Source: Coriobacteriales bacterium
GTDB lineage: Bacteria; Actinomycetota; Coriobacteriia; Coriobacteriales; UBA8131
NCBI GenBank assembly: GCA_031282405.1
Contig: JAITDU010000032.1
Coordinates: 11,154 to 75,153 of the forward strand
DNA length: 64,000 bases
Reading direction: 5' to 3'
This document shows, in pieces, positions 1 to 64,000 of the stretch (positions within the stretch are counted from its first letter, which is position 1; every line of letters starts with the position of its first letter). Made by a program: the position numbers and the translations under genes. The notes under the pieces are model-generated. The model was not told the origin of the DNA, ran no database searches, and worked only from the letters and a program-made list of their open reading frames with translations.

Positions 1-110
1 TCGACTACCGTAAAGCCAACGGACCATTCAGGAGCAAAGAGGATCTGATGCAGGTATCGGGCATCGGTCAAAAGAAATACGCTGCTATCGCAACCGCGAT
101 TACCATCTAA
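1..110 (+). CDS. comEA: ComEA-family DNA-binding protein, C-terminal fragment (5' end lies outside the window)
   Basis: Frame 3 reads DYRKANGPFRSKEDLMQVSGIGQKKYAAIATAITI*. This is a helix-hairpin-helix GIG motif typical of the ComEA C-terminus. It ends 5 nt before comEC. Confidence 0.75.
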   Translation, partial: DYRKANGPFRSKEDLMQVSGIGQKKYAAIATAITI

Positions 111-115
111 AGCGC

Positions 116-2743
116 GTGGTGGCACGGAGCGGCTGCGGTATGAAAGCACCCAGGCGGCTGTTGCGACCGGCATTTCCGCTTTTAGCTATACCTATGGCCT
201 TTGTCTGGTTAGGTAGTGTTTTGAGCTGTGAATGGGTCGCTTTTGGGCTGATCGCATTGCCATCGGAACAGGTTCAGTCATTGCCGCTCTGGCTTTTGTT
301 TTTACTGGCGGTGATGGCACTTTTGTTCACAGGAGCACTCATTCGACACCGCCGCGTTGCCCTCCTCGGTAAACTCGGCTTTTTGTCGCTGGCAGGCCTG
401 CTCGTGGCACTGGCGCTGGGCGCGAATTTCTGGCTTACAATCTTTGAGGACAGGCAAGATGGTAGTCTGGGTACCCTGACGACCGAAATGCAGGTCTTAG
501 ATGATCCGCACGAGTCTGCCTACAGCGCATATTCCCTTGTCAGCGCCTCTTTGGAGGACGGCCGGCGGATCAAGGCCCGACTGTTTTGGCCTGCTGAGCA
601 AACACCTTTACCTAAAGGGAGCAAACTTGTGGTCCAGGCTCCGTCGTTTATTCCGGTAGATACGGACCAACGGTGGTTGTTTGAACAGGGAATCTGCGGT
701 TCAATACGCACAAACGCCGTAGAAGATGCAGGTTTTGAGCCAACACTGCTGGGCGCCATCGATCGATTTCGTGCGGCCAATGTTGAGCGGATACAGGCCA
801 TGGATACTACCGGGGCGGCCCTGCTGTGCGGTGTTTTACTCGGTGATCGCACTGCGCTTGCCGACAGCGCGCTGGAACAGGATTTTATCAGCTGCGGCCT
901 CACTCACTTGATAGCTGTATCCGGCAGTCATCTGGCGGTCATTGCTACTATCTGTGGCTGGATCCTCTCCCGACTGCCGTTAGGCAAACGCCCGGGCGTG
1001 GCTCTTTTGTTGTTGGTACTGGCCACCTACGTATTTTTAACCGGATTGGCGCCCTCGGCGATACGTTCGGCGGTCATGGCGGCTGTCGCCGGCCTGTCCT
1101 TTGCCGTGGGCAGACGCGAGCATGCTCCGGCGGCTTTGGCGGCGAGTGCTCTGATCATGATGTTGGTATATCCACCCCATGCCTTTTCAGTGGGGTTTTG
1201 GTTGTCGGTCAGTGCGGTGCTAGGGATAACCCTGTTCTCCTCCCTGTTTCATGATTGGTTGATTAGCTTTACGATTGGCCGACCACCGGCGTTGATGCAT
1301 GTCTCTCAGATGTCGATGATGCCGGGTATATCCGCCGCGCTTTTTGGTGGTATTGCCCCAACAGGGCCGGATAACACACGTGATAGCAGCGTTGTCAGAG
1401 ACTCCGGATCCCATGTGCGCTTTCCGAACAGAGGAGACGACAAAGTGTTGAGTTGCTCTGAACAGGAAAGACTCAGAAGCTGGCAAAGTCGCCTCAAGCT
1501 ATTCAATCGGCCTTTAAGCGCGCTCGCTACCACTTTGGCCGCTACGGTGGCTACCCTTCCTATCGCGGTACCGGTATTCGCGGTCCTCTCACTGATCAGC
1601 CCCTTGGCCAATCTGCTGGTTGCGCCGCTTGTAGCCGTCATGTTGGCACTGGGCATGTTGGCACTGTGTCTCGGGCCGATTGCATATTGGCCAAGCGGGA
1701 TAGCACTGACTCTGGCAGGATGGCTGGGAGATGCCTGTGCTCAGGTGGCCGCCTGGATGGCCGCACTGCCGTATGCCTCAGTACCACTGGCTCTGGATAT
1801 TAAATTGTCAATTCCAATAGCAATTATTATTTTGACGGTCGTATATCGCCTCTGGCCACGCCCGCGCCGCTGTGTGACCCGCATAGCTTGCGCAGGTATG
1901 GTGGCCGTTGCCCTGGCCATGACGTTTGTGTCCTTACCGCTCACTCAGGCCCAGTTGGTCGTCATGGATATCGGTCAGGGTGACAGTATTCTCATTCGCG
2001 AGGGCAACGATGCCATTCTTATCGATACCGGTGCCTCTCCGTCTGCCCTCGTGCATGCTTTAGCCAGAAATCAGGTTACCCATCTGGATGCCGTGCTTAT
2101 CACTCATCTGGACACTGACCATGCGGCGGCATTGGGTCGTCTGCGCGGTCTGGTCCAAGTTGATGCTGTCTATTTTGCTGCCGGTCTGCTTGCGAATCAG
2201 GCAGAGGACACGGCGATTCGCGATGCCACAGATCTCGTGGGATCTGACAAGCTGCGCGAATTGACCGCAGGCGATCATTTAAGCGTAGGAAATCATCTTG
2301 AACTTACCAGCGTCTGGCCCGCTCAACAGGCACAAAGCGGTTCAAATGAGGAGAGTTTGTGTGTCGTACTTACCTATGATGCCGATAACGACCAGCATCC
2401 GGAGCACCAGGCACTGCTCACCGGCGATGTCGAGAGCCCTCAACTTGAACAGATTCTTGCCGTCTATCCTCGTTTACAGGCCGATATTCTCAAGGTCGGC
2501 CATCATGGCAGCAAAGATGCCATCACGGCCGAACAACTGCGGCTTCTGAACACCAAATATTCCCTGATCAGTGTTGGCGCCGATAATCGTTATGGACATC
2601 CTGCCTCAGACACGCTGGATATACTGGAGCAGTCCGGCTGTGTTGTGGCTCGCACCGATCTTTACGGCGACATCACGCTGACATTCTCTGCGCCTGATTT
2701 GGGCCTGCGCTATACTACCGGTACCCAGTATGATTACTACTGA
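116..2743 (+). CDS. comEC: DNA internalization-related competence protein ComEC/Rec2
   Basis: 875-aa ORF. It has a polytopic N-terminal competence domain (LTHLIAVSGSHLAV) and a C-terminal metallo-beta-lactamase fold (VVMDIGQGDSILI, HLDTDHAAAL, KVGHHGS). It follows comEA. The start is GTG, so the exact start is uncertain. Confidence 0.9.
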   Translation: MVARSGCGMKAPRRLLRPAFPLLAIPMAFVWLGSVLSCEWVAFGLIALPSEQVQSLPLWLLFLLAVMALLFTGALIRHRRVALLGKLGFLSLAGLLVALALGANFWLTIFEDRQDGSLGTLTTEMQVLDDPHESAYSAYSLVSASLEDGRRIKARLFWPAEQTPLPKGSKLVVQAPSFIPVDTDQRWLFEQGICGSIRTNAVEDAGFEPTLLGAIDRFRAANVERIQAMDTTGAALLCGVLLGDRTALADSALEQDFISCGLTHLIAVSGSHLAVIATICGWILSRLPLGKRPGVALLLLVLATYVFLTGLAPSAIRSAVMAAVAGLSFAVGRREHAPAALAASALIMMLVYPPHAFSVGFWLSVSAVLGITLFSSLFHDWLISFTIGRPPALMHVSQMSMMPGISAALFGGIAPTGPDNTRDSSVVRDSGSHVRFPNRGDDKVLSCSEQERLRSWQSRLKLFNRPLSALATTLAATVATLPIAVPVFAVLSLISPLANLLVAPLVAVMLALGMLALCLGPIAYWPSGIALTLAGWLGDACAQVAAWMAALPYASVPLALDIKLSIPIAIIILTVVYRLWPRPRRCVTRIACAGMVAVALAMTFVSLPLTQAQLVVMDIGQGDSILIREGNDAILIDTGASPSALVHALARNQVTHLDAVLITHLDTDHAAALGRLRGLVQVDAVYFAAGLLANQAEDTAIRDATDLVGSDKLRELTAGDHLSVGNHLELTSVWPAQQAQSGSNEESLCVVLTYDADNDQHPEHQALLTGDVESPQLEQILAVYPRLQADILKVGHHGSKDAITAEQLRLLNTKYSLISVGADNRYGHPASDTLDILEQSGCVVARTDLYGDITLTFSAPDLGLRYTTGTQYDYY

Positions 2744-2887
2744 TGTTCAGCGCTCTTGCCGTTGACCTTTAGACCTTGTGTGCTGTCAGCAGGGAGAATC
2801 AGACGAGCGGCTCAGAGGATAGAGTCAACCGAGAGAACCAGACGATAAGACCAGGCGAGAACGAATGCAGCCGACCCATGACGGGAT

Positions 2888-3886
2888 ATGATGCACGCTA
2901 GCGACAAAGAAGTAAAAACCGATAAGACCGACAAAGGACTCCTGCCGGTATATCTGTTTGTGGGAGATGACAAACTCAAGGTCACTGCGCTTGAAAAACG
3001 GCTTTTGCAGCGCTTGCAACAAAGCGGTGATGTTACTTTTAATTCCCAGACTTTTGATGCGGGGCTGCACATTGATGTCGAGTTGCTCCTGGATGCGCTC
3101 AATACTCCGCCGTTAGCCTCGCCACTGCGATTGGTGACCGTCAGAGATGTTGACAAGGCCGGCCAAGGTGTCCTCGCAGCGCTTGTAAGCTATCTACATA
3201 AGCCGCTGACTACGACCGTCCTCGTGCTGATCGCCACAAAACTGACGGCAAACTCCCGCCTGCTTAAGGCCGTAGAGAGCGTCAACCCCAAGGCTGTCAT
3301 CGACACCGCCACGAAGAAACGCTCCGAAATGCCGCACATGGTGCGCCAGCTGGCACAGAGTTATGGCATCACTATCAGCCATGATGCTACCCTGGAATTG
3401 TTGGAGCTTGTCGGTAATTCAACTGTCGCTCTCAATACCGAGATGCAAAAGCTGGCTTCCTTCGCCCAGGCCGTAAGCAAAAACCACATCGCCCTTGAGG
3501 ACGTTCGCTCGGTGGTCTCCAGGAGCAATCAGTATAGCGTTTGGGATTTTGTCGATGCTTTTTCCAAGCGCGACCTCTTGCGCTGCGTTACGCTGCTGAA
3601 CGTTATGCCCAAAGAATCGTCCCTGAGTCTTTTGGCGCTTTGTACGATACGGGTACGCGAGCTTTTGCAGGTCAAGGCGCTTGAAGCGCGAGGAAACAGC
3701 AACGTGACCCGCGAACTGCACCGGCCGGCCTGGCAAGTCCAACGACTCCAACGCGCCAGCGGTAACTTCTCATCTGAGCGCCTCAGACAGATATTGGCCT
3801 TGATAGCTCAGACGGATATGCGCATGAAGTCAGAAAAAGACCCTCGCCAGGCTCTGATTGAGTTGCTTGTGTTTGCCTGCGGATGA
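2888..3886 (+). CDS. holA: DNA polymerase III subunit delta
   Basis: 332-aa ORF. The N-terminus LLPVYLFVGDDKLKV and the overall length match HolA. The comEC-holA order is conserved in Gram-positive bacteria. Confidence 0.85.
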   Translation: MMHASDKEVKTDKTDKGLLPVYLFVGDDKLKVTALEKRLLQRLQQSGDVTFNSQTFDAGLHIDVELLLDALNTPPLASPLRLVTVRDVDKAGQGVLAALVSYLHKPLTTTVLVLIATKLTANSRLLKAVESVNPKAVIDTATKKRSEMPHMVRQLAQSYGITISHDATLELLELVGNSTVALNTEMQKLASFAQAVSKNHIALEDVRSVVSRSNQYSVWDFVDAFSKRDLLRCVTLLNVMPKESSLSLLALCTIRVRELLQVKALEARGNSNVTRELHRPAWQVQRLQRASGNFSSERLRQILALIAQTDMRMKSEKDPRQALIELLVFACG

Positions 3887-4007
3887 TTTCGGAGAAAAAG
3901 AGCCGCTTAAAGTCTGCCTGGAACCGCAAAACGACATCAAATGTGGGGAAAATGTGAAGAAATCATGGAGATTCCATGTAGAATGCTATGCTTGTTCAGC
4001 TATTGTC

Positions 4008-4030
4008 CGATCCACAGGATCGACGTTTTT
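4008..4030 (+). terminator. Candidate intrinsic terminator after holA
   Basis: Stem CGATCC/GGATCG (6 bp) with loop ACA, followed by ACGTTTTT. Confidence 0.4.
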
Positions 4031-4050
4031 GTCCCATTCGTTTTATTTGA

Positions 4051-5601
4051 TTGGAAGTGGCTACCGTATTCACGCCTATGATCATAGTACAGTTTGTATC
4101 CCTGATGGTATCGGCAGGTGTGCTCATCTATGCTCTTTCATGCTGGCGGCAAAGCCGCATGGCCTTTTTTGCCTATACGGCGCTGGCGGTGCTTTTCAAC
4201 GTCCTCGGCTATTTCCTGGAAGTCACAGCCAGCGACCTCAATGCGGCCATTGTTGCCTGTAAGGTGACCTACACGGGTGCGCCGCTCACGGGGGTGATGC
4301 TGTTTTTCTTCTCTTTGGATTACACCGGCCGAAAGAGGATAGCTGCTCCCGCACGCAATACGATAATCGGCATAGCTTTGCTGTTCACGGTTTCTACCTT
4401 CCTCTATCCGGATATACCCTTGTTCTATTCCAATTTGGAGTTCAGTACCGAGGGCTTGGTCAACCATTTGGTGGTCACACCCGGGCCGTTGTATTATCCG
4501 TGTTTCGCATTCACCTTCATATTCACGATCTGGGCTTTCTTCAATCTTGTAGTTGGTTTTATCCGCGAGAAGCGCTATGAAGGCTCGCTCGTATTCATAT
4601 TCAGTATTGCGCTGCCGCTGTTAGCTCAAGTCTATGCCATCGTATTTGGTCTTATCAATGGGTGGAGCCCGGTGCGCGCAGCCCTTGCCTTCGGCATTTT
4701 GCTCCTTGCCATATTCCTTTCGCGTTATCGGCAGGCCGAATGGCAAAGTATCGGCCGCGAACAGGTCGTCCAAGAAATGCAGGATGCCTTCATCCTCATC
4801 GACAACAAGGGCATGGTATTGGACTACAATCTTTCGGCAGCGGGCTACTTTCCTGCCCTGGGCAGCAAGACCGGAAAAGTTACCCTTAGCGAACTATGGG
4901 ACTTCCCTGTGGTGAACTACACCCACTATGGTACCTACCAGACGGATTTTGACAAGAACGGCCGTATACTCAATCTCAAAGTGACGACTGCTCCTTTGGA
5001 TGCCAATGGCAAGGTGACCGGTACCTGCGTCACCATCAACGATGATACGGTCAATCACCTGATGATGCAGGAATTGTCCCGATTGGCGCGCCGCGATGAT
5101 TTGACGGGCCTAAACAACCGGGCGACGTTTTTTCAGGATGCTACTACGAGTTTTGATCTGGCGGTGCGCCAAGGCGAACTGACCGGTTGCGCGATGATGA
5201 TGGACATCGATTTCTTCAAGGATGTCAACGATACCTATGGCCACGCTGTGGGTGATGAGGTGCTGCGTTTCATGGGTAAATTGCTTATCAAGCGTCTGCG
5301 CCACACCGATATCATTGGCCGCTATGGCGGAGAGGAACTGGTCGTTTGGATGCCGGCAACTTCGCTTGAAGGTGCCAAACGGGTGGCCGAGGAGATCAGG
5401 GTTGCCGTCCAAGAGGAGCACTTCGAGGTCGGCAGCGCGCGATTTAATGTGACAATCAGTATTGGCATAGTCGATATGGCCAGCGTCGAATTGCGCGATT
5501 TTGAAGACCTGATCAAGAAAGCTGACCTAGCCCTCTATGAGGCCAAAAATACCGGACGCAATCGCGTCTGTGTTTACAATGAAAAGCCGGGCGGCTGCTA
5601 G
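4051..5601 (+). CDS. Membrane-anchored diguanylate cyclase (multi-TM N-terminal sensor, PAS-like linker, GGDEF domain)
   Basis: 516-aa ORF. About 7 hydrophobic segments in the first 230 aa. C-terminal GGDEF domain with DIDFFKDVNDTYGH and the active-site RYGGEELVVW. Start uncertain: TTG at 4051 or ATG at 4078. Confidence 0.85.
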   Translation: MEVATVFTPMIIVQFVSLMVSAGVLIYALSCWRQSRMAFFAYTALAVLFNVLGYFLEVTASDLNAAIVACKVTYTGAPLTGVMLFFFSLDYTGRKRIAAPARNTIIGIALLFTVSTFLYPDIPLFYSNLEFSTEGLVNHLVVTPGPLYYPCFAFTFIFTIWAFFNLVVGFIREKRYEGSLVFIFSIALPLLAQVYAIVFGLINGWSPVRAALAFGILLLAIFLSRYRQAEWQSIGREQVVQEMQDAFILIDNKGMVLDYNLSAAGYFPALGSKTGKVTLSELWDFPVVNYTHYGTYQTDFDKNGRILNLKVTTAPLDANGKVTGTCVTINDDTVNHLMMQELSRLARRDDLTGLNNRATFFQDATTSFDLAVRQGELTGCAMMMDIDFFKDVNDTYGHAVGDEVLRFMGKLLIKRLRHTDIIGRYGGEELVVWMPATSLEGAKRVAEEIRVAVQEEHFEVGSARFNVTISIGIVDMASVELRDFEDLIKKADLALYEAKNTGRNRVCVYNEKPGGC

Positions 5602-5765
5602 GAGCTTCTTGCTCCGAGAGGACGGGGCAGTTGTCTACTCTGGCCAGGCTCCGCAGCTGCAGTGCTGCCAGAGCACGGCGGGCGTAAAACCATGAGCCCT
5701 ACGGGCTCGGTCGGCCAGAATAGGCCACCTTATACGTCACCATTACAGAGTGATTATCTCTCTGC

Positions 5766-8570
5766 TTATCTCCCAGGTGGTGTTTGTTCGATTTGATCTG
5801 TGTCGGCTGACGGCTGGCTGTGCGCCGCGCCTGTCTCCCTCTCGTTACCTGTTGCGTTAGCAGGCATTCTGTTGGGGGATTGCGCCGCAGCAATCGCAGG
5901 ACTCGGCTTATCTTTGAGGTCGATTTTTTGGTGTTTGACCAGGAAGTTATACAACGCGCTGATGGCAAAGCAGATAAGGCCGCCGCCGATGAACGACGCC
6001 ACGCGCATGACGGAATTGACCTCGCCAATGTCAAGTATCGTGAGTTTGAGTACGCAGATGACCAGGCCGATAAGCCCCACCAGCCTGAGCGAGCGCGCGC
6101 GCGCCCAAAAGCCGAGCGCAACAATCAGAAGCGCTGCGATCATACAGGCCAAACTGCTTACATAGGAAAGGTCCTGGGTGCCCACGAGACCATAGACCAG
6201 ACCCAGTACTACGAGGAATAGGGCCAGAGCGCTTATCGCTTCGCTGTCGCTGTTTGGTAGCGGCCGATCCTCGCGGCGGGCCAGGGCACTGGCGGCGGCC
6301 ACCTGGCGGATGCGTTCAATCATCAATGCCAGGCAAAACGCGGCCAAAAACACGTGCATTACCAGAGCAAGGGTGCCTTCGCGCTGGATAGCCAGCTCAA
6401 TGAAGGCCAAAAACATCAGCGCATATTCATTAATGCGATACGGTAGAGTTGGCCTGTCGCGTTTGGCAAAGTGAAAAGCTCCGGCGCAAAGAACGGAGAC
6501 GAGCAGTGCCGCCGCAAGCGTAAAGCCATACGGGACGTTGGGAAATGCCCAGACAAGCAGCGTCCCAGCCGTAAGCCCACCTCCTCCCGAGCCCTGGGCA
6601 TAAAGCGTCTGCAGGGCAATCACTATAAGCGACAGTTCAGCCAGGACCAGCACCACAAACCTGATAACAGGTACAAAACGCTGTCTGATTTTTGCGGTAA
6701 GTTGAACTGAGACGCATACAATTAAAGCTAATATAACAATAAGGTAGCTTATTGAGAAAAGCAGAGGAGAGAGCTTCTCTAAGGTGCCGTAGCCCCGTAC
6801 CAGCATGAAAATCGCATCTAATCCCAGGCCTGTCAGTGCCAGATAGCAGTAGAGGTCGTCTTTTGCTATTCTCCCCAAGACTCCGAGGAGTGCCGCCGGC
6901 ACAATCAAATAGAGCAGTCGTGTGTCATTGACGTATTGAGCCATCGTGAGGAAGCTATCGCTCGGTTCACCGAGGAATTGCCAGAGGCAGATCAGGGCAA
7001 GATAAGCTGCCAGTATGCCGACCAGGGCGCGCTCGACAACGCGGGGGTAGTCCAAGGTGTTGCGCAGGCGTGTCAATCCTATCATTACTGCTGCGACCAG
7101 TGCGAACACCACCAGTGCCGTCAGTTCGCGGGCGAGCAGAAGTTCACCCACAGAGCTTGGTTCTAACAACCAATAGACCAGCAGCAGGATATCGAGGTGC
7201 ACAGCCGCCAGCCACAGGACTGTTGTGGCGATGCTCAGCAATAATCGAGGCGTTGTGTTTTTAATGCGATTGCAAGAGACGAACAGCATCCAGGCCAAGG
7301 CGCTTGAACAGACGAACTGTATGAGCAAAAACGCCGTAGCGAAGCCCCAGGGTTCCAAGTATCCCAGTCCGGGGGTAGGCCACGAGACGCCGGGGGCGAC
7401 AAGCACAGAGGCGAACACCGCCAGTCCCAGGCTGGCAAACAGCCCAAAACGGTAGGTACGCTTATAGCAAAGGATGTTCCCGACAAGAATCACAGTTGCG
7501 CAGGCAAGTTGATAAACCAAAACGATTATGAGGGTGCTTTCGTCAAGGCCTTTGAGATAGAGGGCGCAGACAGAAATGAGCATGCCGGCGTGCATGATAA
7601 TAGACAGTAACAGCGATTGTGTTCGTTTGACCAACACGAATCCCAAGGCTATCCAGGCGAGCAGAGCTGCCATTGCCACAAGGTCGTCTATGGCTTTAAA
7701 CCAGAGGTTTGTGAGCAAAATGGAGATAAAAAACGCGCCGCAGCCGCAGCCGAGCAGCGCTTTTGTGAAGGGATTGGCGAAGGCGCGGTCCAGCAGTAGG
7801 CCACCGACGGTGAGCAGGGCGCTGAGCAGGAACATGGCGGCGATCTTCCAGCTGTCGCTTAAAGAGGGTACTACCAAAAAACCCAGGAATACCAGCCCTA
7901 AAAATACGAGCACAGAGGCTATGATTCCAATGACATTACGTCCAAACAAAGTTTCATATGAGGCGTGGGGCTTTGTGAATTTTGGCTTGCTTATCGGCCT
8001 GTTCAGATAGGATAGTACGGGGCGCTCAGACGGAATGGGGCTTGTGATTGGCGCTTGTGGCGTTAGTGTTACGGGTGCTCCTGTGGGTGGCGCAGGAGCA
8101 GAAGATGCAGAGGTGGTCGGAGCAGCTAAGGTCGAGGCTGCCGGAATCAGGGGCGCCTGCGCCGGTGGAGGTGTTGGTGTCAAGGGTGTGGCTTGCGCCG
8201 CTTGGGCCGAGGCAGTCCAGGTAGCCGCTGGCGCGGTTGGAATGGCAGAGGCAATTGGAGCTGCCGGAGCAGCTAAGGTCGAGGCTGCCGGAATCAGGGG
8301 CGCCTGCGCCGGTGGTGCGGATGGTACTCGAACGGCTGCTCGCGCTTGCGGTGCAACGGGGGCGGGTGTTTGTACGCGTGAGGCATCCGAGGAAGGGCTG
8401 GCGGTGGTGGTGGTGGTACTGTGCTCATGTTGGCGCCGCAATTCGGCCAATTCGCGACGCAGGCCTCTCAGCAGTATCAAGTTCACCACCGGGATGCCTA
8501 CTGCTGCTAAGCCGAGGACAATCAAGAAGATTACGAACAAGGTTGCGTTATACATCAGCGGGCCTTTCAC
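5766..8570 (-). CDS. DUF2339-like large polytopic membrane protein with a Pro/Ala/Thr-rich N-terminal linker
   Basis: 934-aa ORF. One N-terminal TM helix and a short charged helix (LRRELAELRRQHE) are followed by about 170 aa of P/A/T-rich sequence and then more than 20 hydrophobic segments. Start is GTG at 8570 (overlapping the upstream stop) or ATG at 8555. Confidence 0.7.
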   Translation of the reverse strand: MKGPLMYNATLFVIFLIVLGLAAVGIPVVNLILLRGLRRELAELRRQHEHSTTTTTASPSSDASRVQTPAPVAPQARAAVRVPSAPPAQAPLIPAASTLAAPAAPIASAIPTAPAATWTASAQAAQATPLTPTPPPAQAPLIPAASTLAAPTTSASSAPAPPTGAPVTLTPQAPITSPIPSERPVLSYLNRPISKPKFTKPHASYETLFGRNVIGIIASVLVFLGLVFLGFLVVPSLSDSWKIAAMFLLSALLTVGGLLLDRAFANPFTKALLGCGCGAFFISILLTNLWFKAIDDLVAMAALLAWIALGFVLVKRTQSLLLSIIMHAGMLISVCALYLKGLDESTLIIVLVYQLACATVILVGNILCYKRTYRFGLFASLGLAVFASVLVAPGVSWPTPGLGYLEPWGFATAFLLIQFVCSSALAWMLFVSCNRIKNTTPRLLLSIATTVLWLAAVHLDILLLVYWLLEPSSVGELLLARELTALVVFALVAAVMIGLTRLRNTLDYPRVVERALVGILAAYLALICLWQFLGEPSDSFLTMAQYVNDTRLLYLIVPAALLGVLGRIAKDDLYCYLALTGLGLDAIFMLVRGYGTLEKLSPLLFSISYLIVILALIVCVSVQLTAKIRQRFVPVIRFVVLVLAELSLIVIALQTLYAQGSGGGGLTAGTLLVWAFPNVPYGFTLAAALLVSVLCAGAFHFAKRDRPTLPYRINEYALMFLAFIELAIQREGTLALVMHVFLAAFCLALMIERIRQVAAASALARREDRPLPNSDSEAISALALFLVVLGLVYGLVGTQDLSYVSSLACMIAALLIVALGFWARARSLRLVGLIGLVICVLKLTILDIGEVNSVMRVASFIGGGLICFAISALYNFLVKHQKIDLKDKPSPAIAAAQSPNRMPANATGNERETGAAHSQPSADTDQIEQTPPGR
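8118..8315. repeat. Exact 51-bp direct repeat (8118-8168 and 8265-8315) inside the DUF2339 gene
   Basis: CGGAGCAGCTAAGGTCGAGGCTGCCGGAATCAGGGGCGCCTGCGCCGGTGG occurs twice, 147 bp apart. It encodes PPAQAPLIPAASTLAAP twice on the minus strand. Confidence 0.9.
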
Positions 8571-9037
8571 TCAGAACCGTTATAGAGTGGCAACATATCG
8601 TCAATGTCAAATGACGACATGACACGTTGTCCATCTGTGTCTAAAAGCCGGTAGTGCTGCGACAGGATATTCTGTTGGATAACAAAGCGATCATTTCTCA
8701 GGATGTCTGACCACCAGCGTCGCCTGAGTCGCCTTTGGGGTTGCTTCAGAGGTTGGCCGGCAAAAGCCAGAGCAAGAATGATGTCGACGGAATTGCCGCC
8801 AAAGACTCCGGCCAAAACCTCACTCTCGGCAAAGATGGTACAGAGCACGACCGCGCCAGCCCAGCCCAGTGAGCGGCGTTGCTTCTCGATCTCAACCAGA
8901 GTCTTTTTTGAGATACCCAGCACAATGGCCATTTTTTCCTGACTGAGACCATGCTCCACACGCACCAGCTTCACTTTTGAGTCGCATAAAGCGATGTACT
9001 CGTTTCGATCCATTCGTTCCAATCGCCTCGGGGTCAT
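8567..9037 (-). CDS. XRE-family helix-turn-helix regulator with a hydrophobic central segment and an uncharacterised C-terminal domain
   Basis: 156-aa ORF. HTH region GLSQEKMAIVLGISKKTLVEIEKQRR, then the hydrophobic stretch WAGAVVLCTIFAESEVLAGVFGG...IILALAFAG. Its stop overlaps the GTG start of the DUF2339 gene. Confidence 0.75.
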   Translation of the reverse strand: MTPRRLERMDRNEYIALCDSKVKLVRVEHGLSQEKMAIVLGISKKTLVEIEKQRRSLGWAGAVVLCTIFAESEVLAGVFGGNSVDIILALAFAGQPLKQPQRRLRRRWWSDILRNDRFVIQQNILSQHYRLLDTDGQRVMSSFDIDDMLPLYNGSE

Positions 9038-9068
9038 CGTGTCATCCGAAATTTAAATAGTAACTTAA

Positions 9069-9084
9069 AGTGTAATATTACACT
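9069..9084. promoter_or_regulatory. Perfect 16-bp palindrome, candidate operator in the XRE/tig divergent region
   Basis: AGTGTAATATTACACT lies 32 bp upstream of the XRE gene start, in an AT-rich intergenic region. Confidence 0.35.
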
Positions 9085-9267
9085 AATTGTGTATATATTG
9101 CAAGGAAAAATTTCTCGTATAAACTATTGAGCTGCTTGGCTGGCTGTCTGCCGCCGGATTGCGCATCGTCTTATGCCTGAGTGCTTTAAGCAGGTCCGCT
9201 CTATGTTATATTTATACAGTGTAGAAAATCCCGCAGTAGAGAAAGCTCAAGAGAAAGTTGGCAGGTA

Positions 9268-10602
9268 TTGGAAACCAAGAGTAAAGCTTTGGAGGCACAT
9301 AAGGTCGAGCTCGTCGTTATGTTAGATGTGGCCGAGGTGAACCGGGAAGTGGACCTGGCCTATAAGGCTGCCGGCAAAAGCCGTATTCCCGGGTTTCGAC
9401 CGGGCAAGGCTCCGCGCAGTGTTCTGGAGAATCATTTTGGCGGCAAAGATTACTTTTTAGCCCAGGCAACCGACGAATTGGTACGCAACAGCGCCCCTCT
9501 GGCCGTCGATGTCGAGGGTCTGGTCGCTTTGAGCAGCCCGGAATTTGGCGATTTTGATCTGGCGCAGGAAGGCCAGCCTTTTGAATATACGTTTACGCTG
9601 GAGATAACACCACAGTTGGAGCTGTCTTCCTATGATCCCATCCAGATTGAGCTGCCTTCGGCCGAACCTACCGATGACGAAGTACAAGAACGTCTGGACT
9701 CCCTGCTGGAGTATTATGTCGTCGAAGATGAGGACGGCAACCGCAGCTTACCTGAACTTACCGATGCCTGGGTTAAACAAACACTGGAATTTGACAATGT
9801 AGAGGAATTCAAATCACGGCTTGTCGAGTCAATCCGCGAACAAAAATCTGAGGATTTACCAGCGTTGCGCGAGTTGCGCAGTTCTCAGGCAATTGCCAAG
9901 CGCTTAGTGGGCGCGCCTCCCGAGTCGATGATCAAGCAGACAGAGCAGGATAACTATAAAGATTTGTTCCAGTCGCTGCAAAACCAACGGGTCACGCTCG
10001 ACAATTATCTTGCGGCCAGCGGCCTGAGCCCGGAGTCCTTTCGCGAGAGTATGCATGAACAGGCCCGGCAAAGTGCCGCCATGGCCCTGGCGCTTGATGC
10101 CTTGGGTAGACATTTGGGACTGAGCGCATCTGATGATGAGATACATGAGGAATTCGTCAGGAGCGGTGCTAAGGATCCCGATGCTTTGTTGGAACGGTGG
10201 CGCGCCAATGGCCGTCTGTCCGAGATAAGACAGGGCCTGATTCGTATCAAGGCCGCCAAACATGCCTATGACACAGCCGAGGTTTTTGAGCCTGGCAGCC
10301 TTGAGACGACCGACGAGGTGGCCAAGGATACTCCTGTAGACGCGTCAACAAACGTGCTCAGAACCAGACCCAAGGCATCAGATGCGGCCAAGAAGGCCAA
10401 GCCGTCCGCCCGAGCCAAGGTGTCAGGCAGGTCTAAAGCCAAGGATACTCCCAAAGCAGACGCCAGGGACACAACGGGCGAACAGAGCGCCTCTACTAAA
10501 AAAGTCGCAACCAAAGCCAAGGCACCCACTGTGAGAAAGTCTAAGCCAAAGGCGCCTGATCCAGACAAAACCAAACCTGCGACTAAGACCGTGAACCAAT
10601 GA
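9268..10602 (+). CDS. tig: Trigger factor (appears to lack the central FKBP PPIase domain; Lys/Ala/Pro-rich C-terminal tail)
   Basis: 444-aa ORF. Ribosome-binding signature [13 protein letters not shown] near the N-terminus. The C-terminal arm domain is recognisable. It sits immediately upstream of clpP-clpX, as in many bacteria. TTG start. Confidence 0.85.
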
Positions 10603-10621
10603 CCAACGAGAGGAAGACAGC

Positions 10622-11239
10622 ATGAGCTACGAGAAAGAGCGCGCGGCACTTATCCCCTATGTTATTGAGCAATCCCCGCGTGGCGAGCGCAGTTATGACA
10701 TCTACAGCCGACTGCTTAACGACCGTATCGTTTTTTTGGGTGAACAGATAGATGACCATGTGGCTAACACGGTAGTGGCCCAACTGCTGCACCTGGAAAG
10801 TGACGATCCGGAAAAGGATATCTCGCTGTATATCAACTCGCCGGGTGGTGTGATAACTTCCGGTTTGGCTATTTACGATACCATGCAGTTCATCAGATGC
10901 GATGTCTCCACGATTTGTCTGGGCATGGCGGCCTCAATGGCAGCCGTGTTGCTCAGTGCTGGTGCCAAGGGCAAACGCTATGTGCTTCCCAATTCGCGTG
11001 TGATGATTCATCAACCTCATGGAGGTGCCCAAGGCCAGCAAACCGAAATAGAAATAGCTGCCCGCGAGATACTCTATACGCGCGAGCGCTTGAACGAGAT
11101 ACTCGCCAAACACACGGGTCAACCTCTGGAGCGCATCCATGAGGACACGGAACGCGACAACTTCATGAACGCCGATCAAGCCTTGGAATACGGACTTGTT
11201 GACGAAATATTTGTCAAGCGTAGCGAGAAGAAGGAATAG
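10622..11239 (+). CDS. clpP: ATP-dependent Clp protease proteolytic subunit
   Basis: 205-aa ORF with [31 protein letters not shown] and MIHQPHGG motifs. Confidence 0.95.
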
Positions 11240-11418
11240 TCCGGCAGGCGGAAAAGACCAAATATCTACCCAACTGTGACACTATAGCTGCGGTATACCA
11301 AGCTGGAAGCTAAAGGGCATATCCGCTGCCGGTACATCAAGGTGTCATAGCGACAAAGGTAGAATAATGGTCGAGACAGGGCAATAGTTAGACAAAGACA
11401 GCAGAGGTGGTTGAGGAA

Positions 11419-12732
11419 ATGAGTAGTGATCTGATCGGTTTTAGTCATGGCGGTGGTGATTTTGGCGAGTTGCATTGCAGTTTCTGTGGTAAAACTCAGG
11501 ACATGGTGCGCAAATTGATAGCCGGTCCCAGTGTCTTTATCTGCGATGAGTGCGTCAGGCTTTGCGAGGACATCATCCAACTTGACATGAGCATAGACGA
11601 GGTCGCCGGCGAAAGTGATCCGGATGATCATCCCGCTTTGGATGACCTTCCCACTCCGGAGCAGATACACGCTCAACTCTCCAGCTATGTCATCGGCCAG
11701 GAACAGGCAAAAAAAGCCCTGAGCGTTGCCGTTTATAACCACTATAAGCGTGTCGCCTTAGGTGAGGACAGCAAAGACGCCGAGGTCGAATTGGCCAAGA
11801 GTAACATCATGCTTATCGGTCCGACCGGCTGTGGCAAGACGTTGTTAGCCCAAACCCTGGCCCGCATACTGCAGGTGCCCTTTGCCATCGCCGATGCCAC
11901 AGCTCTTACCGAGGCCGGCTATGTTGGCGAGGATGTCGAAAATATCCTGCTCAAATTGATAACCGCTGCTGACTTCGACATTGAGCGAGCACAGGTGGGT
12001 ATCATCTATGTGGACGAGATCGACAAGATCGCCCGCAAGGCAGAAAATCTGTCCATCACGCGCGATGTCTCCGGCGAGGGAGTGCAACAGGCCCTGCTCA
12101 AGATCATCGAGGGTACCGAGGCTTCCGTGCCGCCCCAAGGTGGCCGCAAGCATCCCCAGCAGGAATTGTTGAAGATTGACACCACGAACATCCTGTTTAT
12201 TTTGGGTGGCGCTTTTGTTGGCCTGGATAAGATAGTCGCCGACCGCATCGGTCGTAAGGGTGTCGGTTTTGCTGCTGAGGTCAAACAGCGGCATCGCAAA
12301 CAGGATTCCGAAGTCCTGACGCACACCTTGCCCGAGGATCTGAACAGCTTTGGCATGATACCGGAATTTGTGGGCAGGATACCGGTGGTCTGTACCGTAG
12401 CCGAGCTGGACACCGCCGATTTGGTGCGCGTACTGACCGAGCCAAAAAACGCGCTGGTCAAACAATACATCAGAATGTTCTCCTTTGAGGATGTGCAGCT
12501 GACATTTTTGGATAATGCTCTTGAGGCGATTGCCGCCGAAGCCGTAGAACATGGTATCGGTGCTCGTGGCCTCAGGTCCATCTGTGAGCGAGTACTCATG
12601 GATATCATGTACGAGTTGCCCAGTAATGACACAATAGCCGAAGTGGTCGTTACTGCCGAGGCGGTACGCGGAGAGAAAAAACCCACAATCGTGCTGCATG
12701 GTTCTAAGACCAAAAGGAAAGCCAGTGCCTGA
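11419..12732 (+). CDS. clpX: ATP-dependent Clp protease ATP-binding subunit ClpX
   Basis: N-terminal zinc-binding CSFCGK...CDEC, Walker A GPTGCGKT, and IYVDEIDK. The ORF opens at GTG 11407. ATG 11419 gives an N-terminus of homologous length. Confidence 0.95.
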
Positions 12733-15472
12733 GAATCAAACAACAGAGTCTGAAAACCAAACAGTTAGCAAAAAATTGCCCGAATTGCCCCCGACGTATA
12801 ACCCTAAAGATATCGAGTCCAGGTGGTTTTCTGTCTGGCAACAACAGGGCTATTTCAGCCGCGACGCTGGCGGTTTTGCCAATAATGACAAGCCACCTTA
12901 CACGGTCGTCATCCCACCGCCAAATGTTACCGGTGTTTTACATATGGGCCACGCTTTGAACAATACCCTACAGGATATCCTGGTACGTAAGGCCCGGATG
13001 CAGGGTCGGCCCACGCGGTGGATACTTGGCACCGACCACGCCGGGATCGCTACCCAAAATCGAGTAGAGCAAAAATTGGCGGCTGAAGGACTGAGCCGCT
13101 TTGATCTGGGCAGAGACGCTTTTATCGAGGCCTGCTGGCAGTGGCGAGAGGAGTACGGCTCGACGATCATCGAACAACTTAAAGCCGTGGGCTGTTCGTG
13201 TGACTATGCCGATGAGCGTTTTACGATGGACACAGCCTATGCTCAGGCTGTACGCAAGGTGTTCGTTAATTGGTATGTTAACGGCTTGATTTATCGGGGG
13301 AATCGAATCATAAACTGGTGTCCGCGCTGTACGACTGCCTTAGCTGATGACGAGGTCGTCCATCATGAGGAGGCAGGAAAGCTCTGGCATCTGCGCTATC
13401 CATTAGACAAACCGGTTGATGGCGTTGAATATCTGGTTGTAGCTACCACGCGCCCGGAAACCATGTTGGGTGATACAGCTGTTGCTGTCAATCCAAACGA
13501 TCAGCGTTATCAAGCCTTGGTCGCGACAAAGGCACAGGTGCGTCTGCCACTCACCGATCGGGTGATTCCGATCATTGCCGACGACTATGTTGATCCCGCT
13601 TTTGGCACCGGGGCGCTTAAGGTCACTCCGGCGCATGATCCCAACGATTTTGAACTGGGAAAGCGCCATGGTTTGGAGCAAATCAACATCTTTGACGAGC
13701 GGGCTTATGTCAACGCCGCAGGCGGCGACTTCTCTGGCCTGAGTCGCGAACAGGCCAGAGAAGCAGTGGTAAAGGCCTTAGAAGATCAAGACCTCCTGGA
13801 ACAGATTACCGAGCATCAACATACCGTGGGTCATTGCTATCGTTGTGACACGACGATCGAGCCCTGGTTGTCTGAACAGTGGTTTGTAGCCATGCAGAAG
13901 CTGGCCGCGCCGGCGATTGCTGCTGCTCGAGAAGGTCGCCTGCGCTTTTATCCCCAACGTTGGCAAAATGTGTATTTGAACTGGCTGGAGAATATCCACG
14001 ACTGGTGTATATCCCGACAGTTGTGGTGGGGTCATAGGATACCGGTATTTTATTGCGATACCTGCGGTTGGTCTGATGCCCTGGCAGAAGATCAGACCAG
14101 ATGTCCTATCTGCGGCGCTCAGTTGCGCCAGGACGACGATGTCCTAGACACCTGGTTCTCGTCACAACTCTGGCCATTTGCTACCTATGGATGGCCGTCG
14201 CAACCCGATTCCAAACAGCAGTTAGCAGCCTATTATCCCACTCAGGTACTGTCCACCGCCCGCGACATCATCTTTTTGTGGGTGGCACGGATGGTAATTT
14301 CGTCGTTGTATTTCATGGAAGGACAATTGCCGTTTGGCGACGTTCTGGTTCACCCCACCGTGTTGGATGCTGAGGGCAATATTATGTCCAAATCGCGCGG
14401 AAACGGCGTTGATCCCATGGAGCTTATCGACTCTTATGGTGCGGATGGCATGCGCTTTGGCCTGGCGTTACAGGTGACCGGCACCCAGGATTTGCGCTTC
14501 AACCCTGATAATCTTCTCAAATATCGCCACTTTGCCAATAAGATATGGAATGCCACCCGTTATGTGCTCTTGAATATAGCTGATTTAGATTTGGGTGATG
14601 AAGCCGTCAGGCCGATGCCGACGACCGATGCCGACCGATGGATACTGTCGCGCTTGGCGCGTCTTTGCCTTTATCTTGACGACGAAGCCCATACCTATGA
14701 CTTTGGTGCCAGCGCCCGAGCCCTGCACGAGTTTTTCTGGAATGAGTTTTGCGACTGGTATATCGAGCTTGCCAAAAGCCAGACAGCACGAAAGCCCCTA
14801 CGTGCTTCTACGGCTTCTAACTTGGTATATGTATTGGAAGTAGCCTTAAGACTGCTCCATCCGTATATGCCACATCTCACCGAGGAATTATGGCAGGCGC
14901 TGCCACATGGCGTTGGTGTACCGCACCTGATAGTGGCACCGTGGCCGGACAGCCTGGGTTTGACTCGCTTTATCGATGAGGCAGCCGAGCAGCATATCGA
15001 CCGGCTGCGGGCCATCGTTTCTGCTGTGCGCTCTACCCGCGCTCGCTACGGTATCTCGCCCAAGCAAGGTTTGCGCGTGGCTGTAAACGTGGCCGGTGGC
15101 GATGAGGAAGCTAAAATCAAGGCAGCGGCTCTGAATCAACAGGCAGACCTGATACGCAGTCTGGCGCGCTTAGATGCCCTGGCTATCAGCAGTGGCCTTA
15201 GGCGGCCGGAGCAGGCCGCGCTAAGCGTTGTGGACGACCTGGAGATATTTGTCGAGTTGGTAGGCATCGTTGATGTTAAAGCCGAGTTGGCTCGTTTGAA
15301 AAAGGAGCAGACAAAACTTACCGGTGATTTGGCTCAGCTTACGAAAAAACTCGATAATCACGGCTTTATCGCCAAGGCCGATCCCTCTATTATCGAAAAG
15401 ACTCGGGAAGATGCTGCCGGACTTACCTCGGCCCTAGAGCGCCTTCACGCGCAGATTGAAGCCCTGCGATGA
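12698..15472 (+). CDS. valS: Valine--tRNA ligase
   Basis: 924-aa ORF with [14 protein letters not shown] (HIGH-type) and IMSKSRGN (KMSKS) motifs plus a C-terminal coiled coil. The start overlaps the end of clpX: ATG 12698 or GTG 12725. Confidence 0.95.
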
Positions 15473-15632
15473 CCTCTGCGTGGTGGGGAATATGGTCGCA
15501 CGGGGTAGTGTCAGGCAGTTTGGCCCGGCTGTTGCCGGGCGTTGCCGAGGCTTTCTCCGCCTTATCCTATCCCAGCTTGTGTTGTGTAATGGGGCGCTTT
15601 TGCTCACTGATGAGCAGGTAACTCCAGGCGCT

Positions 15633-16913
15633 ATGCCCACTCGTGCTCAGCGTATCATCGAACAGGCTCGCGCGTTGGGGATAAACCCCACGCTGGAGAA
15701 CTTTAAGCGCTTCTGTGACGGCATTGACTCACCTCAGGAGCGCTACAGCTGTGTACAGGTGGGCGGCACCAACGGCAAGAGTTCTACCGCGCGCTATCTC
15801 GCAGCGATACTCCAGCAGCATGGCCTGGGCGTGGGGCTTTATACTTCGCCGGAGTTAGTGCGACTCAACGAGCGTATCGAAATTCGCGGCCAGGTGATTA
15901 CCGACGATGATCTGGAGCGTTCACTTTCTACGCTTGCTTCCCAAGCTAAAAAATGGGATATACAACTCAGCGAGTTTGAACTCTTTAGCGCCGTTGCGCT
16001 CACGGAGTTTGCTGTCCACGCGGTAGATTATGCAGTGTTGGAGGTTGGCCTTGGGGGCCGCTGGGATGCCACAAGTGTTGTTTTGCCCCGTCTGGCGATA
16101 CTTACGGGTGTTGATTTCGACCACACTCAGATACTGGGGTCAACCATCAAAGAAATAGCACGCGACAAGGCAGCGATTATCAAACCCGGTACCACGGTAG
16201 TTCTGGCAGATACGAGACCAGAAGCCCTGGATATATTCCAGGACCGCGCGCGCGCGGTCGGCGCTACGGTTGTCTTGGCTACAGAAGAACTCGGTAATGT
16301 GGCGCTGCCATCGCCTGCGCGATTGTTTGCCTCCTATCAGCGAGCCAATCAGTCCACGGCTCTGACTGCGGCCCGTGCGCTGCTGAAAAGCGACTTCGTG
16401 TTGGACGTGGCTCAAAACGCTCTGAGAGATACCGTTATTCCGGGGCGCTTTGAGACAGTCTGTGAGCAACCACTGGTAATAATTGACGCAGCTCACAACC
16501 CACAGGCTCTGGCCGTGTTGATGACCGCTTTGGTCGATGCTGGCCTGCTGCCACCCTTTTCAGCCTCCGACGCTTCTTTTCGCACACCCCCCATCCTTTT
16601 GTTAGCCTTACTGGCAGACAAAGACGCCGAGGCCATCCTCGCTGCTTTGGAACCCTATGAAATTGAGGTAGCAGTGACCCAGACCGCCAGTCCTCGAGCT
16701 TTGGGCGCGGACGCACTTGCCAGCATAGTCGCATCCCGTTTGGGATATGCTCCTTTGACCTTTGCTACCAGTGCCGAGGCTCTCGATGCGCTCATACCGC
16801 ACGGGCGTCCGATAATCGCCTGCGGCTCAATTACCCTGGCGGGCGAAGTCAAACGACGATTCGCTCCCGCGCGACATTCTGATAAAATGAGCCAGACAGA
16901 CAACAACCGATAA
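15633..16913 (+). CDS. folC: Bifunctional folylpolyglutamate synthase/dihydrofolate synthase
   Basis: Mur-ligase-type P-loop VGGTNGKSST and the HIAGTKGK-like region. The ORF opens at 15456, but ATG 15633 gives a homolog-like N-terminus (MPTRAQRIIEQ...). Confidence 0.85.
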   Translation: MPTRAQRIIEQARALGINPTLENFKRFCDGIDSPQERYSCVQVGGTNGKSSTARYLAAILQQHGLGVGLYTSPELVRLNERIEIRGQVITDDDLERSLSTLASQAKKWDIQLSEFELFSAVALTEFAVHAVDYAVLEVGLGGRWDATSVVLPRLAILTGVDFDHTQILGSTIKEIARDKAAIIKPGTTVVLADTRPEALDIFQDRARAVGATVVLATEELGNVALPSPARLFASYQRANQSTALTAARALLKSDFVLDVAQNALRDTVIPGRFETVCEQPLVIIDAAHNPQALAVLMTALVDAGLLPPFSASDASFRTPPILLLALLADKDAEAILAALEPYEIEVAVTQTASPRALGADALASIVASRLGYAPLTFATSAEALDALIPHGRPIIACGSITLAGEVKRRFAPARHSDKMSQTDNNR

Positions 16914-16936
16914 CAATCGAACAGAAGGATATCCGC

Positions 16937-17368
16937 ATGCAGGATCTGCTCAATTCCATCATCACCCCCGAGGTCAGGTTCGCCATTACACTTATCGTAG
17001 CGCTTATCGGCGTTTTCTATCTCATCTCCATTGTGTGGGTCATCCGTGATGCCTACCTACGTGGGGCCAATCCGATAATCTGGGGTGTCGTAAGTCTCGT
17101 ACCTTTTCTTGGGGCCTTTGCCTATGCCATGATGCGCCCGCCGATGCTGCTCTCAGATAAAGACGAACAGAATCTGGACTTTGCGCTCAAACAACGTCAG
17201 TTGATGAATTACGGCGAGTGCGGCAAATGCGGTTATCCGGTAGAGAGAGAATATCTGATGTGCCCTCGCTGTGGCACCCAGCTTAAGAACGAATGTCGAC
17301 AGTGTGGTCATGCCCTCAATCCTGAATGGTCAGTCTGCCCTTATTGCTGTACACCGGTTGGAAAATAG
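16937..17368 (+). CDS. Small membrane protein with a two-TM N-terminal hairpin (PLDc_N-like) and a C-terminal double zinc ribbon
   Basis: 143-aa ORF with two hydrophobic helices, then CGKCGYP...CPRCG...CRQCGH...CPYC. Confidence 0.6.
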   Translation: MQDLLNSIITPEVRFAITLIVALIGVFYLISIVWVIRDAYLRGANPIIWGVVSLVPFLGAFAYAMMRPPMLLSDKDEQNLDFALKQRQLMNYGECGKCGYPVEREYLMCPRCGTQLKNECRQCGHALNPEWSVCPYCCTPVGK

Positions 17369-19291
17369 ATGTCCATCAGCGTTCATGTGCCCGACGGTTC
17401 TGTTCAGTCACTGCCCGACGGTGCGACCGCCTATGATCTGGCAACAGGTATTGGACCTGGTTTGGCCAAAGCCGCGTTGGCTGCTCGCATTAATGCTGAA
17501 GTGGTGGATCTGAGTACCGAACTCAAAGAGGCCGATGAAGTCGAGATAATTACGCGTACTTCTCCCGAGGCTTTGGATATCCTCAGGCATTCTACTGCCC
17601 ACATCATGGCCGAGGCCATTAAGTCGCTTTATCCCGAGGCGCGTTTTGGTACTGGTCCGGCCATTGAGGATGGATTTTACTATGACATCCAGCTTGACCG
17701 GTCGCTTTCCACCGACGATTTTGCAACCATTGAGGCCAAGATGACTACGATTATCACGTCTGCCAGCGGCTTTGAGCGGCGTGAGGTTTCGCGCGAGGAG
17801 GCCAGACGTCTGTTTGCCGATCAACCCTTGAAACTTGAGTTGATTGACGAATTGCCACCGGGCGAGGTTATCAGTGTATACAGCCAAAACGATTTTATCG
17901 ACCTGTGCAAAGGCCCCCACATTCCTACGACGACAATGATCAAAGCCTTCAAACTTACAAAGTTAGCTGGGGCTTACTGGCGCGGTGACAATACCCGCCC
18001 AATGCTCCAGCGTATCTATGGCACAGCCTGGTTCAAACAACAAGACCTTGAGGACTATCTGACGCGTATTGAGGAGGCCGAAAAGCGCGACCACCGCAAA
18101 CTGGGTCAGAGGCTGGGCATCTACGTGATGGACGAGCAGGCGGGGGTTGGTCTACCGTTGTATCTGCCCAACGGGGCTCGGATTATCCGCATCCTCCAGG
18201 AGTGGCTGCGCCGCGATCTGTATGCCCGTGGTTATGAAGAGGTCATCACCCCTCATATTTATCAGGCCGAGGTCTGGAAGCGAAGCGGCCACTACTATTT
18301 CTACAAAGACAATATGTATTTCTTTGAGGTAGATGAGAGCGAACATGCCAATGGCTCCAAGTTCAACGAATATGGGGTCAAACCGATGAACTGCCCGGGC
18401 CATGTCATGCTCTATGCCAGCCAGCTACGCTCCTATCGCGATCTGCCCCTGCGTTTCTTTGAATTTGGCACCGTCTATCGCCATGAGCTCAGCGGTGTCG
18501 TTCACGGTCTGCTTCGGGCGCGGGGCTTTACCCAAGACGATGCCCATATCTTTTGTCGCCAAGACCAGGTTCTGGATGAGATTGTGGACATACTCAAGCT
18601 CGTTGACCATATCATGAATACGTTTGAATTTTCCTATACTGCCGAGATATCAACACGACCACCCAAATCCATCGGCGATATCGAGAAGTGGGATTTTGCT
18701 ACGACGCAGCTCAAGCTGGCCTGTGAGCGCCACGGCCTCAATTATCAGATCAACGAGGGCGATGGAGCTTTTTATGGACCTAAGATAGATATCAAGGTCA
18801 AGGATGCCATTGGTCGCACCTGGCAATGTTCGACGGTGCAGATTGATTTTAATTTTCCGGAACGTTTTGATCTGAAATACCGCACGGCCGACAACAGTAC
18901 CGAACAGCCCTGGATGCTGCATCGCGCCATCTTTGGCAGCATTGAACGCTTTTTGGCTATTCTCATTGAGCATTATGCCGGCGCGCTGCCTCTGTGGTTA
19001 GCTCCAATCCAGGCCGTGGTCATCCCTATCTCCGATCGCCATCAAGATTATGCCCAAAAAGTGGCTGCTGAGTTAACGGCAGCGGGTGGCCGCGTGGAAC
19101 TGGCAACGCAAAATGAGCCAATGAAGGTTAAGGTAGCGATTGCTCAACAGCGTCAGATACCCTATATGTTGATAGTGGGGGATAAGGAGCAGGCCGACAA
19201 GAGTGTGAGTGTGCGTGAGCGTCGTGCGGGCGATATAGGCAGCCAGCCCCTTGATGAGTTCACGCAGGTAATTGCCGCTGCTCGACTATGA
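17369..19291 (+). CDS. thrS: Threonine--tRNA ligase
   Basis: 640-aa ORF with an N-terminal TGS domain, the editing-domain HSTAH motif, class II core motifs (FRxE-like YRHELSG, GRTWQCSTVQIDF) and an anticodon-binding C-terminus. It starts directly after the preceding stop. Confidence 0.95.
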   Translation: MSISVHVPDGSVQSLPDGATAYDLATGIGPGLAKAALAARINAEVVDLSTELKEADEVEIITRTSPEALDILRHSTAHIMAEAIKSLYPEARFGTGPAIEDGFYYDIQLDRSLSTDDFATIEAKMTTIITSASGFERREVSREEARRLFADQPLKLELIDELPPGEVISVYSQNDFIDLCKGPHIPTTTMIKAFKLTKLAGAYWRGDNTRPMLQRIYGTAWFKQQDLEDYLTRIEEAEKRDHRKLGQRLGIYVMDEQAGVGLPLYLPNGARIIRILQEWLRRDLYARGYEEVITPHIYQAEVWKRSGHYYFYKDNMYFFEVDESEHANGSKFNEYGVKPMNCPGHVMLYASQLRSYRDLPLRFFEFGTVYRHELSGVVHGLLRARGFTQDDAHIFCRQDQVLDEIVDILKLVDHIMNTFEFSYTAEISTRPPKSIGDIEKWDFATTQLKLACERHGLNYQINEGDGAFYGPKIDIKVKDAIGRTWQCSTVQIDFNFPERFDLKYRTADNSTEQPWMLHRAIFGSIERFLAILIEHYAGALPLWLAPIQAVVIPISDRHQDYAQKVAAELTAAGGRVELATQNEPMKVKVAIAQQRQIPYMLIVGDKEQADKSVSVRERRAGDIGSQPLDEFTQVIAAARL

Positions 19292-19463
19292 GCTTACGTC
19301 AGTCAGGTACGGGCTTAAGGCAATCGGGGTGTCACCTTATGCACATCCATAATACACGTGGTAGCTTATACGGGCACTTACACCTCGGCCTTTGGTCGCG
19401 CGTCTGGATTGCCACGCCTTCTACGATGGCCCGCACTGACAGGACGTAATAAACGCTACCTCC

Positions 19464-20450
19464 TTAGACGTCCAGGAAGTCTCGCCAGGAGTCAAACTCG
19501 CGCTCAGACTGGGCCAGGCCCTGCTCGTAGGCTGTGGCCAGTTTTGCTCTGTCTATTGTCGTGTTCTTGAGTTCCATGATCTGAGGATGGTAGACAAGTG
19601 CCCGCCCCTCGCTGGCAAGTGTGTCCAGACGATCGTATATCTCGTTATAGAAGCGATAGCGCTGTTCTGAGCGATAGAGGACATCGGGGTGTTTGCCCAT
19701 TAGCAGCTTGTTTAACCATGGCCGTTTGGACGGGCTTTTTCTAAAACCCTGCGGTTGAGTACAGACCACGAAAAAACGTTCGTAACCATCGCGGATGGCT
19801 GCATCCAACATGATACCCCAGCTATCGCCCAGGCCACCATCCAGATATCTATGGCCGCGAAATGACACAACCGGCATCACCACCGGCATGCTGGACGAGG
19901 CCTGAACCATAGTCATCAGATCCTTCAGGTTTCCTATATCGGCTTTTGTCCATTCGACTGTGCGACCACTGTCTACCTCGTAGCTTTCTATATGCATCTG
20001 GGCGGGGTTGGCCATGAACGTGTCGTAGTCAAACGGCAAAAGTCCGTCGGGTTCTCCAGATTTCTGGTAGATAAGACGCGAGTTAAAATAGCCGTTTCCC
20101 AAGAGCATCTGACCAAGACCGGCAACGTGTTTTTCGCCGATGAATTCCACAAACGAACGACGAGCACGTTGAGAGTCGCGGGAGATGTAATTGACTACAT
20201 TCGTACTGCCCGCCGATATGCCATAAACATCAGCAAAATAGACGTTGTTCTTCAACAGTGTGTTCAAGACAGCGGCGGTATGCGCCGCCCGCATGCCCCC
20301 ACCTTCAAAAATCAGCGCCACATCGCGGACATTGATCGACAAACAACCCTTCATATCGTTAGGGCTGAAACCGCCGGTTGATACGTCATATCTGTCGCTG
20401 ATAGATGACGCACCTGAATCGGTTGAGGGGATTAGGAACCTATTGTTCAA
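19464..20450 (-). CDS. Patatin-like phospholipase family protein
   Basis: 328-aa ORF with the oxyanion GGGMRAAH, the nucleophile elbow GISAGS (GxSxG) and the catalytic DGG (YLDGGLGDS). Confidence 0.85.
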   Translation of the reverse strand: MNNRFLIPSTDSGASSISDRYDVSTGGFSPNDMKGCLSINVRDVALIFEGGGMRAAHTAAVLNTLLKNNVYFADVYGISAGSTNVVNYISRDSQRARRSFVEFIGEKHVAGLGQMLLGNGYFNSRLIYQKSGEPDGLLPFDYDTFMANPAQMHIESYEVDSGRTVEWTKADIGNLKDLMTMVQASSSMPVVMPVVSFRGHRYLDGGLGDSWGIMLDAAIRDGYERFFVVCTQPQGFRKSPSKRPWLNKLLMGKHPDVLYRSEQRYRFYNEIYDRLDTLASEGRALVYHPQIMELKNTTIDRAKLATAYEQGLAQSEREFDSWRDFLDV

Positions 20451-21250
20451 AGTGACATCTCCAGACTTATTGGGCAGTGATCAGAACCCGTAACCTCGGG
20501 ATAGATGTTTGCAGTCTGGATACTGTTTGCAAGTCGCTCGCTCACAAGGAAGTAATCAATGCGCCAGCCGGTATTATTGGCGCGCGCGTTGCCCCTAAAA
20601 GACCACCAGGTATAGGCACCCTGACGCTCTGGGTACAGGTGTCTGAACGTATCAGTAAATCCAGCCGCCAACAGTTCGTTAAAGTCGGCGCGTTCCTCAT
20701 CCGAAAAACCGGCATTTCCGCGGTTTGATTTAAAGTTCTTCAGATCGATTTCATTATGGGCGACATTCAGGTCACCGCAGATAATGACCGCTTTATCCTG
20801 ATCCAGCGTGGATACGAAGCGCCTGAATGCCGCGTCCCAGGCCATACGCAGATCTATACGGGCCAGGCCATCTTGGGCGTTGGGCGTATAGCAGCATACG
20901 AACCAGTAGTCGTCGAACTCAAGGGCGCATATCCGTCCCTCGGTATCAAGCACACGAGGATCCAAAAGACCCAAGCCGGTGCCGTCTTGAGCGTTTATCC
21001 CCAAGCTACGCACTACCTGAAGCGGTTCGCGTTTGCAAAACACAGCCGTGCCAGAATAGCCTTTGCGATCTGCGTAACTCCAGTAGTCATGATAGGCGTC
21101 GGGCATATCCAGCGTTACCTGGCCGCCTTGCAGCTTGGTTTCCTGGATAGCAAAGATGTCGGCATCAAAGCTGTCAAACACTTCATAGAAACCTTTTTTG
21201 AGCGCTGCCCTAAAGCCGTTAACGTTCCAAGACACCATCTTTGTGCTCAT
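20447..21250 (-). CDS. xth: Exodeoxyribonuclease III
   Basis: 267-aa ORF with MVSWNVNGFRA, IQETK, GDLNVAHNEIDL and the C-terminal SDHCPI motif of the EEP/ExoIII family. Confidence 0.92.
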   Translation of the reverse strand: MSTKMVSWNVNGFRAALKKGFYEVFDSFDADIFAIQETKLQGGQVTLDMPDAYHDYWSYADRKGYSGTAVFCKREPLQVVRSLGINAQDGTGLGLLDPRVLDTEGRICALEFDDYWFVCCYTPNAQDGLARIDLRMAWDAAFRRFVSTLDQDKAVIICGDLNVAHNEIDLKNFKSNRGNAGFSDEERADFNELLAAGFTDTFRHLYPERQGAYTWWSFRGNARANNTGWRIDYFLVSERLANSIQTANIYPEVTGSDHCPISLEMSL

Positions 21251-21493
21251 ATCTCTCCTTTATTCAGACATTGCTATCAGCCTTGTTATCGGCCCAGCGA
21301 GTCTAGGGCATTGCCGGTACAACCAATCTGGCAAAAAAAGTTTTCAGAGAGATAGTAGCGCTATCGCATATTTTTTGCTGACTTGATAAAATTACCACAT
21401 AGCTTTTTTGCGTGTATGTGTAAGACGTACTTGACTGTGCACAGCCCCTGTTTATCGACTACGGACGTTTTTTTGGAGCAGATCTGCGAGATT

Positions 21494-23500
21494 ATGAATC
21501 GAATCCGAGCAACAGCCATTCGAATCTTTGGGACGCTTTTTGCCGACAGACGGCGCACGGTCATACTACTTGTGCTGTCTGCCCTCTTTGCTCTCAGTAA
21601 TGTTTTTGTGCAACCGGTGTTCTATCGGGGTAGTATCGATCAGATTACCTCCAGCGCTCAGGGTTGGATAACAGCACTCGTGCAGATTTTGGGGTTGACC
21701 GTGGGTATCGCTGTGATATTGGCGGTGATATGTGCTTTTGGACGGCGCTTTTTCGTTTGGATAGCGCGCTTTAACCCGTTGCCGCAGTTGACCTTTGGCT
21801 GGCATAAGCGCTCTGTACTACTCGTGGCGGCCGTGATAATGATACTGTGGCTACCCTGGATTATTATTTATTTTCCCGGGTCGGCACCGTATGATGCGAT
21901 AGCCCAGATATATCAGATGCATGGCTCCGGTGCACTGCGCCCCGAGGTCTATGAACTAACGCTTGGTGGCTGGATATCAAATTCTCATCCTGTCCTGCAC
22001 ACGCTGATCCTCGGCGCTTTCTTTGAACTGGGCCATGCTCTGGGCTCGCAGGATCTGGGTATTTTTATGTATACCTTCTTCCAGTGTCTTGTGCGGGCAG
22101 TGAGCTTTGCCGCGGTCTGTTGTTATATCCGCCGTATTGGCGCCCCGCAACTCTTCTGTTTGCTGGCCCTGGTGTTTTTTGGGCTGTTTCCAGCCATATC
22201 CACCTCCTCGGTCGTGATATTCAAAGACCATCTCTATTCGCCGCTTTACGCGATCTATCTGATATTTATTATCGAGATAGTGCTCAGCAAAGGAGAAGTG
22301 CTGGGCATCAGGAAGTTCATTATCGGCCTGAGTATCATAGCTACACTTTTGGCCCTTCTCAAACACCCGGGCATCTATATTGTGGTTGGAAGTGCGGTAC
22401 TGCTGGCACTTGTCTACCGTCGACAGATAAAGTCGTTGCTGGTTTCGGTGCTGCTGCCGATTGTGACCGTATCGGTGCTTCTCCCCTTTGTGGTCTTTCC
22501 GGCGCTGAACATCGTTCCGGCCGGTTCACAGGATCTGTTCGGTCCGTTTTTCATGCAGACCGCCAAGGTCATCAAGGACCACCCAGAAGCTATGGGTCCT
22601 GAGGAGCGTGACATAATCGATCAGGTTGTGCCTTATCGGGTCATCGCAACAGGTTATAGTGTCATGACCTCTGACTATCTCAAGGGAAACTTCAGGCAAA
22701 ATTCGACCTTGTCCCAGAAGCTGGATTATCTACTGCTTTGGCTGCGCCAAGGTTTTGAGTATCCCAAAGAATATTTTGAGGGATATTTTGTTTTGGAAGA
22801 TTCCTGGATAGTACCTTTGGATGGTTGGGAAGTGTATGATCTCATTGGGCCGCACCATCAGTTGACTGTCATTGATGTCGTGGGCCATAACAACCGGTTG
22901 CCTCAGAACAAGGCTCGGGACATAGCTGGCGACCTCTACTTTGGCTATCACCCCGAGTTGACTCAAGCCAAGCAATTTATGCGCGATACTTTCCTGCACA
23001 CCCGAACTGTGCCGGTCATCGGTTTTTTCTATTCCGTAGCTACCTACACTTTTTATTTTCCGTTGCTGTTCTTAGGTGTTGTACTGCTTAATCGCCGTAG
23101 TTTCCTGCCGGTTTTTTTGCCGGTAGCCTTGTCGTTTATGGTGCTGATGGTCTCGCCGATGGCTATGTCTCGCTATGCCCTGCCTTTTTTGGAATCAACA
23201 CCCTTGCTATTCACGTTGGCGATCCTTGCCTTTCTCCAGCCCCAAACGCGGGCTATGTTACACTTGCACAGTTCAAAAAGTCATCTGTCAGAGCCCGGTT
23301 TTGGAATATCGAACCAAGACGACTCAATTGCCGGCAGTGCCACCCCCTCTGCGTCAGACCAAGACAACGAGGGCACTCGCCGGACCGATTCTGTCGCGTC
23401 GGGCTCTGACACGTCGATTATCGACGAGAAGGATAGTGCTGTGCTCGATACCGCGTCCAATCCTAAGAGACGCGCAAGCGGCATAACGACCGAGGTGTGA
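21494..23500 (+). CDS. Large polytopic membrane protein, DUF6020/GT-C-like putative glycosyltransferase
   Basis: About 12 or more TM segments and a Ser/Asp-rich C-terminal tail. Its stop overlaps the GT2 gene. The family name is from memory of similar architectures, not from a search. The ORF opens at 21383; ATG 21494 is the likely start. Confidence 0.6.
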   Translation: MNRIRATAIRIFGTLFADRRRTVILLVLSALFALSNVFVQPVFYRGSIDQITSSAQGWITALVQILGLTVGIAVILAVICAFGRRFFVWIARFNPLPQLTFGWHKRSVLLVAAVIMILWLPWIIIYFPGSAPYDAIAQIYQMHGSGALRPEVYELTLGGWISNSHPVLHTLILGAFFELGHALGSQDLGIFMYTFFQCLVRAVSFAAVCCYIRRIGAPQLFCLLALVFFGLFPAISTSSVVIFKDHLYSPLYAIYLIFIIEIVLSKGEVLGIRKFIIGLSIIATLLALLKHPGIYIVVGSAVLLALVYRRQIKSLLVSVLLPIVTVSVLLPFVVFPALNIVPAGSQDLFGPFFMQTAKVIKDHPEAMGPEERDIIDQVVPYRVIATGYSVMTSDYLKGNFRQNSTLSQKLDYLLLWLRQGFEYPKEYFEGYFVLEDSWIVPLDGWEVYDLIGPHHQLTVIDVVGHNNRLPQNKARDIAGDLYFGYHPELTQAKQFMRDTFLHTRTVPVIGFFYSVATYTFYFPLLFLGVVLLNRRSFLPVFLPVALSFMVLMVSPMAMSRYALPFLESTPLLFTLAILAFLQPQTRAMLHLHSSKSHLSEPGFGISNQDDSIAGSATPSASDQDNEGTRRTDSVASGSDTSIIDEKDSAVLDTASNPKRRASGITTEV

Positions 23501-23511
23501 GGCCAGAATCA

Positions 23512-24561
23512 ATGCGTGATACTACCATAGCAGTACTTATCCCCGTGTATAACGAGTCGCAGACAATCGCTAAAGTCATAGACGACTTTGCCCGGGAGTT
23601 GCCGCAGGCCACAATCTATGTCTATGACAACAATTCTTCAGATGGCAGCGCTGCCATCGCTGCTGAACAGGGAGCCGTTGTGCGCAAGGAGACCCGACAG
23701 GGTAAGGGTAATGTCGTGCGTCAGATGTTTCGCGAAATTGATGCCGATTATTATGTTATGGTCGATGGCGACGATACCTATCCCGCCGAGGCCGTCCACA
23801 GTCTGTTGGAGCCTTTGTGGACGGGCGAAGCGGATATGGTCATCGGCGATCGTCTTTCTAACTTCACCTACCATAGAGAGAATAAACGAGCCTTCCACAG
23901 TTTTGGCAACAACCTCGTGCGCAAGCTGATACAGCTGATCTACGGGGTACGCATTACCGATGTGCTCACGGGTTACCGTGCATTTTCGCGTTTGTATGTC
24001 AAAGCCTGTCCGATACTTTCGCGTGGCTTTGAAATCGAAACTGAACTGACAATCCACAGTATCGACAAGAACTGGCGCATCTGCGAGGTACCCATCGACT
24101 ATCGTGATCGCCCCGAGGGCTCTGTGTCCAAATTATCAACGTTTGGCGACGGTTTTAAGGTGTTGCTAAAGATCCTCAGTCTTTTTAAGGATTACCGGCC
24201 GCTGGTGCTGTTCGCAATTATTGCCTGCGTGCTTTTGCTCGTGGGCATCATAGTGGGCATAACCGTGATTGTGGACTATCTCAATACCGGCCTGGTTGCG
24301 CGCTTCCCTTCGGCTATTTTGGCCGTAGGACTTGTGTTTAGCGGCCTGCTTTGTCTGACCTCGGGGCTGATTCTCGACACTACGGTCAAGAGCTGGCGTA
24401 AACACTACGAGTTGACTGTCACACATGACTATGCTGCCCAACAGCGCTACCAGCAGGGGAGAAGTGCCCAACAGCGCTACCAGCAGGGGAGAAGTGCCCA
24501 AGACACCGTCGAGCGGACTGATGCCCGGCAGCGCTCTGTCGACAAGACTCAGGAGCGCTAG
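23512..24561 (+). CDS. GT2 family glycosyltransferase with C-terminal TM helices (GtrB/CsbB-like polyprenyl-phosphate glycosyltransferase)
   Basis: IAVLIPVYNE start, DNNSSDGS, and the VDGDDTYP (DxD) motif. Two C-terminal TM helices, then a Gln/Arg-rich tail containing a tandem repeat. Confidence 0.85.
   Translation: MRDTTIAVLIPVYNESQTIAKVIDDFARELPQATIYVYDNNSSDGSAAIAAEQGAVVRKETRQGKGNVVRQMFREIDADYYVMVDGDDTYPAEAVHSLLEPLWTGEADMVIGDRLSNFTYHRENKRAFHSFGNNLVRKLIQLIYGVRITDVLTGYRAFSRLYVKACPILSRGFEIETELTIHSIDKNWRICEVPIDYRDRPEGSVSKLSTFGDGFKVLLKILSLFKDYRPLVLFAIIACVLLLVGIIVGITVIVDYLNTGLVARFPSAILAVGLVFSGLLCLTSGLILDTTVKSWRKHYELTVTHDYAAQQRYQQGRSAQQRYQQGRSAQDTVERTDARQRSVDKTQER
24436..24503. repeat. Perfect 30-bp tandem repeat, 2.3 copies, in the 3' end of the GT2 gene
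   Basis: GCCCAACAGCGCTACCAGCAGGGGAGAAGT occurs at 24436-24465 and 24466-24495, and a third copy begins with GCCCAAGA. It encodes AQQRYQQGRS twice. Confidence 0.9.
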
Positions 24562-24968
24562 TGGGTGAGGAACCCCCCCGTCCGACACTCGAAATCGCTT
24601 CTATTCTCAGGCAGGGCGGACGCTATTTAATCGTAGGCTTCTCCTCGGCCCTTATCGAATTGGTGCTGTTCTTTAGTCTGCATGAGCTGTTGGCCGCGCA
24701 TATTATCCTCAGCAATGTTTGTGCTATTACAATAGCAACTGCCTACAACTTCTGGTTGAGTCGTACCTGGACGTTCAGGTCGGTGTCCAGTCTGCCTCGC
24801 TCGGCTGTGCTTTATCTGTTGTTGTTTGTGTTTAACCAGGTGTTCTCCTCGGTGACCATCGTCTGGCTTGTGGGGTTGGGATTGCTGCCTATTTTGGCCA
24901 AGCTGTTCACGATGGCCTGTATTGTCTGCTGGAACTTCGTGCTCTACCGTCAGGTCATATTCAGATAG
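24561..24968 (+). CDS. GtrA family membrane protein
   Basis: 135-aa ORF with four TM helices and RYLIVGFSSALIELVLFF and W(N)FVLYRQVIF motifs typical of GtrA. The GTG start overlaps the GT2 stop by 1 nt. Confidence 0.8.
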   Translation: MGEEPPRPTLEIASILRQGGRYLIVGFSSALIELVLFFSLHELLAAHIILSNVCAITIATAYNFWLSRTWTFRSVSSLPRSAVLYLLLFVFNQVFSSVTIVWLVGLGLLPILAKLFTMACIVCWNFVLYRQVIFR

Positions 24969-25161
24969 ATTCAGGGTCTTCCTTGCTCTTCCTTTTTTGC
25001 TTATCTTGAATTTCTTGATATTTTAAACATCGTTGCGGTTGTTTCTACGAAAATCTGCTACACTAGACAAGCGCTGTAAAAACGTATACGGGGTGTTGCA
25101 GATTTATAAGTCTGAGGTCGCGACCCCTATAATATATGCATAGATGCGGGAGGCGGATGCA

Positions 25162-26463
25162 ATGACTGACTCAATTAAAGACCTAACAGGAACACGCGAT
25201 GACAATCAACGCGAGTTGATTATGATTGTCGACGACAGCATCTCAAATTTGAAAATTGCAAAGAATGCCCTTTCTGATGCATTTGATGTGCTCACGGTAC
25301 TCTCTGCCGCCAAAATGTTTGAACTTTTGAAGCGAACCATCCCCGATATTATTCTGCTCGATATAGAGATGCCGGATATGGACGGATATGAAGCGATAGG
25401 CATCCTGAAGGCCTCAGCAAGAACCAGAGATATCCCTGTCATCTTCCTGACTGGCAGAGGAGACGCGGAGTCCGAACTCAAAGGGCTTAACCTGGGGGCT
25501 GCCGACTACGTCGCCAAACCGTTTATGCCTGCCCTCATGCGCAAGCGCGTGCAGGTCCACCTTACGGCAGAAAGTCAAAAACACATGCTTGAGGAGCAGG
25601 CGAATATTTTAACGGCACAGGAGAGGATGCTGCTTGACTTTAACGACAATCTGATGAAGATGGTTGACGAGAAGACCGCCAAGGTTGTTGAGTTGCAAGA
25701 CACGATGCTGTATACCGTGGCAAATCTTGTAGAAAGCCGCGACGACGTTACGGGCAAGCACATAGAACGTACGGAACGCTGGCTTTCGCTCCTCATTGAT
25801 GCGGCCTGCGATGCAGGGGTCTACACAGATCAGATAACATCTTGGGACATACCGCTTCTTTTGCGCTCCTCGCAGTTGCATGACGTGGGTAAAATCTCTG
25901 TCAGCGACCGTATTTTGAAAAAGCCTGGACCGTTGACCGCAGAAGAGTTCAGCGAAATTAAAAAGCATGCGACGTTCGGTGTGAGGATAATCGAACGTAT
26001 GGAATCGAAGACGACCGAAAGCGATTTTCTTAGATATGCAAAAATACTCGCGGGGACACACCATGAGAAGTGGGATGGTTCCGGTTATCCGGATGGACGT
26101 GGTGGACGGGACATTCCGTTGCCCGGTCGTTTCATGGCCTTGGCCGATGTTTATGATGCGTTGACATCGGAGCGGCCCTACAAAAGACCTTATCCTCATG
26201 AGAAGGCCGTAGGAATTATCATGTCTGAGAAAGAAACGCATTTTGACCCTGCTCTGGTTGATATATTCATGCGTGTAGAAAGCCGTATCAAGGAAGAGAA
26301 TGAATTCAACAGGGCCATGTATGGCAAGGAGCCAATCCCCGGCGAGGAGTCAATCCCCAGCGAGGAGGCATCTTTTGGCGATGACCCGAGCAAAGACGAC
26401 GGCCCTCCCAGAGCAGGCGCGGGGTTCGACAGCACACCATCGACCATGAACGCTGCTTTTTAA
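25162..26463 (+). CDS. Response regulator with REC and HD-GYP domains (putative c-di-GMP phosphodiesterase)
   Basis: REC domain: DIILLDIEMPDMDG, PVIFLTG and KPF. HD-GYP domain: LHDVGK and HHEKWDGSGYPDG. A GGGAGG Shine-Dalgarno sequence precedes ATG 25162. The ORF opens at 25144. Confidence 0.88.
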   Translation: MTDSIKDLTGTRDDNQRELIMIVDDSISNLKIAKNALSDAFDVLTVLSAAKMFELLKRTIPDIILLDIEMPDMDGYEAIGILKASARTRDIPVIFLTGRGDAESELKGLNLGAADYVAKPFMPALMRKRVQVHLTAESQKHMLEEQANILTAQERMLLDFNDNLMKMVDEKTAKVVELQDTMLYTVANLVESRDDVTGKHIERTERWLSLLIDAACDAGVYTDQITSWDIPLLLRSSQLHDVGKISVSDRILKKPGPLTAEEFSEIKKHATFGVRIIERMESKTTESDFLRYAKILAGTHHEKWDGSGYPDGRGGRDIPLPGRFMALADVYDALTSERPYKRPYPHEKAVGIIMSEKETHFDPALVDIFMRVESRIKEENEFNRAMYGKEPIPGEESIPSEEASFGDDPSKDDGPPRAGAGFDSTPSTMNAAF

Positions 26464-26503
26464 GCCGAGGCCACAGATTGAGACCAAGCCGCAAGGAAGG
26501 AAT

Positions 26504-29368
26504 ATGATGATCGCAAACGCTCCAAGAAATCTCAAAAGGATAGGTACGCGCTCCCTACTTTTCCTGCTTGCCCTTGCGTTTGTACTGCTCTCCTTGCCTG
26601 CGGTGGGTCAGGCCCAGGGAGAAACCTTAGACCTGACAAGCGAGGAAAAGGCATTCATCGAAGAGCATCCTGTCATCCGGGTGAGCATTAATCGAAATTT
26701 TGTTCCCTTTGAATATTTGGACGAGAACGGAGATTATGTTGGCATAGCGCCTCATTTTCTTGAATTGATCGGGAAAAAGACCGGTCTTGTTTTTGAGCCT
26801 GCCAAAAATTTCAGCTATACCTATGCAGAAGCGCAGGAAATGGTTAAGGAGCGCGAGCTTGACCTGCTCCCGTCTTTAGGGTGGACGCAGGAGAGGGAAG
26901 ACGCATATTGGTTGACGGAGATTTATTACGAATACCAAATGACCTTTGTGACGCGCAGCGACTATGATGCGAATAGCGTAGATGACTTCAGGGGGAAAAG
27001 GATCGCGGTGGAGGCCAACACTGCCATTGCGGATTTTGCCGCGTCTGAACTCGGTGCTCATGTAAGCCTTTACGACACAGAAGACGAGGCGTTGCTTGCT
27101 GTTGCGGAAGGTACGGAGGAAGTGGCACTGGGCCACCTTCGCAGTATCATGACCACCTCCGGCAAGCTGGGGGTTTCCCAATTCAAGCTCATCACGATCA
27201 ATAACGAAGAAGGAGAAGGCTTTCATATGGGAGTCCGCAAGGACTGGCCGATTCTTCGTGACATCTTGGACAAGGCTATTGACTCCGTCACGCCAGAGGA
27301 GCGAGCCAACATCTTGGAACACTGGCAAGATGCCGGTAACGATGATGACGAGGTCTTTAAAGCGCTGCTACCGTGGGCGATTGGGATAGGTGCCGTCATA
27401 GCAATCACGTTAATCGCGATTGCTGTCAGGACGTATGTAAGCAGGAAAAAACTCGCCACCCATTTACGCAACGAGATGATTTTGGCGCAAAGGGTCGAAG
27501 AGCAGACCAAGGCACTGCAGGAACAGACACGACTCGCCGTGGAGGCGTCTCAGGCAAAAAGCGAGTTCCTTGCCAAGATGAGCCATGAGATACGCACACC
27601 TATGAATGTGGTCATTGGACTGGCTGAGGTATTGTTGCGACGCGATCTGCCCGAAGATGCCAAACAGGAGGTGTGGCACATCAGGCAGTCGGGAATCCAT
27701 CTGCTCTCGATCATAAACGACATACTGGATTTCTCAAAAGTCGAAGCGGGCAAAATGGAGTTGACGGACTCGGCATACATGTTCGGCTCTCTGCTTCATG
27801 ATGTGGAAAACATCATTCGATTCCGGGTCGCAGAAAAACCGATTACCTTCACCATGATAGTCGATCCGAGTTTGCCAAACATGCTACGTGGCGATATGAC
27901 GCGCATTCGACAGATCCTGCTGAACCTTCTGGGTAACGCTGTCAAGTTTACACAGGAAGGCACTATCACCTTGACTGTGTCCGGAGAGCTTAAGGGCGAG
28001 AATGCAATACTTCTCGCATTTGAAGTGGCCGATACAGGAATTGGGATTGATGAGGAAGACATTGATAAGGTTTTTGACAACTTCCAACAGTCCGACCTCG
28101 TGCAGAATAGCGATATTGAAGGAACCGGACTCGGCCTTCCGATCTCGCAGGCGCTCAGCAACCTCATGGGCGGCGAAATCACGTTGAAAAGCGTACACGG
28201 CAAAGGCAGTGTTTTCACAGCCTTTATTCCACAGGAGATAGCAGATGCCCAACCTCTCATGCGCTATGATGAGATCGCCGAGTATGAGGAAAGGAATCAG
28301 AGCATAAGGTTCATAGCGCCGAGTGCGCGCATCCTTGCCGTTGATGATTCCGACACCAATCTGATAGTGCTCAATGGTCTGTTGGCACCTTTTGAGGTGA
28401 TGATAGACGACTGTCTGCGTGGTGAGGACGCCATCGAAATGGTAAAAGAAAAGCACTACGATCTTATCTTTATGGACCACATGATGCCCGGCATGGACGG
28501 TGTTGAGACTGTCAAAGTGATACGCGAATGGGAGGGTACAAGTGGTGACGCTGTTCCCATCGTCGCGCTCACTGCAAATGCAGTTGCAGGAATGAGAGAG
28601 ATGTTTTTAGAGAATGGCTTTAACGACTTTTTGGCAAAGCCAATAGAGATACATCTTCTCAACAGGATGATGGAAAAGTGGATACCGCTTGAGAAACGAG
28701 AAGATCCTCGTCCGACGGAAGCCCGCACTGGCGATAATGATTCAGCCGGCGACACACCCGATATGGATTTTTCCGTCGAGGGGTTGGATATGGAGTCGGG
28801 CTTGTCCATGACCGGTGGCTCTGTCAAGCAATACCGCGATGTGTTGATGCTTTTTTCCAAAGAGGCCGCAGAGAGGTTGCCCGTATTGCAACAGATTCCA
28901 GATGACGCTGGCCTTTTATCATTTACGACGAACGTGCATGCGCTTAAAAGTGCTCTGAAGTCCATTGGCGCATCCGCGCTGTCTGAGGAAGCGAAAGTTC
29001 TTGAAGATGCAGGAAAAGCAGCCGATATAGATTACATCAGCGAGAATCTGCCTGTTTTTTACGTACAACTGAATGCGCTTATTGAACGGATACGCCGTGC
29101 GCTCAAAGACGGTTCGGAAGATGCATCTGTGGGCGAGAGTCCCCCAATACCGCTCAACGAAGAAATCATTGCGCAGCTGAGACAGGCTTTAACGGATGCC
29201 GACGTCGGGGCGGCAGACCGATATCTGGAAGCATTAAGCGACTCGGCGTGCGGAACAAAGGTACGAGACGTGCTCGATGAGATATCGGATAGCGTTTTGA
29301 TATCAGATTTTGATGAAGCGATTCGCCTTGCGGACGTGCTGGTAAAAAGCGACCATAATGTGGCATAA
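26504..29368 (+). CDS. Hybrid sensor histidine kinase (periplasmic solute-binding-like domain, HisKA, HATPase, REC, HPt)
   Basis: 954-aa ORF. Signal/TM segment, then an SBP-type extracytoplasmic domain, a TM helix, the H-box MSHEIRTPMN, ATPase boxes NLLGNAVKFT and GTGLGLPIS, REC DLIFMDHMMPGMDG, and a C-terminal HPt (NVHALKSALKSIGA). Confidence 0.9.
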   Translation: MMIANAPRNLKRIGTRSLLFLLALAFVLLSLPAVGQAQGETLDLTSEEKAFIEEHPVIRVSINRNFVPFEYLDENGDYVGIAPHFLELIGKKTGLVFEPAKNFSYTYAEAQEMVKERELDLLPSLGWTQEREDAYWLTEIYYEYQMTFVTRSDYDANSVDDFRGKRIAVEANTAIADFAASELGAHVSLYDTEDEALLAVAEGTEEVALGHLRSIMTTSGKLGVSQFKLITINNEEGEGFHMGVRKDWPILRDILDKAIDSVTPEERANILEHWQDAGNDDDEVFKALLPWAIGIGAVIAITLIAIAVRTYVSRKKLATHLRNEMILAQRVEEQTKALQEQTRLAVEASQAKSEFLAKMSHEIRTPMNVVIGLAEVLLRRDLPEDAKQEVWHIRQSGIHLLSIINDILDFSKVEAGKMELTDSAYMFGSLLHDVENIIRFRVAEKPITFTMIVDPSLPNMLRGDMTRIRQILLNLLGNAVKFTQEGTITLTVSGELKGENAILLAFEVADTGIGIDEEDIDKVFDNFQQSDLVQNSDIEGTGLGLPISQALSNLMGGEITLKSVHGKGSVFTAFIPQEIADAQPLMRYDEIAEYEERNQSIRFIAPSARILAVDDSDTNLIVLNGLLAPFEVMIDDCLRGEDAIEMVKEKHYDLIFMDHMMPGMDGVETVKVIREWEGTSGDAVPIVALTANAVAGMREMFLENGFNDFLAKPIEIHLLNRMMEKWIPLEKREDPRPTEARTGDNDSAGDTPDMDFSVEGLDMESGLSMTGGSVKQYRDVLMLFSKEAAERLPVLQQIPDDAGLLSFTTNVHALKSALKSIGASALSEEAKVLEDAGKAADIDYISENLPVFYVQLNALIERIRRALKDGSEDASVGESPPIPLNEEIIAQLRQALTDADVGAADRYLEALSDSACGTKVRDVLDEISDSVLISDFDEAIRLADVLVKSDHNVA

Positions 29369-29429
29369 TTATCTTTTGACTTTCTATCGATGAGCTGCTG
29401 TAAGCAAAACCACGACGATTGGAGTTACC

Positions 29430-29756
29430 ATGCCTAACTTTCCCGACCCGTTTGTTGGCGCTGACCCTCAAAAGCTGAGTAAAGCCGACCTGGTCCAGGC
29501 CATCCGTATCGACATAGCCGGCGAACTGGAGGCGATGTTTCTTTATGACGCCCACGCTCGAGCTACTGACGACGAGCTGGTGCGCAAAACGCTCTTTGAA
29601 ATTCGCGATGAGGAACGCGAGCATACCGGCGAGTTGATCTCGCTGTTGCGTTATCTTGATCCCAAAGAGACCGATCTGCTTTTAGAAGGTCAGGGCGAAG
29701 TTCAAGAGAAGGCTGAGAAGCTGGGAGTGGACTTCAAACGACTGCTCAGCGAATAG
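29430..29756 (+). CDS. Small ferritin-like protein of the EncFtn (encapsulated-ferritin-like) type
   Basis: 108-aa ORF with the di-iron ligand pattern AGELEAMFLY ... IRDEEREHTGE (ExxE ... EExEH), resembling EncFtn and small rubrerythrin-like proteins. The family assignment is by motif only. Confidence 0.6.
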   Translation: MPNFPDPFVGADPQKLSKADLVQAIRIDIAGELEAMFLYDAHARATDDELVRKTLFEIRDEEREHTGELISLLRYLDPKETDLLLEGQGEVQEKAEKLGVDFKRLLSE

Positions 29757-30070
29757 CCATCAAAGGCATTGATAGCCGCTGGAGTCATCAACTGTCCAGC
29801 GCATATGCATACCTACAGACGGTTATCGTGCGAACGCTACGATGGTATCATACGGTATAGGTAGATCGACCTTAACGCTAAGACCAGGGAGTCACCAGGG
29901 CGTTACCATCACCATGTGATGTGGTACACACAGATCGGTACATACGGGGCTGTGTTGTCTGCATCAGATCGTGCATCCTATTTTGTGATGGTGGTCATAT
30001 GCTTGTGGTCTGACCAGAGCTGCTTACAAGACTAAAAGAGGCGATAAAGCCGATGAGAGGCGATACTAAC

Positions 30071-31411
30071 ATGCAAATGACACCAGAGACAGACTATGTA
30101 CTCAAATCTATTCAAAGTAACGATGTCCATTTCATTCGGCTGTGGTTTACAGATGTTCTGGGTTTTCTCAAGTCATTTGCAGTGACTCCTTCCGAGATCG
30201 AGACGGCGTTTGAAGAGGGAATGGGCTTTGACGGTTCTTCAATAGAGGGATTTTCGCGCATCCAGGAGTCAGACATGGTGGCATTTCCCGATGCCGCGAC
30301 GTTTCAGACCCTGCCCTGGCGCCCCAAAGAAAACGGCGTAGCCAGGATGTTTTGCGATATCCGCACCCCTGATGGCCAACCGTTTGACGGTGATCCACGT
30401 TTTGCGCTCAAACGTATGTTGGACAAGGCCGCAGATATGGGCTACGTGATGAATGTCGGGCCAGAGCTGGAGTTTTTCTATTTCTCCTCTCCCCAGTCCA
30501 CCGAGCCAATCGACAACGGCGGTTACTTTGATTTGACCCCGCTGGATCTGGCGAGCGACATCCGTCGTGATACAGTGCTCAGTTTGGAGCATATGGGCAT
30601 TCCGGTGGAGTATTCTCACCATGAAGTCGCTCCTTCGCAACACGAAATCGATTTGCGCTACGATGATGCTCTGTCTATGGCCGATGCCGTGATGACGTAT
30701 CGTCTGGTGGTCAAGGAGGTGGCTTTGAAGCATAATGTCTACGCGACGTTCATGCCCAAGCCTCTGGCCGCTTATAACGGCAATGGTATGCACGTGCATC
30801 AGTCGTTGTTTACCGAAGACGGACAAAACGCGTTTTTTGATGAGGGCGACTCTCAGGGCTACAACCTTTCTGAGGTGGCTAAAAGTTATATTGCGGGCAT
30901 CCTTAAATACGCGCCGGAGTTTACGGCGATTACCAACCAATTTGTTAATTCCTACAAACGGCTGGTGCCGGGGTATGAAGCACCGGTCTATATAACCTGG
31001 GCCCGACGTAACCGTTCTGCCCTGGTACGGGTGCCGCTGTATAAGCCCGGTAAAGACGGGGCGACTCGCATCGAAGTACGCAGCCCCGATCCGTCCTGTA
31101 ATCCTTACCTGGCCTTTGCCGCCATGTTAGGAGCTGGTTTGGCCGGAATTGAGCAAAACCTGGAGTTGCCGCCAGAGTTTACCGCCAATGTCTATGAGCT
31201 AACTGCCGAGCAATTGGTGCAACAGGGCGTAGAGATGCTGCCTGCCAGTCTGGGCGATGCTGTCGATGCTTTGGAGTCTTCGCAATTGATGAAAGAGGTA
31301 CTGGGTGAGCATATCCACAGTTATTTCGTGCGCAACAAGCGCGAAGAATGGGCGGCTTACCGTGCCGATGTCTCTCAGTGGGAACTCGACCGCTATCTGG
31401 ATGTCCTCTAG
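30071..31411 (+). CDS. glnA: Glutamine synthetase, type I
   Basis: FIRLWFTDVLG beta-grasp start, the GMHVHQSL region, NSYKRLVPGYEAP and RIEVRSPD motifs. The ORF opens at 30053; ATG 30071 gives a homolog-like N-terminus. Confidence 0.93.
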   Translation: MQMTPETDYVLKSIQSNDVHFIRLWFTDVLGFLKSFAVTPSEIETAFEEGMGFDGSSIEGFSRIQESDMVAFPDAATFQTLPWRPKENGVARMFCDIRTPDGQPFDGDPRFALKRMLDKAADMGYVMNVGPELEFFYFSSPQSTEPIDNGGYFDLTPLDLASDIRRDTVLSLEHMGIPVEYSHHEVAPSQHEIDLRYDDALSMADAVMTYRLVVKEVALKHNVYATFMPKPLAAYNGNGMHVHQSLFTEDGQNAFFDEGDSQGYNLSEVAKSYIAGILKYAPEFTAITNQFVNSYKRLVPGYEAPVYITWARRNRSALVRVPLYKPGKDGATRIEVRSPDPSCNPYLAFAAMLGAGLAGIEQNLELPPEFTANVYELTAEQLVQQGVEMLPASLGDAVDALESSQLMKEVLGEHIHSYFVRNKREEWAAYRADVSQWELDRYLDVL

Positions 31412-31529
31412 TCTGCTGCTAACAAAACGCTTAAAGCGTATATGCTCCCCTGTGGTACGTCGGGGCATACAGATACTGCCAGCGGCGCTTTGGCTATCAT
31501 CACTGTCGCGCTCGTGTGTAGGTTGACCG

Positions 31530-32237
31530 ATGCACACACTCTTCTCTCATGCTCTGATAACAATAGCTGGCCACTATGGTGCAGGCAAGACCAATCTGGC
31601 CTTGAACATTGCCCGTAACCTGCTTTGTGCCAAAGCGCACCCACGCATCATTGACCTTGACATCGTAAATCCTTATTTTCGCACGAGTGATAACCGTACG
31701 CTGCTGGACAGTTGGGGCGTTGAGCTCAAAGGGCCGGCCTTTGGCGGGAGTAATCTGGACGCGCCGGCGCTGGATGCAGGTATCGATACCCTGATTGCTC
31801 AGGCGAGTCACGAAAGCCCGGTTATCATAGATGTAGGCGGAGACGCGGAGGGGAGCCGAACACTGGCCCGCTTTGCGCCCGACTGCGCGGCTGTGGCAGA
31901 TAAACTGACGCTGGCGGTTATTAACACCTGCAGGCCAGAGACGGCCAGCGTTGACCAAAATCTGGAACTTTTGGCCCATATTGAGCGTTCGGGGCGTATA
32001 CACTTCACCGCATTGGTGGGAAACAGTCACCTCATCGAATATACCGATGCTGCAGTCATTCTTAAATCCTTGTCGTTGCTTTGGGAAGTTTCCGCAGCTG
32101 CGGGGTTGCCTATTCAATGCGTCTGCGTGCCGCGAGCGCTCCTACCGGAGGTAGAGCGTGGTCTGGTTGCGCACGATTCAGGCGAGAAGCTCCGCTTATT
32201 TCCTGTTGAGCGTTACGTCAAGACGCCCTGGGAGTAG
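31530..32237 (+). CDS. P-loop NTPase of unknown role (MinD/ParA/CooC-like deviant Walker A)
   Basis: 235-aa ORF with ITIAGHYGAGKTNLALNIA near the N-terminus and VIIDVGGD (Walker B-like). No other recognisable domain. Confidence 0.55.
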   Translation: MHTLFSHALITIAGHYGAGKTNLALNIARNLLCAKAHPRIIDLDIVNPYFRTSDNRTLLDSWGVELKGPAFGGSNLDAPALDAGIDTLIAQASHESPVIIDVGGDAEGSRTLARFAPDCAAVADKLTLAVINTCRPETASVDQNLELLAHIERSGRIHFTALVGNSHLIEYTDAAVILKSLSLLWEVSAAAGLPIQCVCVPRALLPEVERGLVAHDSGEKLRLFPVERYVKTPWE

Positions 32238-32331
32238 GCTGCAGCACAGTCCTGTTAACACGCAGGCCGTTTACTCCTTACTGTTTACCTATTGTTTATA
32301 GTCTTTTCGCTTGATATTTCTTTTTGATGAC

Positions 32332-32390
32332 CTGCCGCCTGCAACGATTTGGTGTCAGACCGGCTGCCGCCTGCGACGGTTCTGTGTCAG
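32332..32390. promoter_or_regulatory. Two 27-bp imperfect direct repeats abutting the predicted promoter of the oxidoreductase operon
   Basis: CTGCCGCCTGCAACGATTTGGTGTCAG (32332-32358) and CTGCCGCCTGCGACGGTTCTGTGTCAG (32364-32390) match at 23 of 27 positions, with a 32-bp period. TATAAT at 32407-32412 lies 16-17 bp downstream of repeat 2. Confidence 0.45.
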
Positions 32391-32462
32391 TCGTATGTCT
32401 TGAGCTTATAATGTAGTGATCCGTATGAGAGAATAGCCGGAACATTTCCTGCTGGAGGCATT

Positions 32463-32681
32463 ATGGCGTACGTTACTGTAGAGATTGATTATTGCAAGGG
32501 TTGCGGCCTTTGCGTTGACTTCTGCCCACAGTCGATAATGCAGCTTGACCGAGAGATAATCACCCAGAAAGGCTATCATCCGGCACACTGCACAGACCAG
32601 GCAAGTTGTACGGGCTGTCTGAACTGCGCTGTGATGTGTCCGGACGTGGCGATAACAATCAAGAGGTCGCAGCATGACTGA
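32463..32681 (+). CDS. 4Fe-4S dicluster ferredoxin, delta subunit of 2-oxoacid:ferredoxin oxidoreductase
   Basis: 72-aa ORF with CKGCGLCVDFCP and CTGCLNCAVMCP cluster motifs. It overlaps the alpha subunit start. Confidence 0.85.
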   Translation: MAYVTVEIDYCKGCGLCVDFCPQSIMQLDREIITQKGYHPAHCTDQASCTGCLNCAVMCPDVAITIKRSQHD

Positions 32682-33786
32682 AAAAGTATTGATGAAGGGC
32701 AATGAAGCACTGGCCGAGGCCGCAATTCGCGCCGGTTGTCGTCACTTCTTTGGTTATCCGATAACCCCGCAAACCGAATTAGCCGCCTATATGGCAAAAC
32801 GGATGCCTAAGATTGGTGGCGTCTATCTACAGGCCGAGAGCGAGGTGGCTGCGATCAACATGGTTTACGGTGCCGCAGCAGCCGGTGTGCGTGTCATGAC
32901 CTCGTCGTCTTCGCCGGGCATCAGCCTGAAAGGCGAGGGCATATCTTATATGATTGGCGCCGACCTGCCCGGTCTTATCGTCAATATCCAGCGAGGTGGC
33001 CCCGGTTTAGGTGGTATTCAGCCTTCCCAGGCCGATTATTGGATGGCTACCAGAGCTACGGGTCACGGCGACGGGCATGTATTGGTATTTGCTCCTTCTA
33101 CGGTGCAGGAGATGGCCAGTCTGGTGGCCCGGGCCTTTGAGCTTGGTGACCGTTACCGGATGCCGGCCATGATACTGGCCGATGGTTTGCTGGGGCAGAT
33201 GATGGAACCCGTCGAGCTGCCCGAGCCGTTGGAGTTAGATGATCTGCCTAAAAAGCCCTGGGCTACAACCGGCACGAAGGGATCGCGTCCTCATAATGTG
33301 ATAAATTCGTTATCGCTTGACCCGCAGGCTCTGGAAGATCGAGTGTTGGCACGTAACGAGCGTTACCAGCAGATAAAAGCTACCGAGCAGTTAGCTCAAC
33401 AGGAATTAGTCGATGATGCCGAGGTAGTCGTTGTGGCCTACGGCGCGGCCGCGCGTATCGTCCGTAGCGCCATTAAGCTTGCGCGCGCTCGGGGTATCAA
33501 AGCCGGTCTGATCCGACCGATAACGCTTTGGCCCTTTGCTACGAATGCTGTTGTAGCTGCTATAGACAAAGCAAAGGCTTTTCTCAGCGTGGAGTTTTCT
33601 ACAGGTCAGATGGTTGATGATGTGCGTCTAGCCGTAGCCGGCCGACGCCCGGTAAGCTTCTTTGGGCATAGTGGCGGTATTGTGCCCACGCCTGAAGAAG
33701 TCCTGGTTGCTATCGAGAAGTGCCAGGCTGGCGAGGAATTCAATATTTTGCCGTTTCATTCGAAACTGGTTGGAGGTGAACGGTGA
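32674..33786 (+). CDS. 2-oxoacid:ferredoxin oxidoreductase alpha subunit (KorA/VorB-like)
   Basis: 370-aa ORF starting VLMKGNEALAEAAIRAGCRHFFGYPITPQTE, the typical N-terminus of this family. Confidence 0.88.
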   Translation: MTEKVLMKGNEALAEAAIRAGCRHFFGYPITPQTELAAYMAKRMPKIGGVYLQAESEVAAINMVYGAAAAGVRVMTSSSSPGISLKGEGISYMIGADLPGLIVNIQRGGPGLGGIQPSQADYWMATRATGHGDGHVLVFAPSTVQEMASLVARAFELGDRYRMPAMILADGLLGQMMEPVELPEPLELDDLPKKPWATTGTKGSRPHNVINSLSLDPQALEDRVLARNERYQQIKATEQLAQQELVDDAEVVVVAYGAAARIVRSAIKLARARGIKAGLIRPITLWPFATNAVVAAIDKAKAFLSVEFSTGQMVDDVRLAVAGRRPVSFFGHSGGIVPTPEEVLVAIEKCQAGEEFNILPFHSKLVGGER

Positions 33787-34562
33787 TGGTGCTTACCGTT
33801 GAAAAAAAGCAGAAGAGTAACGTCCTCTTTGCTCGTAGCGAGGGTTTGACCGCCAGCAACACTAACTACTGCCCGGGCTGTACCCACGGCATAGTTCAGC
33901 GCCTTGTGGCGGAGTCGCTGGTGGAACTGGGCGTATCCGACAATGCTATCGGCGTTTGTCCTGTAGGCTGCTCAGTTACAGCCTATGATTTTTATGCCTG
34001 TGATATGGTGCAGGCCGCCCATGGTCGGGCACCGGCCGTAGCTACCGGCCTTAAACGCGCTTTGCCCGAGGCTTTGGTGTTTACGTATCAAGGCGACGGT
34101 GATCTGGCGAGTATTGGCATGGCCGAGACTGTGCACGCAGCCACACGGGGCGAGAATATTACGCTCGTCTTCATCAATAACGCCATCTATGGTATGACCG
34201 GCGGACAAATGGCACCGACATCCTTGCCCGGCCAGATAACCCAGACTTCTCCCTATGGTCGTGATGTGACATCGGCTGGCTATCCCATCCGGGTTTGTGA
34301 GCTCTTGTCTACCTTAGACGGAGTGGCCCTGGCTCAGCGCGTAACGGTGAATGACCCAAAAAATGTGCGCAAGGCCAAACGTGCTCTGAAAAAGGCCTTT
34401 GGGTACCAGTTAGAAAAGAGGGGCTTTTCAATCGTCGAGGTCGTCTCGACATGTCCTACCAACTGGGGTATGACGCCTGTTGCGGCGCTGGAATGGCTGC
34501 GCTCCGACATGCTGCCCTATTATCCCCTGGGGACGTATAAAGATATCAAGGAGGACAGCTGA
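33783..34562 (+). CDS. 2-oxoacid:ferredoxin oxidoreductase beta subunit (TPP-binding)
   Basis: 259-aa ORF with the CPGCTHG cluster/TPP region and GDGDLASIG and NNAIYGMTGGQ TPP motifs. Confidence 0.88.
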   Translation: MMVLTVEKKQKSNVLFARSEGLTASNTNYCPGCTHGIVQRLVAESLVELGVSDNAIGVCPVGCSVTAYDFYACDMVQAAHGRAPAVATGLKRALPEALVFTYQGDGDLASIGMAETVHAATRGENITLVFINNAIYGMTGGQMAPTSLPGQITQTSPYGRDVTSAGYPIRVCELLSTLDGVALAQRVTVNDPKNVRKAKRALKKAFGYQLEKRGFSIVEVVSTCPTNWGMTPVAALEWLRSDMLPYYPLGTYKDIKEDS

Positions 34563-34563
34563 G

Positions 34564-35196
34564 ATGGCTGGTGTTTCCTTAAATAGTGTTGACAGCCACG
34601 ACGAGGCGATTGGCCTGAGAGAAACAAAAAATCTGGGCGAGACAGGTAGCCTGAACATCATTCTTGCCGGTTTTGGCGGCCAGGGCATCCTGTTTGCAGG
34701 CAAGCTCATTGCCTATGCCGGACTGATTGAGGGGCGTGAGGTTTCGTGGCTGCCGAGCTATGGGCCGGAGATGCGTGGCGGTACTGCCAACTGTTCTGTC
34801 TGTCTTGCCACAGAGCCGATAGGCTCGCCTCTTGTAACTACACCAGACGTTGCGCTTGCTTTTAACCTGCCGTCCTTTGAGGCTTTTGTCGATAAGGTGC
34901 GCCCTGGGGGGCTGATGCTTGTGGACAGCGCGATGGTCGATGCCTGTCCGCTGCGTACCGACCTTGAGTTTGTGCAGATTCCGGCTACCCAACTTGCGGA
35001 GGATAACGGCCTTAAGGGCCTGGCCAATGTAATCATGGTAGGCAAGCTTCTGCAACTTGCGGCTTTTTCTCGTGTGGAGTCGATTCAGGCGGCCATTGAC
35101 AAGAGTGTCTCGGCTAAGCGCCAGGATATGGTCGCTTTGAATAAGCGGGCTTTGGCCATCGGCCATGCCCATGTTACCCGCAAGGAGTGCCGATGA
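34564..35196 (+). CDS. 2-oxoacid:ferredoxin oxidoreductase gamma subunit
   Basis: ILAGFGGQGILFAGKLIA and YGPEMRGGTANC motifs. ATG 34564 follows the beta subunit stop. The ORF opens further upstream at 34480. Confidence 0.85.
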   Translation: MAGVSLNSVDSHDEAIGLRETKNLGETGSLNIILAGFGGQGILFAGKLIAYAGLIEGREVSWLPSYGPEMRGGTANCSVCLATEPIGSPLVTTPDVALAFNLPSFEAFVDKVRPGGLMLVDSAMVDACPLRTDLEFVQIPATQLAEDNGLKGLANVIMVGKLLQLAAFSRVESIQAAIDKSVSAKRQDMVALNKRALAIGHAHVTRKECR

Positions 35197-35801
35197 GCGC
35201 GCGCGCTGCCTCTAATGACGCAAGCGGCAAAGGCGCTCTTAACAACGGCTTTGAGTCTGATCTCGCGCAACTCGGCCAACGGCTGGCCGGGCTGCGCGAT
35301 GCCTGCGGTTTTGACCAGGCCGAATTCGCCGAGCAGCTAGGCATTAAAGCTGAGCAGCTGGCGGCTTATGAACAGACTGGCTATGACATCCCCATCAGCC
35401 TGCTGATGCACGCCGCCCATCTGTGCAGAGTTGATATGGCGGTGCTTCTTACCGGTACCTCTACCCATCTTGACAGCTATCAGGTGGCGCGGGCCGGCCA
35501 GGGAAGAACCGTGGATCGTTTCCCCGGTTACCACTTTGCTGATTTGGCCTATAACTACTCTGGCAAGGTCATGCAACCTTTGCTTGTAACCCTTGACCCT
35601 TCAGATGAACCGGCTGAGCTTGTGACGCACGCGGGCCAGGAATTCAATTACGTGACGGAGGGCACCATAGTGTTGGTATTTGCCGACAAGGAAATTGAAC
35701 TTGGTCCCGGCGACAGCGTCTATTTTGATCCGCGGATACCTCACGGTCAACGTTGTGGCGGTAATCAACCAGCCACATTCGTCACCGTGATTACCGAGTG
35801 A
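35187..35801 (+). CDS. XRE-family HTH regulator with a C-terminal cupin domain
   Basis: 204-aa ORF. HTH region FDQAEFAEQLGIKAEQLAAYEQ. Cupin region HAGQEFNYVTEG...GDSVYFDPRIPHG. It overlaps the gamma subunit stop by 10 nt. Confidence 0.8.
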   Translation: MPMSARAASNDASGKGALNNGFESDLAQLGQRLAGLRDACGFDQAEFAEQLGIKAEQLAAYEQTGYDIPISLLMHAAHLCRVDMAVLLTGTSTHLDSYQVARAGQGRTVDRFPGYHFADLAYNYSGKVMQPLLVTLDPSDEPAELVTHAGQEFNYVTEGTIVLVFADKEIELGPGDSVYFDPRIPHGQRCGGNQPATFVTVITE

Positions 35802-37592
35802 GTGTGGGCTGTGGATACGATACTGAAGCGCTACTGTCCGCGTATTGACTTTGATTCCTACGATGATTTTCTTACTACGTTCTCGATTGAAGTGCCTGAG
35901 GACTTCAACTTTGCTTATGACGTTGTTGACGAATGGGCGCGCCTGGAGCCGGATAAACGCGCTTTGGTCTGGTGCGACGATTTTGATAACGAACGGGTAT
36001 TCAGCTTTTCCCAGATTTCAAAATTGTCAATCAGATTAGCAAATTGTTTGCGATCTTTGGGGATAACCAAGGGCGACGTTGTGATGTTGATGCTTCGTCA
36101 GCGTTGGGAGTACTGGGTGTCTGCGGTAGCACTGCATCGTCTGGGTGCTATTTTGATACCGGCCTCATGTCAACTCAACGCCCGCGAAATCGTTTATCGC
36201 GCAAATGCCGCTACAGTCAAGGCCATAATCGCCATTGATGATGCCTATGTGCGCTCTCAATTGGCACAGGCTTTGTCCGCGTGCCCCAGCGTTGAGTCTT
36301 TGATATCCGTGGAAACCGACATATCCGTGGAAGGCGGTAACGCACGGGAGAAAGGCGGCGCGATTGAAGCTGGTGACGAAGCCGATCGTAGCGCCACATC
36401 TACTGACGGTAGTGTCGATACTTTGGCCTGGCTCTCTTTTGAGGCTTTAGTCAATCAGGCCAGCGAGGACTGGCGGCGTCCCTCAGATATTGAAGCCACA
36501 CACAACGATGACATCATGTTGATCTATTTTACGAGCGGTACTTCCGGTCCGGCCAAGATGTGCTGCCATAACTTTGTGCATCCTTTGGGGCACATCATCA
36601 CGGCTCGCTATTGGCAACAGGTGCAAGAAGACAAACTGCATTGCAGCGTCAGCGACAGCGGTTGGGCAAAATTTGGCTGGGGAAAGATTTACGGCCAATG
36701 GCTGTGCGGAGCTGTGATCTTTGCCTACGACAGCCTGCGTTTTGACCCACTGCGCTTGCTGGAACGCATTGAGCGTTATAGAGTTACGACGCTCTGCGTG
36801 CCCCCAACAATTTATCGTTTTTTATTGCAGGAAGATGTCGGAGCCTATGACCTATCAAGCGTAGAGAATTTTACAACCGCCGGCGAACCGCTCAATGCCG
36901 ATGTCACACTCAGATGGCAACAGGCTACAGGAAAACAGATTCGCGAGGGTTTTGGCCAAAGCGAAGGGCCGGTGCTGCTGGCTACTTTTCCCTGGGTTGA
37001 ACCCAGGCCGGGCTCTATGGGCAAACCCTCGCCGTTAATGAATATCAAATTGCTGGATGAGCACGGTCAGGAGGTTACCGATGGCGACGAGGGAAACATC
37101 TGCGTAACCGGCCTGCGCGCGGCCCATCCACCGGGGCTGTTTGTGGGCTACTACAAGGATCCGGAACTGACGACCCAGGCTGTCGGCGGCGAATATTATG
37201 ATTTGGGCGATGTGGCATGGCGTGACCCCAGCGGCTACTATACGTTCGTGGGGCGCAGCGACGATGTTGTCAAATGCTCGGGTTATCGCATCAGCCCTTT
37301 TGAAGTCGAAAGCGTGCTCATCGAGCACCCGGCTGTTGTAGAGTGCGCGATAACCGCTGCTCCCGATGCGGTGCGCGGCAGCGTTGTCAAGGCCACCATC
37401 GTACTGGCTCGTGGTTTTGAGCCTACCGAGCAACTGCGGCGCGCATTGCAAGATCATGTTAAGTCCAACGCCGCCCCTTTCAAGTATCCCCGTATAGTGG
37501 AATTCGTTGAGGTACTTCCCAAAACTATAGGTGGCAAGATAAAGCGCGCTAAGATTCGCACCGAGGACGCGGGTGGTACCTGGGAGGACTGA
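35802..37592 (+). CDS. AMP-forming acyl-CoA synthetase (medium-chain/aryl acid type)
   Basis: 596-aa ORF with the AMP-binding motif IYFTSGTSGPAKM, plus TAGEPLN, YYDLGD, GRSDDVVKCSGYRI and a terminal GKIKR. The GTG start immediately follows the regulator's stop. Confidence 0.88.
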   Translation: MWAVDTILKRYCPRIDFDSYDDFLTTFSIEVPEDFNFAYDVVDEWARLEPDKRALVWCDDFDNERVFSFSQISKLSIRLANCLRSLGITKGDVVMLMLRQRWEYWVSAVALHRLGAILIPASCQLNAREIVYRANAATVKAIIAIDDAYVRSQLAQALSACPSVESLISVETDISVEGGNAREKGGAIEAGDEADRSATSTDGSVDTLAWLSFEALVNQASEDWRRPSDIEATHNDDIMLIYFTSGTSGPAKMCCHNFVHPLGHIITARYWQQVQEDKLHCSVSDSGWAKFGWGKIYGQWLCGAVIFAYDSLRFDPLRLLERIERYRVTTLCVPPTIYRFLLQEDVGAYDLSSVENFTTAGEPLNADVTLRWQQATGKQIREGFGQSEGPVLLATFPWVEPRPGSMGKPSPLMNIKLLDEHGQEVTDGDEGNICVTGLRAAHPPGLFVGYYKDPELTTQAVGGEYYDLGDVAWRDPSGYYTFVGRSDDVVKCSGYRISPFEVESVLIEHPAVVECAITAAPDAVRGSVVKATIVLARGFEPTEQLRRALQDHVKSNAAPFKYPRIVEFVEVLPKTIGGKIKRAKIRTEDAGGTWED

Positions 37593-37726
37593 TATCTACT
37601 CGACCTCGGTATTCTGACAGATTAACACTCTGTGTAGGAGGACTGTCACCCCGTCAGCCTCCGACAGATTAGCGCTATAATTGAGGGGTCATAATGATAT
37701 CGTGTCTAACTTGAGGAGGACCTACT

Positions 37727-38413
37727 ATGAGTACCAATGCTAAGATCACGATCGTCAAGGATGGGCCCTATCTGGTCGCCGGCGGAATCAAACTCACCCA
37801 TAAAGTTATGGAAAGTGTGGGTCATCATCGCGAATACCACGACGGCGTAGATTTACCGCAGGCCGAGAACTACGCACTGTGCCGGTGCGGCCATTCCCAA
37901 AACATGCCGTTTTGCGACGGGCATCATGTAGAGGCGCATTTCGATGGTACCGAGGTGGCCTCGACCGACCCCTTCGACAACCGTGTGGACATTTTTAATG
38001 GCCCAAGTTTGGATCTGTTTGATGACGGCCGCTGCGCCTTTGCGCGTTTTTGCCATCGTGAGGATGGTGATGTTTGGACCCTCACGGAAGAAAGCGGGAG
38101 CGAGGGCTTGCGCGAGGAGGCTATCCAGGCTGCGGTGGACTGCCCTGCCGGTCGTCTCGTACAGCATGACAAACGCGCAGAGTACGCCGAGATTGAGCCT
38201 GAGTTCACGCCCGAGATAGCTCTGTTGGAGGATCCGGACAAGCAGTGCTCCGGTCCGCTGTTCGTAAAGGGTAAGGTTCCACTTATCTCTGCCAACGGCT
38301 TTACCTACGAGCTGCGTAACCGCTATGCTCTTTGCCGTTGCGGCGGCTCACAAAACAAACCCTTCTGTGACGCGATGCACGTCAATCTTGGCTTTAACGA
38401 TATGTTGGAGTGA
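37727..38413 (+). CDS. CDGSH iron-sulfur domain-containing protein (two CDGSH-type motifs)
   Basis: 228-aa ORF with CRCGHSQNMPFCDGHH and CRCGGSQNKPFCDAMH flanking a Cys-containing central region (CAFARFC...DCPAG). Confidence 0.8.
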   Translation: MSTNAKITIVKDGPYLVAGGIKLTHKVMESVGHHREYHDGVDLPQAENYALCRCGHSQNMPFCDGHHVEAHFDGTEVASTDPFDNRVDIFNGPSLDLFDDGRCAFARFCHREDGDVWTLTEESGSEGLREEAIQAAVDCPAGRLVQHDKRAEYAEIEPEFTPEIALLEDPDKQCSGPLFVKGKVPLISANGFTYELRNRYALCRCGGSQNKPFCDAMHVNLGFNDMLE

Positions 38414-38473
38414 TAGTTCATACATGATTAGTATCACAATTGGTATCAAATGATAGACAAGGAGCAGGCTTAG

Positions 38474-39985
38474 ATGGCGTTTTATTATGATGATGCGGCC
38501 CATACGTTCAATGAGTACCTGTTGGTGCCCGGTTATTCCAGTGCTGCGTGCACACCAAACAGTGTCGATCTCTCTTCCCCTTTGGTTAAGTACAATAGGG
38601 GAGAAACACCTGCGCTCACGTTGAACATTCCGCTGACCTCGGCCATCATGCAAAGCGTCAGCGACGATACCATGGCCATAGCTTTGGCCCGTGAGGGCGG
38701 GCTGTCGTTCATCTACGGCTCACAAAGCGTAGAAGACGAGGCCGCAATGGTGCTCAGGGTTAAGGATTATAAGGCCGGTTTTGTACCGAGCGATTCCAAT
38801 CTTTCCCCATCTCATACTTTAGAGGACGTACTGCGCCTCAAAGAGCAAAGCGGACATTCAACGATGCCGATCACCGACGACGGCAGCGCTCATGGCAGGG
38901 TTTTGGGCATCGTTACCAGTCGTGACTATCGTCCCAGCCGCACGCCGTTGGATGCCAAGGTTACAGAGTTTATGACACCGCGCGATCAGTTGGTTGTGGG
39001 CGACAAGGACACCAGCCTTAAAGAGGCAAACGACATCATCTGGGATCACAAACTCAACGCGTTGCCGGTTGTTGACGACGATGACCGCCTGCTATACCTC
39101 GTTTTTCGTAAAGACTACGACTCGCATAAGGAAAACCCTCTTGAGAATCTGGACAGCCATAAACGTTACCTGGTGGGAGCCGGCATCAACACTCACGACT
39201 ACACTGAGCGGGTGCCGGCTCTTATTGCCGCTGGAGCCGATGTGCTCTGTATCGACTCCAGCGAAGGTTTTAGCGAATGGCAAAAGCGCACTATCGATTG
39301 GATCCGCTCTCATTACGGCGATGATGTCAAGATAGGTGCCGGTAACATTGTGGACAGGGAGGGTTTCAGGTTTTTGGCTGAGGCTGGTGCCGACTTTGTC
39401 AAGGTGGGTATTGGCGGCGGTTCTATCTGCATCACCCGAGAACAAAAGGGCATCGGCCGCGGTCAGGCCACAAGCGTCATCGAAGTGGCCGCCGAGCGCA
39501 ACGCTTATCTCTCCCAGACGGGCACGTATATCCCCTTGTGCTCGGATGGTGGCATTGTATACGATCATCATATGACATTAGCGTTGGCTATGGGAGCGGA
39601 CTTCTTGATGCTTGGCCGTTACTTCGCCCGTTTTGACGAGAGCCCCACAAATAAAGTTACCGTTAATGGCAACTATATGAAGGAATACTGGGGAGAAGGC
39701 AGCGCACGGGCGCTTAATTGGCAACGCTATGCCCATGACGCTTCGAAAAAGCTCAGTTTTGAAGAGGGTGTGGATTCCTATGTACCCTATGCGGGCTCTC
39801 TGAAGGACAATGTAGCTGTGACCCTGACCAAGATGCGGTCGACGATGTGCAATTGCGGTGCCACTACGATTTCGGAGTTTCAAGATAAGGCCAAGCTCAC
39901 GTTGATATCATCTACCTCGATAGTCGAAGGCGGCGCCCATGATGTCATGCTCAAAGACCAAGTCAACCTGCTGCCGCCCCGCTAG
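38474..39985 (+). CDS. guaB: IMP dehydrogenase
   Basis: 503-aa ORF with a CBS pair insert and the catalytic loop [20 protein letters not shown]. Confidence 0.9.
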
Positions 39986-40028
39986 GGGTGTTCGTTGGCA
40001 GGCCAGGTAAAGGGTTCGGTATCTCATT

Positions 40029-41093
40029 TTGACGACGCCTCGGGAAAGAACCCGTCAGGTGCGGGTGGGTACGGTAACCATCGGTGGCGGCGCGCCTGTG
40101 TCGCTTCAGTCGATGCTCGACACCGACACGCTCGATGTACCCGCCAGCCTCGACCGTATCGATCGCCTTAAGGGCTTGGGCTGTGACATCGTCCGTGTGG
40201 CCATACCCTCCCATGCTCATCTCGACGCTTTTGCGACTATCTGCGCAGCTTCGCCACTGCCCGTCGTGGCCGATGTTCACTTTGACCATCGTCTGGCCGT
40301 AGCTGCCGCAGGCATGGGAGCGGCCAAACTGCGAATTAATCCGGGTAATATCGGCACTCTTGATAACGTCGATGCTGTCATTGACGCTGCTCAAGCTGTC
40401 AACATTCCCATCAGGATAGGCGTTAACGCCGGTTCACTGGCCGAGCGCTATCATCAAGATCAGCGTCTGACGCTGTCGGAGAAGATGGTAGCCTCGGCGG
40501 TCGAATTCGTTGAGTATTTTCAACGTCGCGGCTTTACCCAGTTAGTCGTATCCGCAAAGGCTGCCGATGTTGCGGCTACGGTTGCCACGTATGAATTGCT
40601 CTCTGCTCAACTCCCAGAGCTGCCACTGCACCTGGGTATCACCGAGGCCGGCACAACTCAGGCCGGTACCGTACGCTCGGCTGTAGGTATCGGAGCGCTC
40701 TTGCTCACCGGCATCGGCGATACCATCAGGGTCTCGCTTACGGCTTCTCCCACAGAAGAAGTGCGGGTTGGTAGAGACATTTTGGCAGCAGTGGGTCTGG
40801 ACCGTTCCCGGCCTCAGTTAATCAGTTGCCCCACCTGCGGGCGCTGCCAAGTCGACCTTATCCCTCTTGCCAACCGTATCGGTGAGCGATTGGAGCAGAT
40901 TTCCAAGCCGCTTGTGGTGGCAGTTATGGGCTGTGTTGTCAACGGTCCGGGCGAGGCGGCAGCGGCAGATGTTGGTGTGGCGTGTGGCAGGGGTACGGGG
41001 GCAATCTTCAGAAACGGCGCAGTCCTCTATACTGTTGCAGAAGACCAGATACTCGATGCCCTGTTTAAGGAGATAAATAATGCCCTGGATTGA
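40029..41093 (+). CDS. ispG: 4-hydroxy-3-methylbut-2-en-1-yl diphosphate synthase (flavodoxin)
   Basis: 354-aa ORF with VRVGTVTIGGGAPVSLQSM, RINPGNIG, and CPTCGRC ... GCVVNGPGE cluster ligands. TTG start. Confidence 0.92.
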   Translation: MTTPRERTRQVRVGTVTIGGGAPVSLQSMLDTDTLDVPASLDRIDRLKGLGCDIVRVAIPSHAHLDAFATICAASPLPVVADVHFDHRLAVAAAGMGAAKLRINPGNIGTLDNVDAVIDAAQAVNIPIRIGVNAGSLAERYHQDQRLTLSEKMVASAVEFVEYFQRRGFTQLVVSAKAADVAATVATYELLSAQLPELPLHLGITEAGTTQAGTVRSAVGIGALLLTGIGDTIRVSLTASPTEEVRVGRDILAAVGLDRSRPQLISCPTCGRCQVDLIPLANRIGERLEQISKPLVVAVMGCVVNGPGEAAAADVGVACGRGTGAIFRNGAVLYTVAEDQILDALFKEINNALD

Positions 41094-42909
41094 TGCTCGT
41101 ATACTCAGATTGAGCCAACTTTATGCTCCCACATTAAAAGAGGACCCTGTCGATGCCGAAGTGGCCTCGCATCGCCTCTTGACCCGAGCGGCAATGTTGC
41201 GCAAAGTGGCGGCAGGGGTTTATTCGTTTTTACCGCTGGGTCTGAAGGTGCTGCATAAAGTTGAGCAGATAGTGCGCGAAGAACAGAATAGGATTGGCGC
41301 CCAGGAAATGCTTATGTCGATCATTCAGCCGGCGGAGCTGTGGCATGAAAGTGGCCGCTGGGATGTTTACGGGCCTGAGCTCATGAGCTTTGAAGATCGT
41401 CATGGTCATGGTTTTGCTCTCAGTCCAACCCAGGAAGAACTGATTACGGCGATCGTTCGCAATGAATTGCGCTCTTACAGAGAATTGCCCAAATCGTTGT
41501 ATCACATCCAATGGAAGTATCGCGATGAGATCCGTCCGCGCTTTGGCCTGTTGCGTGGCCGCGAATTTATCATGAAAGATGCCTACAGTTTCCACGATAG
41601 TCCGCAGTCGCTTCAAGATCACTATGATGAACAGTCGCGGGCTTATGGGCGTATCTGCGACAGGCTGGGGCTGGATTGGCGTTCGGTCGAGGCCGACAGC
41701 GGCCAGATAGGCGGCAAAGTAACACGTGAGTTCATGGCATTAGCCGCAAGTGGCGAGGCCGAAATACTTCATTGCACCTGTGGTTTTGCCGCTAATGCCG
41801 AGGTAGCTACGGCTGGATTGGCTCCGGAGGTCTACGACCCGAATGACGCAGGGACTGTTCGCGACATCAACGAGCTGCAAACACAGAACAGCTACAACCC
41901 GGTGGGCACAGGAGCAAGCACAGAGGTTGAATCAATACCCGATTTGCTTAAAGTGCATACGCCGGGCATCGCCACGATTGTCGCGTTAGCGGATTTTCTC
42001 GATATCAGCGAAAAAGCAACCGTCAAGGCTTTGGCAGGACGGGATTCGCAGGGACAAGTTACGGTGCTTTTCTTGCCGGGCAGTCATGAGGCGGGAGATT
42101 TAAAGCTACACAATGCGCTACTTGACTTTGAGTTGATGAGCGATGAGGAGATGCGCTCCGCACATCTTACCAAGGGTTTTATGGGTCCTGTCGGTTTACC
42201 CGACGGTACAAGAATTGTGGCCGACATCTCGCTCAAAAACATGCCCTACTGGCTTGTAGGAGCCAACGAACCCGACTACCACCTGGCATACGCCGCCTGT
42301 GGTCGTGATTTTTCTGTGGACGCGTGGGTAGATAGCGCCACGGCTCAACCCGGCGATTCCTGTCCTTATTGTGGTATGCCGCTTGTGGGTGCCCGGGGCA
42401 TCGAAGTTGGTCAAGTGTTTCAATTGGGCACAAAGTATTCTGAAGCTATGAATGCTCGTTATATGGACGAGGACGGTGTCGAGAAGCCCTTTATCATGGG
42501 TTGCTATGGTTGGGGCGTGACCCGCTCTTTGGCTGCTGTGGTCGAACAGCACAATGATGAGGCTGGGATTATCTGGCCGCTCAGCGTGGCACCGGCAGAG
42601 GTCGTTGTGATCATGCTCACGACAGCAGACGATGTGGTGCAACCTGCTGCTGAGCACGTGGCCGAGCAGTTGGTGGAGTTAGGCATTGAGGTAGCTCTTG
42701 ACGATCGCGACGAGCGTGCCGGTGTCAAGTTCAACGATGCCGATCTGATCGGTTGGCCCTATCAGCTGGTAGTGGGCAAGCGTGGCTTGGCCACAGGTAT
42801 CGTTGAACTCAAAGTGCGAGCCACAGGAGAGAGAAACGATGTTGCATTAAGTGATTGTGTGTCTATAGTAGCCGATCTGATCTGCGAACAACGAAGGCGT
42901 TACCTTTAA
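41080..42909 (+). CDS. proS: Proline--tRNA ligase (bacterial type with INS editing domain)
   Basis: 609-aa ORF with class II motifs (FRDEIRPRFGLLRGREF, GIEVGQVFQLGTKYS), a central editing insert and a C-terminal anticodon-binding domain. It overlaps the ispG end by 14 nt. Confidence 0.93.
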   Translation: MPWIDARILRLSQLYAPTLKEDPVDAEVASHRLLTRAAMLRKVAAGVYSFLPLGLKVLHKVEQIVREEQNRIGAQEMLMSIIQPAELWHESGRWDVYGPELMSFEDRHGHGFALSPTQEELITAIVRNELRSYRELPKSLYHIQWKYRDEIRPRFGLLRGREFIMKDAYSFHDSPQSLQDHYDEQSRAYGRICDRLGLDWRSVEADSGQIGGKVTREFMALAASGEAEILHCTCGFAANAEVATAGLAPEVYDPNDAGTVRDINELQTQNSYNPVGTGASTEVESIPDLLKVHTPGIATIVALADFLDISEKATVKALAGRDSQGQVTVLFLPGSHEAGDLKLHNALLDFELMSDEEMRSAHLTKGFMGPVGLPDGTRIVADISLKNMPYWLVGANEPDYHLAYAACGRDFSVDAWVDSATAQPGDSCPYCGMPLVGARGIEVGQVFQLGTKYSEAMNARYMDEDGVEKPFIMGCYGWGVTRSLAAVVEQHNDEAGIIWPLSVAPAEVVVIMLTTADDVVQPAAEHVAEQLVELGIEVALDDRDERAGVKFNDADLIGWPYQLVVGKRGLATGIVELKVRATGERNDVALSDCVSIVADLICEQRRRYL

Positions 42910-43158
42910 CGTTTCTGACACTCACCTTATTACTCACGCTCAGGACAGTTACCTACCTCTTTCGCTTTAACATCCACAATAGCTCACAGCCGTCTGTTTT
43001 TCTCGCGAAATAGCGCTCAAATACAAAGCTGCAATAGCGCAGGGTGTGCTCTTTGCTTCTTAATCATATAAAACATATAGGTATTATATAATCAGTGTGT
43101 ATAGAAAGGTGCACTCGTGCAGGATGCACCTTGAGCCAGTGTCGGATAGGAGAGATAT

Positions 43159-44400
43159 ATGGATGACAAGACAGCGAGAAAGCGTCAGCGGCAAAGTGAG
43201 GTGCGCACCATAGCGCATGCAGCTTTCATCGCGACGCAGGGTTTTGCTACACGTTCGGTGCATGGCGGCAACGAGGTTGACGACGAAACTTACGCCATCC
43301 GCCGACCCATAACTATGGCAAACAGCTATGAATTGCCCTATGATCCTACCGGCATCAATTGGAGTGCGGCCGGCGGCATGGTCTACACCCGCAATAGCGG
43401 TGCCAATCAGATATGGTTGGAGCAAAAACTCGCACTTTTGGAAAGTGCCGAAGCCAGTGTAGTACTGGCCAGCGGCGTGGCCGCTATCGCCGGTGTGCTC
43501 TTTACGTTTGTCGCAAGCGGCGAGCATATTGTAGCTTCGGATAACAGCTACATCGCCGCGTACCGGCTTATAGAGGAACTATTTCCTCAAAAGTATGGCA
43601 TCGAACGCACGCTTGTAGACTCGCGTGATGTTCAGGCGGTGCGCCAGGCCATAAGACCCAATACTCGTCTCATACACATCGAAACACCGGCTAATCCCAC
43701 GCTGAAGGTAAGTGACATTGCGGCCATCGCAAAGATAGCTCACGATGCCAAAGCGCTGCTCTCTGTGGATTCGACCTTTGCTTCTCCCTATAACCAGCGG
43801 CCGTTGGAACTGGGGGCCGACCTGTGTATCCAAAGCCTGACCAAGTACATAAACGGCCATGGCGATGCGCTGGGTGGGGCAGTGTCTGGTTCTTGCGAAC
43901 ACATAGGCCGCATCAAAACTGAGGCCATGGTCAATCTCGGTGGCAGTATCAGTCCTTTTAACGCTTGGCTTATCCAACGCGGCAGCGTAACCTTACCACT
44001 GCGGATGCGCCAACACAACGCGAGTGCTCTGGCTGTAGCTCAGTGGCTGGAGGGCCGCAGCTCCGTGAATTTCGTAGCTTATCCGGGGCTTGCCAGCTTG
44101 GCAAACCACAACGTGGCACTACGTCAGATGCCCGGCGGTTTTGGCGGTATGTTAGCCTTTGGCCTGGCAGCAGATACCGATACCTGTAATTATTTTGTCA
44201 GCCAACTGCGTGTTATCACCAGCGCGGTATCATTAGGACATGATGAGAGCCTTATAGCTTACCTAGGCCCGGGTGACGAGCGTCAGTACCTGTACCCTTC
44301 GGAGTTCAATGACGGTTTCTTTAGACTCAGTATCGGCCTGGAGGACACTGAAGATCTGATCGCCGACCTTGACCAGGCCATGGCGCGAGCTGGGCTGTGA
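43159..44400 (+). CDS. Cys/Met-metabolism PLP-dependent enzyme (methionine gamma-lyase / cystathionine gamma-synthase family)
   Basis: 413-aa ORF with the PLP-lysine context SLTKYINGHGD, VDSTFASPY and LGHDESLI motifs. Substrate specificity cannot be read from the sequence. Confidence 0.8.
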   Translation: MDDKTARKRQRQSEVRTIAHAAFIATQGFATRSVHGGNEVDDETYAIRRPITMANSYELPYDPTGINWSAAGGMVYTRNSGANQIWLEQKLALLESAEASVVLASGVAAIAGVLFTFVASGEHIVASDNSYIAAYRLIEELFPQKYGIERTLVDSRDVQAVRQAIRPNTRLIHIETPANPTLKVSDIAAIAKIAHDAKALLSVDSTFASPYNQRPLELGADLCIQSLTKYINGHGDALGGAVSGSCEHIGRIKTEAMVNLGGSISPFNAWLIQRGSVTLPLRMRQHNASALAVAQWLEGRSSVNFVAYPGLASLANHNVALRQMPGGFGGMLAFGLAADTDTCNYFVSQLRVITSAVSLGHDESLIAYLGPGDERQYLYPSEFNDGFFRLSIGLEDTEDLIADLDQAMARAGL

Positions 44401-44403
44401 ACT

Positions 44404-44456
44404 TTGAATAATGCCTGCGCATACGATTTTTTGAATAATGTCGGCGCATACGATTT
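44404..44456. repeat. Tandem 26-bp repeat (two copies, 27-bp period) between the PLP-enzyme gene and thpR
   Basis: TTGAATAATGCCTGCGCATACGATTT (44404-44429) and TTGAATAATGTCGGCGCATACGATTT (44431-44456) differ at 3 positions. They are followed by related short units GTACGATTCAC and GAGATTCAC (44461-44480). Confidence 0.85.
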
Positions 44457-44552
44457 GCCTGTACGATTCACGAGATTCACAAGACGCGTCCAGACGCATT
44501 GTGGCAAAAGGGAAGAGGAGACTCTTGTGAGCTTGCGACGAAAGGTGAAGCT

Positions 44553-45125
44553 ATGCGTCTGTTCGTTGCCTTAGAACTCGCCGAGGATGTTAAAGACACT
44601 CTGGCTTTTGCTGCGGCAGACCTAACACGACAGGCCCAGAGTGGGCGAGCGGTCATGCGCGACAACTTTCATCTTACCCTGGTTTTTATTGGTGAGACAA
44701 ACCGGATACATGAGGCACGCACCATCTTTGAAGAGACAGGCCGCCAGCGGTTTGTGCAGTCATTGAAACTGACGCTTAGGGGCATCGGTACTTTCAAAGG
44801 CAAAAAGACATCTGGTCAAAAAGGCCAAACGCCCACAACAGTATATACCTGGTGGATTGCGGTAGAGCCTACTTCTGCTCTGCTATCTTTGACACACGCC
44901 TTAACAGAGGCGTATCGCGTGCACGGCTTTACCCTGCAGTCACGCAATTTTAAGCCACACATTACCCTCGTTCGTGGCGTTTGCGCTCCTAAGCCTATCG
45001 AGTTTGACCCGCCGTGCCTTACTACAATCTCTGCTCGTCTTTCTCTGATGAAGTCTGATCTGACAGGCCGAAGTCCCGTATATACCACTCTTGCCAGCCG
45101 ACAGATTTCTGAGCCCACCTTTTGA
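44553..45125 (+). CDS. thpR: RNA 2',3'-cyclic phosphodiesterase (2H phosphoesterase, ThpR/LigT)
   Basis: MRLFVALEL start and two HxTx motifs (HLTLVF, HITLVR). The ORF opens at 44499; ATG 44553 is preceded by AAAGGTGAAG. Confidence 0.85.
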   Translation: MRLFVALELAEDVKDTLAFAAADLTRQAQSGRAVMRDNFHLTLVFIGETNRIHEARTIFEETGRQRFVQSLKLTLRGIGTFKGKKTSGQKGQTPTTVYTWWIAVEPTSALLSLTHALTEAYRVHGFTLQSRNFKPHITLVRGVCAPKPIEFDPPCLTTISARLSLMKSDLTGRSPVYTTLASRQISEPTF

Positions 45126-45280
45126 GATTACTCCGGCCAAATTCTTTGGATAACTGTGTGATATTTTGTTTTTTTGGCTGTGGTCTGCTAGGATATGTAA
45201 GCTGACTTGCTGGAGCATGTTTTTCTGTATGCTCAATGTGTGGTTCGCAAACGGGGTTTGCAGCAAGCAGGAATGATCGT

Positions 45281-45357
<77 letters not shown>

Positions 45358-45382
45358 GTTTTTTAGCTACGTTGTTAATCAG

Positions 45383-45463
45383 CGGGATGACTGAGCAGCG
45401 GCAAGCCGCTGCTGTCTGCTGGCGCAGGCCGGATTTGAGTTGCAAATCCATATGACCCGACCA
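45383..45463 (+). pseudogene. Degenerate tRNA-Pro-like element (pseudo-tRNA or tRNA-like shell)
   Basis: It starts with CGGGATG, identical to the tRNA-Pro 5' end, and ends with CCCGACCA, identical to its 3' end. It contains a T-arm-like hairpin GGATTT-GAGTTGC-AAATCC and a 7-bp hairpin GCAGCGG-CAAG-CCGCTGC whose 4-nt loop is incompatible with an anticodon loop. Confidence 0.45.
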
Positions 45464-45550
45464 GCTTTTTCACTCATGAATCTACTCGTTTTGTTAGCCG
45501 AATCTATGGCACAATAATAACCAATAATACGAGAGCCGAGGCGCAGGCAC

Positions 45551-46339
45551 ATGCTTGATATTTTGCAACAGATAGTCTACTTCTTTGGACGTGGTTTTTG
45601 CCATCAATTCACCAGCCGTAGTTTTGAAGCGGGCGGCCTGTACTTTGGGGTCTGCGCTCGTGACACAGGCATATTCCTGGGACTTTTTATCACAGCCCTA
45701 ATAATCTGTACAGTCTTTGTGCACAGGAACGCCAAGTTCGGCGGTATGCCCAGCCCAAGCGTTGTCGTTTGCAGCATTCTGTTGATTATGCCTATGGCGC
45801 TTGACGGCCTCAGTTCGTATACCGGTCTGCGCGAGACTACGAATTTCATCCGCTACATCACAGGTTATCTATGCGGCATCGGTGTTGGCATGGTAGCAGC
45901 GCCGGCCGTATCCGGGTTGTGGCAGGCGAATAACCCCGCCCAAAGCCTGCCAACGAGTCCGGTCGGATTTATCCCTGTTATCTTAGGTTCATCTGCAATC
46001 GGCGCAGTATTTTACCTTGTTTATCCTTACCTGGGTGTTACCGCAGCGATTCTTCTTGCGCTCGTGGAATGGGCGGTATTTACGGCGGTCGCTCTGCTGA
46101 TTATTACGAGCACTCGTCTCTGGCCGCTGACTGCGAGTAATACAACTCCTCTGGTATCAACAATAAGCCAGGAAGGAGCTTCTAAAAGGAGCGCGTTACC
46201 TTATAATGCATTATCATTGCGAAACAGGAAGATGCTGCTTATTTTCGTAGCTGTCGCAGGGGCCTTCGCTTTTATCGCAACAGGTGCTTTGACAGCAGAA
46301 TTCCTCGAACTGTTACTCCCGGGCTTTGTGCATCCGTGA
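45551..46339 (+). CDS. DUF2085-like membrane protein
   Basis: 262-aa ORF. The N-terminal GRGFCHQFTSRSF...GVCARDTGIFLG pattern and multiple TM helices fit this family. Assigned by recollection of the motif. Confidence 0.6.
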   Translation: MLDILQQIVYFFGRGFCHQFTSRSFEAGGLYFGVCARDTGIFLGLFITALIICTVFVHRNAKFGGMPSPSVVVCSILLIMPMALDGLSSYTGLRETTNFIRYITGYLCGIGVGMVAAPAVSGLWQANNPAQSLPTSPVGFIPVILGSSAIGAVFYLVYPYLGVTAAILLALVEWAVFTAVALLIITSTRLWPLTASNTTPLVSTISQEGASKRSALPYNALSLRNRKMLLIFVAVAGAFAFIATGALTAEFLELLLPGFVHP

Positions 46340-46595
46340 TGCCGGGAGCAGATCAATGCTTCGCAGGCTGCATGAGCGTAGGCATCGCTACGCACTGCTC
46401 CGGAGATACCCATACACTCTCTCCGCCGATTCCTGGAACAAATATGCCGCCAGCGCCTGTAAGCTAGTTTTATCATGATATGATAGATAGTACAGAGGGT
46501 AGTTCCGCTTGCCTTGCACAGTGTTTTTTAGGCCGGAGCGACTAACCCGCAAACGTCCATGCATAAAGTTGGTATAATCATATAGTTTTGTTTCT

Positions 46596-46671
46596 GGGCC
46601 GTTAGCTTAGTTGGTAGAGCAGGGGACTCTTAATCCCAAGGTCCGGGGTTCGAGTCCCCGACGGCCCACCA
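46596..46671 (+). tRNA. tRNA-Lys (anticodon CTT), CCA encoded
   Basis: Manual cloverleaf: acceptor GGGCCGT/ACGGCCC, D arm GCTT-AGTTGGTA-GAGC, anticodon loop CTCTTAA, T arm CGGGG-TTCGAGT-CCCCG, then A-CCA. TGGTATAAT (extended -10) lies at 46570-46578. Confidence 0.92.
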
Positions 46672-46808
46672 TTCCTTTTAGATAAAACATTACTCGGAGG
46701 CTCGAACCCGAAAGGGGCCAACAGTCCTGCGGACTGTTGGCGGCGAAGCGAGCAAAAGCGAGCGAAAGCCTGCGGATTGCAAGGCGCAAAGCGGCGAAGC
46801 AATACGCG

Positions 46809-46829
46809 CGAGTCCCCGACGGCCCACCA
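46809..46829 (+). repeat. Exact 21-nt copy of the tRNA-Lys 3' end (half T-loop through CCA)
   Basis: CGAGTCCCCGACGGCCCACCA at 46809-46829 is identical to 46651-46671 inside tRNA-Lys, 158 bp upstream. Confidence 0.9.
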
Positions 46830-46930
46830 AACATCACGGATACGAACCTCATTCATTACTTCACAAGAAGGTTTGCTACAACAATTTGGTTGTGAACGAA
46901 AATCGGTTAGTCTTATAGGGCTAGCCGCTT

Positions 46931-47350
46931 TTGTGCTTTAGTGAACCGGCCAGCTTCTTTGAAAATACGCAGTGTAATAGTGCATCATCATCGCGCTCGG
47001 CGACTGTTCGTGGGCGAACTAAATGGAGTACGGCTGTAAATTTTACGTATGCTGATATTCAGAAATTAGAAAACGGCTTCACGAAAGCAGATCATCAAAA
47101 TATGGTTGCGCTTGTCCTCAGTAATAAGGATTTAAACGATACCAAAATTGCACTCTTGTCCTATGACGATGCCACGAAATGCCTTACGTCTGTCGACTCA
47201 GGCGGTAACCGAAGAATTAACGTTGTAAGATATGGTGCAGAGCATCATTTTATTTGTTATGGAGCGGGACAAAGCGAGGGCGACGGTGTCGAGATTTTTG
47301 TTAACCCTGGACGTACGCTTGACACTGAAAATTCTCCTGAGGATATCTAA
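46931..47350 (+). CDS. Hypothetical protein (start uncertain; possibly a gene remnant)
   Basis: 139-codon ORF from TTG in a visibly AT-richer stretch after tRNA-Lys. No recognisable motif and no clear Shine-Dalgarno. The first in-frame ATG is at 47102. Confidence 0.3.
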   Translation: MCFSEPASFFENTQCNSASSSRSATVRGRTKWSTAVNFTYADIQKLENGFTKADHQNMVALVLSNKDLNDTKIALLSYDDATKCLTSVDSGGNRRINVVRYGAEHHFICYGAGQSEGDGVEIFVNPGRTLDTENSPEDI

Positions 47351-47771
47351 AAACGCGTGTCTTATGTGTCATGAAAGTGTATAAGAACCTGATACAAAGA
47401 GCTGTCTTCTCCCGATAAGATGACAAAGGGAGAACTTGCGCGCACATTGAAAACCGGGTATTCAAAGGTTGAGTTGTGGAATATAGGCTCTATTGTCGGG
47501 TTTTGCTGCATCAAATAACTGCAGGTAAACACACACCTTGTCCCACATCCACAAAATTCGCTGGTTACATTGGATGAGAGGAACTTTGAATTACTGCCGG
47601 CGACATACGTTCACTACTTGCTCCTTGTTTTTTACATAGGCGAGTATAGCGTCCAGATTCTGCAACGCTTTGTGCAATGGTCGTGTGCAGTGACTGTGCG
47701 TTAGGGTAATCGAGGAGAGTGTAGTATCATTGTTTGATACGCAATTGTCGAGCAAGGAGCAGGCGAATCAT

Positions 47772-48179
47772 ATGAGTGAGAAAGAACCCACGACACAGAC
47801 CAAAACCAGACCAAAGGCAAGCGCTGTTTCGCTCTCTGAGAAGAGCGCTTCACTCCCCGAGATGGGAACGACAAGCACCCCTGCAGATCGCAAAGCGCTG
47901 AACAAAGCCAAGAAAGCGGATAAAAAAGCTCGACGCAAAGCCCGTGCAGAAGCAACTAAAGCCCGCGATGCCGCCAAAAAAGCCGATAAGAAACGCAGGG
48001 AGGCGGCCTTTAAGGCGACGATAGTCGATGGTCAGGTCGTCGACGAAAACGGTGTGCCCTTCAGACCTTATACGACAATAGAGCGTATCCTCGACAACAA
48101 AGTTCTCTCCTACAGTATCGTCATAGCCTTCATACTCATCTGTTTGGCTGCTACGCTCCTACTCTTTCAGGGACTGTAA
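47772..48179 (+). CDS. Hypothetical tail-anchored membrane protein with a Lys/Ala-rich basic region
   Basis: ATG 47772 is preceded by AAGGAG. The basic stretch is KAKKADKKARRKARAEATKARDAAKKADKKRRE and the C-terminal TM helix is IVIAFILICLAATLLLF. The ORF opens at TTG 47730. Confidence 0.5.
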   Translation: MSEKEPTTQTKTRPKASAVSLSEKSASLPEMGTTSTPADRKALNKAKKADKKARRKARAEATKARDAAKKADKKRREAAFKATIVDGQVVDENGVPFRPYTTIERILDNKVLSYSIVIAFILICLAATLLLFQGL

Positions 48180-48301
48180 TATACGAGCATTTCTCAGTTG
48201 CCGGTGGTTACGACTCGGTGGTTACGGCTCGCATCAACTCTCGTCTATGCTTTCCGGAGTGCTCTCGCCAGTGCTCGCTCAATAGTGCTCATACTCTCCC
48301 T

Positions 48302-50254
48302 CTATATATCCAAACCGGCATGATAGCCTTCGTAAATAGCCGTCGTGATGTTGGCCGGCCTTAGCGCATCGCCAATCACGCGCACCCAGGGCGCCCCGTC
48401 ACGCAGCGTGTCTACCTCCTCAGAGCAGGAAAGTTGCCCTACCGCATAGACCACCGTATCTCCCAAAATGAGACGTTCATCACCCTTCTCATCAGCCACT
48501 ATCAGGCCGTCTGCCACGACTTCTTTGCCGGTGGTGTTCAGCAGCACATCGACACCGGCAGCTTCCAGCTCGGCCAGGAGGATGGGTCGGTGGCGGATGT
48601 TGGCATCCGGCGCCAGCTCAGAGCGCATCTCGACCAAATGGCAGGTCGAGCCCTCCAGAGTCAGGTGCAACGCACACTCGCAACCCGTAAGCCCGCCACC
48701 CAAGATAACAACCTCATTGCCAGACTTGATGCCCTCCAGATACAGTTCGTTCACCGAGAGAGCATTCGCACGGTCAATACCCGCGATAGGCGGTTTTAAA
48801 GGCCGAGAACCGGGGGCGACAATGAGGGCATCAGGGGCAAAATCGTCCACCCAGGCCGCATCCACCGGTGTGTTAAGACGGATGTCTACGCCCATCTGAT
48901 CGCACATTCTCGCATAGGTCTGCCCCAGCAGGTACATATCGTATTTGAAAGGGATGGCTTTTTCGGTCTTGAGGATGCCGCCCAACTCGGCGCTCTTCTC
49001 ACATAAGGTCACGCGATGCCCACGCAGAGCGGCTGTGGTCGCCGCCTTCATGCCGGCAATGCCACCACCCACGACGAGTACGTTTTTCTTAGCGCCTGCC
49101 ACGGGTACTTCCAAGCCCTCCGACTCCCGGCCAATAAGAGGGTTGACCGCGCAGCGGCGCGTCTGGGTTACGGGCCGCTCGGCCATGCAGACAAAGCAGC
49201 GCAGGCACTTGACCACATCCTCGCCGCGGTTGGCCATGACCTTGTTGGGTATTTCCGGGTCGGCTAAAAGTGCCCTGCCTATCACAACGATATCGGCCTC
49301 GCCCTGAGCGACGATTCCTTCCATCTGTGCGGGGTCAGATAGCGCTCCTACCGTGGCCACCGGCACCTTGACGTGCTTTTTGATTTCGGCAGCCAGGGGC
49401 ACGTTCAGGCCGTGAGGCTTGAACATCGAGGGGTGGGTTATCGTAAATCCAAACTGATATGAGCCGGCAGAAACATGGATGATGTCTACGAGTTCCTCCA
49501 GGCCCTGGGCGATGCGTACTCCCTCGGCCAGGTCATAGCCGCCCTCTAAGAACTCCGAGCCGGAAATCCGCAGTTCAAGGGGAAAGTACGGTCCAACCGC
49601 CTCGCGCACGGCCATGAGCACCTCGCGTGTAATGCGCATACGGTTTTCTAGCGAGCCGCCGTATTCGTCGGTGCGCCTGTTAAAGTAGGGGGACAAAAAC
49701 TGGTTGAGCAGCCAACTGTGTCCGGCATGCACCATTACCATGCCAAAGCCACAGCGCTTGGCCAGAGTAGCGGCGTTCGCATAAGCTGCGACAATCTGGG
49801 CTATCTGGTCTTTGTCCAACGGTATTACGGGTAACCCATCGGGACGTACGCCCTCACTGGGCCCAAACTGCCCCAGGGTCTTTTTCTTTTCCTTATCTAC
49901 CATGTAGGTGCCGGCATACTGACCGGAGTGTGACAGTTCGATACTGGGTACGGCTCCATGGCGTTTGATGGCATCGGCCACATAGGTAAAGGCCGCCAAC
50001 TGCCCCGGCGTTTCCAGTGACAGTTTGAGCATTTGGGAGCCGTCGGTTGCCGGATGCACCACGAGCTCGCTCACAGTTACCGAGGCCGCTCCGCCTTTGG
50101 CGCGAGCTTCGTAAAAACCCTGGGTGCGCGGGCCGGGACTGCCCACTGGAGTAATGTCGGTGGCACCCAACGGCGCCGAGACCATGCGATGTCTGAACAC
50201 CGTGCGGTTGATCGTAATCGGTTCACAAAGATGTGGATAGTCGCGCTTCATCAT
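48302..50254 (-). CDS. FMN/FAD-dependent oxidoreductase of the 2-enoate reductase / 2,4-dienoyl-CoA reductase family (OYE-like domain, 4Fe-4S, NAD(P)/FAD domain)
   Basis: 650-aa ORF with an OYE TIM-barrel N-terminus (HAGHSWLLNQFLSP, RISG), the Cys cluster CLRCFVCM...RRCAVNP, and the dinucleotide fold VLVVGGGIAGM. Confidence 0.85.
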   Translation of the reverse strand: MMKRDYPHLCEPITINRTVFRHRMVSAPLGATDITPVGSPGPRTQGFYEARAKGGAASVTVSELVVHPATDGSQMLKLSLETPGQLAAFTYVADAIKRHGAVPSIELSHSGQYAGTYMVDKEKKKTLGQFGPSEGVRPDGLPVIPLDKDQIAQIVAAYANAATLAKRCGFGMVMVHAGHSWLLNQFLSPYFNRRTDEYGGSLENRMRITREVLMAVREAVGPYFPLELRISGSEFLEGGYDLAEGVRIAQGLEELVDIIHVSAGSYQFGFTITHPSMFKPHGLNVPLAAEIKKHVKVPVATVGALSDPAQMEGIVAQGEADIVVIGRALLADPEIPNKVMANRGEDVVKCLRCFVCMAERPVTQTRRCAVNPLIGRESEGLEVPVAGAKKNVLVVGGGIAGMKAATTAALRGHRVTLCEKSAELGGILKTEKAIPFKYDMYLLGQTYARMCDQMGVDIRLNTPVDAAWVDDFAPDALIVAPGSRPLKPPIAGIDRANALSVNELYLEGIKSGNEVVILGGGLTGCECALHLTLEGSTCHLVEMRSELAPDANIRHRPILLAELEAAGVDVLLNTTGKEVVADGLIVADEKGDERLILGDTVVYAVGQLSCSEEVDTLRDGAPWVRVIGDALRPANITTAIYEGYHAGLDI

Positions 50255-50499
50255 GCCCTCCTTCTGTTGGTTTTGGATGCACCCTGCCTCGCAGTCTCCT
50301 CAAACTCTTCAAGGCAGCTTTCGGTATCCTTGTAACTATTCTACAACGTAATTGCCGGTTATAATAGCGTGTACTTGATAAGAGGCCTGTGTTTTCTGTG
50401 TTTTTCTCCCCTGTTTAAGGGCGAGAAGAAGATTTCGAGAAAAAACGGCCGCTGGATTGGACGGATACAATGCTTAAGGTTCAGTGAGGTAGCGCAGAT

Positions 50500-51120
50500 A
50501 TGAGCAAATCCCGACTTGAGGCTTTTACCGATGCAGTCATTGCCATAGTAATGACTATTCTGATTCTGGAGATTTCTACACCGCTTACCGGCGGTGTAGA
50601 ACAACTCTGGGAGTTACGCTTTGAGTTTTTGGTATACCTCGTTTCCTTTCTTACCTTGGCTGTTTATTGGAACAATCACCATCATATCTTTCAGGCGGCC
50701 AGGCATGTCTCCGGCGCGGTACTGTGGTGTAATATCCTTCTTTTGTTGTTCTTGTCTCTTATTCCGTTTTCGACGGCATGGGTTGATGGTTTTCTATTCG
50801 ACCTGGCTCCGGAGCTGTTTTATGGCGCAAACATGCTGGCTGCCGACATCGTCTGGCTTTTGATGACAAAAGCGCTTGTGGCCGAAAACGGTACGCACAG
50901 CGACATCGCCCGGGCGCTGGACGGCTCGCACAAATCCTGGCTGTCGATAGGAGTAATTGTTTTGGGTCTGCTCGTCGGCCTCATAGCCCCTGTGGCGACG
51001 CTCATCTCATGTATAATCTCAATGATACCCTGGCTAATTCCGGATCGCCGGATCGAAAAGCTCGTCAAGGAGATACAGCGCGACGACGCTCCTCGACATA
51101 CAGACGAAAAAACCAACTAG
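50500..51120 (+). CDS. TMEM175-family (DUF1211) putative potassium channel
   Basis: 206-aa ORF with the signature SRLEAFTDAVIAIVMTILILE in helix 1 and six TM helices. Confidence 0.8.
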   Translation: MSKSRLEAFTDAVIAIVMTILILEISTPLTGGVEQLWELRFEFLVYLVSFLTLAVYWNNHHHIFQAARHVSGAVLWCNILLLLFLSLIPFSTAWVDGFLFDLAPELFYGANMLAADIVWLLMTKALVAENGTHSDIARALDGSHKSWLSIGVIVLGLLVGLIAPVATLISCIISMIPWLIPDRRIEKLVKEIQRDDAPRHTDEKTN

Positions 51121-51129
51121 GAGCAGTTG

Positions 51130-53985
51130 ATGTATGCATATGACCCGCAGGTAGTCGAAACGAAATGGCAGGAAAACTGGCAGTCCGCCGGCCTGTATGA
51201 CACTGTAGATGACACCGCTGATGACAGCACTGATGAAACCGCTGATGATGCCGCAAAACAGGGGGAGAAGCCCCGGTACTACGTGCTGGAGATGTTTCCG
51301 TACCCTTCGGGCGATGTACATATGGGACACGTGCGTAACTACACGATAGGCGATGTTGTAAGTCGTTATCGCCGCATGCGGGGTTTTGACGTGCTGCACC
51401 CCATCGGCTGGGACTCCTTTGGTCTGCCGGCCGAGAACGCCGCCATCCGCCAGAATACCAGCCCGGCCGTGTGGACCTACACGAACATCGAGCGCCAACG
51501 CGCCTCGCTCAAACGCCTGGGCTTTTCCTACGACTGGTCGCGCACAGTTATAACGAGCGATGTCGACTATTATCGCTGGGGACAATGGATATTCTTGCGC
51601 TTTTGGCAAAACGGGCTCGTGGAGCGACGCTCATCTCCGGTCAACTGGTGTCCGTCTTGTGCCACGGTGCTGGCTAACGAGCAGGTCGTGGGTAACGGTG
51701 CCTGCTGGCGCTGTGGTTCGGTAGTTAAGCGTAGGGAACTGGAGCAGTGGTTCTTTAAGATAACCGATTATGCCGAAGAGTTGCTAAAAGATTTAGCAAT
51801 TTTGGATGACTGGCCACAGCGCGTCAAACAGATGCAAGCCAATTGGATTGGGAAAAGCCAGGGGGCTGAGGTCATCTTTGAACTGTGCGATGAACAGGGC
51901 GAGCCATCAAAAGAGAAGATAACTGTCTTTACGACCCGTCCCGACACGTTGTTTGGTGCGAGCTTCTTTTTGTTGGCGCCGGAACATCCGCTCGTAAAGG
52001 GTCTGATCGCAGGCACAGAGTATGCCGCTGCCGTGGAGCGAGTAGCCACCAAGGCCGCCAACGCGACAGCCGTAGAGCGCGCTCAGGGCGAGCGGGAGAA
52101 AAACGGTGCCTTTACCGGCCGATATGTCATAAACCCCGTCAACGGCGAAAAATTGCCCATATGGGTGAGCGACTACGTACTCATGGACTACGGAACCGGC
52201 GCTGTTATGGCTGTGCCCTCGGGCGATCAGCGCGATTTTGAGTTCGCGCGCGCCTACGGCCTGCCTATCCCGCCTGTAGTTGTAGCTGCTGATGACCCCC
52301 TGCTGGCAGCGCTCAGCGATGAGCCCACCCGTGTCCAAAACGATGTGGACTGGCCAGCAGCCTACGACGGCCCGGGCATCATGGTGCAAAGTGGTGAGTT
52401 CACGGGGATGGACGGCGGTAAGGACTCCGCGGGCTCTCAGGCGGTTACCAACTGGTTGGAGCAGCGCGGATTGGGTCGGGCGACGGTCAACTACCGTCTG
52501 CGTGACTGGCTCATATCTCGCCAACGTTATTGGGGTAACCCAATACCGGCTATCCACTGCGAAACGTGTGGCATCGTGCCGGTGCCCGAGGCAGACCTGC
52601 CCGTGCTGCTGCCGCTTGACGTGGACGTTACGGCCGGCAAAAGTCTGGCCGACTATCCGGAGTTCTACAATGTCACCTGCCCACAGTGTGGCGGCGCTGC
52701 CCATCGCGAGACCGACACGATGGACACCTTTACCTGCTCGAGTTGGTATTTTCTGCGCTACACCGACGTTCACAACGACCAGGCGCCCTTTGGCGTGGCT
52801 GCGGCACGAGCCTGGATGCCCGTCGACCAGTATATCGGCGGCATCGAACACGCCATTCTACACCTGCTCTACGCGCGTTTTTTTACGAAGGCGCTGCGTG
52901 ATATAGGACTGTTTGGCGAGAAGTATCCGGCCGACCACGCTGTACAGGCCGATTTTGCGAATGGCTCAAACGTATTAGCCGGCTTCGCGAACAGCTTGGG
53001 CGCTGATTCAAATCCCAAAGTCGCTGTGACCTCGCCCGACACGTCCTCATTCGACCGTAAGGCCGACTCCCCAGCTGACCCCTCGGCCAACCCCAAGGCC
53101 GCCCTGCTCCGGGCGGGCGAGCCCTTTGCTCGACTGCTTACCCAGGGTATGGTCAAACTGGGCGGTGAGGTAATGAGCAAATCCAAAGGCAACGTCGTGG
53201 CCCCCGAGGAGGTCATTGCTGCCTATGGGGCCGATGCACTGCGCGTGTTCATTCTGTTCATGGCGCCACCCGACAAGGATCTGGAATGGTCCAAGGAAGG
53301 GCTGGAGGGCATCTGGCGCTTCTTGAACCGGGTGTGGCGCCAGGTCTTTACGCTCAGCGGCGAGGATATGGATGCAGCAAAACAGACCGAAGGACAGACT
53401 GAAGGGCAAACCAAGGATCAGACTGAAAAACTGGTCGCACAAGAGGCCGGAACGCAGGCTGAGGCACAGACCGCAACCGCGACTCAGGTGCACGCTGAAC
53501 TTACCCGCCAGCTGCACCGTTCTGGCCTCAAGGCTACCGAGGACATTGAGCGCTTCAATTTCAATACGGCTATCTCGGCTGTGATGGAGCTGAGCAACAG
53601 TGCTGCTGTCTACCTCAAACTGCCCTGCGCCCAGCGCAACGTTAACCTGAGCAAACAGGTGGCTGAGACACTGGTACTTTTGCTGGCTCCTATGGCACCG
53701 CACTTTGCCGAAGAGTTATGGCAGGGACCTTTGGATAACGTTCATAAAGGGAGTGTGCACACCCAGAACTGGCCGCGCTTTGACGTCGCCTGTGCCCAAG
53801 CCAACACCATCGAGATGGCGGTGCAGATAAACGGCAAGGTTAAGGCGCGGATAACGGTAGCGGCAGATGCCGTCGATGACGAGGTGCGCACGGCCGCTCT
53901 GATTGCCGCCGACAGCTTTCTCGCTGGGCGGCAGCCTACAAAGGTTATCGTCGTGCCCCACAAACTTGTGAGCATCGTTGTCTAG
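51130..53985 (+). CDS. leuS: Leucine--tRNA ligase
   Basis: [17 protein letters not shown] (HIGH-type) and VMSKSKGN (KMSKS) motifs and a CP1 editing domain. Two low-complexity inserts: an Ala/Asp/Ser/Pro-rich one before KMSKS, and [16 protein letters not shown]. It starts 6-9 nt after the TMEM175 gene stop. Confidence 0.95.
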
Positions 53986-54265
53986 TGGGCATTTTCAGCC
54001 TGGTGGGTCTTTCAATCGAGCAGGCATTCTCAGACACGCTTGAGGAATCAATGAGTATTCTGAGTCACCATTGCGATGCCCATCGGTTTTCCTTGTGGTC
54101 CCGACTATTTAAATTTCGCAAAGGATCCTCTCTGCAACCCTCATTGTCTGACTTTTGCTAAAATAACGGCTGGTTGTTTCCTTATGTCGGAAAACGACGG
54201 CTTTTAGGCAAGGCTGCTTTTCTTTTCAGTTTGGCGGTTGACATCAGCCATACCGTTTATAACGT

Positions 54266-54340
54266 GGGCGTTTGGCGCAGCGGGAGCGCGCTTCCTTCAC
54301 ACGGAAGAGGTCACTGGTTCAATCCCAGTAACGCCCACCA
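54266..54340 (+). tRNA. tRNA-Val (anticodon CAC), CCA encoded
   Basis: Manual cloverleaf: acceptor GGGCGTT/AACGCCC, D stem GCGC/GCGC, anticodon stem CTTCC/GGAAG with loop TTCACAC, T arm ACTGG-TTCAATC-CCAGT, then A-CCA. Confidence 0.93.
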
Positions 54341-54441
54341 CCTCCAACTAAAATGCAAAGCCATGATGTTGTCAATGATGTATCAGATCAGCTGCTGTAA
54401 ACCGCTGGCTTGATAGATACCTACCATTCCGATACGTTTAC

Positions 54442-54470
54442 TTGACAAGTGCGCGGGCGGGCATTAGGGT
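54442..54470 (+). promoter_or_regulatory. Predicted sigma-70-type promoter of the long metY leader
   Basis: TTGACA (54442-54447), a 17-nt spacer, then TAGGGT (54465-54470, TANNNT type). Confidence 0.45.
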
Positions 54471-54939
54471 GAATCAAGCTGTTTTTGTTTCAGCAGTATT
54501 TCAGCTGTGCGTATCAAAGGAGATTTGTGTCTACAGCTTCTGGACAACTCAGGGTGATAAACACCATGAGTGGGCGAATGCCCCGCTAACGCCTTCGGCC
54601 TTCGGTGCCCGGCGTTTTGTCTGTCTTTATCCAGAGCAGGTACGCACCCGTTTTTCCCTAACCAATTTATCCTGTGTCGTGTTTGGCATGTTGTTGAGCT
54701 AAAGCCAACACAAACTCCGTACACAACTCCGCTGCTCCGGTCCCTGTTCAGGCTAACGTCCGGCCTCTTTAGGCGAGAAGCGCACGTACCTCAGCAGGCG
54801 TTGCTGAGCCAACCAGTAAGCGCCCGCAGCACTTATCCAAAGCCACGAATAACTGCTGGATAAACCGCGCCTCTCTCCCAAGCATTTGAACCCCCACATT
54901 TACCAACAACAACCCTACATCGAAAGGAACAAAATCAAA

Positions 54940-56244
54940 ATGGCAAACATCACCGATACCTCCAAATGGTCGTTTGAGACCAAACAGATCCACATTGGCC
55001 AGGAAGCCCCTGATCCAGCCACCGACGCTCGCGCTGTCCCTATTTATCAGACGACCTCTTATGTATTTCCCACTTCCAAGAGCGCGGCCGACCGCTTTGG
55101 CCTCGTGGAATCCGGCAATATCTATACGCGCATCATGAACCCCACTTCCGATGTTTTTGAGAAGCGCATCGCTGCCCTGGAAGGCGGAGTCGGCGCTTTG
55201 GCTGTGGCTTCGGGCGCGGCAGCTGTGACCTACGCTGTACAGAATATCGCCCGCGCCGGCGATCACATCATTACCGACAAGTTCATCTACGGTGGCACCT
55301 ACAATCTTTTCCACAACACGATAGGCGATTTTGGCATTTCGACCAGTTTTGTCGATGGTTCAAAACTCGACGAGCTTGAGGCTGCTATTCGGCCTAATAC
55401 GAAGTTGATATTCATCGAAACTCTGGGTAATCCCAACTCGACGATCGTCGACATCGAGGCCATTGCCCACATAGCCCATGCTCATGGTATCCCGCTGATT
55501 GTTGATAATACTTTTGCCACGCCCTATCTTGTGCGTCCGTTTGAGTATGGTGCGGACATCGTTGTGCACTCGGCTACGAAGTTTATCGGGGGACATGGCA
55601 CCTCGATAGGAGGCGTTATTGTCGATGGCGGTAGCTTTGACTGGGCACAAAACGATAAGTTCCCCGGTTTGTCCAAGCCCAACCCTAACTATCATGGTGT
55701 CATCTTTACCGAGGCCGTGGGCAACATTGCCTATATCATCAAGGCCCGGGTCACTCTGCTGCGCGACACCGGTTCGGCCCTGGCACCGCTCAATGCTTTT
55801 TTATTCTTGCAAGGTTTGGAGACGCTGAGTCTGCGCATTGAGCGCCATGTGGCCAATACGCTGGAGGTTGTCGATTATCTCAAAACCCACCCCAAGGTCA
55901 AGCTGATTAACCATCCCAGTTTGCCCGAGCATCGTGACTATGCGCTCTATCAGAAGTACTTTCCCAATGGGGGTAGTTCGATCTTTACCTTTGAGTTAAA
56001 CGGTACACCTGAACAGGCCCGGCTGTTCACCGAAAAATTGGAACTGTTCTCGCTTTTGGCCAATGTGGCCGACGTTAAGTCGCTCGTTATCCATCCGGCC
56101 TCGACGACGCACTCACAGTTGAGCCCCGAGGAGCTTCTGGACGCCGGTATCACACCGACAACGGTGCGCTTTTCCATCGGTACCGAGAATATCAAAGACA
56201 TCCTGGCCGACATTGAGCAGGGCTTTAATGCCATCGACCAATAA
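54940..56244 (+). CDS. metY: O-acetylhomoserine aminocarboxypropyltransferase / cysteine synthase (O-acetylhomoserine sulfhydrylase)
   Basis: ETKQIHIGQ start region, the PLP-lysine context [15 protein letters not shown], and the terminal [17 protein letters not shown]. The ORF opens at 54886; ATG 54940 gives a homolog-like N-terminus. Confidence 0.9.
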
Positions 56245-56358
56245 TGATCGACGGTAGCGGCAGGCGATAATGAGAGTAACAAGGAGGGTATCACTGCTTT
56301 CGGACGCCATACCAGCGTTATAGCCCCCCTTCTTTCTCGTGTTTCTTCCTTCAAGTTT

Positions 56359-56391
56359 GATGCCCGGTTCGTCGTGTGACGGCCGGGCATC
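56359..56391 (+). terminator. GC-rich hairpin downstream of metY (possible terminator without a U-tract)
   Basis: GATGCCCGG / CCGGGCATC form a 9-bp stem with a 15-nt loop. No T-run follows. Confidence 0.35.
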
Positions 56392-56477
56392 GTACGAGGT
56401 GACAAAGCGAGATGACGATCATGGCGCCCCCCTTGCGCCCCTTTAACTCTGTCACGTAATTATCCAAATATCGCAAT

Positions 56478-56536
56478 TTGACACCCTCGGTTTACTTTGT
56501 TACTATATCACGGTGAGTTTGTTAGTTTAATCTAAC
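56478..56536 (+). promoter_or_regulatory. Predicted feoA promoter plus palindromic operator candidate
   Basis: TTGACA (56478-56483), a 17-nt spacer, then TACTAT (56501-56506). The palindrome GTTAGTTTAATCTAAC (56521-56536) sits just downstream of the -10. Confidence 0.55.
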
Positions 56537-56572
56537 TTTATGGCGCACCAGTGAGTGTAGGAGTAACACGAG

Positions 56573-56782
56573 ATGGCACTTATAGAGATTACCGACGATG
56601 GCATCTATCGCATTAAGCGCATCAAAGGCGATACCCACATCCGTCATCATCTGGAAAATCTGGGGTTTATCCCCGGCGAACCTATCAAGGTTGTAAGCCG
56701 CGTGGCCGACGGCCTGATAGTCAGCGTTAAAGGCTGTCGCGTGGCAGTGAACAATGACGCGGCCGGCATGGTGGTCATCTAG
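56573..56782 (+). CDS. feoA: FeoA family ferrous iron transport protein
   Basis: 69-aa ORF with an SH3-like FeoA pattern (LENLGFIPGEPIKVV). A GTAGGAG Shine-Dalgarno sequence lies upstream. Confidence 0.85.
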   Translation: MALIEITDDGIYRIKRIKGDTHIRHHLENLGFIPGEPIKVVSRVADGLIVSVKGCRVAVNNDAAGMVVI

Positions 56783-56785
56783 CCC

Positions 56786-57028
56786 ATGGTGAGTGTCGAT
56801 GAGCCGACACGCTCGCTTCAGGAAGTCAAAACCGGCGAGACAGTTGTGGTCAAGCGTTTGGGCGGTTCGGGCGCACTCAAGCGCCGCATAATGGACATGG
56901 GAATCACGAAAGGCACGAGTATTTATGTGCGCAAAGTGGCTCCGCTGGGAGACCCGATCGAGGTAACCATACGGGGTTATGAGCTTTCTATCCGTAAAAG
57001 CGAATCTGAGTCTATCGAGGTCGAATAG
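56786..57028 (+). CDS. feoA: FeoA family ferrous iron transport protein (second copy)
   Basis: 80-aa ORF with LKRRIMDMGITKGTSIYVRKVAPLGDPIEV, the typical FeoA core. Confidence 0.85.
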   Translation: MVSVDEPTRSLQEVKTGETVVVKRLGGSGALKRRIMDMGITKGTSIYVRKVAPLGDPIEVTIRGYELSIRKSESESIEVE

Positions 57029-57111
57029 CAACGTCGAGATCGAAGAGCAACACAGATGCACTAGGCGTATCGCACTCTAGGTACTTTTTTGTGCCGCAGG
57101 TATCTCGGTAG

Positions 57112-57140
57112 TGGACATTAAAGTTAGACTATGCTAACAT
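57112..57140 (+). promoter_or_regulatory. Predicted internal promoter before feoB with an overlapping palindromic operator candidate
   Basis: TGGACA (57112-57117), a 17-nt spacer, then TAACAT (57135-57140). The spacer contains GTTAGACTATGCTAAC (57123-57138), which extends to TTAAAGTTAG-N6-CTAACATTAA. Confidence 0.5.
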
Positions 57141-57206
57141 TAAACCCAGAGTGTTTACGCATCAGCCGTAACACCTTAAGACCGTTTTGATGTTAGAAGG
57201 AAACGC

Positions 57207-59726
57207 ATGGCACTAACCGTCGCATTGGCCGGCAACCCCAACTCTGGCAAGACCACCTTGTTCAACGCGCTCACAGGTGCTAATCAATACGTAGGTAATT
57301 GGCCGGGCGTTACGGTCGAGAAAAAGGTCGGCAAGCTCAAAGGCAACAAGGATGTTTCGGTCATCGACCTGCCGGGCATCTACTCGCTCTCTCCCTATAC
57401 ACTTGAGGAAGTCGTTGCCCGCACTTACCTCATCGACGAGCGCCCCCATGCCATCATTAACATCATCGATGGTTCTAACCTGGAGCGCAATCTGTATCTC
57501 ACAACTCAGGTGTTGGAATTGGGCATCCCTACGGTTGTTGCCATCAACATGATGGATGTGGTGAGAAAAAGCGGCGATATCATCGATTTTGACAGTCTCT
57601 CTAAGCAATTGGGCTGTACGGTCGTGGAGATCTCGGCATTGAAATCGGAAGGCATTGATACGCTTCAAACAGCAGTGTTGAAAGCGGCCGAACAGGGCCG
57701 GGATTATGTGACAAACACCGCTAAGGCCAATGAGTATTACAGCGAAGATGTCACCACGGCGCTTGGCGCTATTGAGTCCAAGCTGCCAAAGTCTACTCCG
57801 CCTGAGCTCAGACGCTTTTTTGCCCTCAAGTTCTTTGAACGCGATTCCAAGATAGCAGAGCTTCTGGAGAAGGAGGCTTATGCCAGGGCCGGTCGCAGGC
57901 AAGAGGGACAAGAAAAACAAAGCGCGTCTGACGAGTCAAATCAAGCCATTGCAGCCTTGGCTTGCGAGGTCGAACCCATCATCGCCGCAACTGAGCACGC
58001 CGCCGACGATGATGCCGAGAGTATCGTCATCAACGAACGCTACGAGCACATCGCTCAAGTAATCGAGAGAGTCTATACTCAGCGCAGGCCCACGAGCGAT
58101 ACGATATCGGACAAGATAGACAAAGTGGTGACCAACCGCGTGTTGGCGCTGCCGATATTCGCGGTCATCATGTTCGCCGTCTACTTTATCTCGGTCACGA
58201 CTGTAGGTGCCTTTGCCACCGATTGGGCAAATGACGGCCTGTTTGGCGAAGGTTGGTTTTTGTCCGGTGGGGGAGAAGCTTATGAGCAGGTGCACAGCGA
58301 CTACGACAGAGCCCAACAGGAGATAGAGGCCTTTACGAGCGCTGCAACAGATGCCGGTTTTGACCCCGACTCGGATACGTTCATACAAGATGCCACGGCA
58401 GCAGGCATGGTAACCACGATCGACGCCTATGATGATGAGAGCGGCACGCACGAGTCTTTACGTGTGGATACCGCTGCCTATCAGGCCGCACGTGCGCTGG
58501 CAGAACCGAACCCCAACGACTATGGTATCTGGATACCGGGCGTGCCGGTGCTCATTAAGGGGCTCTTAACGTCTATGGGTACAGCAGACTGGTTACAGGC
58601 ACTGGTGTTGGACGGCATTGTCGCCGGTGTTGGCGCGGTTTTGGGTTTTGTACCCCAGATGTTGGTATTGTTTTTATTGTTGGCCATGTTGGAGCAATGC
58701 GGTTATATGTCGCGTATCGCCTTTATTCTGGATCGCGTATTCAGACGTTTTGGCCTGAGTGGCAAATCTTTTATCCCCATACTTATCGGCACCGGTTGCG
58801 GCGTACCCGGCATCATGGCCTCGCGCACCATCGAGAATCAAAACGACCGACGAATGACGGTCATGACCACAACATTCATCCCCTGCAGTGCCAAGCTGCC
58901 TGTTATCGCGCTGTTTTCCGGCGCGATCTTTGGCGGCGAATGGTGGGTGGCTCCCTCGGCCTATTTCCTGGGGATAGCAACTATCCTCTGCTCTGGTATC
59001 ATCCTCAAAAAGACGCGTTTTTTTGCCGGCGATGCTGCCCCGTTTCTGATGGAGCTGCCGGCCTATCATCTGCCTACGGTAGGCATGGTCGCGCGCAGCA
59101 CCTGGGAGCGCGTATGGTCGTTTATCAAGCGGGCGGGCACGATTATTCTTTTGGCCTGTATGACCATCTGGTTCATCTCTACCTATGGGTTTACGGCCGA
59201 GGGCTTTGGCATGGTTGATGATCAGAGCCAATCTATTCTGGCGGTTTTGGGCAACGCCATTGCCTGGATATTCGCGCCTTTGGGTTTTGGTAACTGGCAG
59301 GCGACCAGCGCTACCGTTACCGGCCTTATCGCTAAAGAAAACCTTGTAAGCACCTTTGCCATCCTGTATGCCGGCGGCGAGGGTTGGTACGCTAATCTCC
59401 AGGCAGGTTTTGGGCTTGCGGCGGCCTATGCCATTCTGGCTTTCAACCTGCTCTGTGCGCCTTGTGTGGCGGCCATGGGTGCCATTCGTCGCGAGATGAA
59501 CAATCGTAAATGGTTTTTTGCTGCAATTGGCTATCAATGTGCCATCGCCTGGGTTGTGGGTCTGTGGGTCTATCAATTTGGCGGCCTTATCAGCGGCGAG
59601 GCAAACCTGGGGCCCTTTACATTTATAGCTGCCGCCCTGGCCGTGGGATTTTTCTATCTGCTGTTCAGACCGATGAAGCAATCCTACAAAGACACACAAT
59701 CCAAGCGCGCCGTGGACGCTGCCTAA
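57207..59726 (+). CDS. feoB: Ferrous iron transporter FeoB
   Basis: 839-aa ORF with an N-terminal G-domain (GNPNSGKTTLFNALTG, DLPGIYS, NMMD) followed by a polytopic permease domain with Gate motifs. Confidence 0.95.
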   Translation: MALTVALAGNPNSGKTTLFNALTGANQYVGNWPGVTVEKKVGKLKGNKDVSVIDLPGIYSLSPYTLEEVVARTYLIDERPHAIINIIDGSNLERNLYLTTQVLELGIPTVVAINMMDVVRKSGDIIDFDSLSKQLGCTVVEISALKSEGIDTLQTAVLKAAEQGRDYVTNTAKANEYYSEDVTTALGAIESKLPKSTPPELRRFFALKFFERDSKIAELLEKEAYARAGRRQEGQEKQSASDESNQAIAALACEVEPIIAATEHAADDDAESIVINERYEHIAQVIERVYTQRRPTSDTISDKIDKVVTNRVLALPIFAVIMFAVYFISVTTVGAFATDWANDGLFGEGWFLSGGGEAYEQVHSDYDRAQQEIEAFTSAATDAGFDPDSDTFIQDATAAGMVTTIDAYDDESGTHESLRVDTAAYQAARALAEPNPNDYGIWIPGVPVLIKGLLTSMGTADWLQALVLDGIVAGVGAVLGFVPQMLVLFLLLAMLEQCGYMSRIAFILDRVFRRFGLSGKSFIPILIGTGCGVPGIMASRTIENQNDRRMTVMTTTFIPCSAKLPVIALFSGAIFGGEWWVAPSAYFLGIATILCSGIILKKTRFFAGDAAPFLMELPAYHLPTVGMVARSTWERVWSFIKRAGTIILLACMTIWFISTYGFTAEGFGMVDDQSQSILAVLGNAIAWIFAPLGFGNWQATSATVTGLIAKENLVSTFAILYAGGEGWYANLQAGFGLAAAYAILAFNLLCAPCVAAMGAIRREMNNRKWFFAAIGYQCAIAWVVGLWVYQFGGLISGEANLGPFTFIAAALAVGFFYLLFRPMKQSYKDTQSKRAVDAA

Positions 59727-59767
59727 CACTGAGACCAGATTCGAGTAGGTTCGAAGAGGAGGTTTTA

Positions 59768-59971
59768 ATGGAGTATGCAGGAACCATCGCCGTGGCCCTG
59801 ATTCTGCTGTTGATAGTAGGAGCAATCATCTGGCGCTTGGCCAGAGCCCGTCGGCGTGGCCATGCTGTATCCTGCCCTCAATGTCCTCATAGTTCGACCT
59901 GCGAACATCCGACCATGGTTGACGATGAGCGTTCGTCCAACCAGACTGTCTTGGACGAAACAGATACCTGA
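59768..59971 (+). CDS. FeoB-associated Cys-rich small membrane protein
   Basis: 67-aa ORF 42 nt after feoB with a GAGGAGG Shine-Dalgarno. One TM helix, then RRRGHAVSCPQCPHSSTCEH. It sits inside a longer spurious ORF that opens at 59510. Confidence 0.7.
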   Translation: MEYAGTIAVALILLLIVGAIIWRLARARRRGHAVSCPQCPHSSTCEHPTMVDDERSSNQTVLDETDT

Positions 59972-60154
59972 GAGCAGCGCGCGGTGGCGCTGGTGGCACT
60001 GGCGCTAACAGTTTACGCAAAAATGCCTGAGAAAGCGGCACCTTGCACATTCCTGTAAAACCTGCTAGAGTTCAAAATATATGAGGTCTTGTAAGGCAAC
60101 CAACACGCATCGTTTGATGCTGTAGCAACTTACCGTCCTTAGCTGTATTACTGA

Positions 60155-60469
60155 ACGGCACACAAGGGAGTCTCAACCACAGATACTACTGACACAGGCT
60201 CACGTCAAACTCCCGATGACACTGATGATACTGACAGTGATGATAGTGCTGATACACCTAACAACACATCTCCGCTAACCGGTACCAACAGTGCTCTTAC
60301 GTCTGCTTCGCCTTTAAACCAAGACGATACCTCCACTACCCTAAACCCGGTCGTTGTTGGTGTGGCCTTTGCCTGTGTGATAGCCTTTGGAGTGGTCGTT
60401 TGTGCTTTTGCCCACTTTCGAGTGAGAAAAACGCCAGAAGCCAACACCGCCCGCACAGCCACAGGCTAA
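60155..60469 (+). pseudogene. Start-less open frame encoding an acidic Asp/Thr-rich segment plus a C-terminal TM anchor (possible remnant of a surface protein gene)
   Basis: 104 sense codons between in-frame stops, with no ATG/GTG/TTG until the TM region. The product reads ...TDTTDTGSRQTPDDTDDTDSDDSADTP...VVVGVAFACVIAFGVVVCAFAHFRVRK...*. Confidence 0.3.
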
Positions 60470-60472
60470 AAA

Positions 60473-60481
60473 TGGTATAAT
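60473..60481 (+). promoter_or_regulatory. Extended -10 promoter element
   Basis: TGGTATAAT is identical to the element in front of tRNA-Lys. It lies 227 nt upstream of the next CDS. Confidence 0.4.
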
Positions 60482-60591
60482 CACTCCTGATTTACGGCGT
60501 GAAGGACAACCGCGAACCACCTTGATGTTTTACTGCGAGGTGGTTCGTCTTTACGAATAGCGAAAGGTCGTGGCGAGTGGCAGGCCCCCTC

Positions 60592-60632
60592 TGGTCTTTA
60601 ATTTGCTAAAAAACTAAGCAAATTAAAGACCA
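60592..60632. repeat. Perfect 15-bp AT-rich inverted repeat with an 11-nt A-rich loop
   Basis: TGGTCTTTAATTTGC (60592-60606) and GCAAATTAAAGACCA (60618-60632) are exact reverse complements. Confidence 0.85.
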
Positions 60633-60707
60633 CGACTGAATCTGCCAAACGTGTGTACGCATCGTGTCAATGCGTATCCGACCAAGAAAGGCACTGTGAG
60701 GCTATCC

Positions 60708-61349
60708 ATGGGCAGCGAGAAGCAAATAGTATTCAACAGCAATGAAGACCGTTCCAAGGTGGTCGATCAGGCTTTGGCGGACCAAGGTGTTCTTTTAGCT
60801 CTGGTCGATAATCTTTCGGCCGACCAGCGACGCATCCGGCAATTCTCGGCAACAGCCATCAAAGAAATCTCTTCAAAGAGCCCCGAGGCGCTGGTAGCCC
60901 ACGTTGATTCCATTGCCGATGGTCTGCATCGCCCCGAGGCACAGACCCGATGGGAGTGTCTGGAGACCTTGTCGTTTCTTGCTCCTTTTAATCCGCCGTC
61001 TTTGGATGTTGCTGTGGAAGGTGCCGAGGAATCGCTCTTTGACGAGGATAACGGTCATGCTCGATTGGCGGCGTTGCGCTTTTTATGCGCCTATGGGGCT
61101 TTGGATTGTGAACGAGCTACCGAGGTCTGGCCGCTTATCGAAGAAGGTATCCAGTGTTATCATGGCGATCCGGAATTTGAGGAGATGTTAGCATCGGTCG
61201 AGTTCTTTGCTGCGGGCGATATCGGCTCTCCGGTACGTCAGCTCGTGGTAAAGCGCCTTCAATTTGATGCTGACAATTCCAAAGGCTCAATCGGTCGGCG
61301 CGCCAGCTCTATTGTCGCGCTCTGCAAAACCGGCCAAAAACACCACTAA
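60708..61349 (+). CDS. Hypothetical all-alpha protein (HEAT/armadillo-like repeats suspected)
   Basis: 213 aa from ATG 60708. Repeated helix-pair-like segments and no catalytic motif recognised. The ORF opens at 60651. Confidence 0.5.
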   Translation: MGSEKQIVFNSNEDRSKVVDQALADQGVLLALVDNLSADQRRIRQFSATAIKEISSKSPEALVAHVDSIADGLHRPEAQTRWECLETLSFLAPFNPPSLDVAVEGAEESLFDEDNGHARLAALRFLCAYGALDCERATEVWPLIEEGIQCYHGDPEFEEMLASVEFFAAGDIGSPVRQLVVKRLQFDADNSKGSIGRRASSIVALCKTGQKHH

Positions 61350-61371
61350 ACGTTGCTTCCTGGAATCTGAT

Positions 61372-62460
61372 ATGCCAAAACACACCGTAACACTGATACC
61401 CGGCGACGGTATCGGGCCAGAGATAACTGCTGTTATGTGCCGCGTAGTAGAAGCTGTCGGCGTAGACATTGCCTGGGAGTTGGCTTGGGCCGGCACCGAG
61501 ATGCTGGAGCAAACAGGCAGTCCGCTGCCTACAGAGACCATCGAGTCCATTCGCCGCACCAAGGTTGCCATCAAAGGCCCGATTACAACGCCTGTTGGCA
61601 GCGGATTCAGATCGGTCAATGTTGAGCTGCGCAAACAGTTGGATCTCTTTGTCAATCTGCGCCCGGTGCTTTCCCTCCCCGGCACCGGCGCGCGTTATGA
61701 TAACGTCGATATTGTTATCGTCCGCGAGAATACCGAGGACCTCTATGCCGGTGTTGAGTTTGAACAGGGTACATCGGCGGCCTTGGGCCTGATTGATTAC
61801 TGTGAGCGTGCCGGTGCCGGTCATATTCGCGCGGACTCGGGTCTGTCCATCAAACCCATCTCGATAAGCGGCTCTAAGCGTATCGTAGAGTGGGGTTTTG
61901 AATACGCGCTGGCCAACAAACGCAGCAAGCTCACGGCAATTCATAAGGCCAATATCCAAAAATTCTCCGATGGCCTGTTCCTCAAAGTCGCACGCGAGGT
62001 CGCTCAGGACTTTGAGGGGCGTATCGAGTTCGAGGATCGAATAGTCGACGCGGCCTGTATGGGACTGGTCATGCGCCCCCATGAGTTCGATGTCATGGTT
62101 TTGCCCAATCTTTATGGCGACATCGTAAGCGACCTATGCGCCGGTATGGTCGGCGGTCTCGGTCTGGCTCCTGGTGCCAACATCGGCACTGAATACGCGG
62201 TTTTTGAGCCGGTACATGGCTCTGCACCTAAATACGCCGGCAAGGACAAGGCCAACCCAACGGCCGAGTTGCTTACAGCCGTTTTGATGCTCAGGCATCT
62301 GGGAGAGAAGGACGCGGCTGACCGCATCATGACAGCTATCACCTCCGTTTTGGCCGAGGGGCGCTTCGTAACCTACGACATCAAGCGCTCGCTTACGGGT
62401 TCAACCGCAGGCAGTGTCGGGACTGTCGCATTCGCCGAGGCGCTCATAAACCGTTTGTGA
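61372..62460 (+). CDS. icd: Isocitrate dehydrogenase (NAD-dependent type; isocitrate/isopropylmalate dehydrogenase family)
   Basis: VTLIPGDGIGPEI start, SVNVELRKQLDLFVNLRP, IVRENTEDLYAG and NLYGDIVSDL motifs. The ORF opens at 61264; ATG 61372 gives a homolog-like N-terminus. Confidence 0.85.
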   Translation: MPKHTVTLIPGDGIGPEITAVMCRVVEAVGVDIAWELAWAGTEMLEQTGSPLPTETIESIRRTKVAIKGPITTPVGSGFRSVNVELRKQLDLFVNLRPVLSLPGTGARYDNVDIVIVRENTEDLYAGVEFEQGTSAALGLIDYCERAGAGHIRADSGLSIKPISISGSKRIVEWGFEYALANKRSKLTAIHKANIQKFSDGLFLKVAREVAQDFEGRIEFEDRIVDAACMGLVMRPHEFDVMVLPNLYGDIVSDLCAGMVGGLGLAPGANIGTEYAVFEPVHGSAPKYAGKDKANPTAELLTAVLMLRHLGEKDAADRIMTAITSVLAEGRFVTYDIKRSLTGSTAGSVGTVAFAEALINRL

Positions 62461-62534
62461 GGCCTCGCCACTCCTGGCAAAAGGAGCAAGGGGGGGCTCT
62501 TGTCACTAACTTTTCTCTATGCTAATATAGTTAT

Positions 62535-63368
62535 ATGATGCGATATGCTCATAATTCTTCGATGACGGAAGAAGTGCCCGCACGTGTGCGCGCGCCCGAT
62601 ACTGTCGAATGTGCAATGACACGCGTGCCCCAGGTAACAAAACCTGCGAGCACGCACAAGCCAGATGTGTTGCCCTTAAGCCAGGCGCTGCTGGAGCTAG
62701 TCTGGCCGACGCGCTGTGCCGGCTGCGAAGCGCCGGGCGAGCTGCTTTGCCCTGAGTGCCGTGACAGCCTGCTGCATATCGACCATACCACCGCCTGCCC
62801 ACGCTGCGGCGCTCCTTACGGCCGTACAATCTGTACCGAATGCTATGCTGCTTCCGGAAAGCAGCTGTTCAGCTTCAGCCAGGCAGTTTGTGCCCTGGAG
62901 ATGGAGGCAATATCCGGCAGAATGATTGTCTTATACAAGGATCGCAATGAGCGCCGTCTCGCCGATTATTATGCCAACTTATTATTTGCGGCGATTCCGG
63001 CAGTTTGGTTTACCTGGGCGGATTGCCTGAGTTGGATACCCTCTGATAAGCGCAGTGTCAGACGTCGTGGCTTTGATAGCATGCGGCCAATAGCGACTCG
63101 ACTGGCCGCATTGGGCAAGGTTCCTCCTGTCGCCTTATTGCGCAAGGCGATCGTATTGGACCAGCGTCGCTTGGACCGTGAGCAGCGTCGCCAGAATCTG
63201 ATCGGTAGTTTTGCTCTTACCGATGCTGCAATTCAGGATCGTTATTCTCGTATCCTGTTGATCGACGATGTCTTTACTACGGGGGCAACACTTGATAGCG
63301 CCGCTGCCGTGTTGCTTACACAAACGGCCATCGAGGTTAGGGTGGCGACGATTCTACGCGCCTGGTAG
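62535..63368 (+). CDS. comFC: ComF family protein (ComFC, phosphoribosyltransferase-like)
   Basis: N-terminal zinc-finger pattern CAGC...CPEC...CPRCG...CTEC and the C-terminal PRTase motif ILLIDDVFTTGATL. The exact start is uncertain. Confidence 0.85.
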   Translation: MMRYAHNSSMTEEVPARVRAPDTVECAMTRVPQVTKPASTHKPDVLPLSQALLELVWPTRCAGCEAPGELLCPECRDSLLHIDHTTACPRCGAPYGRTICTECYAASGKQLFSFSQAVCALEMEAISGRMIVLYKDRNERRLADYYANLLFAAIPAVWFTWADCLSWIPSDKRSVRRRGFDSMRPIATRLAALGKVPPVALLRKAIVLDQRRLDREQRRQNLIGSFALTDAAIQDRYSRILLIDDVFTTGATLDSAAAVLLTQTAIEVRVATILRAW

Positions 63369-63425
63369 GCCGCTTTCCTCGTGTTCTGTTAAAATTTATC
63401 AAGATCCCTCCGGGTCTGTGGTTGC

Positions 63426-63496
63426 GGACAGCGCCTCGTTATCAAACAGCAAAAGCCAGCTGTTAGGTAACGATATGTGATAACGAGGCGCTGTCC
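63426..63496. repeat. Long perfect hairpin (19-bp stem) 58 nt after the comFC stop
   Basis: GGACAGCGCCTCGTTATCA (63426-63444) pairs exactly with TGATAACGAGGCGCTGTCC (63478-63496). An inner stem AACAGC/GCTGTT lies within the 33-nt interior. Confidence 0.85.
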
Positions 63497-63745
63497 TAGT
63501 CCATGGTAGCCGCGGCCGAAAGGACCCACGTAAGCGAGTCTGGGAAACGAGGCTCGTGAGCATGGCGCGGCTTAGGGGTAAGACGTACCGTCCGGCCATC
63601 GAGGCAACCGTCTCCCGGGCGAGAGGACCAGTAGTGAGATAGTATCAAGCAAACGTCCCGGTATGCGGGTGTGGGGCCAAAGACCAGGTCAGCCGGAGGG
63701 ATTGTGAGATTGATGTGAAGCGCAACCCTGCATTAAAAACAACGT
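63497..63745 (+). ncRNA. Candidate structured non-coding RNA downstream of comFC (raiA-motif RNA is the leading hypothesis)
   Basis: About 250 nt with no plausible ORF and several GC-rich complementary segments (for example AGCCGCG...CGCGGCT and CGAG...CTCG). The location directly after comFC matches the published genomic context of the raiA motif. The consensus was not verified. Confidence 0.4.
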
Positions 63746-63762
63746 GATAAGGAGCGAGTCCG

Positions 63763-64000
63763 ATGAGCAGTAAAACAGGCATGTCCTGCCAGAATGCGAT
63801 GATTGCCGCTGCTGTAGACCACAGTATACGGTCCGAAGCCGCCGTTGTACCGACCACCGTCAAAACGCGCGCGTTGCGCTCGCGGACGGTGATCGTTGTC
63901 GCGGCTGTGGCACTGGTCATTTTTACGCTGACCTTGGCCGGCTGTGCGGGAGCAACCGGCTCCAAGGAGATTAAGCGCGATCCCGTGGTGACTTCGCCGG
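63763..64000 (+). CDS. Putative lipoprotein, N-terminal fragment (continues beyond the window)
   Basis: ATG 63763 is preceded by AAGGAG. The product MSSKTG...VIVVAAVALVIFTLTLAGCAG contains a lipobox (LAGC). The frame is open to the window end. Confidence 0.6.
   Translation, partial: MSSKTGMSCQNAMIAAAVDHSIRSEAAVVPTTVKTRALRSRTVIVVAAVALVIFTLTLAGCAGATGSKEIKRDPVVTSP

Follow-up and report, generated by a model that had tools for sequence, protein, structure and literature searches.

The gap between a comFC-like gene and a lipoprotein gene towards the end of the window (the whole 64,000-nt stretch of DNA analysed, from an uncultured Coriobacteriales bacterium) very probably holds a raiA-motif RNA gene (ModT, RF03072) at 63405-63701 on the + strand, which as a whole is the best explanation of the region. 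The Rfam model matches on the + strand only and along its full length (model positions 1-209 of 209, not truncated), at 154.7 bits (E = 1.2e-38), where the gathering score is 101.3. An earlier note on this DNA had named a raiA-motif RNA as a candidate, and the model bears it out. In a scan of the window against Rfam 15, raiA was the only match other than tRNAs, with one copy within the 64 kb; a permissive local scan of 63300-63850 (E <= 1) returned the same match. The note had also suggested comparing the spacer with the raiA model and all of Rfam: raiA is the sole meaningful match there. The permissive scan also gave a plant-miRNA hairpin match to the P2 arm (19 bits, E = 0.5, gathering score 149), which was rejected as chance. 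Over 701 nt the window shows no difference from L081, an independent Logan assembly of run SRR14710905, in which Rfam gives the same raiA match. This copy is an ordinary member of a known, curated family, detectable by a routine Rfam scan and in that respect already known; its sole distinctive trait is an extra-long (doubled) P2 arm. The features of the locus are as follows.

62535-63368, + strand: ComF-family (ComFC/GntX-like) gene directly upstream of the raiA RNA, stop codon TAG at 63366-63368
63387-63395, + strand: promoter-like motif of the extended -10 type, TGTTAAAAT, 9 nt upstream of the raiA start
63405-63701, + strand: raiA-motif (ModT) RNA, RF03072, 297 nt, subtype with P2 and P6-P7-P8
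63702-63762, + strand: unstructured spacer of 61 nt, with the SD sequence AAGGAG at 63749-63754
63763-64000, + strand: 5' end of a lipoprotein gene of solute-binding protein family 3, lipobox LAGC, Cys61 at 63943-63945

From the comFC stop at 63368 to the next SD-preceded ATG at 63763 there are 394 nt, crossed only by short, overlapping and unsupported ORFs of 46-106 aa, in agreement with the earlier description of about 390 nt lacking a credible ORF. The region had also been called highly structured, and rightly: 63405-63701 folds at -137.2 kcal/mol (z = -5.9), a value reached in none of 200 shuffles, and its G+C content is 60 %, that of the whole window 53 %. The flanks are different: structure in the 5' spacer (63369-63404) is no better than in shuffled sequence (z = +1.0), and in the 3' spacer (63702-63762, folded to 63780) it is at chance level (z = +0.8). 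The span originally flagged, 63497-63762, was wrong; it lacks the RNA's first 92 nt, where P1's 5' strand and the entire P2 lie, and adds the 61 nt of unstructured spacer, the structured element being 63405-63701.

The upstream protein, whose homologues carry the name ComF family protein, is 100 % identical to P0001 of a "Coriobacteriales bacterium" MAG. Its Pfam domains are DZR_2 and Pribosyltran, a double zinc ribbon plus a phosphoribosyltransferase domain; it matches NCBIfam TIGR00201 (comF) at E = 8e-19, under the model cutoff, and the comF/GntX models all stay below their trusted cutoffs. Where the gene starts is ambiguous: the public annotation begins at 62562 (268 aa) and the longest ORF at 62535 (277 aa).

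Helices, pseudoknots and covariation

The 2024 consensus and the 2026 cryo-EM structures (PMC12968392 for the latter) define helices P1-P8 and the pseudoknots PK1 and PK2. Helix assignments here were threaded on the cryo-EM-defined architecture, with the RNA numbered from 63405 = 1. Around P3/P4 the Rfam model, which follows the 2017 structure, pairs differently from the 2024/2026 architecture, and the latter was used for the pair counts. The parts of the RNA are as follows.

63405-63424, + strand: 5' strand of P1, pairing with 63683-63701
63405-63413 / 63693-63701: P1a, UCCCUCCGG with CCGGAGGGA, 9 bp, 8 of these pairs with compensatory changes
63414-63415 and 63687-63689: P1 bulges GU and GGU, invariant in 16/16
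63416-63418 / 63690-63692: P1b, CUG with CAG
63419-63422 / 63683-63686: P1c, UGGU with ACCA, followed by U19 and G20
63425-63497, + strand: P2, optional peripheral arm of 73 nt at the P1c/P3a junction
63499-63525, + strand: P3, kinked, made of P3a (GUCC/GGAC), an asymmetric AU//GAAA internal loop and P3b (GGU/GCC)
63509-63514 / 63566-63571: PK1, GCCGCG in the P3 apical loop with CGCGGC, 99 % paired, 2 compensatory pairs
63526-63530 / 63670-63674, + strand: P4, CCACG with UGUGG, paired in 16/16, invariant and free of covariation information
63534-63557, + strand: P5 hairpin, basal pairs covarying
63563-63564 / 63678-63679: PK2, UG with CA, invariant
63563-63581, + strand: PK-L linker region, comprising the 5' UG of PK2, the 3' strand of PK1 and the exposed linker
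63572-63581: exposed linker UUAGGGGUAA, 8 of 10 positions equal to UUAGA(C/A)GUAA
63584-63665, + strand: P6-P7-P8 three-way-junction domain
63675-63701, + strand: 3' part, with the 8-nt P4-P1c linker GGCCAAAG at 63675-63682 (3' side of PK2) and then the 3' strands of P1c, P1b and P1a

With ComFC as a guide, relatives were retrieved from 15 Coriobacteriia loci, whose raiA scores run from 138 to 167 bits, and aligned with the window to give 16 sequences under a cryo-EM-based structure of 60 pairs, pseudoknots included. Standard pairs occupy 97.2 % of the 951 cells and fall to 30-45 % once the 3' partners are slid by 1-3 columns. Both sides change in 23 pairs (102 cells), and not one of 500 column shuffles matches the observed pairing, covarying-pair count or covariation score. 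The compensatory changes sit in P1a, the base of P2, the base of P5, PK1, P6, P7 and P8; P3a, P4 and PK2 show no change, or changes on a single side, and so offer no covariation evidence. Judged by this alignment, the raiA helices are maintained by compensatory changes in the relatives. The earlier note had proposed a look at orthologous regions, and these turn out to be conserved and covarying across the 16 sequences by the pair counts just given. It appears very unlikely that the family assignment would fail against a larger orthologue alignment.

P1 is paired at 96-100 % over the 16 sequences, with compensatory changes in nine of its pairs. Its outermost segment has a distinctive composition in Coriobacteriia: the 5' strand of P1a is pyrimidine-rich and resembles an anti-SD sequence (UCCCUCC), and the 3' strand is purine-rich and SD-like (GGAGGGA, GAGGGG, GAAAGAG). 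The core (P3a-P3b, P4, PK1 and PK2) is paired in the window and 99-100 % paired over the 16 sequences, and the 3' side of PK2, within the 8-nt linker, fits the published G·A/G·A/C-G arrangement. In the exposed linker the Coriobacteriia relatives differ at the same two positions as the window, where they read GG, GU, AA or AG. P5 folds clearly as a hairpin in 10 of the 11 sequences that were folded singly, and weakly in L084. At their bases, P6, P7 and P8 are paired to 95-100 %, with compensatory changes. Family-wide, 68 % of raiA RNAs have this multi-stem domain, and its P8 frequently contains an E-loop. Here the 5' half of such a loop (AGUA) is present, but an E-loop in P8 is uncertain, because in the window's clade the 3' half reads CAAA instead of GAAA.

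The 73-nt P2 arm

P2 is optional in the family, being present in 42 % of members, and lies in the four-way junction of P1c, P2, P3a and P4. In published structures it is stacked on P1c and directed away from the core, and it is variable, with little conservation. In the window it consists of a perfect 19-bp stem (63426-44 / 63478-96) and an upper part with a 13-nt 3' bulge (63465-77), a 6-bp apical stem and an 8-nt loop (63451-58), with a folding energy of -43.4 kcal/mol (z = -8.5). In the Rfam alignment it shows up as 71 inserted nt following model position 22. A hairpin of 10-36 nt occupies the same position in 15/15 relatives, and its basal pairs covary. (The single-arm folds cover 11 sequences; the P2 lengths of the other five were read off the alignment.) In the six closest relatives, whose ComFC is 48-56 % identical, P2 measures 28-36 nt, and in the more distant ones about 10-28 nt; the window's P2 is twice the length of any in the 15 relatives and keeps the conserved closing positions C21/G22...C92/U93. 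Among species-representative genomes the best ComFC relatives reach no more than 42 % identity, and the protein database held no ComFC homologue between 56 % and 100 %, so that the databases searched contain no close relative of the window's organism.

Long P2 arms were also sought in metagenomes by a pattern search for the raiA P1c/P3a anchors spaced 45-75 nt apart, which returned 15 loci. Twelve of them belong to one other lineage (L091-L092, L094, L096-L104), and the two tested of these twelve are real raiA RNAs of 305-318 nt scoring 148-156 bits (L091, 2912-3216; L098, 730-1047). In this second, well-sampled lineage P2 equals the window's exactly in length, with 71 nt separating the anchors, and is unrelated to it in sequence; raiA there likewise lies downstream of a ComFC-like gene. 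Within its contigs an A-U / G-C / G·U series keeps one P2 pair. The remaining three loci (L090, L093, L095) gave no raiA match even at E <= 0.01 and were set aside as chance pattern matches. Because a second lineage carries an equally long and unrelated P2, the long P2 is, on these sequences, uncommon and not unique. In L009 (2984-3235, - strand) an extension of about 40 nt is found in P5 rather than in P2. Evidently, as far as the aligned sequences indicate, different peripheral arms lengthen in different Coriobacteriia lineages.

Two explanations would take the region, or its most unusual part, out of the family's normal variation. According to one of them the raiA resemblance is accidental and the spacer merely a G+C-rich 5' UTR of the lipoprotein gene. 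The position upstream of a gene is all that speaks for it, and we give it next to no chance: a match at E = 1e-38 across the full model, together with the conservation and covariation in 15 orthologues, refutes the annotation as a mere 5' UTR on comparative sequence grounds. The other concerns the long P2 (63425-63497), which might be no functional part of the RNA at all, having arisen as a recent insertion of a palindromic or mobile repeat or as an assembly artefact. The perfect 19-bp inverted repeat without a single mismatch, a length twice that in any of the 15 relatives and a G+C content of 51 % (62 % in the rest of the RNA) are what such an origin could leave behind. Yet the arm sits exactly at the relatives' P2 site with the closing positions kept; a search of the 64-kb window for further copies of its arms (<= 3 mismatches) returned P2's own two arms only, which gives no sign of a repeat family; and two assemblies agree base for base. 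An unrelated lineage, moreover, carries a P2 of the same length with its pairing maintained in RNAs of 305-318 nt above the Rfam threshold, and published structures show P2 as peripheral and variable. An insertion or artefact is therefore very improbable. We favour an authentic P2: the 73-nt arm would have been lengthened in this lineage, as a peripheral arm out of contact with the core, and this copy illustrates how far P2 can grow without touching that core.

Putative promoter and gene neighbourhood

Aligning the flanks on the first raiA nucleotide uncovered the promoter motif; between distant loci the flanks are otherwise unalignable. A TGnTAnnnT sequence ends 4-10 nt upstream of raiA in 16/16 Coriobacteriia loci (the window, L001, L003-L006, L008-L010, L037, L082-L084, L086, L088 and L089), against a background of 113 occurrences per 128,000 positions, which corresponds to a chance of about 0.006 per locus. 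A scan of 63200-64000 for sigma-70 -35/-10 promoters found nothing, because no -35 is present. The conservation of the extended -10 motif in all 16 loci leads us to infer a dedicated promoter for the raiA RNA, with a start at about 63401-63404, which agrees with the sigma-A promoters and independent transcripts published for clostridial orthologues. The same motif occurs elsewhere in the window: TGGTATAAT at 46570-78 lies just upstream of a tRNA gene (at 46596), and TGCTAATAT at 62520-28 lies upstream of comFC, where it would leave the 62535 start nearly leaderless. An extended -10 without a -35 looks like a general promoter form of the source organism, to go by these motifs. The window has three tRNA genes on the + strand (45281-45354, 46596-46668 and 54266-54337).

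Downstream of the RNA, the start codon of the solute-binding protein (SBP) gene follows the raiA 3' end after 61 nt in the window and after 23-61 nt in most relatives, the shortest spacers being 23-26 nt (L088, 1151-1174; L082, 2994-3020). An intrinsic-terminator scan of 63200-64000 found none, and the + strand has no TGnTAnnnT between 63702 and 63762. With neither a terminator nor a -10 motif in the spacer, read-through from raiA into the SBP gene is plausible, probably for some transcripts. The six closest relatives have a U-rich run directly after the 3' strand of P1a (UUUAUU, UUUUAAAA, UUUGGUUUU); P1 and this U-tract may act as a leaky terminator.

The lipoprotein gene is cut by the end of the window and complete in the L081 contig (3386-4438), where it encodes 350 aa with Pfam SBP_bac_3 (E = 1e-16) and is followed by a second SBP_bac_3 gene. 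It heads a polar amino-acid ABC-transporter cluster; in closer relatives it continues with a second SBP, a permease and an ABC ATPase. In each of the 15 other loci the gene that follows raiA on its strand is a homologue of the lipoprotein gene (E = 1e-26 to 1e-160), so that a same-strand SBP_bac_3 gene follows raiA in 16/16 Coriobacteriia loci. These include four Slackia/Eggerthella-like loci (L003, L004, L009, L010) where raiA is upstream of comFC in divergent orientation and the SBP lipoprotein gene is still next; since the SBP gene follows even there, raiA is linked more tightly to it than to comFC in this class. In the window the comFC stop is 36 nt upstream of the raiA start; in L006 raiA lies 1.5 kb downstream of comFC. 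The original 2017 description listed RaiA and periplasmic binding proteins as frequent downstream domains (PMC5737381), and the 2024 survey reported ABC transporters as a downstream association and comFC upstream in 74 % of genomes. Coriobacteriia are a raiA-rich class. The earlier note was right that the downstream gene is a lipoprotein gene and not hpf; its further view that this makes the context atypical does not hold. As the SBP association is both published and present in all 16 loci, the context is, by this comparison, canonical for Coriobacteriia. A long-form HPF gene (Ribosomal_S30AE plus a C-terminal domain) stands directly after the lipoprotein gene in L005 and L001; in the 64-kb window no hpf was found, a tblastn search with the L005 HPF giving nothing better than E = 3. 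Immediately upstream of comFC (60651-62460) come a hypothetical protein of about 210-230 aa and then an isocitrate/isopropylmalate dehydrogenase gene, a conserved block that the closer relatives share and that is preceded there by a tRNA and a leucyl-tRNA-synthetase-like gene. L002 carries an L31-Coriobacteria ribosomal-protein leader (RF03128, 46 bits; 6748-6779, - strand) unrelated to raiA.

The tight linkage to one gene family raises the question of whether the RNA acts on its neighbour. A purely cis-regulatory role is the main rival to a trans-acting RNA, and the SBP linkage lends it some support: in Coriobacteriia raiA would then act mainly in cis, as a riboswitch-like 5' leader co-transcribed with the SBP/amino-acid ABC-transporter operon and controlling it. 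The same-strand SBP_bac_3 gene in all 16 loci, the four with divergent comFC among them, fits this, as do the usual distance of 23-61 nt, the window's 61-nt spacer devoid of a terminator and a -10 motif, and the 23-26-nt spacers in L088 and L082, which leave no room for a separate promoter; Rfam, too, types RF03072 as "Cis-reg; riboswitch". However, nothing in the locus looks like an expression platform, the spacer being unstructured (z = +0.8) and free of a terminator, and an extended fold keeps P1 closed and does not stably sequester the SD. Deletion phenotypes in Clostridium acetobutylicum and C. difficile are rescued in trans, and a cis role is ruled out by the authors of that work; in vitro, no ligand was seen to bind (PMC5737381); and the same RNA precedes unrelated genes in other lineages. 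We accordingly give a mainly cis-acting raiA very little credence. It is likewise unlikely, though with a chance that is not negligible, that the Coriobacteriia raiA RNA is made as the 5' part of the polar amino-acid ABC-transporter mRNA, as a particle released from the transcript or influencing it. That idea arises because the SBP gene follows on the same strand in 16/16 loci, usually after 23-61 nt, with no promoter or terminator between; if true, it would connect raiA function with amino-acid or nutrient uptake during the growth transition, and the 73-nt P2 specific to this lineage could serve as an additional docking arm.

Expected function and comparison with known raiA RNAs

A trans-acting RNA remains our preferred reading. 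In Clostridia, trans action, high abundance and binding to KhpA/B have been reported (PMC10861870, PMC11706538, PMC12968392). Deletion of raiA there delays entry into stationary phase, causes sporulation and aggregation defects and alters c-di-GMP, all rescued in trans, and the affinity of the RNA for KhpA-KhpB is low-micromolar, perhaps through the exposed linker (PMC10861870, PMC11706538, PMC12968392). By analogy with these orthologues, the RNA at 63405-63701 (+) would be transcribed from the extended -10 promoter TGTTAAAAT, starting a few nt before P1, with some transcripts reading through into the solute-binding-protein gene; it would fold into a compact, very stable and highly abundant particle, bind the KhpA-KhpB KH-domain heterodimer and act in trans on the transition to stationary phase. 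Transcript ends, abundance and trans action are thus extrapolated from Clostridia for the present copy. Coriobacteriia do not sporulate, so the clostridial sporulation phenotypes are not literally transferable.

The raiA family is among the most widespread structured RNAs of bacteria, and the window's copy adds little to the question of its biochemical activity. What the analysis does provide is a settled annotation: the spacer carries a raiA/ModT RNA gene, its coordinates are corrected, and the flag of an atypical context is removed. The copy also adds a Coriobacteriales lineage that is not represented among the species-representative genomes searched, and it makes a clean comparative case, combining a conserved extended -10 promoter with an obligatory linkage to the SBP gene, which might help in choosing organisms for transcript mapping.

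Compared with the raiA motif RNA / ModT family as described (RF03072; Weinberg 2017; Soares 2024; Lence 2024), the window's RNA agrees in its full-model match above the gathering score, in having all named helices and both pseudoknots, in comFC upstream and a binding-protein/ABC gene downstream, and in its host, a member of the Actinomycetota (Coriobacteriia), which together with Bacillota are the phyla of the family. It differs in length, 297 nt where about 200-250 nt is typical, the cause being the 73-nt P2; in its linker, UUAGGGGUAA where UUAGA(C/A)GUAA is published; and in its next gene, which is not hpf/raiA, hpf being absent from the 64-kb window. Ca-raiA of C. acetobutylicum and the ModT of C. 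difficile share the core and P1; each is directly preceded by a sigma-A-type promoter of its own, and in C. acetobutylicum the gene after the RNA is likewise not raiA (it is gntR). The clostridial RNAs, by contrast, lack P2, and C. difficile ModT possesses an intrinsic terminator as well as a long read-through isoform, unlike the window's locus, where no terminator was found. A further counterpart is Ns-raiA from Nocardioides sp. Iso805N, known from cryo-EM (PMC12968392): it belongs to the same subtype, with P2 and P8 and the four-way junction J1 of P1c, P2, P3a and P4, its numbering is identical over the first 21 nt (G10, U11, G14, U19, G20, C21), and it shares the P3 internal loop A-U//(G)AAA and an 8-nt P4-P1c linker forming PK2. 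The two differ in P2, about 39 nt there and 73 nt here, and in the sequences of P5, P7 and P8, as expected of peripheral arms.
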